The translations under genes were made by a program, and so were the position numbers. Positions 1 through 32,000 of a stretch of 32,000 bases of DNA are shown in pieces (within the stretch, counting starts at the first letter, position 1; every line of letters starts with the position of its first letter). Source of the stretch: Shewanellaceae bacterium UBA2521 (GTDB lineage: Bacteria > Pseudomonadota > Gammaproteobacteria > Enterobacterales > Shewanellaceae); contig DDNL01000090.1 of assembly GCA_002341165.1 (NCBI GenBank), positions 1 to 32,000 on the forward strand, written 5' to 3'. The notes under the pieces were generated by a model. It did not search any database. It was given only the letters and a program-made list of their open reading frames with translations, and was not told the DNA's origin.

Positions 1-44
1 TTTTAAGCGGTTGTTTTGCGTACAAGGCGTACTTTTATTAAACT

Positions 45-524
45 CTACGACTGCGTCTTGTCACTTTTTTGCATAATACTCAGCATGACATCTTGTTCTC
101 TTGCAGATAAAGTTGTCGACTTTTGCTTGCTATCTCTTGTATAAAATAAAAAAAACAAAAACACAAAAGCTAAAAACAAAAATACAAGAGGCGCAAACCA
201 CAATAATCCTGTTTTTAAATTGAAACGAGGCTGATATAAAATAAAGTCGCCATAACGCTGTGTCATATAATGCATAATTTCTTCGTCGCTTGCTCCCTGC
301 TCTACTTGCTTATACACCTCTAACCTCAAATCTTTTGCAATAGGAGAATTAGAGTCAACTAGATTTTGATTTTGACATTGTGGACATCTTAAATCTCGAG
401 CTAAATTTAAAGCTTGCTGTTTATTCTGTATTGTGGAGAACTCAAAAGTATCGATTGCAAATGTAGCTTGTGCCCAGAGCAATAATATCCATAAGATACT
501 TTTAATACAATTTCTCTTTTGCAT
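45..524 (-). CDS. ccmH: Cytochrome c maturation protein CcmH (CcmL-type thioredoxin-like subunit)
   Basis: 159 aa ORF with signal peptide, motif LRCPQCQNQNLVDSNSPIAKDLR and a C-terminal TM; lies next to ccmG and ccmF. Confidence 0.95.
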   Translation of the reverse strand: MQKRNCIKSILWILLLWAQATFAIDTFEFSTIQNKQQALNLARDLRCPQCQNQNLVDSNSPIAKDLRLEVYKQVEQGASDEEIMHYMTQRYGDFILYQPRFNLKTGLLWFAPLVFLFLAFVFLFFLFYTRDSKQKSTTLSAREQDVMLSIMQKSDKTQS

Positions 525-533
525 AAATAATCC

Positions 534-1082
534 TCAATGAACTAAAGCTTCTTGTTGCAACTGTTGCACCAGAGGTTCAATCTTACTTTTCCAAACTCGA
601 TCATTAATTATACCAGCATGGCGCATGCGTATAATACCTAAATGATCAATCACATAAGTTTCTGGTGCACCATACACACCTAAATCAAGCCCTAACTGAC
701 CTTTAGGATCGTAAATGACTTTTTGAAAAGGGTTACCAAATTGCTCTAGTTCCTTTATAGATTTTTCTCGCTTTGGATCACGATAATTAATACCTATAAG
801 AGGTAGATCTTTATTTTGTGCCAATTGCATTAAATAAGGGTGTTCTTGCTTACAAGCTGGACACCAAGTTGCCCAAATGTTTAAAAGTGTAACTTGGCCT
901 ATTAAATCTTTCTGTGTAAAAAGCCTTTCTGGTTTATGTAAACTCGATAATTTAAACGCAGGAACTGCGCGCCCCTCTAAGACAGAGTCAAGTTCTTGAG
1001 GGTTTAAAGACAAAGCACGCCACAGCACAATACTCAAAATAATAATCAAGATAAAGGGGATAAAAAAAGTTATTCTTTTCAT
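534..1082 (-). CDS. ccmG: Thiol:disulfide interchange protein CcmG/DsbE
   Basis: 182 aa ORF, N-terminal TM, LLNIWATWCPACKQEHP thioredoxin motif, GVYGAPETYVIDHLGIIRMRHAG; between ccmH and ccmF. Confidence 0.95.
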   Translation of the reverse strand: MKRITFFIPFILIIILSIVLWRALSLNPQELDSVLEGRAVPAFKLSSLHKPERLFTQKDLIGQVTLLNIWATWCPACKQEHPYLMQLAQNKDLPLIGINYRDPKREKSIKELEQFGNPFQKVIYDPKGQLGLDLGVYGAPETYVIDHLGIIRMRHAGIINDRVWKSKIEPLVQQLQQEALVH

Positions 1083-1097
1083 GAAACACTCTTATTT

Positions 1098-3077
1098 TTA
1101 TGAATAGGTTAACTCAGAATTTAATTTTGTTTGAGATGCGAGCATCTTATCTCTTCTATACGCATTGACCTTGGCATACACAGAGAGTAAACCGCCAGCC
1201 ATCATAAATAAGGCTCCAAACCAAAGCCAACGAACAAAAGGTTTATAATTGAGACGCACAGCAAAATCTGTATCATTAATCGGTTCACCTAAAGTCACAT
1301 AGAGATCTCTAAATAACCCCCAATCAATACCAGCTTCTGTCATATTCATAGTGCGCACTTCATAAAACCGACGCTCTGGTTTAAGCAAAGCAACCACATG
1401 CTGATCTTCTTCAACTAAAATCTCGGCACGTTGCGTACGGTAATTAGGACCTTGAAACCAATTTGCCTGTAAAAAAGTAAAGTGATATCCAGCCATCTCT
1501 ACTTCTGTATTGGGTCCCATACGTACACTTTTCTCGATTTCATAATTTGAGACCATAGTTGCACCCACAGTAGTGATTGCAATACCAGCATGCGCTAAAA
1601 CCATAGCGGCAAGGTTCGGGGTAAAACGATGCCAATGCAAGCCAGACTCAGTCGAGACTACTTTTTTTACCAAACTACATGTTGCTAAAAAAATCCATGC
1701 AGCTAAACCCAAACCTAATGATGCCCAAATATTCATTTGTCCATCAATCCACCAAGGTGCGAAGCATCCAAAGAGAGGCGCAATCCAAATGTTCCATTTT
1801 ATAGCCTGTTTTAAAGATGGAGCATCATTTTTACGCCATCGCATCAAAGGCGCAATGCCCATCAAGAAAAAGCTGAGTAATGCTAAAGGTACAAAGACAA
1901 GATTAAAGTAAGGAGCACCAACAGATATTTGACCTAAACCTAATGCATCTATGAGCAAGGGATACAAGGTACCAAGTAAAACCGTTGCACAAGCAACGAC
2001 CAATAAAATATTGCCAACGAGAAGTAACATATCTTTTGAGATCAACTCAAACTTCACAGCGGAACGCATCTGCTTTGCGCGTAAACCAAATAAAAATAAA
2101 GACCCTCCAACAACAACACACAGCAAAAGTAAAATGAATAATCCTCGTTCAGGATCCGAGGCAAAAGAATGTACCGAGGTCAGCACACCTGATCGCACTA
2201 AAAAAGTACCCAGCAAGCTTAAAGCAAAAGACGCAATCGCCAATAAAATAGTCCAGTTATAAAAAAGTGCCCGCTTCTCACTCACAATTAAAGCATGCAA
2301 CAAAGCGGTGCCTACAAGCCAAGGCATAAAGGACGCGTTCTCAACAGGATCCCAAAACCACCAGCCACCCCAGCCTAATTCATAGTAAGCCCACCACGAA
2401 CCTAAAGCTATGCCTCCTGTCAGAAAAGTCCATGCCACTAAAGTCCAAGGCCTGCACCAACGCACCCAAGCAGCATCAATACGCCCACTTAATAATGCAG
2501 CAATAGCAAAAGCAAAGCTTACAGAAAAACCAACATATCCCATATACAACATAGGAGGATGCACAATTAAGCCAAAGTCTTGCAGCATAGGATTCAAATC
2601 TCGACCTTCAGCTGGAATCTGTGTTAAAACACGTGAGAAAGGATTAGATGTCCATAACATGAAAGCACTAAACCCTGTAATGATCATACCTAAAACAGAT
2701 AATACGCGTGTTACAAAAGCAGCTTCTATTTTTTTTGAGAAAAAAGTAATAGCTACCATCCATAAAGCAATATCGAGTACCCACAACAAAAAGGATCCTT
2801 CATGTCCTCCCCAAGTCGCCGCTATTTTATAAGGTAATGGCAGCTTCGTGTTTGAGTTTTCTGCGACATAACGTACAGAGAAATCATCCACCATAAAACT
2901 GTGAATTAAAAAAAGAAAAGCTATGAGAAAGAAAAAACCTGTTGCGCGAGCGAAAACTTGAGCATAACCGAGCGCCTCGACATCAGATAACCGACGTGTC
3001 AACACAAGGACGAAGCTCAGTAAAATGGAAAAGCAAAAACCAATAATTAAGGCAAAATGGCCTATCTCAGGAAACAT
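1098..3077 (-). CDS. ccmF: Heme lyase CcmF
   Basis: 659 aa multi-TM ORF with WWD domain (WGGWWFWDPVENASFMPWL) and other CcmF-typical segments (WGGHEGSFLLWVL, NPMLQDFGLIVHPPMLYMGYVG). Confidence 0.97.
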   Translation of the reverse strand: MFPEIGHFALIIGFCFSILLSFVLVLTRRLSDVEALGYAQVFARATGFFFLIAFLFLIHSFMVDDFSVRYVAENSNTKLPLPYKIAATWGGHEGSFLLWVLDIALWMVAITFFSKKIEAAFVTRVLSVLGMIITGFSAFMLWTSNPFSRVLTQIPAEGRDLNPMLQDFGLIVHPPMLYMGYVGFSVSFAFAIAALLSGRIDAAWVRWCRPWTLVAWTFLTGGIALGSWWAYYELGWGGWWFWDPVENASFMPWLVGTALLHALIVSEKRALFYNWTILLAIASFALSLLGTFLVRSGVLTSVHSFASDPERGLFILLLLCVVVGGSLFLFGLRAKQMRSAVKFELISKDMLLLVGNILLVVACATVLLGTLYPLLIDALGLGQISVGAPYFNLVFVPLALLSFFLMGIAPLMRWRKNDAPSLKQAIKWNIWIAPLFGCFAPWWIDGQMNIWASLGLGLAAWIFLATCSLVKKVVSTESGLHWHRFTPNLAAMVLAHAGIAITTVGATMVSNYEIEKSVRMGPNTEVEMAGYHFTFLQANWFQGPNYRTQRAEILVEEDQHVVALLKPERRFYEVRTMNMTEAGIDWGLFRDLYVTLGEPINDTDFAVRLNYKPFVRWLWFGALFMMAGGLLSVYAKVNAYRRDKMLASQTKLNSELTYS

Positions 3078-3220
3078 AAATGATCCTTCTTACAAATATT
3101 CCTACTGGTTCAGTTTGCATGATTTTACTCAATAAAAACAATATAAATTGTAATAAAAAGTAAAAATTTTATTTAGATTACTTTATAATAGAAAAAAAAT
3201 AATGTTGAAGACATGGATTT

Positions 3221-4438
3221 ATGCCTCTTTTCTGGACGATTCTCATTAGCTTACTCATGCTAAGCCTTGCGATAATATGGCACCCTTATTTTTCGCGCCG
3301 AACAAAGAAAGACAATTCGGATGTTCGTTTCAATACTAATCTCGATATCTTCAATATGAGGCTCAATGCACTCAAGCAACAACGTCGGAATTCAGATATT
3401 GATGATACTGAGTTTCATCAACTCAAAACCGAACTCGAAAGAGCTTTATTACAAGATGTCGACACCACAACTGCAAGCGCACAACCTAAGCGAGAGCATA
3501 AACCATCTAAATTACTTCCTTATAGCCTCAGTGCCTTGATGTTTATAGGCTGCATCAGCTTTTATCTCTATCTTGGTCAAGGTGCATCGTTCAAAGCCAG
3601 TGGCGAGATGCTTGAACCCGAATCATCTCAAGCAGTAAAAGGTGTCATTGCTTATGTTGAAGAACTCAGAGTAAGACTTGAAAAGAACCCAAAAGATCAA
3701 GACGCTTGGACACAACTTGGACAGTTTTATATGGAATTTAACTTATATGAACAAGCGCTCACAACTTATGACAGACTGCTTCAGCTCAGTCCAAATAACC
3801 CTGAGTTTATGGGACAAAAGGCAACAGCTTTATATTTTGTAAATCAACAAAGTATGACCCCAGAAATTGATGAACTTATCAAGCAAGCGCTCAATAAAGA
3901 TGCAACACAACCTAGCGTTCATTTTCTCCTTGCGATACATGCCTATCTCCAAAAAGACTTTACAACTGCGCTTACACACTGGCAAAAACTCTTAAATAGT
4001 CAAAGAACAGATATTAATCGTGAAGCAATTGAAAGTACTATGGCTCAGATTCGACAGGAGCAGCAAGAGTTCAATGCAACGCCAAGCAACTCAGCACAAA
4101 TTAATTTATCTATTGATCTTGCTGCTGCTTTAAAACAAGACATCCAACCCAATGATGTTTTATTTGTCTTCGCTCAATCTATTGAGGGAGGCATGCCTTT
4201 GGCTGTAATAAGACAACCCGTTAAACAGTTTCCACTGCGTATTCAACTCAGTGATAAAAATGCGATGCGTGATAATCTAAAACTAAGTCAGGAAGAATAT
4301 GTTTCTGTTACAGTAAGGGTCTCACATCATGGTTCTGCACCAGCAAAACCGGGAGATTTACAAGGACATATAGAAAAAGTGTCTACCTCAAATACACAGA
4401 TTCAAAAAATTGTCATCAACACAAAAATAAACATATGA
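3221..4438 (+). CDS. ccmI: Cytochrome c maturation protein CcmI (TPR-containing)
   Basis: 405 aa ORF, two N-terminal TMs, TPR segment (DAWTQLGQFYMEFNLYEQALTTYDRLLQLSPNNPEF), CcmI-like C-terminal domain; divergent from ccmFGH. Confidence 0.88.
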   Translation: MPLFWTILISLLMLSLAIIWHPYFSRRTKKDNSDVRFNTNLDIFNMRLNALKQQRRNSDIDDTEFHQLKTELERALLQDVDTTTASAQPKREHKPSKLLPYSLSALMFIGCISFYLYLGQGASFKASGEMLEPESSQAVKGVIAYVEELRVRLEKNPKDQDAWTQLGQFYMEFNLYEQALTTYDRLLQLSPNNPEFMGQKATALYFVNQQSMTPEIDELIKQALNKDATQPSVHFLLAIHAYLQKDFTTALTHWQKLLNSQRTDINREAIESTMAQIRQEQQEFNATPSNSAQINLSIDLAAALKQDIQPNDVLFVFAQSIEGGMPLAVIRQPVKQFPLRIQLSDKNAMRDNLKLSQEEYVSVTVRVSHHGSAPAKPGDLQGHIEKVSTSNTQIQKIVINTKINI

Positions 4439-4573
4439 AATATAAAAATTTATAGACCTATCAAAACATGCACCATAGTGCATGGTGGTTCCTCTCTTGG
4501 ATACGTATCCTATGCACATTATTACAAGAACATAAGCACAACAATTCATTATATTTTTAGGGAGAAAAAAAAC

Positions 4574-4825
4574 ATGAGTGGAGACAAGGAGCTAGCACAC
4601 CAGCTAACCCAATTAAGACTAAAGCGTCGTTTGTCGCAAAGACAACTTGCGCAACAGATTGGCATTACAGATCGTTATATCAGAAGTATTGAGAATGGAA
4701 CAAGCATGCCTTCTTTTGGCATTGTTAAAAGCTGGTTCAAAGCGACAAAAGCTACTCAAGAATCTATCCTTTCCATCACATCAAGCCGTCAGCGCAATCA
4801 AACAACACGACTTGTTCGACCTTAG
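4574..4825 (+). CDS. Small XRE/Cro-type helix-turn-helix regulator
   Basis: MSGDKELAHQLTQLRLKRRLSQRQLAQQIGITDRYIRSIENGTSMPSF is a canonical XRE HTH. ATG at 4574 follows GGGAG; the track start at 4478 is probably too far upstream. Confidence 0.85.
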   Translation: MSGDKELAHQLTQLRLKRRLSQRQLAQQIGITDRYIRSIENGTSMPSFGIVKSWFKATKATQESILSITSSRQRNQTTRLVRP

Positions 4826-4898
4826 AACACGAACCAGTAAACACTCCCTTACAAGCCAGCATGCTTTGTGTTGGCTGTAAGATATGTGAAGAAGAGTT

Positions 4899-5268
4899 GG
4901 AGTGGGCGCATAAGCCGGGTTCTGTCTCTTTATCCAAGATAAAGAGGGTAGTCATTCATCTAGACCACAAATCACTCTGTGGTTCAAGCAATCTACCCGC
5001 TCTCAATGCGGACAACATTAAAGAGAGCCTATTTGATCTTGCTCCGAGTGGAGTTTACCTTGCCACAAACAGTTACCTGCTGTGCGGTGTGCTCTTACCA
5101 CACCCTTTCACCCTTACCTGTATCAATAAAATTGATCATCGGCGGTCTACTCTCTGCTGCACTGGTCGTAAGCTTGCGCTTCCCAGGCGTTACCTGGCAC
5201 TCTGTCCTGTGGAGCCCGGACTTTCCTCCCCGTTGAATACAACGCAGCGACTACCTTGCCCACTCCAG
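4899..5268 (-). ncRNA. rnpB: RNase P RNA, bacterial type A
   Basis: The reverse complement contains GGGGAGGAAAGTCCGGGCTCCACAGGACAGAGTGCCAGGTAACGCCTGGG, ACGACCAGTGCAGCAGAGAGTAGACCGCC and the terminal AGACAGAACCCGGCTTAT. The 5' GGAGTGGGC pairs with 3' GCCCACTCC (P1). Confidence 0.96.
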
Positions 5269-5274
5269 CCATCT

Positions 5275-5280
5275 ATTATA
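5275..5280 (-). promoter_or_regulatory. -10 box for rnpB
   Basis: Minus-strand TATAAT about 7 nt upstream of the inferred rnpB 5' end (GTGCGTATAATAGATGGCTGGAGTGGGC). Confidence 0.65.
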
Positions 5281-5320
5281 CGCACATAGGCAAAAAAATC
5301 CAGTCTCTTAACCTGAAGCT

Positions 5321-6154
5321 TTAAAGCTCTAAGCCAGCTTCATAAAGCTGCTTTTTATTCAAACCATAAATTTGCGCTGTAATCGCTGCCGATTTCTTTA
5401 AAGGTAAATCTTGTTTCAATAAAGCAAGCGTATTTAAAGCCTGCTGCGAAATAGCACGAGGATCCGGTTGATAACCTCGACAAAGAATAACAAACTCTCC
5501 TTTTTGTTGATTCTCATCTTCTTCCAACACAGCTTTGACCTGTACAAGCGTACCTTGAATAAAAGTTTCAAAGGTCTTTGTCAATTCTCTAGCAAGTACA
5601 ACCTCTCTTTGCTCACCCCATGCTTGAATCATGGCATTGACAGTATCGAGAACACGTCTTGGCGACTCATAAAAAATTAAAGACCGAGTTTCTTCCTTAA
5701 GTAAAGCTAGCTTATCTAAACGCGCTTTAGCTTTTGCCGGTAAAAAGCCTTCAAAACAAAAACGATCCGAAGGTAAACCCGCTGCAGAAAGTGCCGTAAT
5801 CGCAGCACATGCACCTGGAAGAGGTATCACCTTGTATCCTTGCTGACGCAAATGGCTCACAAGATGGTATCCTGGATCAGAAATTAAAGGCGTACCTGCA
5901 TCAGATATAAGTGCTACTGTTTTTTGCTGCGCTAACTGGTCAGCAATCCAGTTTACTTTTTGCTTCTCATTGTGATCATGTAGAGCTATCAATTTAGATT
6001 GAATACCTAAATGCTGAAGAAGCTTGCCACTGTGTCGTGTATCTTCACAAGCTATCAAATCTACTTCGGATAAAACATGTACAGCACGACGACTGATATC
6101 ATCTAAGTGACCGATGGGTGTTGGAACAATGTATAAAGCAACAGTTAAATCCAT
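5321..6154 (-). CDS. rsmI: 16S rRNA (cytidine-2'-O)-methyltransferase RsmI
   Basis: 277 aa ORF with LYIVPTPIGHLDDISRRAVHVLSEVDLIACEDTRHSGKLL, ALISDAGTPLISDPGYHLV and FYESPRRV. Confidence 0.97.
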   Translation of the reverse strand: MDLTVALYIVPTPIGHLDDISRRAVHVLSEVDLIACEDTRHSGKLLQHLGIQSKLIALHDHNEKQKVNWIADQLAQQKTVALISDAGTPLISDPGYHLVSHLRQQGYKVIPLPGACAAITALSAAGLPSDRFCFEGFLPAKAKARLDKLALLKEETRSLIFYESPRRVLDTVNAMIQAWGEQREVVLARELTKTFETFIQGTLVQVKAVLEEDENQQKGEFVILCRGYQPDPRAISQQALNTLALLKQDLPLKKSAAITAQIYGLNKKQLYEAGLEL

Positions 6155-6233
6155 AAATCAATCTCAATTAGCTTTCATCAATAAAGAATGAGCGTTAAAC
6201 TAACAAAAGGCTATTTTACCAGAGTTGCGAAGC

Positions 6234-8021
6234 ATGAAAAAATTTAATTTACCATATTCTATCAAATTAAGATTGATAGTCTCTCTTTCATGGCTATCAA
6301 TGACAAGCTGTACATCCATTCAAGAACAAGAGCAACATATGCAAATGTCAGGATCTCATGAAGTCAACACAGCACAACTGCAAGAGAAATTACCTCAAAG
6401 TGATAAAAAATATCCAGACATGCTCAAAAGCGCAGAAGAGTATTTACTCTCTGGACAGCTCAGTGCCGCTGAAAGCCTCCTTAAAGAAATCAAAATTAAT
6501 GAGATAAAATCCCACGAGCTCAAAGCTTATTATCTCTACCTCTCGGCACAGTCGGCAACGCAAAGACATCAATGGACAAAAGCTCTACAGCTGATTGAGC
6601 AAGCACAAAAGCAAAAACCTCTGATTATCGAGCAAGAAATCTCTTTGCTGCAACTTGCCGTTGAGCTGTACAATACAACCAATCAACCCATTAAACAAGC
6701 GGCTGCATTGCACGCTATCAATGAAATAGAACCATCATCTAATCTTGATGCACGTATTTGGTATACACTACAACCTGTCTCTGAAGATTTACTCAAGCAG
6801 CAACTCAAAAAAACACGAGATAAAAACTTTAATGGCTGGCTAGAGCTTAGTTACATTGGTAAACGTTATGCCGATTTACCTCAAGATTTACAAAAGAAAG
6901 TCAATCAGTGGCAGCAAGATTACCCTGAACATCCACATTATGAAAACTTACCTGATGACATCAATCGCGCGCTTCACACTCAAGTGTATAACCCTAAAAA
7001 AGTAGGCGTCTTGTTACCTGCAAAAGCTACCAGTGCATCGCGTGCAATACGCAGTGGCATCATCGCGAGCACTTTGAAAAACAAAGCACGCTCCTTGGAA
7101 CTCCATTTTTATGATACGTCTGAAGGGGGACTAGAAGCTTATAACCGTGCTGAACAAGATGAATGCGAGTTTATTATAGGACCTTTACTTAAAGAGCATG
7201 TTGAAGAAGTTGCAAGCAGCAGATCTAACATTATTCCGCAGTTAATGCTCAATATGCCAGATGGTGTTGTTAATGATCCCGATAGATATTATTTCTCTTT
7301 ATCTCCGACTGAAGAAGCGGCTCAAACTGCTCAATACTTCAAAGAACAAGGTATTAAAAACCCTCTTATTATTGCCAACTCAAGAAGTAGCAGCAAAAAA
7401 ATGGTTGAATCTTTTACCCAAGCTTGGGAAAAAATATATGACGAGCAACCTAAAGTATACTACTACAGCAATAACAAAGAGATCAAAACCAAAGTACAAG
7501 ATGCATTAAGTGTTAAAGAGTCGAAAGCACGTATCCGTGCCATCAAAAACACTTTTGGCTTTCAACTGAAAGCAGACTTTCGCTCACGTCGAGATATAGA
7601 TGCTATTTATCTTCTAACACAAGGCGATGAAGTCAAATTGTTAAAACCATTTGTTGATGTCAACACAAGTGTTTTCGCTGAGCCTATTTCTACTTATGCT
7701 AGTTATCGTAGTCATGTGAAAAGCAAAAATGGACAATACCCAAGAGAGCTCAATAAAATGCGTATCAATACTATGCCTTGGCTCCTTACAGAATCTACAG
7801 AGCTTAGCCTGATCGAAGAATGGTCTAATCTAGAAAAAAGACTTTACGCAATGGGCTACGACAGTATTTCTCTGATCGATAAATTAGCCCAAATGAAAGC
7901 ATCTCAAAGCTACTATTTTGAAGGTCGAACAGGTACAATGAACATTGACCACCAAGGTGTGATACATCGTAAACAGCAGTGGGCTAAATTTTATAGCAAC
8001 GGAAAGTTAAGAAAACTATGA
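6234..8021 (+). CDS. lpoA: LpoA-like penicillin-binding protein activator (TPR plus periplasmic-binding-like domain)
   Basis: About 595 aa lipoprotein-like ORF (LSWLSMTSC lipobox) with VGVLLPAKATSASRAIRSGI and FIIGPLLKEHVEEV; conserved position between rsmI and yraN. ATG at 6234 preferred over the track TTG at 6225. Confidence 0.88.
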   Translation: MKKFNLPYSIKLRLIVSLSWLSMTSCTSIQEQEQHMQMSGSHEVNTAQLQEKLPQSDKKYPDMLKSAEEYLLSGQLSAAESLLKEIKINEIKSHELKAYYLYLSAQSATQRHQWTKALQLIEQAQKQKPLIIEQEISLLQLAVELYNTTNQPIKQAAALHAINEIEPSSNLDARIWYTLQPVSEDLLKQQLKKTRDKNFNGWLELSYIGKRYADLPQDLQKKVNQWQQDYPEHPHYENLPDDINRALHTQVYNPKKVGVLLPAKATSASRAIRSGIIASTLKNKARSLELHFYDTSEGGLEAYNRAEQDECEFIIGPLLKEHVEEVASSRSNIIPQLMLNMPDGVVNDPDRYYFSLSPTEEAAQTAQYFKEQGIKNPLIIANSRSSSKKMVESFTQAWEKIYDEQPKVYYYSNNKEIKTKVQDALSVKESKARIRAIKNTFGFQLKADFRSRRDIDAIYLLTQGDEVKLLKPFVDVNTSVFAEPISTYASYRSHVKSKNGQYPRELNKMRINTMPWLLTESTELSLIEEWSNLEKRLYAMGYDSISLIDKLAQMKASQSYYFEGRTGTMNIDHQGVIHRKQQWAKFYSNGKLRKL

Positions 8022-8350
8022 GTACATGTGTCGGCCATGAAGCAGAACAGCAAGCTCGTATTTTCTTAGAGCAGCACGACTATCGATTCATTGCCGCAAA
8101 CGTGCGTTACCGTTTTGCAGAAATCGATTTGATTATGAAAAAAGCAAGCACAATTGTATTTGTTGAGGTAAAATATCGCAAAAGACGCAACTTTGGTGGC
8201 GCGGTTGCAGCCATTGCACCTCAGCAGCAACGACGATTGCAACGTGCTGCAAATTACTACTTGCAGCAAAATCGTATCAAAACAGCGGCTAGGTTCGATG
8301 TTATTGCGATTGAAGATAAGCAGATTAACTGGATAAAAAATGCTTTCTGA
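8018..8350 (+). CDS. yraN: UPF0102 family protein YraN (endonuclease-like)
   Basis: 110 aa ORF: GHEAEQQARIFLEQHDYRFIAANVRYRFAEIDLIMKKASTIVFVEVKYRKRRNFGGA; ATGA overlap with lpoA. Confidence 0.93.
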   Translation: MSTCVGHEAEQQARIFLEQHDYRFIAANVRYRFAEIDLIMKKASTIVFVEVKYRKRRNFGGAVAAIAPQQQRRLQRAANYYLQQNRIKTAARFDVIAIEDKQINWIKNAF

Positions 8351-9651
<1,301 letters not shown>

Positions 9652-9850
9652 CCTTCAGCGCAATATGCATCTATGTTTCATTTGATTGAGCTATGATGCC
9701 AAACCAAAACACAAAGAAAGATAGCGTAAATGAAGAGCTCGCTACATGATGTGCTCAACCAGTCGTCTCATTGAGACGACAAAGAACGATAAAAAACTGT
9801 AGCTTGCTTATACAATGAGCAGCAAGTTACAAACCCATCTTATATTTATA

Positions 9851-10978
9851 TCATGATGTTTTATTTACACTTTTATACTGTACAGGAAGATATTGACTAA
9901 AGAAGCTTAATGTCTTTGATACAGCTTGATTATGTACTTGCTGACGTTCAACACCCTGAGGGCTATAACAAAGGTTCCCAGCATGACTATTTAAGCTAAA
10001 AAACATCTTTCCTACTTTGGTACAAAGTGCTAAAAATGCAAAGTGATTCACTTCAGGTAAGGTGTACAACTGACTATTAGATAGATATTGATGCGCTAAA
10101 GATGCATTAAATTCTGGCAATGTAATACGATCTTTACTCCCTACAATAAGCTGTATTGGCGTCTGAATGCGCTTTAAGCTCTGAATGGTAAAGGCTGGTA
10201 CAACAGCTGGGCTTAGTGCAACTACAGCTTTGAGATGAGGCAAAGTATAATCTTTTGACATAGTCTGCATCGCTTGGTGATAAGTCTTGTGCGTAGCGAC
10301 TTCAGCTTTCTCTTTATCTGAGGTTTCAATATAAGACTGACAATTTCCATCTTTTGGATGTGCCTGACAAAATGTATGCAATCGCTTATTATCGGTTATT
10401 GCTCCTGCGCCTGATAACACAGTATAACCACCCAAAGAAAACCCTAGTAATCCTACTCGATTAAAGTCAATCTGCTGACTCCAAAAGCGCTCTTGGCTCA
10501 GCTTGTCGAGCACAACGTGCAAATCTTGTGCTCTTTCCCACCATAGATCATAACCTTCCTGATATCCCTTTGGCTCGAATCCAGTATTACCATGATGATT
10601 CAAGGCTGCAACGATATAACCTTGCTCAACTAATTTTTCAACCAACCATAGCATTTGAGAAGCAACTCCACCTGAACCATGTGACACAAGAATCAAAGGG
10701 CGTTTATGATCTTGAGCATATAACGCATCAGGAATAACTTCACCAAAATGAAACATTTTGGTTGATAAGATTTTTTTATGAGTCCGAGCTTGTGTTGGAT
10801 AAAATAAGTGTGTTGTAACAGGACGTTGATGCGCTTGATCAAAGTGCAACCTCTGATCATCTTGGTAAAATTTGACCTGCATACCCACTTGATAGGGCTT
10901 ACTCCATATCGCAGAGGAAAAAAGAACAAAGAAAGAGAGAATAGAGAAAAAGTAACGAGAAAAGTAACATCTATGCAT
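9851..10978 (-). CDS. Secreted alpha/beta hydrolase (dienelactone hydrolase / PAF-acetylhydrolase-like)
   Basis: 375 aa ORF with signal peptide, oxyanion region PLILVSHGSGG, nucleophile elbow VGLLGFSLGGYTVL, and C-terminal Asp and His motifs (LIVGSKDRITLPE, LPEVNHFAFL). Confidence 0.8.
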   Translation of the reverse strand: MHRCYFSRYFFSILSFFVLFSSAIWSKPYQVGMQVKFYQDDQRLHFDQAHQRPVTTHLFYPTQARTHKKILSTKMFHFGEVIPDALYAQDHKRPLILVSHGSGGVASQMLWLVEKLVEQGYIVAALNHHGNTGFEPKGYQEGYDLWWERAQDLHVVLDKLSQERFWSQQIDFNRVGLLGFSLGGYTVLSGAGAITDNKRLHTFCQAHPKDGNCQSYIETSDKEKAEVATHKTYHQAMQTMSKDYTLPHLKAVVALSPAVVPAFTIQSLKRIQTPIQLIVGSKDRITLPEFNASLAHQYLSNSQLYTLPEVNHFAFLALCTKVGKMFFSLNSHAGNLCYSPQGVERQQVHNQAVSKTLSFFSQYLPVQYKSVNKTS

Positions 10979-11130
10979 AGCAAAAAATCCTATTTTGAGA
11001 CTGTGTTAATCGTCACGACTATATATGCATTGGTTTGAATAATCAATTCTAGCTTGATCATATGCTCAATGTTAATAAAATCAAGATTTTAATGCCAGAT
11101 GTGAGTCTTCTTTGTTAAGAAAGATAGTAT

Positions 11131-11170
11131 AAAAAAAGCCTTTGCTTTACATGCATGCAAGGCAAAGGCT
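11131..11170 (-). terminator. Rho-independent terminator of the tandem receptor-channel genes
   Basis: On the minus strand AGCCTTTGC...GCAAAGGCT (9-bp arms) is followed by TTTTTT; about 33 nt past the 11203 stop. Confidence 0.85.
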
Positions 11171-11202
11171 AAATTTCTCTCGTTATATATATGGTAAAGC
11201 GA

Positions 11203-12411
11203 CTAATTCATATATGAATCGCCATAATACTTAGATTTTTGATCTTGCCACTCAAGCGTATGTCGCAGCTCAAGAATAGCAATATTTAATTCTTCTAATC
11301 GATCAAACTTTTTGGATACAACAAAGCCAAAATTCTGCCTAAAGAACTGAAAAGGTAAAATAACAAAGTTTTCATAATTACCTTTTCTTTGTTCTTTTTT
11401 CAAACTAAATCGGTTCACCGCATCATCATTGATCATCGCATCAATCACACCAATATCCATAGCATAAAACTTCTCAGATACAGAGTCATAGCCAATATAA
11501 GAAATCCCTTTTTCTCGAGCATAAGCTTCATGGGTTGTACCACTTTGAACACCAACTCTATAATTGATTAAATCACCCACCCCTGAAATCGAACTACTTT
11601 GAACACCAAGCGTAAAGTAACTGGCTAATAAAGCCGTGATACCTGCTAAAAATAAAGTACTAAATACTGCGAGGAACACAGCTAAGACACGACCTGTTAA
11701 GGTTTTAAACTCATAATAATTAAATGGCCCTTTTGTAATAAATAGCAAGCCTAAAATAAAAGCCTCAATAGCTCGCTTGAAATAACCCAGTTTATCCATA
11801 GCATAAATTTTGTCATTTATATTATGCTCTAAAAAATAAAAAACTATAGATACTGTAATTGCTAAAAAGAACAATAAAGAAATAATTCCTGTAAATCGAC
11901 TCGATTGAAATAAAGATTTAAATTGTTCCCAAGCATTTGATCTTCTTGTGACAATAGATACGTAGGTTTCAAAGTAAGAGTGAGTAAAGCTTGCTCTTTT
12001 GAAACGCTCAGAGGTAATAGTGGTACAAGATAAGCCAATATCAAGCTCATTCTCCATGACATTTTCTAGATGCTCTTTCCAAGTCACGCGATGAAGCTCA
12101 TACTCAAGCCCTAACTGAGCGGCGACTTTGTCCCAAAGATAAACAGCTAAACCCGTTGTTGTGCCATCTTCGTTAAAAAAAACGAAAGGTTCACACTCAG
12201 CAGCTCCAACTTGAATCGCTCCTGATTTCTCTTTTTTTAAATCTTTTTGTCTTGCTTCCTCTTGTTGTTCTAATTTACGAAGCGCTTCATAATCAACCTG
12301 ATTAAACTCTTCCTCTTGCGCAAAGGATAAAGAAATACTGGCGGTAACAAAGCCTACCCAAAAGCAACATTTAAGGATATGTTTAGTAAAAGATATATAT
12401 TTGGCTTTCAT
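11203..12411 (-). CDS. Prokaryotic ionotropic glutamate receptor-like protein: periplasmic solute-binding domain (family 3) split by TM1-pore-TM2, copy 1
   Basis: 402 aa. Signal peptide; S1 (IQVGAAECEPFVFFNEDGTTTGLAVYLWDKVA...DIGLSCTTITSERFKRASFTHSYFETYVSIV); TM1 (IISLLFFLAITVSIVFYFLEH); pore and TM2 (IEAFILGLLFITKGPFNYYEFKTLTGRVLAVFLAVFSTLFLAGITALLAS); S2 (VGDLINYRVGVQSGTTHEAYAREKG...GVIDAMINDDAVNRF). Confidence 0.85.
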   Translation of the reverse strand: MKAKYISFTKHILKCCFWVGFVTASISLSFAQEEEFNQVDYEALRKLEQQEEARQKDLKKEKSGAIQVGAAECEPFVFFNEDGTTTGLAVYLWDKVAAQLGLEYELHRVTWKEHLENVMENELDIGLSCTTITSERFKRASFTHSYFETYVSIVTRRSNAWEQFKSLFQSSRFTGIISLLFFLAITVSIVFYFLEHNINDKIYAMDKLGYFKRAIEAFILGLLFITKGPFNYYEFKTLTGRVLAVFLAVFSTLFLAGITALLASYFTLGVQSSSISGVGDLINYRVGVQSGTTHEAYAREKGISYIGYDSVSEKFYAMDIGVIDAMINDDAVNRFSLKKEQRKGNYENFVILPFQFFRQNFGFVVSKKFDRLEELNIAILELRHTLEWQDQKSKYYGDSYMN

Positions 12412-12479
12412 AACAAAAGTACCTATAACATTAATTTTTATCTACACAGTAGGCAAAAAACTATTTCAAACAAAAGCAA

Positions 12480-13703
12480 CTAATTTAAATATGCTTCTCC
12501 ATAGTATTTTCTTTTCTGCTCTTCCCACTCAGATGTTTCTCGAATACGCAGTAACTCGACATTAAGTTCATCACGCTTTTTAAAAAACTTAGAGATAACA
12601 ATACCTATGTTTTGTCTTAAAAACTGATGAGGTAAAATCTCTAGGTTCTCAAACTTTCTACTTAACTGCTCTCTAGGTAAGAGATATCGATTGATTGCAT
12701 CATCAGTAATGATTGCATCCACAACTCCTACCTCAACAGCATGATATTGCTCGAGTGTTGATTCATAAGGAATATAAGAAATACCTTTGCTTTTTGCATA
12801 AGCTTCATTAGTCGTACCAGCGTGGACAGCTATTCTGAAATTGGCCAATTCTGAAACGTTACGAATACGATGACTCTGGATACCTGTAATCAAAATACTC
12901 GCCATCAATGCCGTGATACTCGCTAAAAATAATGTACTAAATACCCCTAGCAAAACCGCCAGAACTCGACCTGTTAAAGTTTTAAATTCATAATAGTTAA
13001 AAGGCCCTTTGGTGATAAAGAGTAACCCCAAAATAAAAGCTTCGATAATGCGCTTGAACCAGCCTAGCTTATCCATTGCATAGATTTTATCGTTAATATT
13101 GTGTTCTAAAAAATAGAACACAATAGAAACGGCTATGGACAAACAAAAGAGTAAAAGCACAATACTTGAGAACTGATTAGATTTAAATAAAGCTAATATT
13201 TGCTCCCATGTATCCGATTTCTCTGTGACAATAGAGACATAGGTTTCAAAAAAAGGATAGGAAAAATAAACACTTTGAGCCCGAGAAGCGCTAATTGATG
13301 TACAAGATAAACCAATATCAATTCTACCTTCACCGGCATACTCAAGATGTTCGGGGAATGAAGTGCGCTCAATGGTATATTTCAGGTTAAGATTCTTAGC
13401 AATTTGCTTCCATAAATAAACAGTCAAGCCCGTCACGCTACCATCTTCTTCGTAAAATACAAACGGAGGACACTCTGCAGCACCAACTCTAACTTCATCT
13501 GTATTTCTTTTTTGCTTATGTGACTGTTCTTGCTTGTTAAAAAGCTCCTGATCTGCAACATTGAAATCTGATTCATTCGCATAAGAGACATAAGATAAAA
13601 TAAGGCCAACTGATGCCATCATCAGTACCAAAACTGGTTTTAAGCGCATATAAACTAACACATAACATATATCTTTGTAGCGTCTATCCATCATTTTTTG
13701 CAT
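12480..13703 (-). CDS. Prokaryotic ionotropic glutamate receptor-like protein, copy 2 (tandem paralogue)
   Basis: 407 aa with the same S1-TM1-P-TM2-S2 layout; S1 VRVGAAECPPFVFYEEDGSVTGLTVYLWKQIA, pore IEAFILGLLFITKGPFNYYEFKTLTGRVLAVLLGVFSTLFLASITALMAS, S2 VSELANFRIAVHAGTTNEAYAKSKG...GVVDAIITDDAINRYLL. 68 nt separates it from copy 1 on the same strand. Confidence 0.85.
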   Translation of the reverse strand: MQKMMDRRYKDICYVLVYMRLKPVLVLMMASVGLILSYVSYANESDFNVADQELFNKQEQSHKQKRNTDEVRVGAAECPPFVFYEEDGSVTGLTVYLWKQIAKNLNLKYTIERTSFPEHLEYAGEGRIDIGLSCTSISASRAQSVYFSYPFFETYVSIVTEKSDTWEQILALFKSNQFSSIVLLLFCLSIAVSIVFYFLEHNINDKIYAMDKLGWFKRIIEAFILGLLFITKGPFNYYEFKTLTGRVLAVLLGVFSTLFLASITALMASILITGIQSHRIRNVSELANFRIAVHAGTTNEAYAKSKGISYIPYESTLEQYHAVEVGVVDAIITDDAINRYLLPREQLSRKFENLEILPHQFLRQNIGIVISKFFKKRDELNVELLRIRETSEWEEQKRKYYGEAYLN

Positions 13704-13875
13704 CTACTCTGTGGTTCTCTTTCAGTCGTTACATTCGGAAAATTTTGATAAAGACATACAACTATTAATCATAGCCTAAAAATAGGGGCTACAAATTCTA
13801 AAGTGCTTAAAGACCATGCCGATACATCGAAATAGTAGATATGAAGAACTTTAGGCATGAGAATAGAGGTTTGTC

Positions 13876-14667
13876 ATGGACTTTAAATTAATCGCACATA
13901 AACTAATGCCATGGGTATTTACAGCTATATTTTTTAGTGGTATTTCTACATTCTTCTTCACTTTCAAACTTTTTCATAATGTCGATAAGCTAGAAATTGC
14001 GTCACAAGAAAAGTTTCAGTCTTACCTAGTAGCCGATGAGTTACGCCAAAGCTCAGATGATCTCACTAGATTAGTAAGAACTTTTGTTATAACAGGTAAT
14101 GATGACTATGAAAAAATGTTCAAAGATGTCATCTCGATTAGAGATGGCATGACTCCTCGACCTCAAAACTACCATCAAATCTATTGGGATTTCGTTATGA
14201 AACATGGTGATAAACCCAAGCCTGATGGGGAACCTATTGCCATACGAGAACGTATGCGTCAGCTCAGCTTTGCAGAGCAAGAACTTAAGTATCTCACTAA
14301 AGCTAAAGACAATTCAGATAAGCTCATCGGAATTGAAATGGATGCGATCAACGCAACGCGTGGCTTATATCGAGACGAAAGCGATAAATATACCCAAAAA
14401 GGACCTAAGAAAATCCAGTGGGCTATTCAAATCTTGCATAATAGACAATATCATAAAGAAAAAGCGAAAATCATGCGCCCGATTGATAACTTTCTATATG
14501 CTGTAGAAAAGCGCACTTCAGATGCCTTCAGCGATAAAATTAAATCAATTAATAATGCCATCATGTTCATTCTTTTTATCAATGCAGGATTATTGATCTT
14601 CTCTGTATTGAGCTTTGTCTCTTTAATACTTGATAAAAAGAACATTAAAAAAGAGCAAGAAAATTAA
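13876..14667 (+). CDS. Stand-alone membrane-anchored sensor domain of the type fused to MCPs, hybrid histidine kinases or GGDEF proteins; no output domain
   Basis: 263 aa, two TMs flanking ADELRQSSDDLTRLVRTFVITGNDDYEKMFKDVISIRDGMTPRPQNYHQIYWDF...; ends after TM2 with only SLILDKKNIKKEQEN. Confidence 0.75.
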   Translation: MDFKLIAHKLMPWVFTAIFFSGISTFFFTFKLFHNVDKLEIASQEKFQSYLVADELRQSSDDLTRLVRTFVITGNDDYEKMFKDVISIRDGMTPRPQNYHQIYWDFVMKHGDKPKPDGEPIAIRERMRQLSFAEQELKYLTKAKDNSDKLIGIEMDAINATRGLYRDESDKYTQKGPKKIQWAIQILHNRQYHKEKAKIMRPIDNFLYAVEKRTSDAFSDKIKSINNAIMFILFINAGLLIFSVLSFVSLILDKKNIKKEQEN

Positions 14668-14690
14668 GAGAAAGCTTGAATTTTGTATTG

Positions 14691-14736
14691 AAAAGCCATG
14701 CATTGAGTACACATCTTTGATGCTATGGCTTTTTTT
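14691..14736 (+). terminator. Rho-independent terminator after the stand-alone sensor gene
   Basis: AAAAGCCATGCAT...ATGCTATGGCTTTTTTT; near-perfect stem followed by a T tract. Confidence 0.85.
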
Positions 14737-14858
14737 GATACTTTTTTTCAAACATACTGATTAAAGCTCAACCACTTCACAAGCCAGCACTCAACCCAAG
14801 TTCAATTATGATATACTGCTCAATTGACTCTGATTTTGGTTACAACATATCGTATTTT

Positions 14859-15014
14859 ATGAAAAAAAAAGATTTGCCAACTAAAATTTGTCCTGTTTGC
14901 CAACGCCCTTTCACTTGGCGCAAAAAGTGGCAAAAAGTCTGGTTACAAGTGCGTTATTGCTCTGAGCGCTGCAGACGCAAACGCTCTACGCATAAGGCAG
15001 ACCCTCATACATAA
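14859..15014 (+). CDS. DUF2256 domain-containing small cysteine-rich protein
   Basis: 51 aa: [51 protein letters not shown], matching the recalled DUF2256 pattern; ATG at 14859 fits better than 14808. Confidence 0.85.
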
Positions 15015-15162
15015 TAAGAAATGTTGCTTTAACCTTTATAAAGAAGAAGATAGCTAGGCAAAATATACGCTAAGAAGAAAAGGTTTGGGCTAATAAAATC
15101 ATATCAGCTTTCTATAAAACGCATGCCAAAATATCAACACACACCTTTTCTTTTGATAGTCA

Positions 15163-16794
15163 CTACACTTGAAACTTACCTGTCATGTTTCTTAAATCTG
15201 TTGCTAAGCTGAGAAGATCACTACTTGATTTATTCAGTCCTTCTGCCTGATCAGATGTTGCTTGAGCAGAACTGTGCACATTTTTGAGTGACTTAATTGT
15301 TTCCTCAATAATATCTTCCTGTCTACTACTTGCTGTAACGATTAACTTATTGCCTTGATTAATCTTTTTCATAGCCAACTCAATGGTATTGAGTACACCA
15401 CTTGCAGCTTGTGCTTTTCCGCCCGTTTCATTGGCATATCTTGAGCTTTCTATAATCGACTCAACCGCTTTACGTGTACCCTGCTGAACTTGCTGTACTG
15501 AATTCCTAATTTCTGTTGTGGAGTTGAGGGTTCGGTTTGCGAGAGTTCTCACCTCATCGGCAACAACAGCAAAGCCTCTTCCTTTCTCTCCTGCACGCGC
15601 CGCTTCAATCGCAGCATTAAGCGCCAACAAGTTTGTTTGATCTGCAATATCATTGATGACACTGATTACAGATTCAATACTCTCTACTTCATCACTTAAA
15701 GTCACAATATCATTGTTAATTTCTGTGACCTTTTGCACAAGAACCTGTGTTGACTCAACAGACTCATTCACCACTTCGTGCCCTATTTCCGCCTCTGACA
15801 ATGCATCACTTGCAATATTGTTTGCATTTTCTGCATGCGCTGAAACTTCTTTTGCACTATCGCAAAGAGAGTTAATAGAAACATCAATGGTATCGAGTTT
15901 GGCCAGCTGATCTTGAATGCCATCAGCCGTATCATTACCAATAGCGACAATATTATCAGATGTTTTTTTAAGATTTTGTGAAGCAACATTGATCTGTGTC
16001 ATGATCAGATGAATCTGCTTGAGCATATCATTTAAATCAACCGACATCACTGAGATTTCATAAGGACAAAGTGTATCGGCTTTAACTGTTAAATTACTGT
16101 TTTGCGATACATCACTTAAAACACCTGATAGGTTTTTGATAGATTTTTGAATCGCTCTATAGTTAAAGACGTTCACAGCAATCATAAAAATAATAACAAG
16201 AATATTCAGTATAACGGTCAAATTTTGTATCGAGCTATACTGATCTGCTATCGTTTTACGCTCAAGAGAAGCTTGGTTCAGTTGAATCTCAACCAGTTCA
16301 GTAATCTTATTACTGATCGGATCAATCGTATCATAAAGCGGACCATCAAAGTCGTTCAGCTGATAAGCAACGCGTCCTTTCATCGTACCCAGCTTACGAA
16401 TTACATCATCAACAGATTTATCTGCTGGAATAAAAAGCGCTTCAGCCTCTTTAGCCAATTCAAGCTCCTCTTCAGGCAGCTCAGACTCTTTATAAATTTT
16501 CCAGTTTTTCGCAATATGACCTTTAGCAAACTCTAAATTCTCTTTTGCTTCTTCTGCCGTTACAATACCTGTGTTCGCTTTGTTCACAGCATCAATAATT
16601 AATACAGCATAATCGTCTGCAATGGTCTTAAGCGTACGTAAAGGCACAACGCTGGAGTCGTAAATAGATACCGCCGAGCTCTCGATACCTTGAAGGGACT
16701 TTAAAGATAAAAAAGCAAACCCTATCAAGAAAAGCAGAGGCACAACAGATGTGATAATTAATCGATATTTAATACTGAGTTGGCTCAAACTCAT
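15163..16794 (-). CDS. Methyl-accepting chemotaxis protein (4HB-type periplasmic sensor, HAMP-like linker, MCP signalling domain)
   Basis: 543 aa, two TMs and the hallmark hairpin [56 protein letters not shown]. Confidence 0.93.
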
Positions 16795-17021
16795 ACGTAC
16801 ATGAACTCTATCAAAATTTAAACATACTTTTTAATATAGACCATGCATATCACTCATAGTGATAATTTCTGATACTTTAATCTTGGCATGCGTTCGGAGG
16901 CTGAGCATGAGCTACATTCACGTTTACATTGCAGCCCAAGACTCTCTAGTGATTGTTGTGTATTTGTAAAACCATTCTTCTTGGCTGATAAAAATAAATA
17001 ATTTCATCGCCATTTTTATGT

Positions 17022-17264
17022 TTGAGTGAAGTGCTCAAGTTAAAATCATCAGAATATCAAACTCAAGTGCCTTGGTTTTTGTGGTTGAGTCAATCCTTTG
17101 AAAAAGCTTATAACTTGAATCGAAACTACCTCATCAAACTCGTCCAAGAAGAGCATGTATCGCAAGATTATTTTTTCCACACACTGATTCACTTTGCAAG
17201 CGTAGAAACTAAAGCGGTTGAGCCAGAGTTACGTCTCATGCATCGCTGTCGTAACAGCAGCTAA
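17022..17264 (+). CDS. Hypothetical small ORF with TTG start
   Basis: 80 aa open frame in an intergenic gap; no recognised domain and no ATG start for the full frame. Confidence 0.25.
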   Translation: MSEVLKLKSSEYQTQVPWFLWLSQSFEKAYNLNRNYLIKLVQEEHVSQDYFFHTLIHFASVETKAVEPELRLMHRCRNSS

Positions 17265-17321
17265 TGTATACATGATCATTTGTCCATAGAACGACGCACC
17301 TTCATTGCTGAAGGTGCAATG

Positions 17322-19586
17322 TCATGGTTCAAGCTTGAGGTGATGCACAAACTGAGGTTGTATCCACTTAATCAGCGCAGGTAATACAGCAATGCTTGTA
17401 AAAAAGCTGATTCCTACAGCTAAAAACACGATACCACCGAAATGATTTAACGGCGTTACTTCACTGAGTAATAAAGCAGCAAAGCCTAATCCTATCGTGA
17501 GAAAGTTGAAAAGCAAAGCGCGTCCTGTACTGGTAAACAGCGGCTTTAACACTGTATCAAAAGATTGAGCTGTTTCACGCTCTGCACATAAATGTTGAAT
17601 GCGCACTAAAGTATGAATTGAAAAATCAACACCCAAGCCTATAGCAACACTAGCAAACATAGATGTACCAATACCTAAGGCAATATCCATCAATCCCATC
17701 AAAGCATAAATAATCAAAATAGATACTACAACAGGACAAAGCACTAAGAAACCGGCTAAAACAGAGCGAAACAGCATCATTGAAATAAATCCGACTAAAC
17801 ACAAGGTCACAACAATACTGTAAAAGTGACTCGCTCCAATAGCGCTGACCCATTGATTATGCACATACACCTGACCTGTCATCGTCACTTGCATACCTAA
17901 ATCGCTCAGCTCACGATCAATGTAGGATTGAATGTCCTGTAAAATAGGATGCACCGTTGCGTAATCAATATAATTGACTTGTATGCGCATATTCGCTCTT
18001 GTTTGATCTGCATTCATAGCCTGGCGGATTGGAAATTTTTGCTCTGCGAGTTGCTCTAAGAACTGTTGAGTCGCTTGCTCATTCGCTGTCCATTTCAAAT
18101 CAAGAGACTCTGTACCTTGTTTCAAATAATTAATATAAGAAAACGCACTGCCCATATAATCCAGACTGAGAATATAATCTTGTAGTTGCGCAATATGTTC
18201 TATTCTATCGGGACGAAGTAGCCCTTGTTTTTCTGATGTTTCAAAAACAATATCAAGTGTACTTGAACCACCCATATGTTGATTAATTTTTGCATCCGCT
18301 GCGTAAAGTGGCGAATCCGCTTTTAAAATACCAAGACGAGAATCATTTACGCGCACCTGTGTAACTCCGATGATTCCAAGCACAACACACAACATACTTG
18401 CCGCAATAATAAAGCGATAATTGAGCAACACTTTCTCACCCATTTTCGCCATGACAACACCAAAAAAATCTAAATGAGCGCGATCCGATGCCGTACCTGC
18501 AACACGGTAAGAAGGGCTAGGTTTTAACTCAAGTAAAGCAAGACAAGCAGGTAAAAAACAGATGGAATAAAACCACGCTGCGGCAACACCTATTGCTGCA
18601 AACAATCCCAAGTAACGAAAAGGCGGCATATCAGAGCTCCAGTATAACCCCATAAAACCTGATATAGTTGTGAGCGATGTTAACGTAATGGGCTGACCCA
18701 TCTTTAACATGGTGTGCACAACAACTTGTTTTGCATCCCATTGAGGGTGCAATGCCATCAACTCATAGTATTGATTAAAAATATGAATCGCATCTGCAAC
18801 CGCAATACCCAACAAAATAGCTAATAAACCATTTGTCGTTACAAAAAAAGGAATATCAACAAAACTCATCAAACCTAAAGCAAAGATCAATGTACTGAGC
18901 ACCACAACATAAGGCAAAATCGTAGCGCGCAAAGTGCGATAAGCAATAAATAAAATCAGTACCATAATGAACCCTGCAATAGGATTCATTTTTTTTGCAT
19001 CTTGATCAACATACTCACCTAAGTAACCACTGAAAGCACCTTCGCCTGCAACATAAATCTCAACACCTTCTGGTTTATCCATCTGACGCACTTGCTCCAA
19101 TACATCCAGATAAATCTGAGCAGCTTGTTGCTCATCATCCATCTCAGCCGAAATCAAGGTCATTTTTTTATCCGATGAATAAAGCATACCCTGATAAAAA
19201 TGAAGCAGCTTTGCCTGTTGCTCGACCATGGATACAGAGAACTCTTGCTTGAAGAAAGGCAAAGTTTGCAAACTGGTTACACGGGCTGAATCAATCAATG
19301 CGTGATCTTGTAACCTTTGGGTTAAATCAGAAATCAGTTGCAAAACTTCTGTGTTGAATACGCTATCGTTATGATAGATCGCAACCACAAGAGGATCAGT
19401 TAAACCAAATAAAGCTTTAACTTTCTTTTTGTGTACTAAAGCAGGATGATCTGTGCTTAAAAAAGAATCAGCTGATGTATCTCGAGTCAGATCAAATAAG
19501 CCTGTTGCCATGATCAGACATAAAACCAAACACAGAAAAAGTATTTGCTTTGGGTAACGCACTATAGATTGAAAAAAAATCAGCAA
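17322..19586 (-). CDS. MMPL/RND-superfamily predicted exporter
   Basis: 754 aa with duplicated multi-TM halves, YVVVLSTLIFALGLMSFVDIPFFVTTNGLLAILLGIAVADAIHIFNQYYEL and SMFASVAIGLGVDFSIHTLVRI. Confidence 0.88.
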   Translation of the reverse strand: MLIFFQSIVRYPKQILFLCLVLCLIMATGLFDLTRDTSADSFLSTDHPALVHKKKVKALFGLTDPLVVAIYHNDSVFNTEVLQLISDLTQRLQDHALIDSARVTSLQTLPFFKQEFSVSMVEQQAKLLHFYQGMLYSSDKKMTLISAEMDDEQQAAQIYLDVLEQVRQMDKPEGVEIYVAGEGAFSGYLGEYVDQDAKKMNPIAGFIMVLILFIAYRTLRATILPYVVVLSTLIFALGLMSFVDIPFFVTTNGLLAILLGIAVADAIHIFNQYYELMALHPQWDAKQVVVHTMLKMGQPITLTSLTTISGFMGLYWSSDMPPFRYLGLFAAIGVAAAWFYSICFLPACLALLELKPSPSYRVAGTASDRAHLDFFGVVMAKMGEKVLLNYRFIIAASMLCVVLGIIGVTQVRVNDSRLGILKADSPLYAADAKINQHMGGSSTLDIVFETSEKQGLLRPDRIEHIAQLQDYILSLDYMGSAFSYINYLKQGTESLDLKWTANEQATQQFLEQLAEQKFPIRQAMNADQTRANMRIQVNYIDYATVHPILQDIQSYIDRELSDLGMQVTMTGQVYVHNQWVSAIGASHFYSIVVTLCLVGFISMMLFRSVLAGFLVLCPVVVSILIIYALMGLMDIALGIGTSMFASVAIGLGVDFSIHTLVRIQHLCAERETAQSFDTVLKPLFTSTGRALLFNFLTIGLGFAALLLSEVTPLNHFGGIVFLAVGISFFTSIAVLPALIKWIQPQFVHHLKLEP

Positions 19587-19770
19587 ATTTGATATTCCCT
19601 TATCTTTTGATTCAAAAAATGCTCATAACCAATCAAGTTGATACGACATACGAAGCACTTTATTTTTTGACAAGCAGCGTAAAGCAAAAAAAATCAACAT
19701 CGCTTTTATTAAAATAGAATGTGTTATTTAACTTATCTGATGCAGTGAACCTTTCAACACAATTTAATCA

Positions 19771-20559
19771 CTATTTTGATTTCGACAACACAGACTGTTC
19801 ACCGAACATATGTTTTGGATTGGGATAGTGGTAAACAAAATCTTTTGGCATATATTTAGAAGTCACTTTTTTGTTTGTAGTAGGTATCCATTGAATGCGC
19901 TTTGCATCATCTGGTGCAATACCTTGATAAATTTCCTGCGTTGTTGGATGCATAGGTGCAACCAAGTTATAAACATTGTGATTTAAATTTGAGTCTTGAA
20001 TAAGTCTGAGTAGAAATTGGATTACATCATCACGGTGAATATAATTAACAGGACGATCATGTACTGTATCTTTTTTTGAGAAGTAGGTAGTTAAAGTACG
20101 ATCATATCCCATTAATCCACCAAGGCGCACCATACAAAAAGTATTAGACTGTGAACGTACTTGCTGCTCAACTTGGCAAATAGAACTCTCATCAACCGCT
20201 TTCAATGGCGAGTCTTCGTCGACCTCATCTTGATTTTGAGCGTAAACAGAAATAGAGCTTAATAAAATAACACGCGTTGTGGAGTGTAAACTTGCTAGAG
20301 CTTGAGTCACCGTATCTTGGTAAACTTGAGGTTGACGAGAAGGAGGCACGGTAATGATCAATTGATCACAGTCAAAAAAACGCTTGTCCCAAAGTTGTTG
20401 AGTGATATCGATCAAAAAAGATTCAATGTGATGCGCTTGCATGTCATCTATTTTTGCAAGCGTTGTTGTGGAACCTTTTACCTCAAAGCCAAGTTGCTTT
20501 AATTTTTTTGCCAAAGGCATACCTGTCCAGCCACAACCTAAAATACTTATTTTTTGCAT
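19771..20559 (-). CDS. NAD(P)-dependent epimerase/dehydratase family protein (YeeZ-like)
   Basis: 262 aa; MQKISILGCGWTGMPLAKKLKQLGFEVKGSTTT, VILLSSISVYAQNQDEVDE, YIHRDDVIQFLLRLI. Confidence 0.82.
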   Translation of the reverse strand: MQKISILGCGWTGMPLAKKLKQLGFEVKGSTTTLAKIDDMQAHHIESFLIDITQQLWDKRFFDCDQLIITVPPSRQPQVYQDTVTQALASLHSTTRVILLSSISVYAQNQDEVDEDSPLKAVDESSICQVEQQVRSQSNTFCMVRLGGLMGYDRTLTTYFSKKDTVHDRPVNYIHRDDVIQFLLRLIQDSNLNHNVYNLVAPMHPTTQEIYQGIAPDDAKRIQWIPTTNKKVTSKYMPKDFVYHYPNPKHMFGEQSVLSKSK

Positions 20560-20712
20560 GCGTTTTTATCCAATTTTTGCTGTAAAAATTATGTGTCTTG
20601 TTTTGATTTCAAAAAATATTCTGGAGCTTAGTCTACACAAATTCAGTCATCAAAAATTTTTTTTTTTTTGAGACAACATAGAAACCGTACCAACATCGTG
20701 CTGATGGATATC

Positions 20713-21444
20713 TTAAGTTGAAATAAAATACGATACTAACTTATGTTGCCAAGGATAAGGTAGCAGAGCAATCAAGCGCAAGAACCCTGTAAACAAAAAA
20801 GGAAAATAAATATCACGTTTTTTCTTCGCAAGTCCTCGGCGAATTTTTCTCGAAGCAAAGTCGCAATCAACACGCATCGGCATAGGAAATGTATTACGAT
20901 CCGTTAAAGGTGTTTGCACAAATCCTGGAAAAATAAGACTCACATAAAGACCTTTACGCTCTAAAGGTATTCTAATACAGTGGCCTAAATAGGTCACTGC
21001 AGCTTTTGATGCACCATAAACTTCTGCTCGAGGCAGAGCAACTTCACCTGCAATCGAGGTCACAATAGCAACATGCTGTCCTGCCTTAAAGTGAACTTGG
21101 CTCGCTGCAATACAATGTGCTAAACCGTATAAGTTAATCTTCATGACCCGATCAAACAAGGCTACATCCATCACACCTTCTTCGATGTATTCACAATCAC
21201 CTGCATTAAAAATCCACAAATCAGGTATCACTTTGAGTTGTCCAATGGCATCGCGTGTCTGAGACTCTCGCGTGATATCAAACTTTAAACAGGTTATTTC
21301 AGGTGCATCTTCTTTAAGCTGAGCGAGCTTTTCTTGATTACGCCCGCAAGCAATCACATGCCAACCGGCTTTATCATAATCTAACGCAAGTTGTTTACCT
21401 ATACCCGATGTGGCACCCGTAATGAGAACTTTTTGTTGTGTCAT
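20713..21444 (-). CDS. Short-chain dehydrogenase/reductase (SDR) family oxidoreductase
   Basis: About 243 aa; VLITGATSGIGKQLALDY, YGASKAAVTYLG, SLIFPGFVQTPLTD. ATG at 21444 preferred over the track GTG at 21450. Confidence 0.9.
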   Translation of the reverse strand: MTQQKVLITGATSGIGKQLALDYDKAGWHVIACGRNQEKLAQLKEDAPEITCLKFDITRESQTRDAIGQLKVIPDLWIFNAGDCEYIEEGVMDVALFDRVMKINLYGLAHCIAASQVHFKAGQHVAIVTSIAGEVALPRAEVYGASKAAVTYLGHCIRIPLERKGLYVSLIFPGFVQTPLTDRNTFPMPMRVDCDFASRKIRRGLAKKKRDIYFPFLFTGFLRLIALLPYPWQHKLVSYFIST

Positions 21445-21519
21445 AAGCACTCCTTGCTTACTATTTGAAAACAGCGCATGCGCTGGATGCGTCTTATAGA
21501 CGGACTCAATTGATATAAG

Positions 21520-21538
21520 TTTAGTTTTAAAAACTAAA
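21520..21538. repeat. 19-nt perfect palindrome in a divergent intergenic region
   Basis: TTTAGTTTT-A-AAAACTAAA between the SDR and HugZ-like genes. Confidence 0.75.
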
Positions 21539-21584
21539 GTCTTAAAATCGAGTTGCTTATCATTAAAACCATTAGGGACAGACT

Positions 21585-22088
21585 ATGCCACATCACGCAG
21601 CAAATCAATCTCTCTTTGAGGAAGTACATCATTTTATTCATCGATATAAGACATTGCATTTATCAACTATCGATGCAGATCAGCAACCTTGCGCATCCTA
21701 CGCACCTTTTGCGCTGGGTGATAACTGTTTATACATTCTTATAAGTGAACTTGCACAACATACACGCAATTTATTACAACAACAACAAGCTTCCATACTG
21801 ATTATTGAAGATGAGCAAGATGCTGTTGAAATCTTTGCACGTACTCGATTGCATTACTCTATTAAGGCGCAACACATACAAAGAGAAAACCCAACCTGGC
21901 ACGAAGCTGTAGCTCAATTAGAAGCGCGTCATGGCGAACGCATTCCGCAACTTTTCAGCTTATCGGATTTTCATTTGTTTCAACTTAAACCCGATCAAGG
22001 ACAATTTGTAAAAGGGTTTGCTCAAGCGTTTCAACTTGAAACTGGGCAGCTGATCAGTGCCGAGTTTAAACACCTGAAGACTTCGTGA
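21585..22088 (+). CDS. HugZ/HutZ-like pyridoxamine 5'-phosphate oxidase-fold protein
   Basis: 167 aa; LHLSTIDADQQPCASYAPF, HTRNLLQQQQASILIIEDE, IFARTRLHYSI, FQLKPDQGQFVKGFAQAFQL. Confidence 0.8.
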   Translation: MPHHAANQSLFEEVHHFIHRYKTLHLSTIDADQQPCASYAPFALGDNCLYILISELAQHTRNLLQQQQASILIIEDEQDAVEIFARTRLHYSIKAQHIQRENPTWHEAVAQLEARHGERIPQLFSLSDFHLFQLKPDQGQFVKGFAQAFQLETGQLISAEFKHLKTS

Positions 22089-22386
22089 TAGGGGATCGAA
22101 TGTGACCTTGTGCATAATCAGCAACCAAGCGTTCTTTTTGAGCTTTACTGTAACGCTTTAAAATAGACTCAAAACGACACACCTCGCTGCGACTGGATCC
22201 AAAATAAACATATACAAGCTCAACAGGCAACCGTGCACGTGTATATTTGGCACCTTGTCCCTGATTATGCACCATCACACGTTTTAGATGATCATGACTC
22301 ATACCTGTGTAGAGTGAATGATCTGCACAGCGCACCATATAAACACACCAAGCACGTGACTCTTTCACACTAAAAAACCGATGCAC
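22066..22386 (-). CDS. yhbQ: GIY-YIG nuclease-fold protein (YhbQ family)
   Basis: 106 aa; [48 protein letters not shown]. Confidence 0.9.
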
Positions 22387-23776
22387 TCAGTTGAAATAAC
22401 TTTTCAACCTCAGTAATAAATTTCTTATCAACTAAAAAAATAACCACATGATCATCTGTTTCAATCACAGTTTTGTCGTGTGCAATCAAAACTTCATCAT
22501 CACGAATCACAGCGCCTATCGTGACTCCAGGAGGCAATTTAATCTGGTCAATTTGGCGACCTACAACTTTTGAACTTTCTGCATTACCTCTGGCAATAAT
22601 TTCTATCGCTTCTGCAGCACCACGACGTAGAGAATAAACATTACAAATATCTCCTTGTCGCACATGAGTCAAAATAGCAGAGATAGTTGCTTGTTGCGGT
22701 GAAATAGCTACATCAATTTTGGCATCTTGAATTAAATCGGTATAAGCTTCCCGCTGAATAAGTACCATAACTTTTTTAGCGCCTAAACGCTTAGCAAGTA
22801 AAGCCGACATGATATTCGCTTCATCAGCATTGGTCACCGCAATAAAAATATCCACTTGATCAATGTGCTCTTCCACCAGCAAACCGTGATCTGACGCATC
22901 ACCGCAAAAAACTGTGGTATTATCCAGACGCTCAGAAATTGCTTCAGCGCGCAATCTGTCTCGTTCAATGAGTTTAACCGTGTGTGTATTTTCTAACTTG
23001 TCTGCCAAGCCAAAACCAATGTTACCTCCGCCAGCAATCATGATATTTTTATATTGATCATCTTGCCTTTGTACTTCTGCAATGACCTCTCGAATATGAC
23101 GAGAATCAGCAATGAAAAAGACTTCATCGTCAGCTTCAATCATGGTCGTACCACGAGGCATAATAGGACGGCCTTGCCTGAAAATTGCTGCAACACGTGT
23201 ATCGATATGTGGCATATGTTCTCGCAAAGAAGAAAGCGCACTCCCGACCAAAGGGCCACCATAATAGGCACGCACAGCAATCAAGCTCACATGACTTTGT
23301 CCAAATTCAAGAACTTGCAGCGCACCTGGATAGGTAATTAAACGTGCAATATAGTTGGTAACCAACTGCTCAGGAGCAATAAGCTCGTCAATGGCGTAAG
23401 CATAATCTGTGGTTTTCTCTTCGGTGTTTCTAGTCGAAACAAAGAGTTCATCCATATAACGTAGATAGTCTTCCGAACGAATACGAGCAATTTTCTTAGG
23501 CACTCTAAAAAGGGAATAAGCAGTATGACAAGCCGTAATGTTCACCTCATCATTTGTAGTAATCGCAATAATTAAATCTGCTTCACTCGCACCCGCACTA
23601 TCGAGCACATGTGGATGCGAGGCATGACCTTGAACAACACGCAAATCATATTTATCTTGCAAGGCCATAAGTTTCGAACCGTCATTATCGACAACAGTGA
23701 TATCATTATCTTCGCTTACAAGATTAGAGGCGAGCGTAGCTCCTACTTGCCCCGCACCTAAAATAATTATTTTCAT
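22370..23776 (-). CDS. trkA: Trk system potassium transport peripheral protein TrkA
   Basis: 468 aa with two RCK repeats ([30 protein letters not shown]; [18 protein letters not shown]). Confidence 0.97.
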
Positions 23777-23788
23777 GCTGCTCCAGTT

Positions 23789-25075
23789 TTAAACTTTGAA
23801 TAGTTTGGCGTAATAAAATCCATCCATATTGCGCACATCAGGTATGATCTGCCAGCCCACACTTTTTGGGTCAACAGGATCAATGGCTATAAGTTTAGCG
23901 TCAGGGGTTCGAGATAAAAAGTTTTCTATTTGTGTTTTATTCTCTTGCGGGAGCACCGAGCATGTTGCATACAACAAGGTACCTCCTTTTTTCAAGTGCA
24001 ACCAACATGCATCTAAAATATCAGCCTGCAACATGACTAAATTTTCAATATCTTCAGCTTGACGCAACCATTTTATATCTGGATGACGTCGAATCACACC
24101 TGTTGCAGAACAAGGTGCATCTAATAAAATACGGTCAAACAAAGAGCCATCATGCCATGCTGAAAAATCAGAAGCATCACCTTCAACCAACTGCGCATGC
24201 AAATTTAACCTTTGTAGGTTTTCTTGAACACGCTCTAGTCTATCTGCATGTTTATCTAAAGCTATTACTTTTGTAAGTTGAGGCTGCTTTTCAAGTAAGT
24301 GACAGGTTTTACCTCCAGGTGCGGCGCACGCATCGAGAATAACGTCGTTCGGCTGAGGATCTAACAAATGAGCTGCCCATTGTGCAGCACCATCTTGAAC
24401 CGATACAGCACCTTGCTGAAATTGAGGTAGTTGAGAAACAGACACTGGATGTGCCAACAAAATAGAATCCGCACTTTCTCCTACAGTCGCTTCAATATCA
24501 ACTTGCTTGAGCTGTTCCAGATAATCAAGTCTTGACTGATATTGTGTGTTATTGCGTAACCACATCGGCGGCTGTTGGTTATTGTGTTCTAGAATCGATG
24601 CACCATCTTGCGGATACGCCTGCTTGATTTTTTCAATAAGCCACTTTGGATGACAAAATTTCAAAGTTGGCGAATCAACAGATAAATCAGGACGTTGACG
24701 TTCTAAATTTCGAAGTACACCATTGACTAACTTGGTGAGTCTATGATGTTTTAACTGCTTACACGCTTCAACAGTTTCGGATAGGGCTGCATGTGGAGCA
24801 ACACGCATAAAGTACAGTTGATACACACCAACCAACAAAATATGATGCACAACACGCTGCTTACCTTTTAAAGGTTGCTGCATGTAATCGCGAATCAATT
24901 TATCCAGTTGAGGTAAATAACGAAGCAAACCATAACAAAGCTGCGCCAAAAAAGCTTGATCCTGAGTCGATAGTTTTTTTTGAGCAGTCGGCAAACAAGT
25001 TGAAAGCGACTGACCTTGGTCAACCACTTGATAAGAAATCTGTGCAGCTAAAGCACGTACATTAAGCTGTTTCAT
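23789..25075 (-). CDS. rsmB: 16S rRNA m5C967 methyltransferase RsmB
   Basis: 428 aa; NusB-like N-terminus, [51 protein letters not shown]. Confidence 0.97.
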
Positions 25076-26022
25076 AATGCGCCTATGTTTTGCTCTGCTA
25101 CAAACAGATCTTGATAAGCATTGATGACATCTTGCACAGGCTGAAACTTTTTATTAGGCAACTGAATCACCTCAAGTCGCAACACCCCTTCTCCTGTAAC
25201 CACATCAATACCTTGTTTGGTCACATTTAATATTGTACCTGCAGGCAATGCACCAGAGTAAGGCCATATCGATACCTGACGCACTTTAATGACTTGATCT
25301 TGATGCTTAAAATAACTCATAGGCCAAGGATTAAATGCTCGTACTTCTCGATCCAGCTGTACCGCCGTTTTATTCCAATCGATTAAAGCTTCGGCTTTGC
25401 TTAATTTTTCAGCATACGTCGCATACGCGTCATCTTGTATTTCAGGCTGTAACGTACCTGCTGCAAGATCAGTGAGCGTCTCTAACAAAGCTTGTGGCCC
25501 AAGTTGCGCAAGCTTGTCGTATAAAGTTGCACTGGTATCGCTCGCTTCAATAATACAAGAAGCTTTATGAAGCATAGGCCCTGTATCAAGACCAGCATCC
25601 ATTTGCATAATGGTTACGCCTGTTTCTGTATCGCCAGCCCATAAAGAACGTTGAATTGGCGCCGCACCACGCCATTGAGGCAAAAGAGAACCATGCACAT
25701 TGATGCAGCCTAATGCAGGCATATCTAAAACAGCTTGAGGTAAAATTAAACCGTAAGCCACAACAACCATCACATCTGCCTGATAAGCAGCTAGCTGTGC
25801 TTGGACTGTTTCATCACGCAAAGTCTTAGGCTGTTCAACAGGTAAATCATGCGCTAGAGCTAATTGCTTTACCGGGCTTGGTTGTAGCTTTTTACCTCTT
25901 CCAGCAGGTTTATCTTGTTTGGTATACACAGCAACCACTTCGTGCTCACTGTTTAACATCTCTTTTAGGTGTAACGCTGCAAAATCTGGTGTGCCTGCAA
26001 AAATAATTTTTAATGGTTTCAA
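25072..26022 (-). CDS. fmt: Methionyl-tRNA formyltransferase
   Basis: 316 aa; [51 protein letters not shown]. Confidence 0.98.
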
Positions 26023-26038
26023 ACTTTTATCCTAAGGT

Positions 26039-26554
26039 TTACGACTCTTTCTTTTTTTGCTGACGTGCTTGCTTCTCTAATTTTTCACGAATACGCTGAC
26101 GCTTCAACGACGAAAGATAGTCCACAAATAAAACACCTTTTAGATGATCCATTTCATGCTGAATACAAATCGAAAGTAGTTGATCCGCATCGTACTCAAA
26201 TTCTTGGCCATGCTCATCAAAAGCTTTAATGCGTACACGTTCTGAACGCTCTACTTCAGCATACACACCTGGTACAGATAAGCAGCCTTCTTCATTGGTA
26301 AAGGTGCCAGCAATGGAGGTTAGTTCAGGATTAATAAATACTCTTTTTTCACTTTTTTTCTCGGATAAATCCATCACAATGACACGCTGATGCACATTTA
26401 CTTGTGTTGCAGCTAAACCAATACCATTTTCGGCATACATGGTTTCAAACATATCTTCCACAAGTTGCTTTAATTGCGCATCAAAGACTTTAACAGGCTC
26501 TGCAACTGTACGTAGACGCTCATCAGGAAAAGTTAAAACTTCTAATTTTGCCAT
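26039..26554 (-). CDS. def: Peptide deformylase
   Basis: 171 aa; [51 protein letters not shown]. Confidence 0.98.
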
Positions 26555-26683
26555 AATTATCCTTCGACATTACTTACTTAATTCGTAAAGCATATTTTAA
26601 TGCTTCTATCAGATAAATCCTAGTAATTTGTGATAGGCTGGCCACTTTATTCATACTCTCTTCGTTACGGATAACGATTTTAT

Positions 26684-27745
26684 ATGAAACAGCGTACAGT
26701 AGCTTGGCTTACTTTAGCTTCAGCACCTCACCTCAGCACACGTAAAGCACACGAGATATTACAAAAGTTTACACTCGAAGAGGTAGCTCAAGCCTTACAT
26801 GAAAGACCTCATAAGATTGGGCTCAAAGCAGCGCCCGAGGCATGGCAACATCTAATTGATCAAGCTTTACTTTGGTATGAGCAAGCAGATGATCATTTTA
26901 TTTTGACTCCAGATGACAGTGCTTACCCTGCTTTACTCAAGCAAATTCCTGATGCGCCTTGTGTTTTGTTTGTACAAGGTCAAATCAACACACTACAAAA
27001 ATCTATGTTTGCTGTAGTAGGAAGCAGACAATGCACACCTGCGGGACGACAAAACGCCTATCAATTCTCATTGCAACTTGCTCAACAGGGATTGGTGATT
27101 ACCAGTGGGCTCGCTCTAGGTATTGATACACAAGCGCACCTAGGTGCTGTAGAACATGATTACCCAACTATTGCTGTTTTAGGCACAGGGCTCAATCAAA
27201 TATATCCTAAAAGAAATAAAGAGTTAGCTTATAAAATAAGAGAAAAAGGCTGTTTAGTCTCAGAATTTTTCCCAGATACAGTACCTTTTGCCTATAATTT
27301 CCCTAAGAGAAATAGAATTATCAGCGGCATGAGTCGAGGCACTTTAGTCGTAGAAGCAGCAATAAAAAGTGGCTCCTTGATCACAGCACGCTTGGCTTTA
27401 GAGCAAAATAGAGAAGTCTTCGCTATACCTGGATCGATTCTTAATCCTTATAGCGAAGGATGTCACCAATTGATTCAACAAGGTGCACAACTCGTTTATC
27501 ACGTCCATGATATTTATAATGAGCTAAACTTAAAAATAGACGTGGTACAAAAGTCATCATCAGAAGAAAGGCAAACTGAACCTGAGTTATTAAGCTATAT
27601 AGGATATGAGATCACACCGATCGATTATATTGTAGAAGAAAGCGGCTTATTGCTTGAGCAGTTACTAGAACCTCTACTCAATTTGGAATTAGAAGGTTGG
27701 ATAGTTTCGGTCTCAGGAGGATATACCCGCATCAGGAGGAGCTAG
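26684..27745 (+). CDS. dprA: DNA processing protein DprA
   Basis: 353 aa; VGSRQCTPAGRQNAYQFSLQLAQQGLVITSGLALGIDTQAHLGA, FPKRNRIISGMSRGTLVVEAAIKSGSLITARLA, PGSILNPYSEGCHQLIQQGAQL. Confidence 0.97.
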   Translation: MKQRTVAWLTLASAPHLSTRKAHEILQKFTLEEVAQALHERPHKIGLKAAPEAWQHLIDQALLWYEQADDHFILTPDDSAYPALLKQIPDAPCVLFVQGQINTLQKSMFAVVGSRQCTPAGRQNAYQFSLQLAQQGLVITSGLALGIDTQAHLGAVEHDYPTIAVLGTGLNQIYPKRNKELAYKIREKGCLVSEFFPDTVPFAYNFPKRNRIISGMSRGTLVVEAAIKSGSLITARLALEQNREVFAIPGSILNPYSEGCHQLIQQGAQLVYHVHDIYNELNLKIDVVQKSSSEERQTEPELLSYIGYEITPIDYIVEESGLLLEQLLEPLLNLELEGWIVSVSGGYTRIRRS

Positions 27746-27747
27746 TC

Positions 27748-28218
27748 ATGTTTGATATATTAATGTATCTCTTTGAAAACTTCGTTCACAATGATGTTGA
27801 GCTCCTTATCGATCATGATGAGCTCACTGATGAACTAGTCCGTGCTGGATTTCATCATGCAGACATTATCAAGGCTATTTCATGGTTAGAGAAATTAGTA
27901 GCTCTGCAAGAAAGCGACGCCTCACATATTTTAAACACATCTCCTCATGCTACCCGTGTCTACATCGAGGCTGAAAAAGAGAAAATAGACACCGAAAGTC
28001 GAGGCTTACTCTCTTTTCTTGAACAAGCATCCATTTTAACACCCGAAACAAGAGAGCTGGTTATCGACAGATTAATGGAGCTTGATCATACTTATCTCTG
28101 TGTTGAAGACACAAAGTGGATTGTTCTCATGGTACTTTTCAATGTGCCCGATGGTGAAAACGCTTACGCTCATATGGAAGATCTTTTGTTTGAATTACCC
28201 GATAGTCGCATCCATTAA
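27748..28218 (+). CDS. smg: Smg family protein (DUF494)
   Basis: 156 aa from ATG at 27748 (AGGAGG upstream): MFDILMYLFENFVHNDVELLIDHDELTDELVRAGFHHADIIKAISWLEKL; directly follows dprA. Confidence 0.93.
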   Translation: MFDILMYLFENFVHNDVELLIDHDELTDELVRAGFHHADIIKAISWLEKLVALQESDASHILNTSPHATRVYIEAEKEKIDTESRGLLSFLEQASILTPETRELVIDRLMELDHTYLCVEDTKWIVLMVLFNVPDGENAYAHMEDLLFELPDSRIH

Positions 28219-28240
28219 TTCAAACATATCTATTCGCATA

Positions 28241-28279
28241 GCCAATCATGCTTTCTATTTAAGCTTGATTGGCTTTTTT
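28241..28279 (+). terminator. Rho-independent terminator after smg
   Basis: GCCAATCATGC...GCTTGATTGGCTTTTTT stem and T tract. Confidence 0.8.
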
Positions 28280-28588
28280 AAATAACTTGTCGTCTTGCAT
28301 CATCCATTCAATAGCTGCCTGAATGTCCTGTGCTGAACAATCGAAGCAGCGACCTTGAGGTGGCATGGCTTTAAAGCCTTTTTGCACATGCTCAATGAAT
28401 ACAGGCATCGATTTTTTCTCTAAACGTTTGCGCCAACTTATCCTATCACCTTTTTTAGGTGCTCCATTGACACCTGCTGCATGACAGGTATGACAGGCTT
28501 TTTCGTAGACCTCAACGCCTTGTTGTGCTGCCGCCATAAAACTCATCATACCAAGTATGGTGCTATATAAGATAAGATGAAAATACAT
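28259..28588 (-). CDS. Cytochrome c5-like monoheme c-type cytochrome
   Basis: 109 aa; GVEVYEKACHTCHAAGVNGAPKKGDRISW (CXXCH) and AMPPQGRCFDCSAQDIQAAIEWM; AAGGA upstream of the ATG. Confidence 0.9.
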   Translation of the reverse strand: MYFHLILYSTILGMMSFMAAAQQGVEVYEKACHTCHAAGVNGAPKKGDRISWRKRLEKKSMPVFIEHVQKGFKAMPPQGRCFDCSAQDIQAAIEWMMQDDKLFKKANQA

Positions 28589-28599
28589 TCACTGCTTCC

Positions 28600-28632
28600 T
28601 TGTTTAACTTGTTTAACTTGTTTAACTTGTTT
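28600..28632. repeat. 9-bp tandem repeat (TTGTTTAAC) x3 plus partial copy
   Basis: TTGTTTAAC TTGTTTAAC TTGTTTAAC TTGTTTC read directly upstream of the cytochrome c5-like gene. Confidence 0.97.
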
Positions 28633-28768
28633 CATTGTATCGAAACATACTCAAGAAAAAAAACAAGAAATAGAATAAGTTTTAAACAAAGCTTCATTTA
28701 GCCCTTGAAAACTCGTGTTATAATCAGGTCAAATTACACAATAGCATTATTGGCACGGATGCACATGT

Positions 28769-29386
28769 ATGGCAGCACAAACACTCCTCTCAGGTTGTAA
28801 CTTAACCTGTATCAGACAAGATCGTATCTTGTTTGAACACCTTCATCTTGATGTTCATGAAGGTGACATACTCCAAGTTCAAGGCCGTAACGGTGCAGGA
28901 AAAACCAGTTTATTACGCATCTTAGCTGGACTTTCTCGACCCTATGAGGGTCATGTGCGCTACCCCCAAGCCGATCAAGAAGCTGAACAATCCAATATTT
29001 TGTATATAGGCCACAAGCAAGGCCTTAAATCCGATTTAAGCACACAAGAGAATCTTGATTTTTATCAGAGGTTACACGCTTATCCCGTAACACCTCTTGA
29101 TGCTTTAACCAGATTACAACTTGATGGATTTGAAGATACCTCAACGCATCATTTGTCTGCTGGACAACAAAAACGTAATGCTTTAGCGCGACTCATCCAT
29201 GCCCCTTACAACATTTGGATTGTTGATGAACCCTTTTCAGCATTAGACACGACAGGTATAACGCATTTAGAGCAATTATTTCTACAACATGTATATCAAG
29301 GTGGCTGTTTAATATTCACAACCCACCAACCTTCAAAGGTTCAAAACTATGAGAAATTTAGAGTCCTTGACTTGCACAAGTGTTGA
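28769..29386 (+). CDS. ccmA: Heme exporter ATP-binding protein CcmA
   Basis: 205 aa ABC ATPase; VQGRNGAGKTSLLRILAGLSRPYEG, HHLSAGQQKRNALARL, IWIVDEPFSALD. Confidence 0.96.
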   Translation: MAAQTLLSGCNLTCIRQDRILFEHLHLDVHEGDILQVQGRNGAGKTSLLRILAGLSRPYEGHVRYPQADQEAEQSNILYIGHKQGLKSDLSTQENLDFYQRLHAYPVTPLDALTRLQLDGFEDTSTHHLSAGQQKRNALARLIHAPYNIWIVDEPFSALDTTGITHLEQLFLQHVYQGGCLIFTTHQPSKVQNYEKFRVLDLHKC

Positions 29387-30083
29387 AACACTGAAAACAC
29401 CGATACAAATCAGTTATCGCTCTGCTTTTTGGGTTATGATGAAAAAAGAGTTTAGACTCACATTACAAAAACCTATGGATACATTAGAGCCTATCTGTTT
29501 CTTTATGCTCGTTGTTTTACTGTTTCCATTGGCCTTAGGCACAGAAGTCGCACTACTTGCACGCATCGCACCAAGTGCCATGTGGATAGCTGCTTTACTT
29601 GCATCACTACTGTCATTGGAAAAACTATTTAAGCAAGATTATCAGGACGGTTCTCTTGAGCAACTTCTTCTCACACCTTACCCTTTAGCTTGGCTACTTT
29701 TTGCAAAAGTTTTGACGCACTGGATGGTTACTACATTACCTTTGATTGTGATTTCACCTATGCTGGCGTATCTGCTGCACTTACCGGCTCAAGCTTATCC
29801 TAATTTGTGTATTACTTTACTTCTAGGTACACCTGTTCTGAATTTCATAGGAGCAATAGGAGCTGCCTTGACCGTCAGTGTGCGCAAAGGAGGTGTTTTG
29901 CTAGGTTTACTGGTTATGCCTTTATATATTCCTGTGCTTATTTTTTCTATTAGCGCAATCGAATCTGTCGGCTTAGGCTTAAATGATACAGGACACATTG
30001 CCATACTGGGAGCAATGCTTATTGCTTGTTTAACTTTTGCACCACTGCTTATAAGTGCATCATTAAAAGTGAGTTTAAATTAA
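29349..30083 (+). CDS. ccmB: Heme exporter membrane protein CcmB
   Basis: About 244 aa, 6 TMs, MMKKEFRLTLQK...LEPICFFMLVVLLFPLALG; the true start may be somewhat downstream. Between ccmA and ccmC. Confidence 0.93.
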   Translation: MRNLESLTCTSVETLKTPIQISYRSAFWVMMKKEFRLTLQKPMDTLEPICFFMLVVLLFPLALGTEVALLARIAPSAMWIAALLASLLSLEKLFKQDYQDGSLEQLLLTPYPLAWLLFAKVLTHWMVTTLPLIVISPMLAYLLHLPAQAYPNLCITLLLGTPVLNFIGAIGAALTVSVRKGGVLLGLLVMPLYIPVLIFSISAIESVGLGLNDTGHIAILGAMLIACLTFAPLLISASLKVSLN

Positions 30084-30084
30084 T

Positions 30085-30828
30085 ATGTGGAAATGGTTAC
30101 ATCCTTATACTAAGCCTGAAACGGCATATCACCTCTGTGGTCAACTCATGCCTTGGTTCCTTGCCTCTGCACTAGTTCTTATTGGATTAGGTACCATTTG
30201 GGGGCTAGCTTTTGCACCTGCCGATTATCAGCAAGGAGACGGATTTAGAATTATTTATATCCATGTTCCAACAGCTTCTATGTCTATGGGGGTTTATGTC
30301 AGCATGGCCTTCGCTGCCTTTGTTGGATTAGTCTGGCAATATAAACTTTCTGATTGGGCCGTAATTGCTATGGCGCCCATTGGTTTTGTATTCACTTGTA
30401 TTGCTTTAATTACAGGATCTCTGTGGGGTAAACCTATGTGGGGAGCTTGGTGGGTATGGGATGCTCGTTTAACTTCAGAACTAATACTGGCTTTTCTTTA
30501 TCTAGGCATTATCGCTTTATATCACGCCTTTGATGATAAAGTCATTGCAGCTAAAGCTGCCAGTATTTTAACTTTAGTGGGTAGCATTAATATTCCTATT
30601 ATCAAATTCTCTGTGGATTGGTGGAGCTCTCTACACCAGGGATCGACCATAAAAATTACGGAAAAATCAACAATGGTCAGTGAAATGCTCTATCCCTTAC
30701 TTTGCAATATTTTAGGGTTCGGATTGCTCTTTATTGGACTGACTTTAATTCGATTTCGCGCTGAAATTTTAGCACGTAATACTATGCGTCCTTGGGTAAG
30801 ACAATTTGTTCAAAAAGAAGGACATTAA
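30085..30828 (+). CDS. ccmC: Heme exporter protein CcmC
   Basis: 247 aa; YQQGDGFRIIYIHVPTASMSMGVYVSMA, TGSLWGKPMWGAWWVWDARLTSELILAFLYLG. Confidence 0.97.
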   Translation: MWKWLHPYTKPETAYHLCGQLMPWFLASALVLIGLGTIWGLAFAPADYQQGDGFRIIYIHVPTASMSMGVYVSMAFAAFVGLVWQYKLSDWAVIAMAPIGFVFTCIALITGSLWGKPMWGAWWVWDARLTSELILAFLYLGIIALYHAFDDKVIAAKAASILTLVGSINIPIIKFSVDWWSSLHQGSTIKITEKSTMVSEMLYPLLCNILGFGLLFIGLTLIRFRAEILARNTMRPWVRQFVQKEGH

Positions 30829-30831
30829 GAT

Positions 30832-31038
30832 ATGAATTTTGCGTTTGAAAGTCTATCTGCTTTTTTTTCTATGGGCGGTTATAGTTTTTATGTTTGGTCT
30901 GCATACGGTATTTCTTTTCTTTTTTTATTATTACTATGTATACAAAGTATTCGTATGCAAAAAAATATTCTGTATCACCTGAAAAAACAAATGTTACGTG
31001 AACAGAAAATAAAAGAGCGTACCAAGGTGAATCTATGA
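30832..31038 (+). CDS. ccmD: Heme exporter protein CcmD
   Basis: 68 aa single-TM protein ([25 protein letters not shown]) between ccmC and ccmE. Confidence 0.9.
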
Positions 31039-31487
31039 ATTGGAGACGGAAAAAACGCTTATTCGCTGTTATAGGTTTATGTTTAGGCACTTCTTGTACT
31101 ATCGGTCTCATTTTATATGCTTTAAATTCAAATATGGATCTATTTTATATTCCATCAGAAATTCTTCATGGTAAACAAGGCCCTCAACAAGACAAGCCTC
31201 ATATAGGCCAAAGAATTCGCGTCGGAGGTATGGTGAGTTTTGGCAGTGTACAACGTCACCCAGAAACACTTGATGTTGAATTTAAATTACATGATCAAAC
31301 TGGCGAACAGGTCACAGTTGTCTATAAAGGATTACTTCCTGATTTATTTCGCGAAGGTCAAGGTATTGTAGCGCAAGGTACTTTAATACAAAAAAATAAA
31401 ATTCGAGCACAAGAAGTTTTAGCAAAACACGATGAGACTTACATGCCTCCTGAATTAAAAAATAAAATGAAACATGTGAAACCTTAA
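31035..31487 (+). CDS. ccmE: Heme chaperone CcmE
   Basis: 150 aa; [51 protein letters not shown] with the heme-binding His motif. Confidence 0.96.
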
Positions 31488-31673
31488 ATCATATGTTTTA
31501 TTTACTAAAAATAGAATATATGATGTGCATCAATATCTTAATTATTTTATATGCATTTATGTTTAAGAATAAAAATATATAAAATTTTACTTACATGCAT
31601 CACACTTTTGCTCGTTTTCACATCAACTACATGCTCTTTTTCTTTTTATGATTTATCATATAGCTTGCATATG

Positions 31674-31715
31674 ATTAATATTGCTGAATATATCAATATA
31701 TTCAGCAATATTAAT
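31674..31715. repeat. 42-nt inverted repeat, 20-bp perfect arms, 2-nt centre
   Basis: ATTAATATTGCTGAATATAT-CA-ATATATTCAGCAATATTAAT read directly. Confidence 0.95.
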
Positions 31716-31758
31716 AAATGCTTGAAAGTTTTCTTTATCATTTCTACACTTAAGCTAA

Positions 31759-31784
31759 GTGGAGTTATGTGGTGTTTTGTGGAT
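31759..31784 (+). promoter_or_regulatory. Candidate MraZ-binding box (three 10-bp-spaced direct repeats)
   Basis: GTGGAGTTAT GTGGTGTTTT GTGGAT: GTGG at 31759, 31769 and 31779, 31 bp upstream of the mraZ ATG. Confidence 0.5.
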
Positions 31785-31812
31785 CATCCATAGCATTTAG
31801 GTGAGGTTTTAA

Positions 31813-32000
31813 ATGTTAAGTGGTTCAAGCGCATTGAATTTAGACAGTAAGGGGCGTATGGCATTCCCTGTTCGCTACCGAGATATTCTCGCAGCACAAT
31901 GCGAAGGAAAAGTAGTGTGTACTGTTGATTTATTTTCACCTTGCTTGCTTTTATACCCACAACCACAATGGCTTATCGTTGCAGAAAGACTTGGAGTTTT
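31813..32000 (+). CDS. mraZ: Transcriptional regulator MraZ (5' part, truncated by window end)
   Basis: ATG at 31813 gives MLSGSSALNLDSKGRMAFPVRYRDILAAQCEGKVVCTVDLFSPCLLLYPQPQWLIVAERLGV; MraZ SpoVT/AbrB-like N-terminus. Not in the supplied ORF track. Confidence 0.93.
   Translation, partial: MLSGSSALNLDSKGRMAFPVRYRDILAAQCEGKVVCTVDLFSPCLLLYPQPQWLIVAERLGV

Follow-up and report, generated by a model that had tools for sequence, protein, structure and literature searches.

A tandem pair of putative prokaryotic ionotropic glutamate receptor-type subunits lacking the K+-channel filter signature

Two adjacent open reading frames, here called ORF A and ORF B, were analysed within a 32,000-nucleotide stretch of DNA (the window). 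On balance, we read them as paralogous subunits of a prokaryotic ionotropic glutamate receptor (iGluR)-type channel from the clade that lacks a K+-type filter, the pore, gating and selectivity being deduced from sequence comparison and a structural model. This clade corresponds to 'Group 2' in the catalogue of Ger, Rendon, Tilson & Jakobsson 2010 (PMC2950845), which comprises prokaryotic iGluRs whose P region is unlike that of any channel of known selectivity. The family has thus been known since 2010 and we regard the find as real and moderately new. What is new is a tandem paralogue pair (1 of 89 loci, among the matches listed), K/R/Q/S variation at the position of a pore lysine, and a conserved neighbouring gene for a sensor domain.

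Gene layout and protein architecture

The sequence-only reading had described two ORFs lying 68 nt apart on one strand, and the ORF positions agree with this, the strand being the minus strand. The features are given below, with residue numbers referring to the protein named.

11131..11170, minus strand: intrinsic terminator 3' of ORF A, a 9+5 bp hairpin followed by a U-run
11203..12411, minus strand: ORF A, iGluR-like subunit of 402 aa (ORF translation, Pfam, AlphaFold, hydropathy)
11221..11601, minus strand: ORF A, S2 half of the ligand-binding domain, residues 271-397 (Pfam, alignment)
11605..11700, minus strand: ORF A, M3 helix, residues 238-269 (AlphaFold, alignment)
11701..11784, minus strand: ORF A, pore helix and loop, residues 210-237, FKRAIEAFILGLLFITKGPFNYYEFKT
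11827..11901, minus strand: ORF A, M1 helix, residues 171-195 (AlphaFold, hydropathy, alignment)
11917..12225, minus strand: ORF A, S1 half of the ligand-binding domain, residues 63-165 (Pfam, alignment)
ORF A, residues 32-62: charged helical linker
ORF A, residues 1-31: signal peptide (..SFA, then QEE)
12412..12479, minus strand: spacer between ORF B and ORF A, 68 nt, without a terminator-like structure
12480..13703, minus strand: ORF B, iGluR-like subunit, 407 aa from the longest ORF (ORF translation, Pfam)
12978..13061, minus strand: ORF B, pore helix and loop, residues 215-242 (alignment)
13876..14667, plus strand: N263, divergent two-TM neighbour with a periplasmic sensor domain only

Public gene calls start ORF B at Met4, giving a product of 404 aa. 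The two proteins are 57% identical over 384 residues, and their binding domains are about 52% identical. The host of the pair is an uncultured marine bacterium, its order of genes being gammaproteobacterial.

No significant RNA structure was found in the spacer (z = +0.63). The terminator hairpin (-18 to -19 kcal/mol, z = -4.5) lies 33 nt past the ORF A stop codon. Since the spacer is unstructured and a hairpin with a U-run follows ORF A, co-transcription of the two genes up to a shared downstream terminator, as had been suggested, is probable. A promoter scan returned 17 sites against 11.6 +/- 3.9 expected, which is not above chance, and the long loop of the real terminator kept the scan from detecting it. 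An Rfam search of the whole window at the gathering threshold gave RNase P RNA only, located away from the channel genes.

Both ORFs had been assigned the S1-M1-P-M3-S2 layout of the GluR0 type, and Pfam, AlphaFold (AF2) and hydropathy agree on this far beyond chance. The Pfam family SBP_bac_3 matches A (E = 1.8e-19, residues 68-397) and B (E = 1.3e-19, residues 72-402) across the insert, while Lig_chan and Lig_chan-Glu_bd match inside it, Lig_chan at residues 181-312 of A. The Lig_chan scores of 26.8 bits (A) and 24.9 bits (B) are both below the Pfam gathering score of 30.8. In the AF2 monomer of A (pLDDT 85.5), helices at residues 171-195, 210-227 and 238-269 make up a TM-P-TM insert, so that the middle segment does form the predicted pore module on which the earlier reading depended; hydropathy peaks at residues 170-198 and 237-271. 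Within residues 210-237 the pore helix spans 210-227 and the loop 228-237, and M1 ends in an invariant LEHxxN motif. In ORF B the signal peptide ends at approximately ...SYVSYA and is followed by S1, M1, P, M3 and S2. An amino-terminal domain is absent from both proteins, and no M4 was detected in A by AF2 or hydropathy, the protein ending inside S2 at residue 402 without a further hydrophobic segment.

The top Foldseek matches of A were the LBD-TMD chains of GluA1/2 and GluN1/2 (E = 4e-19 to 1e-17, 377-417 columns). A profile of the TMD alone matched only eukaryotic iGluRs in the PDB, with KTLTGR...ITAxLAS aligned to RSLSGR...YTANLAA. Using hhalign against TTVGYGD-bearing bacterial (Bacteroidota) homologues, we obtained a probability of 100 with E = 8e-52 over 343 columns. 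As judged from these alignments and the model, A and B have the predicted architecture of the iGluR superfamily, in which S1 and S2 halves flank M1, a re-entrant P-loop and M3.

Most database entries for such proteins carry names like 'ABC transporter substrate-binding protein', and A and B could accordingly be taken for membrane-anchored binding proteins of an amino-acid ABC importer. SBP_bac_3 is indeed their strongest Pfam match and the NCBIfam matches are to ABC binding proteins, but the NCBIfam scores all fall far under the cut-offs (e.g. 63 bits vs 312). Moreover, the two TM segments lie between the halves of the binding domain and are not terminal, Lig_chan matches 80 of 82 relatives at E <= 1e-3 (best E 5.6e-12), and the fold matches full iGluR LBD-TMD chains. 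Amino-acid ABC permease or ATPase genes were found neither in the window nor in the related loci; BPD_transp/ABC genes are not adjacent to the pair, and the ABC genes in the window, probably ccmA/B/C, sit only among cytochrome-c maturation (Ccm) genes. Given the low NCBIfam scores and the absence of partner genes, we rejected this reading, which we consider the most improbable of those weighed here.

The pore motif and the position of its lysine

The pore of both A and B reads LFITKGPFNYYEFKTLTGR, and FITKGPFNYYEFKTLTGRV is also present in both. Loss of the K+-type signature from the two copies, proposed earlier, is borne out, as TVGYG is absent and ITKGPFN lies opposite TTVGYGD. The pore helix and loop are 93% identical between A and B, and form the most conserved segment of the family, above the binding domain. 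A search for the filter motif across genomes, which had been recommended, found the pore motif in the genomes of 68 species, with LFITKGPFNY[YF]EF essentially invariant.

The lysine had been placed at the filter valine, and this has to be corrected. In gap-free profile alignments, both MAFFT and hhalign put the lysine opposite the second Thr of TTVGYGD. The pore lysine (K227 in A) would therefore align with the filter Thr equivalent to KcsA T75, with a one-residue shift possible. A published KcsA-GluR6 alignment equates KcsA T75 with GluR6 Q590, which is the Q/R site (PMC2217257). Combining this equivalence with the T75 alignment, we equate the lysine position with the AMPA/kainate Q/R site, and a 'permanently edited' pore apex would then be a better analogy than a V-to-K change in a K+-type filter. 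The modelled pore helix of A ends at residue 227, leaving K227 at the apex. Relative to eukaryotic receptors, the register may be off by one or two residues: with HMMER, I225 falls on the N site of GluN2C, and an ungapped alignment to GluA2 from the GR anchor places G228 at the Q/R site. If the filter is K+-channel-like, the side chain of K227 could also point off the pore axis.

The lysine position varies as K/R/Q/S, the Arg, Gln and Ser variants occurring in distant relatives. Tyr takes the place of the acidic '+4' residue (KcsA D80, GluK2 E594). In eukaryotic receptors, an Arg at the Q/R site governs both selectivity and conductance, and confers a finite Cl- permeability (PMC3753602).

The putative counterpart of the M3 gate is GITALLASYF in A and SITALMASI in B, in place of SYTANLAAF. 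T, A, L and A are shared between GITALLASY/SITALMASI and SYTANLAAF, and the motif aligns with YTANLAA of GluA, GluD and GluN2. Neither T259 nor A260 varies in the family or its K+-type relatives, in which A263 and S264 are near-invariant too.

We also considered whether A and B are glutamate-gated K+ channels like GluR0. Their overall homology to K+-type bacterial iGluRs is strong, and the filter Thr (T226) and one Gly are kept. However, GYG is absent, and its loss abolishes K+ selectivity in P-loop channels. Ion_trans_2, one of the profiles suggested for the search, has no match in A or B and in 0 of 78 family members, compared with 4 of 4 TVGYG-bearing K+-type outgroups. The database name 'glutamate-gated potassium channel' for YP_204476.1 was recorded by Ger et al., but the same authors assigned this A. 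fischeri protein to the group lacking a K+ filter. A K+ channel therefore appears very improbable.

Ligand binding, proposed mechanism and duplication

The features associated with amino-acid ligands, claimed earlier as an Arg in ITSER / ISASR and an acidic pair in S2, are retained and align with residues of binding proteins. The S1 motif is TTITSER in A and TSISASR in B, and the S2 motif is INDD and ITDD, respectively. In ORF A, S1 contains T131 and R136 (TTITSER) together with the family-conserved C73 and C129, and S2 contains GTT at 291-293 and D329/D330. In alignments with AncQR and other amino-acid binding proteins, R136 and D329 fall on the Arg and Asp that bind the ligand, and both are near-invariant (>=90%) across 82 relatives. 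Ger et al. 2010 reported this Arg and Asp to be fully conserved in Groups 1 and 2 (PMC2950845). From the retained Arg and Asp, we infer that A and B bind alpha-amino acids.

In the mechanism that we propose, four subunits would assemble into one pore. In the periplasmic clamshell, a binding domain of solute-binding family 3, Thr/Ser-Arg of S1 and Asp of S2 would grip an amino acid by its alpha-carboxylate and alpha-ammonium groups; its binding would close S1 and S2 and thereby pull on the M3 bundle crossing (xxTAxLASxF). Ions would cross an apex carrying T226-K227-G228-P229 in place of T-T-V-G-Y-G, with K227 at, or within one residue of, the KcsA T75 or AMPA/kainate Q/R site. With a Lys at the apex and Tyr in place of the acidic +4 residue, such a pore is expected to show no K+ selectivity and poor divalent permeation; its conductance would be low, and it might have appreciable anion permeability, as does Arg-edited GluK2(R).

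It is conceivable that A and B are ligand sensors that have lost conduction, as proposed for some delta-type iGluRs, with the TM-P-TM module serving as an anchor or signal-transmitting scaffold and N263 perhaps as the partner. Consistent with this, the pore no longer has the canonical filter, cation flow would be opposed by four Lys forming a ring at the apex, and N263, a conserved stand-alone sensor protein, adjoins the channel gene in the A/B subclade. N263 consists of a chemoreceptor-type helical periplasmic sensor domain alone, without an output domain. Its fold had no significant Foldseek match in the PDB (best E 0.08), the resemblance being a weak one to four-helix-bundle chemoreceptor domains. 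However, N263 is missing from the 68 other genomes with the same pore, a motif resembling the M3 gate is retained, and the conservation of the pore helix and loop above that of the binding domain across 68 species is hard to square with a mere anchor. We thus consider a non-conducting sensor unlikely, and a functional link between N263 and the channel is speculative. When 69 loci were clustered by ORF, no neighbour was kept across genera; synteny was seen within genus only and gave no functional clue.

The tandem arrangement appears to be rare. No other tandem pair was found in the 68 species loci, nor, among the matches listed, in at least 17 metagenome loci retrieved with a noisy search pattern; the metagenome scan, with the same noisy pattern, also gave no close relative of the A/B subclade among the matches listed. 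The ORF B orthologue in locus L071 is 89% identical with a dN/dS of 0.18, and the A lineage has a dN/dS of ~0.09 (range for A and B 0.09-0.18). The duplication is judged to be old, and the dN/dS values point to purifying selection on both copies.

One NCBI contig carries ORF A split by a frameshift into pieces of 79 aa and 330 aa, and a related organism (loci L069 and L072) has a single copy. Both observations might suggest that only one copy is functional and that ORF A is a redundant duplicate heading for loss. The split is due to an extra T in a T8 run at ~12178-12185. The intact 402-aa A product is known from four contigs and more than one source, and the frameshift is more simply read as a wrong homopolymer length in a single assembly. 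In addition, the single copy in L069 is of the A type, not B, the pore of A is intact, and the low dN/dS of its lineage also speaks against decay. Loss of ORF A is therefore improbable, and we retain the reading of A and B as two channel subunits.

A stronger version of this reading, in which A and B form an obligate heterotetramer with different amino-acid ligands, a Lys-ring pore of anion or unprecedented selectivity, and the neighbouring sensor as an auxiliary subunit, would be a long shot. If true, an obligate A/B heterotetramer would be a bacterial counterpart of the two-agonist principle of NMDA receptors.

Relatives, significance and comparison with known receptors

Ger et al. 2010 (PMC2950845) proposed the name 'putative glutamate-sensitive ion channel' and listed #42 Vibrio (Aliivibrio) fischeri ES114 YP_204476.1 and #50 Photobacterium profundum SS9 YP_132561.1 in Group 2. 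In our genome scan, chromosome I of A. fischeri ES114 gave a locus with E = 7e-72 and 37% identity; the ORF on NC_006840 is exactly 366 aa, as listed for YP_204476.1, and its pore reads FITKGPFNYFEFKTLSARV. A P. profundum strain other than SS9 has a 371-aa ORF with the motif FITKGPFNYFEFKTLSGRV, and the P. profundum entry (#50) probably shares the pore motif. By topology, the Arg and Asp, the lack of a K+ signature and homology to its members, A and B fall into Group 2. The motif, the lysine and the Q/R-site correspondence are not discussed in that paper (PMC2950845), and the pore motif string had no match in three of its supplementary files. We found no functional work on the clade after 2010 in a literature search with limited coverage of subscription journals. 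Among the species representatives of the genome collection, identity stayed at or below 47%. When the TMD alone was searched with phmmer against 1.84 billion representatives, only 25 clusters came up, and the full-length ones (365-395 aa) all share one layout, for which reason the idea of the pore as a mobile module was rejected.

How animal and plant iGluRs came by a non-selective cation pore, starting from a K+-channel-like ancestor, is still debated on the basis of a single characterised bacterial protein, GluR0, and bacterial relatives without a K+ filter are the obvious missing data point. The annotation of many of these is still that of an ABC binding protein or, in error, of a K+ channel. 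The present family offers a near-invariant motif, an encoded basic residue at or near the Q/R site and natural K/R/Q/S variants in distant relatives. The tandem pair lets heteromeric assembly be tested directly in a bacterium, and a small protein with no M4 or amino-terminal domain suits structural work. Should the pore be anion-permeable or otherwise unusual, the known selectivity range of the iGluR fold would be wider; should it simply conduct cations without selectivity, it would still supply the missing step from GluR0 to the eukaryotic receptors.

The Group 2 proteins of A. fischeri and P. profundum are alike in having a signal peptide, S1, M1, P, M2 and S2, no M4, the Arg and Asp, and the pore motif. 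The window proteins are only 36-43% identical to them and, together with one other lineage, form a long-branch subclade apart from these members. They differ further in an extra charged segment after the signal peptide, the tandem duplication and the divergent sensor-domain neighbour.

Family-3 binding proteins (GlnH, ArtJ, HisJ, AncQR 4ZV1) align with both lobes, with E values down to 7e-16. They are soluble and uninterrupted, and are encoded beside ABC permease and ATPase genes, whereas the binding domain of A and B is split by a 110-residue membrane module.

With GluR0 of Synechocystis PCC 6803 (Chen et al. 1999) and the other K+-type bacterial iGluRs (Ger Group 1), the homology is full-length. 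The GluR0 type likewise has a two-TM and P-loop pore inside an amino-acid-binding domain, inverted topology, and neither M4 nor an amino-terminal domain, but it has TTVGYGD where A and B have ITKGPFNY and no Ion_trans_2 match. K+-uptake-deficient E. coli is rescued by GluR0, which is K+ selective (PMC13099474); such rescue is not expected of A and B.

In structure, the LBD-TMD unit as a whole is matched best by the eukaryotic AMPA, kainate, NMDA and delta receptors, at a sequence identity of 14-19%. [quoted passage not shown] In comparison with these receptors, A and B are without the amino-terminal domain, M4, the C-terminal tail and the acidic +4 residue, and, unlike in the edited eukaryotic subunits, their basic residue is a genomically encoded Lys.

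Gene pair and domain architecture

ORF A and ORF B, two paralogous genes for subunits resembling ionotropic glutamate receptors (iGluRs), share 57% identity over 384 aligned residues.

Features of the ORF A/ORF B locus
11203..12411, minus strand: ORF A, 402 aa
12480..13703, minus strand: ORF B, 407 aa
12412-12479, minus strand: spacer between B and A, 68 nt
11170-11131, minus strand: terminator-like hairpin (9+5 bp), then a U-run, 33 nt past the ORF A stop codon

The spacer showed no folding beyond that of shuffled sequence (z = +0.63). The hairpin 3' of ORF A (-18 to -19 kcal/mol, z = -4.5) was equalled by 0 of 200 shuffles, and was overlooked by a consensus terminator scanner because its loop is long. 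An unstructured spacer and a hairpin with U-run past A make it likely that both genes are read as a single transcript, in the order B then A. These coordinates and the hairpin agree with the sequence-only reading, which had placed the genes 68 nt apart on one strand upstream of a common terminator; all the motifs it quoted were found in A and in B.

A T8 run at ~12178-12185 (minus strand) lies within ORF A codons 77-79. In a 32,753-bp NCBI contig ORF A is called in two, as 79 aa (ending ...CEPFVFF) and 330 aa (starting MNLSFFFNEDG), which is compatible with a ninth T in this homopolymer; the intact 402-aa product is found in four other contigs. The split reflects an assembly error or a genuine frameshift variant.

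Of the two profiles proposed earlier, Pfam SBP_bac_3 gave a single match per protein over the whole mature chain (A 68-397, E 1.8e-19; B 72-402, E 1.3e-19), and Ion_trans_2 matches were restricted to four TVGYG-bearing outgroup proteins. Within the SBP_bac_3 span, Lig_chan (181-312) and Lig_chan-Glu_bd matched A and B slightly below their gathering scores; among 82 relatives, 80 matched Lig_chan at E <= 1e-3 (best 5.6e-12) and 79 matched Lig_chan-Glu_bd. An AlphaFold model built from an 82-sequence alignment (mean pLDDT 85.5, pTM 0.71) folds the middle segment as TM-P-TM, flanked by the binding-domain lobes.

Membrane segment of the AlphaFold model
residues 171-195: M1 helix
residues 210-227: pore helix
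residues 228-237: extended pore loop
residues 238-269: M3 helix

The model has no hydrophobic segment after S2, as was also seen in a hydropathy scan. The best Foldseek matches in the PDB were LBD-TMD chains of GluA1/GluA2 and GluN1/GluN2 (E 4e-19 to 1e-17, 377-417 aligned columns), and soluble arginine- and glutamine-binding proteins covered the binding domain only. Pfam, AlphaFold, Foldseek and hydropathy are thus concordant with the proposed S1-TM1-P-TM2-S2 layout. Since the cytoplasmic M1-P linker is Lys/Arg-rich, and S1 and S2 have to share one side of the membrane, we infer a periplasmic binding domain and a P-loop entering from the cytoplasm, like that of iGluRs. Between signal peptide and S1, ORF A residues 32-62 (12226-12318) form a charged, predicted-helical, low-confidence segment (QEEEFNQVDYEALRKLEQQEEARQKDLKKEKSG), which has an equivalent in ORF B and is confined to the subclade of A, B and the relative P0002.

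An ABC substrate-binding protein was rejected, as all NCBIfam scores fell far under their cut-offs (e.g. 62.9 bits vs 312). A and B are surrounded by genes for an alpha/beta hydrolase, a BON-domain protein, a chemoreceptor, an MMPL transporter and housekeeping functions; the only ABC genes of the window, probably ccmA/B/C, lie among cytochrome-c maturation (Ccm) genes. Apart from the A. fischeri ES114 orthologue, most members of the family with the A/B pore motif (the TKGPF family) are named ABC or 'transporter substrate-binding' proteins.

Ligand site and pore register

R136 (TTITSER in A, TSISASR in B), T131/S and D329 (INDD / ITDD) are near-invariant in the family and align with the residues by which family-3 amino-acid-binding proteins hold the alpha-carboxylate and alpha-ammonium groups, which bears out the earlier assignment of the Arg and the acidic pair to an amino-acid ligand. 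Ger et al. (2010, PMC2950845) report full conservation of this Arg and Asp across all of the prokaryotic iGluRs. The ligand is likely to be an alpha-amino acid or a close analogue. C73 (about 12193-12195) and C129 (about 12025-12027) of ORF A are near-invariant in the TKGPF family and missing from K+-type relatives; they align with pocket positions of amino-acid-binding proteins, namely the aromatic after the first strand and the Gly of the G-x-T-x-x-x-x-R motif. A C73-C129 disulfide might line the pocket on the periplasmic side.

In the family alignment conservation is highest over LGLLFITKGPFNY[YF]EF[KRQH]TL, which shows little or no variation among 68 species genomes. The corresponding site of homologous Bacteroidota proteins reads TTVGYGD; homology to the TKGPF family is full-length (hhalign probability 100, E 8e-52), and the pore alignment is gap-free in both MAFFT and hhalign.

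Pore residues and their TTVGYGD equivalents (MAFFT/hhalign)
T226: first Thr
K227: second Thr
G228: Val
P229: first Gly
F230: Tyr
N231: second Gly
Y232: Asp

From this gap-free correspondence, the lysine replaces the Thr equivalent to KcsA T75, and not the filter valine as first proposed. The observation of GluR0-like putative channels and its main interpretation hold, including loss of the YG (F230/N231), and the residue mapping needs correcting. Panchenko et al. (2001, PMC2217257) pair KcsA T75 with GluR6 Q590 (the Q/R editing site) and D80 with E594. The modelled pore helix ends at 227, which is compatible with K227 at the apex. The register against eukaryotic receptors is uncertain by one or two residues: I225 falls on the N site when HMMER is run against GluN2C, and ungapped extension from the common K/R-S/T-L-S/T-G-R anchor sets G228 opposite GluA2 Q586. 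At the Lys position (alignment A4) the core group has K and distant members have R (P0092, P0093), S (P0094, P0109) or Q (P0099, P0105, P0107), giving T-[K/R/Q/S]-G-[P/T/A]; the flanking Thr and Gly are unchanged across the P0092-P0109 series. This K/R/Q/S series resembles the variation at the Q/R/N site.

Relatives, distribution and neighbouring genes

A screen for S1-TM-TM-S2 proteins yielded 22 prokaryotic iGluRs, 12 with the K+ filter (Group 1); those without it (Group 2), whose P regions are unlike any channel with known selectivity, include #42, V. fischeri ES114 YP_204476.1 (NC_006840, 366 aa), and #50, P. profundum SS9 (PMC2950845). On A. fischeri ES114 chromosome I (L068, 5899-6999) we found an ORF of exactly 366 aa with the pore FITKGPFNYFEFKTLSARV, and the motif is shared by a P. 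profundum strain, so A and B belong to a clade catalogued in 2010. The ES114 orthologue is annotated 'glutamate-gated potassium channel' in that table (PMC2950845); its pore, FITKGPFNYFEF, is without the K+ signature, so the name is probably wrong. In the literature searched, no functional work on a Group 2 member came up; for GluR0, physiological data now exist on K+ uptake and volume regulation (PMC13099474). A and B, divergent and duplicated in tandem, represent a kind already known though uncharacterised, and their novelty is modest.

A TMD-only search of 1.84 billion representative proteins returned 25 clusters, the full-length ones all alike in size and layout. Scanning one genome per species, we found the pore motif at 68 loci, all single copy, in Photobacterium, Aliivibrio, Moritella, Ferrimonas, a few Vibrio, one Desulfosediminicola, and one alphaproteobacterial and one Oceanospirillales assembly; at least 17 metagenome loci were single copy among the matches listed. 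The window comes from an uncultured marine organism (Tara Oceans, SRA assemblies) whose gene order is gammaproteobacterial. A, B and one other lineage (P0002, P0003) form a long-branch subclade. That lineage has one gene, of the A type; the duplication is therefore older than the separation of that lineage, in which B was probably lost. dN/dS was 0.18 for B vs its orthologue at locus L071 and about 0.09 for A vs P0002; both genes are under purifying selection. Identity between A and B is 93% in the pore helix and loop and about 52% in S1 and S2. This contrast would fit a common constraint on the two pores together with ligand sites that have diverged, and is no proof of heteromers. In Photobacterium alginatilyticum (L065, 6001-6994) the family gene appears as two overlapping tblastn pieces (6001-6630 and 6614-6994), which suggests a frameshift, possibly a pseudogene or a sequencing error.

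Neighbouring genes and elements
13876-14667, plus strand: N263, a 263-aa two-TM protein divergent from ORF B
14808-15014, plus strand: DUF2256 zinc-ribbon-like ORF, 68 aa, just past N263
15163-16794, minus strand: 4HB_MCP-type methyl-accepting chemotaxis protein, just past N263
4895-5266, minus strand: bacterial RNase P RNA class A (330 bits, full length), between a ccmH-like gene and rsmI

N263 has no Pfam match and consists of a helical periplasmic sensor domain alone, without an output domain. In other proteins the same type of domain, called CHASE3 by some sources, is the N-terminal part of chemoreceptors, HAMP/histidine kinases, GGDEF proteins and adenylate cyclases. Its AF2 model (pLDDT 90.8) had no significant Foldseek match in the PDB, the weak best-probability ones being four-helix-bundle chemoreceptor domains (Vc1313, PcaY, NarQ). 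N263 is kept as divergent neighbour of the channel gene at L069, L072 and L071 (partial), with 64% identity, while the remaining neighbourhood differs; it is absent beside the 68 other family loci. Neither the DUF2256 ORF nor the 4HB_MCP gene is conserved beside the single-copy gene in L069.

Predicted channel properties

By homology, A and B would form amino-acid-gated tetrameric P-loop channels. P-loop channels without GYG are not K+ selective, and since GYG is absent the pore of A and B is predicted not to be K+ selective. A Lys ring at or beside the apex, with Tyr instead of the acidic '+4' residue, would give low divalent permeability and low conductance, and might allow anion permeation. 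Selectivity, predicted by analogy, is the weakest link of the proposal; alternatively, the Lys side chain could be packed behind the loop. We regard as very improbable the fuller picture in which A and B assemble into a heteromer that recognises two different ligands through an unusual pore that may pass anions, perhaps with N263 as a partner. For the predicted selectivity of the A/B pore, the comparison system is Arg-edited GluK2(R), in which the Q/R residue governs selectivity and conductance and confers a finite Cl- permeability (PMC3753602).

Follow-up and report, generated by a model that had tools for sequence, protein, structure and literature searches.

The locus analyzed here raises the question of whether two adjacent genes of an uncultured marine bacterium, which encode proteins with nearly the same channel module and rather different ligand-binding lobes, specify one receptor channel or two. 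Both genes, termed A and B, lie in the window, i.e. the whole 32,000-nucleotide stretch of DNA that was analyzed, and both ORFs are intact there. The two proteins present the same architecture, namely a signal peptide, S1, M1, a pore loop, M2 and S2, and are 57% identical overall (218/384 identities in BLASTP). The coordinates of the features considered are summarized in Table 1.

Table 1 Features of the two-gene locus, with their positions in the window and the basis of each assignment.
Feature	Position	Strand	Description and basis
Gene A, downstream gene of the pair	11203-12411	-	402-aa iGluR-like subunit; ORF and translation, Pfam
Gene B, upstream gene of the pair	12480-13703	-	407-aa iGluR-like subunit; ORF and translation, Pfam
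A segment S1 (aa 66-160)	11932..12216	-	Pfam; GlnBP 1GGG/1WDN alignment; Arg136, Thr131, Trp111
A segment S2 (aa 270-398)	11218..11604	-	Pocket positions Q289, T292, T293, H294, N328, D329, F361
B segment S1 (aa 71-165)	13209..13493	-	Pfam and GlnBP alignment; R141, S136, F116
B segment S2 (aa 275-403)	12495..12881	-	Pocket positions H294, T297, T298, N299, T333, D334, I366
A channel core (aa 187-258)	11638..11853	-	End of M1 to M2, up to the ITALLAS gate motif
B channel core (aa 192-263)	12915..13130	-	Same comparisons as for the A core
B-A spacer	12412..12479	-	68 nt, without terminator-like structure; sequence, RNA fold
Intrinsic-terminator-like hairpin and U7 run, 3' of A	11131..11170	-	Sequence, RNA fold
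Divergent intergenic region between B and the 263-aa ORF	13704..13875	.	Presumed B-A promoter region; gene layout
263-aa membrane protein	13876..14667	+	TM, periplasmic sensor-like domain, TM, without output domain; homology

The initial annotation of the locus had described two pore blocks as identical in A and B, against much more divergent lobes, and had read this as a sign of old paralogues under purifying selection on the pore and not of recent gene conversion. The comparison bears this description out. The block IEAFILGLLFITKGPFNYYEFKTLTGRVLAV is identical at 31/31 residues (A residues 215-245, 11677-11769; B residues 220-250, 12954-13046), with 17 of its 31 codons (18 nucleotides) differing, all synonymously, and the block VSIVFYFLEHNINDKIYAMDKLG is identical at 23/23 residues (11785-11853 in A and 13062-13130 in B, the latter running just past position 13100, where the annotated region had ended), with 14 codons differing, again all synonymously. 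The lobe strings that had been quoted as examples of divergence are found in A and B. Overall, 67 of 72 core residues (93%) are identical, as compared to 117 of 224 in the lobes (52%; Fisher p = 3e-11), and M1 is only 50% identical between the two proteins. A sliding-window selection analysis, which had been proposed as a check, shows that pore and lobes are not alike: in Nei-Gojobori windows, pN rises from 0.03-0.06 over residues 179-258 of A to 0.25-0.43 in the lobes; pS ranges over 0.5-1.1 in all windows and is about 0.78 in the core. When calculated by region, dN amounts to 0.043 for the core, as against 0.40-0.42 for S1/S2. The channel core is thus under approximately ten times stronger purifying selection than are the lobes. 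B is also under purifying selection when compared with its orthologue P0004 (omega 0.07-0.16), with the two cores differing at three residues only.

The age of the duplication can be read from the codons at identical core residues. Of these, 31/66 are the same in A and B, as compared to 29.3 expected from codon usage in the window (z = 0.46), i.e. a codon identity of 0.47 against an expected 0.44, which is no higher than in the lobes. As the same-codon count is at the random-usage expectation, the synonymous sites of the core are saturated, and A and B stem from an ancient duplication. The idea that the pore blocks are alike because of recent gene conversion or recent duplication, for which only their amino acid identity speaks, is dismissed with near certainty by this codon comparison, since the synonymous sites, with a core pS of about 0.78 and so many codon differences in both blocks, are fully randomized. 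Conversion of lobe segments from A to B, which might have accounted for the high dS of the lobes between B and P0004, was likewise rejected, as neither a directional nor a clustered signal was found.

What kind of protein the two genes encode is less evident from their database matches. PF00497 (SBP_bac_3) spans residues 68-397 of A and 72-402 of B in one stretch each (1.3e-19 for B), with Lig_chan and Lig_chan-Glu_bd falling under their cut-offs in B and PF00060 Lig_chan scoring 26.8 and 24.9 bits against a cut-off of 30.8. The top sequence matches in the PDB and NCBIfam are binding proteins, and public names for these genes include 'polar amino acid transport system substrate-binding protein'. 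These matches and names would suit ordinary periplasmic amino-acid-binding proteins of ABC transporters, and the interruption of A at a T-run in one assembly might further suggest that one copy is decaying. We find both readings very improbable. The NCBIfam scores of 55-63 bits are far under the family cut-offs of 256-312, no ABC permease or ATPase gene adjoins the pair (the neighbors being an alpha/beta hydrolase, the sensor-like ORF and an MCP), and a module of about 110 residues, comprising M1, the pore loop and M2, sits between the lobes. Decay is at odds with the intact reading frames and with the low omega of B. Moreover, the entire chain matches LBD-TMD structures of iGluRs: with Foldseek, approximately 380-410 columns of A were aligned with NMDA and AMPA receptor LBD-TMD chains (E ~1e-19), and GlnBP aligns to about residue 160 and resumes at about residue 270, with the membrane module in between. 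The locus also sets right a public annotation that systematically takes these channels for binding proteins of ABC transporters.

The AlphaFold2 model of A (mean pLDDT of 86.9) places helices at residues 171-195 (M1), 210-227 (pore helix) and 238-269 (M2), with pLDDT values of 78-92. Both defining parts of an iGluR were found, namely a bilobed ligand domain of the binding-protein type in which the channel module separates S1 from S2, and a membrane module made of M1, a re-entrant pore helix/loop and M2 (the eukaryotic M3). Along the core of A, the end of M1 is followed by the cytoplasmic M1-P linker, the pore helix, the filter TKGPFNYYEF and M2. The end of the inner helix carries AGITALLAS in A (residues 256-264) and ASITALMAS in B, which we take to be the counterpart of the SYTANLAAF motif of iGluRs; T259 and A260 are invariant among 81 sequences, while L262, A263 and S264 are present in at least 90% of these. 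We are therefore highly confident in placing A and B in the iGluR superfamily, with the layout of GluR0 and without an amino-terminal domain or M4; by this placement, they are predicted to conduct ions as ligand-gated tetramers.

In the filter, A and B carry T-K-G-P-F-N-Y where relatives carry T-T-V-G-Y-G-D. Neither a TVGYG-type filter nor a match to Ion_trans_2 (PF07885) was found in A or B, whereas the GluR0-type relatives P0083-P0086 match PF07885 and align TTVGYGD at the same position; judged by its residues, the A/B filter is of a non-potassium type. GluR0 of Synechocystis PCC 6803 is a K+-selective homotetramer encoded by a single gene (Chen et al. 1999; physiology in PMC13099474). A and B resemble it in their minimal layout and periplasmic amino-acid-binding clamshell, and share E195 and N199 after M1, as well as the T-A gate motif, with P0083-P0086, yet differ in the filter, in overall sequence (~23-29% identity) and in being two apparently co-transcribed paralogues instead of one gene. 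They thus appear to fall outside the potassium-selective GluR0 subgroup, i.e. Group 1 of Ger et al. Their S1 and S2 segments around two TM helices, with a P region lacking the K+ filter, agree instead with 'Group 2' of Ger et al. 2010 (PMC2950845), an assignment by described features. The same paper lists a Photobacterium profundum and a Vibrio fischeri protein in this group and proposed the name 'putative glutamate-sensitive ion channel' (PMC2950845). Homologues from Photobacterium, Moritella, Ferrimonas and Vibrio have the pore ITKGPFNYYEF in common with A and B at ~40% overall identity. The differences from Group 2 genes are that those are single-copy, that the pocket of A, B and their single-copy relative P0002 reads A-A-E-C and not S/T-Y-x-C, with W or F instead of L and Q or H instead of K, and that the A/B clade has a conserved sensor-like neighbor gene. 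To our knowledge, no Group 2 protein has been functionally characterized. The subfamily with this pore is small, a search of 1.84 billion representatives having given 25 clusters at E <= 1e-3.

The ligand pockets were assigned by alignment with GlnBP, whose contact residues we take to be those of the 1WDN structure. R136/R141 and T131/S136 (A/B) align with GlnBP R75 and T70, T292-T293/T297-T298 and D329/D334 align with T118-G119 and D157, and Trp111 of A and F116 of B occupy the position of F50. By this alignment, the residues expected to hold an amino acid by its alpha-carboxylate and alpha-amino groups (Arg, Thr/Ser, Asp/Glu) are present in both proteins. GlnBP (1WDN), ArtJ and HisJ/ArgT share the lobe fold and these Arg/Thr/Asp backbone positions with A and B, yet the latter have a channel module between the lobes and are without ABC partner genes. 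HisJ and ArgT are themselves adjacent paralogues of different specificity that feed one membrane unit. Between A and B, 6 of the 15 predicted pocket positions differ (W/F, T/S, Q/H, H/N, N/T and F/I), and at all six A agrees with P0002 and B with P0004, so that each state is kept in the nearest relative of that copy. Different ligands for the two subunits, as the initial annotation had suggested, are thus likely.

B and A look to be co-transcribed as a two-gene operon, as they lie on the same strand with a 68-nt hairpin-free gap and a terminator after A alone. The spacer folds at -7.1 kcal/mol (z = 0.18 vs shuffles) and no terminator-like site was reported within it, while the hairpin 3' of A folds at -19.3 kcal/mol (z = -4.5), with 0/200 shuffles folding as well. 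Consensus promoter matches in the intergenic region upstream of B are weak. The 263-aa ORF on the other side of this region is a conserved divergent neighbor of the channel gene in this clade: stand-alone homologues with 62-68% identity adjoin the single-copy channel gene in L028, L030 and L032, and a further one is found in L033, where only a 35-residue trace of the channel gene fits on the contig. Pfam, NCBIfam and PDB sequence searches gave no match for this protein, and no relation to the adjoining MCP was found, but it shows homology to the sensor modules at the N-termini of MCP, HAMP, histidine-kinase, GGDEF and cyclase proteins. A homologue was not detected in 27 related genome loci, mostly from Photobacterium (tblastn, E <= 1e-3). 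Single-copy Photobacterium genes have NfeD, RlmF and ViaA/RavA-like proteins as conserved neighbors, which offer no functional lead.

The pair itself was found in one lineage only. One copy is found in all of the 27 related genome loci, as well as in the closest relatives L028, L030 and L032; the locus L029 is the window's own genome and not a separate pair. Apart from that in the window, a B-type gene was found only as P0004, whose 2085-bp contig breaks off 37 nt past the stop codon, and a metagenome scan for further paired loci with the back-translated clade peptide FETYVSIVT returned only two chance matches without homology. The pair is thus known from a single population and one short contig, and the related genomes do not jointly retain both subunit genes. 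The initial annotation had counted frequent genomes with only one copy against a shared channel, and this is what is seen family-wide. As all related loci carry one copy, homomeric assembly is the ancestral, functional state.

The same comparison limits what can be concluded from the pore. The TKGPFNYYEF pore is near-invariant throughout the family, including the 27 single-copy genomes, so that most of the A/B pore invariance reflects family-wide constraint and, taken alone, needs no heteromer. Nonetheless, the A-B core identity of 0.93 is higher than in every comparable family pair: among pairs with 47-57% lobe identity (n = 1370, mutually non-independent), core identity averages 0.715 (sd 0.069) with a maximum of 0.90. 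A and B also have almost the same cytoplasmic M1-P linker, a segment that varies among family members. When A, B and P0002 are compared, unique changes number 2, 1 and 12, respectively, in the core and 22, 47 and 24 in the lobes, and the A core differs from that of B at 5 positions and from that of P0002 at 16. Lineage-wide slow evolution was rejected as the cause of the core conservation, since the lobes of A and P0002 have changed equally. The lobes of B have changed about twice as much as those of A (relative-rate chi-square 9.1, p = 0.003). The excess core similarity could stem from faster change in the lobes once the genes had duplicated, or from an ancient core conversion.

For such a conversion, the phylogeny offers some hints. 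A sister relationship of A and B is rejected by the lobes (RELL 0.004) and favored by the core (RELL 0.755), and this discordance between lobes and core points to an event in which the membrane core of one paralogue was copied onto the other. It would have taken place after the single-copy P0002 lineage had split off, yet long enough ago for synonymous sites to re-randomize, and the extra similarity would then be historical and silent on assembly, as it is compatible with either assembly model. This explanation, which the initial annotation did not include and which was raised in the present analysis, is further suggested by site patterns in which A equals B and differs from P0002 (12/15 in the core and 24/93 in the lobes; Fisher p = 9e-5), by three core positions that are shared-derived in A and B (V190, N197 and I198) and by the stability of the P0002-type states in a second lineage, L032. 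However, the synonymous sites, at their random codon identity, hold no trace of it, the core lends weak support (delta lnL 1.8) to the A-B grouping, from few, conservative and poorly polarized sites, and the linker would still have had to be kept under strong lineage-specific purifying selection thereafter. The trees should also be considered with their simple model (Poisson+F+G4) and distant outgroup in mind. Maximum likelihood favors A with P0002 or B with P0002 for the lobes and A with B for the core, and neighbor joining favors A with P0002 (bootstrap 187/300 and 250/300); as to the order of duplication and speciation, all that is firmly established is that, by their lobes, A and B are not sisters. 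A chimeric origin of the single-copy P0002 gene by unequal crossing-over was rejected, since its S1 (62%) and S2 (63%) resemble A equally. On balance, we regard an ancient core conversion as rather unlikely, at perhaps one chance in a few.

Somewhat more probable, though still tentative, is that A and B each assemble into a homotetrameric receptor of their own, the two having specialized on different ligands after a tandem duplication. Each would have retained the ancestral pore because that of the family tolerates almost no change, and the ratio of core to lobe identity would reflect faster evolution of the lobes and not an extra constraint on the pore. The single-copy genes of all other genomes show that a homomer works, the pore loop is conserved family-wide, the lobes of B hold 47 unique changes against 22 in those of A, the pocket positions differ and M1 has diverged. 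Faster lobe evolution, however, fails to explain the 5 core differences of A from B against 16 from P0002: as A and B are not sisters in the lobe phylogeny, their duplication predates the split of the P0002 lineage, and later change in the lobes cannot account for these numbers. The shared linker, variable elsewhere in the family, is also not explained, and, with apparent co-transcription and a near-identical pore helix and M2, the two subunits could keep from mixing only by a dedicated mechanism.

The reading that we prefer is one in which B and A would form a two-gene operon whose paralogous products are subunits of a channel of the iGluR superfamily that is gated by amino acids. One transcript, together with the 93% identical pore-forming interface, would lead to mixed tetramers, possibly beside homomers, in which one conduction pathway would be gated by two different ligand pockets; compatibility within a shared pore, acting on top of the family-wide constraint, would have left the A and B cores less changed than those of any comparable family pair. 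Duplicated homomers often continue to heteromerize through their shared interface, with loss of heteromerization being linked to regulatory divergence (PMC6711710). The apparent co-transcription makes mixed two-ligand tetramers plausible and, with the core identity being above that of every comparable family pair, speaks in favor of functional coupling. Against co-assembly stand the divergence of M1 and the family-wide constraint on the pore loop, which covers most of the identity. We consider it about an even chance that A and B may co-assemble into mixed tetramers, and judge the complete statement, operon and co-assembly together, to be similarly balanced. A stricter version, which we find doubtful, is that the pair forms an obligate or preferential A2B2 heterotetramer that opens only with two periplasmic ligands, as NMDA receptors do with glycine and glutamate. 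The pore would then stay the same through the constraint of co-assembly, and its uncharacterized filter, TKGPFNYYEF, would bring a ring of four lysines and a selectivity that is neither K+-channel-like nor animal-iGluR-like.

A eukaryotic parallel is found in the NMDA (GluN1/GluN2) and AMPA (GluA1-4) receptors, whose subunits are likewise paralogues that have kept the pore and gate alike while their ligand-binding domains have diverged, and each of the two NMDA receptor subunit types binds an amino acid of its own. Eukaryotic iGluRs are also the best whole-chain structural matches to A, with sequence matches running through M1-M3. A and B, however, are without the ATD, M4 and C-terminal domain, share only ~15-18% identity with these receptors and have a filter that is unrelated to the Q/R/N-site loop, and their hetero-assembly is a putative one. 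In the literature searched, functional characterization of a bacterial iGluR was found for GluR0 alone, a K+-selective channel for which no second type of subunit is described. We know of no description, there or elsewhere, of a prokaryotic iGluR that is hetero-oligomeric with subunits tuned to different ligands. If the A2B2 arrangement were true, it would be the first prokaryotic iGluR made from two subunit types.

Hetero-oligomers with differently tuned subunits are a hallmark of animal glutamate receptors, and the pair could serve as a simple model, from bacteria, of a receptor with mixed subunits and two ligands. As a two-gene system without an ATD or M4, it would be minimal and easily expressed, and would allow one to ask how subunits specialize after duplication of a homomer and how a shared pore constrains both copies. 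The filter, invariant across a small marine family and unlike any characterized one, raises the question of which ions pass. Even without subunit mixing, the locus presents a clean natural case of modular evolution, in which the conduction module is frozen and the sensor module is free.

Genes A and B encode neighbouring iGluR-like subunits, and in both the Pfam family-3 solute-binding domain spans the entire protein, with ligand-gated channel and glutamate-binding-site iGluR models matching below threshold. An AlphaFold2 model of A, built from an 81-sequence alignment (mean pLDDT 86.9), starts with an N-terminal hydrophobic helix and S1 (66-160), then enters the membrane module, with M1 at 171-195, the pore helix at 210-227, a short loop at 228-237 and the long inner helix at 238-269, and ends with S2 (278-396), after which nothing follows. 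In Foldseek, A aligned over nearly its full chain to LBD-TMD subunits of NMDA and AMPA receptors (E about 1e-19), and PDB sequence searches extended to NMDA, delta and bacterial iGluR-homologue entries. The inner helix ends in the iGluR gate signature as (A/S)-I-T-A-L-(L/M)-A-S, with T259 and A260 unchanged throughout the family (same alignment). The layout is that of a GluR0-type minimal iGluR. The public annotation, 'ABC transporter substrate-binding protein', is wrong, as proteins of this type carry a membrane insert; also, no permease or ATPase gene adjoins the pair, and NCBIfam scores for A and B lie well under the family cut-offs.

Positions of the channel genes, their motifs and neighbouring or homologous features (window coordinates unless a homologue locus, L, is named)
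Feature	Position	Strand	Remark
Gene A	11203-12411	-	402-aa ORF
Gene B	12480-13703	-	407-aa ORF, adjacent to A
Filter T-K-G-P-F-N-Y-Y of A (T226-Y233)	11713-11736	-	replaces T-T-V-G-Y-G-D-x of K+-type relatives
Filter T-K-G-P-F-N-Y-Y of B (T231-Y238)	12990-13013	-	replaces T-T-V-G-Y-G-D-x of K+-type relatives
C73 of A	about 12193-12195		motif C-P-P-F
C129 of A	about 12025-12027		motif S-C-x-S-I-T
T8 homopolymer in S1 of A	12175-12182	-	codons 77-79
B orthologue (P0004)	L031 837-2048
263-aa protein	13876-14667	+	TM helix at either end, periplasmic domain between
263-aa gene, segments compared	13876-14527; L031 2-652
263-aa protein homologue	L028 6948-7760	-
263-aa protein homologue	L030 2737-3549	-
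263-aa protein homologue	L032 1036-1836	+
263-aa protein homologue	L033 355-1155	+
4HB-type methyl-accepting chemotaxis protein	15163-16794	-	flanks channel operon
Alpha/beta hydrolase (S9/S33/dienelactone-hydrolase-like)	9851-10978	-	flanks channel operon

The filter of both subunits is not of the K+ type: it reads T-K-G-P-F-N-Y in the alignment columns where homologues with a potassium-channel domain (P0083-P0086) have T-T-V-G-Y-G-D, and a Pfam search gave no Ion_trans_2 match in A or B. T226 is invariant, and K227, at the position of the second threonine of TTVGYG in potassium channels, is kept in at least 90% of members, the remotest having R, S or Q instead. To our knowledge, four lysines at the pore-loop tip are without parallel among characterised iGluR or K+ channel filters, and such a predicted ring would argue against K+-channel-like conduction. 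The near-invariant segment E-(A/G)-F-I-L-G-L-L-F-I-T-K-G-P-F-N-Y-Y-E-F-K-T-L-T-G-R-V is common to homologues of Photobacterium, Moritella, Ferrimonas, Vibrio and Desulfosediminicola, at an overall identity of only about 40%. Searched alone against 1.84 billion representative proteins, the membrane module returned only 25 clusters (50% identity) at E <= 1e-3, the most distant of which loosen the pore loop to T-x-G-P/x. Named members of the subfamily are chiefly marine Vibrionaceae (above all Photobacterium), Moritella and Ferrimonas, besides one Desulfosediminicola and one alphaproteobacterial MAG, a spread that suggests occasional horizontal transfer.

A and B are 57% identical across 384 aligned residues; identical residues number 67/72 in the core (A residues 187-258, from the end of M1 through the M1-P linker, pore helix and filter to M2) and 117/224 in the ligand-binding lobes S1 and S2 together (Fisher p = 3e-11). 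The blocks of 31 and 23 residues that the initial annotation called identical are so throughout, and their codons differ at 17/31 and 14/23 positions, synonymously without exception; both blocks are as described, and the observation as a whole is confirmed, in a somewhat stronger form than first stated. By the Nei-Gojobori method, dN is 0.043 in the core and 0.40-0.42 in the S1/S2 lobes, while synonymous differences are saturated or beyond in both; this supports the proposed purifying selection on the pore. When codon identity at identical residues was compared with a random draw from the window's own codon usage, the core gave 31/66 (expected 29.3, z = 0.46) and the lobes 60/115 (expected 49.5, z = 2.1). 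The core DNA is therefore at least as old as the remainder of the gene; the two are old paralogues, and recent gene conversion of the pore blocks, already doubted initially, is excluded.

The identity of the two pores also exceeds family-wide constraint, by two measures. Among 75 full-length family members, the 1370 pairs with 47-57% lobe identity have a mean core identity of 0.715 (sd 0.069, max 0.90); at 0.93, A-B tops all pairs of comparable lobe identity (z about 3.1), which should be read as an outlier statement and not as a p-value, since the null pairs are not mutually independent. Family pairs with 0.90-0.96 core identity normally have a lobe identity of about 84%. With P0002, the nearest single-copy relative of A, taken as the third sequence, lobe and core identities are 52% and 93% for A-B, 62% and 78% for A-P0002, and 51% and 79% for B-P0002. 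Changes unique to one protein number 2 in the core and 22 in the lobes for A, 1 and 47 for B, and 12 and 24 for P0002 (Fisher p = 0.03 for A vs P0002 and 1e-4 for B vs P0002). The cytoplasmic M1-P linker is freely variable in the family, yet near-identical between A and B. This excess constraint on the conduction module is strong and specific to the pair.

In a likelihood comparison (ten taxa, Poisson+F+G4, RELL bootstrap), the lobes gave 0.004 for A and B as sisters, 0.35 for A+P0002 and 0.64 for B+P0002, and NJ of the lobes preferred A+P0002 (bootstrap 250/300); for the core, the respective values were 0.755 (delta lnL 1.8), 0.099 and 0.145. The lobe phylogeny puts the duplication earlier than the divergence of the single-copy lineage, which would then have lost one copy, and the core weakly suggests that A and B may be closer to each other there than the lobes imply. 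Slower core evolution in both copies, forced by compatibility in one pore, fits this excess, as does a sudden run of core changes in the clade that kept one copy, once the partner was lost. At V190, N197 and I198, A and B seem to share a derived state, and four other core sites look P0002-derived, a weak polarisation given an outgroup consensus of 0.51-0.68 at the three A/B-derived sites; the single-copy gene of locus L032 repeats the P0002-type core states, which are thus stable in that clade. An ancient core conversion whose synonymous trace has since decayed fits these data as well, though it is less likely than not, and would go with either assembly model.

Measured against its orthologue P0004, B has a synonymous divergence of 0.44-0.57 where the S1 and S2 lobes are encoded and of only 0-0.17 over the N-terminus, M1 and core; the adjacent 263-aa gene gives 0.155. 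Lobe-coding DNA has thus diverged 3-4 times more than its surroundings. This comparison gave no sign of A as sequence donor to the B lobes; recombination with divergent lobe alleles, or a long-lived lobe polymorphism, is possible.

Ligand pockets were mapped by homology, with E. coli GlnBP aligned with the family (the query equals PDB 1GGG/1WDN at 225/226 residues). In A/B, R136/R141 and T131/S136 align with GlnBP R75 and T70, T292-T293/T297-T298 with T118-G119, and D329/D334 with D157, residues that we take to grip the backbone of the bound amino acid in the 1WDN structure. With these residues matched and the amino-acid-binding triad conserved, the ligands of both subunits are most likely alpha-amino acids or close analogues. 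The pockets themselves are divergent: A and B differ at 6/15 positions aligned with GlnBP contacts (W111/F116, T131/S136, Q289/H294, H294/N299, N328/T333 and F361/I366), and at 6/6 of these P0002 has the A state and P0004 the B state, a pattern that would be expected of two receptor types with different, stably kept specificities. The A/B/P0002 clade as a whole departs from the Photobacterium type at several places in the pocket, with A-A for S/T-Y, W/F for L and Q/H for K. At least 90% of family members keep C73 and C129 of A, which fall at F13 and G68 of the GlnBP pocket; a periplasmic disulfide between them, or a redox-/thiol-sensitive element, may lie beside the ligand site.

No significant structure was predicted for the 68 nt that separate B from A (z = 0.18), and directly 3' of A a -19.3 kcal/mol hairpin (z = -4.5) precedes a run of seven U, so that the two genes are most likely carried on a single transcript, B first. 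In one NCBI assembly from the same population, A is broken into 79-aa and 330-aa products, exactly as a T9 in place of the T8 homopolymer predicts; either the assembly is in error, or slipped-strand switching turns A off with B still on. The region around the pair is housekeeping (ccm genes, rsmI, lpoA-yraN-diaA-yraP, trkA-rsmB-fmt-def, dprA). The best named matches of RsmB are from Shewanella and Paraferrimonas (about 60% identity), and the exact proteins are found in marine assemblies, those of Tara Oceans among them, so the host is an uncultured marine member of Alteromonadales. The conserved neighbourhoods of yraP and trkA enclose the chemotaxis and hydrolase genes, and the enclosed stretch resembles a small island of sensory genes.

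For the 263-aa protein, Pfam, NCBIfam and PDB sequence searches gave no match. Its sequence shares 34-50% identity with the N-terminal sensor modules found in chemoreceptors and in HAMP/histidine-kinase, GGDEF and adenylate-cyclase proteins, the output domain being absent. In related lineages, stand-alone homologues (62-68% identity) lie divergently beside the one channel gene present, in otherwise different context; tblastn at E <= 1e-3 detected no such gene in 27 genome loci, mostly of Photobacterium. The protein could assist the channel or regulate it.

Pairing of channel genes is not a family feature. Those 27 loci, from a scan of 185,579 species-representative genomes (25 in Photobacterium, including two MAGs, and three others), hold one copy apiece within 6 kb on each side, and no genome has two loci. 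One copy, in other chromosomal surroundings, is likewise all that the closest relatives have: P0002 and P0003 (59-60% identity to A) and the partial gene of L032. Genomes with a single copy, which the initial annotation had named as evidence against its reading, are thus frequent at the family level. Locus L029 belongs to the same genome as the window. Apart from B itself, P0004 is the sole B-type gene; its lobes share 89% identity with B, and its contig of 2085 bp runs out 37 nt past the stop codon, too early to judge the presence of A. A metagenome scan with a back-translated clade-specific peptide gave no relevant match. As the relatives carry a single copy, homomeric assembly is presumably the ancestral working state.

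B and A would be made from one transcript, their subunits would form tetramers and, in the reading we favour at roughly even chances, the two would co-assemble into a shared channel. We favour co-assembly because the ancestor was presumably a homo-oligomer (from the single-copy relatives and tetrameric iGluR architecture), because the near-identical pore helix and inner helix form the tetramer interface, because A and B are apparently expressed together, and because duplicated homomers in yeast frequently go on heteromerising via the shared interface unless regulation diverges (PMC6711710). The main rival, two separate homomeric channels each with its own ligand, is a serious possibility, if not a probable one. 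A heteromer with two sensed ligands, as raised initially, is plausible from the sequences, on a case that rests on a single lineage.

Ger et al. 2010 (PMC2950845) had already placed such proteins in their 'Group 2' of prokaryotic glutamate-receptor channels, with a P region of unknown selectivity; their list includes one Photobacterium profundum and one Vibrio fischeri protein. Besides GluR0, no functionally characterised bacterial iGluR was found in the literature retrieved. The kind of protein is already known bioinformatically, its pore being uncharacterised; what is new within it is a pair that is probably co-transcribed, divergent in its pockets and identical in its pore.
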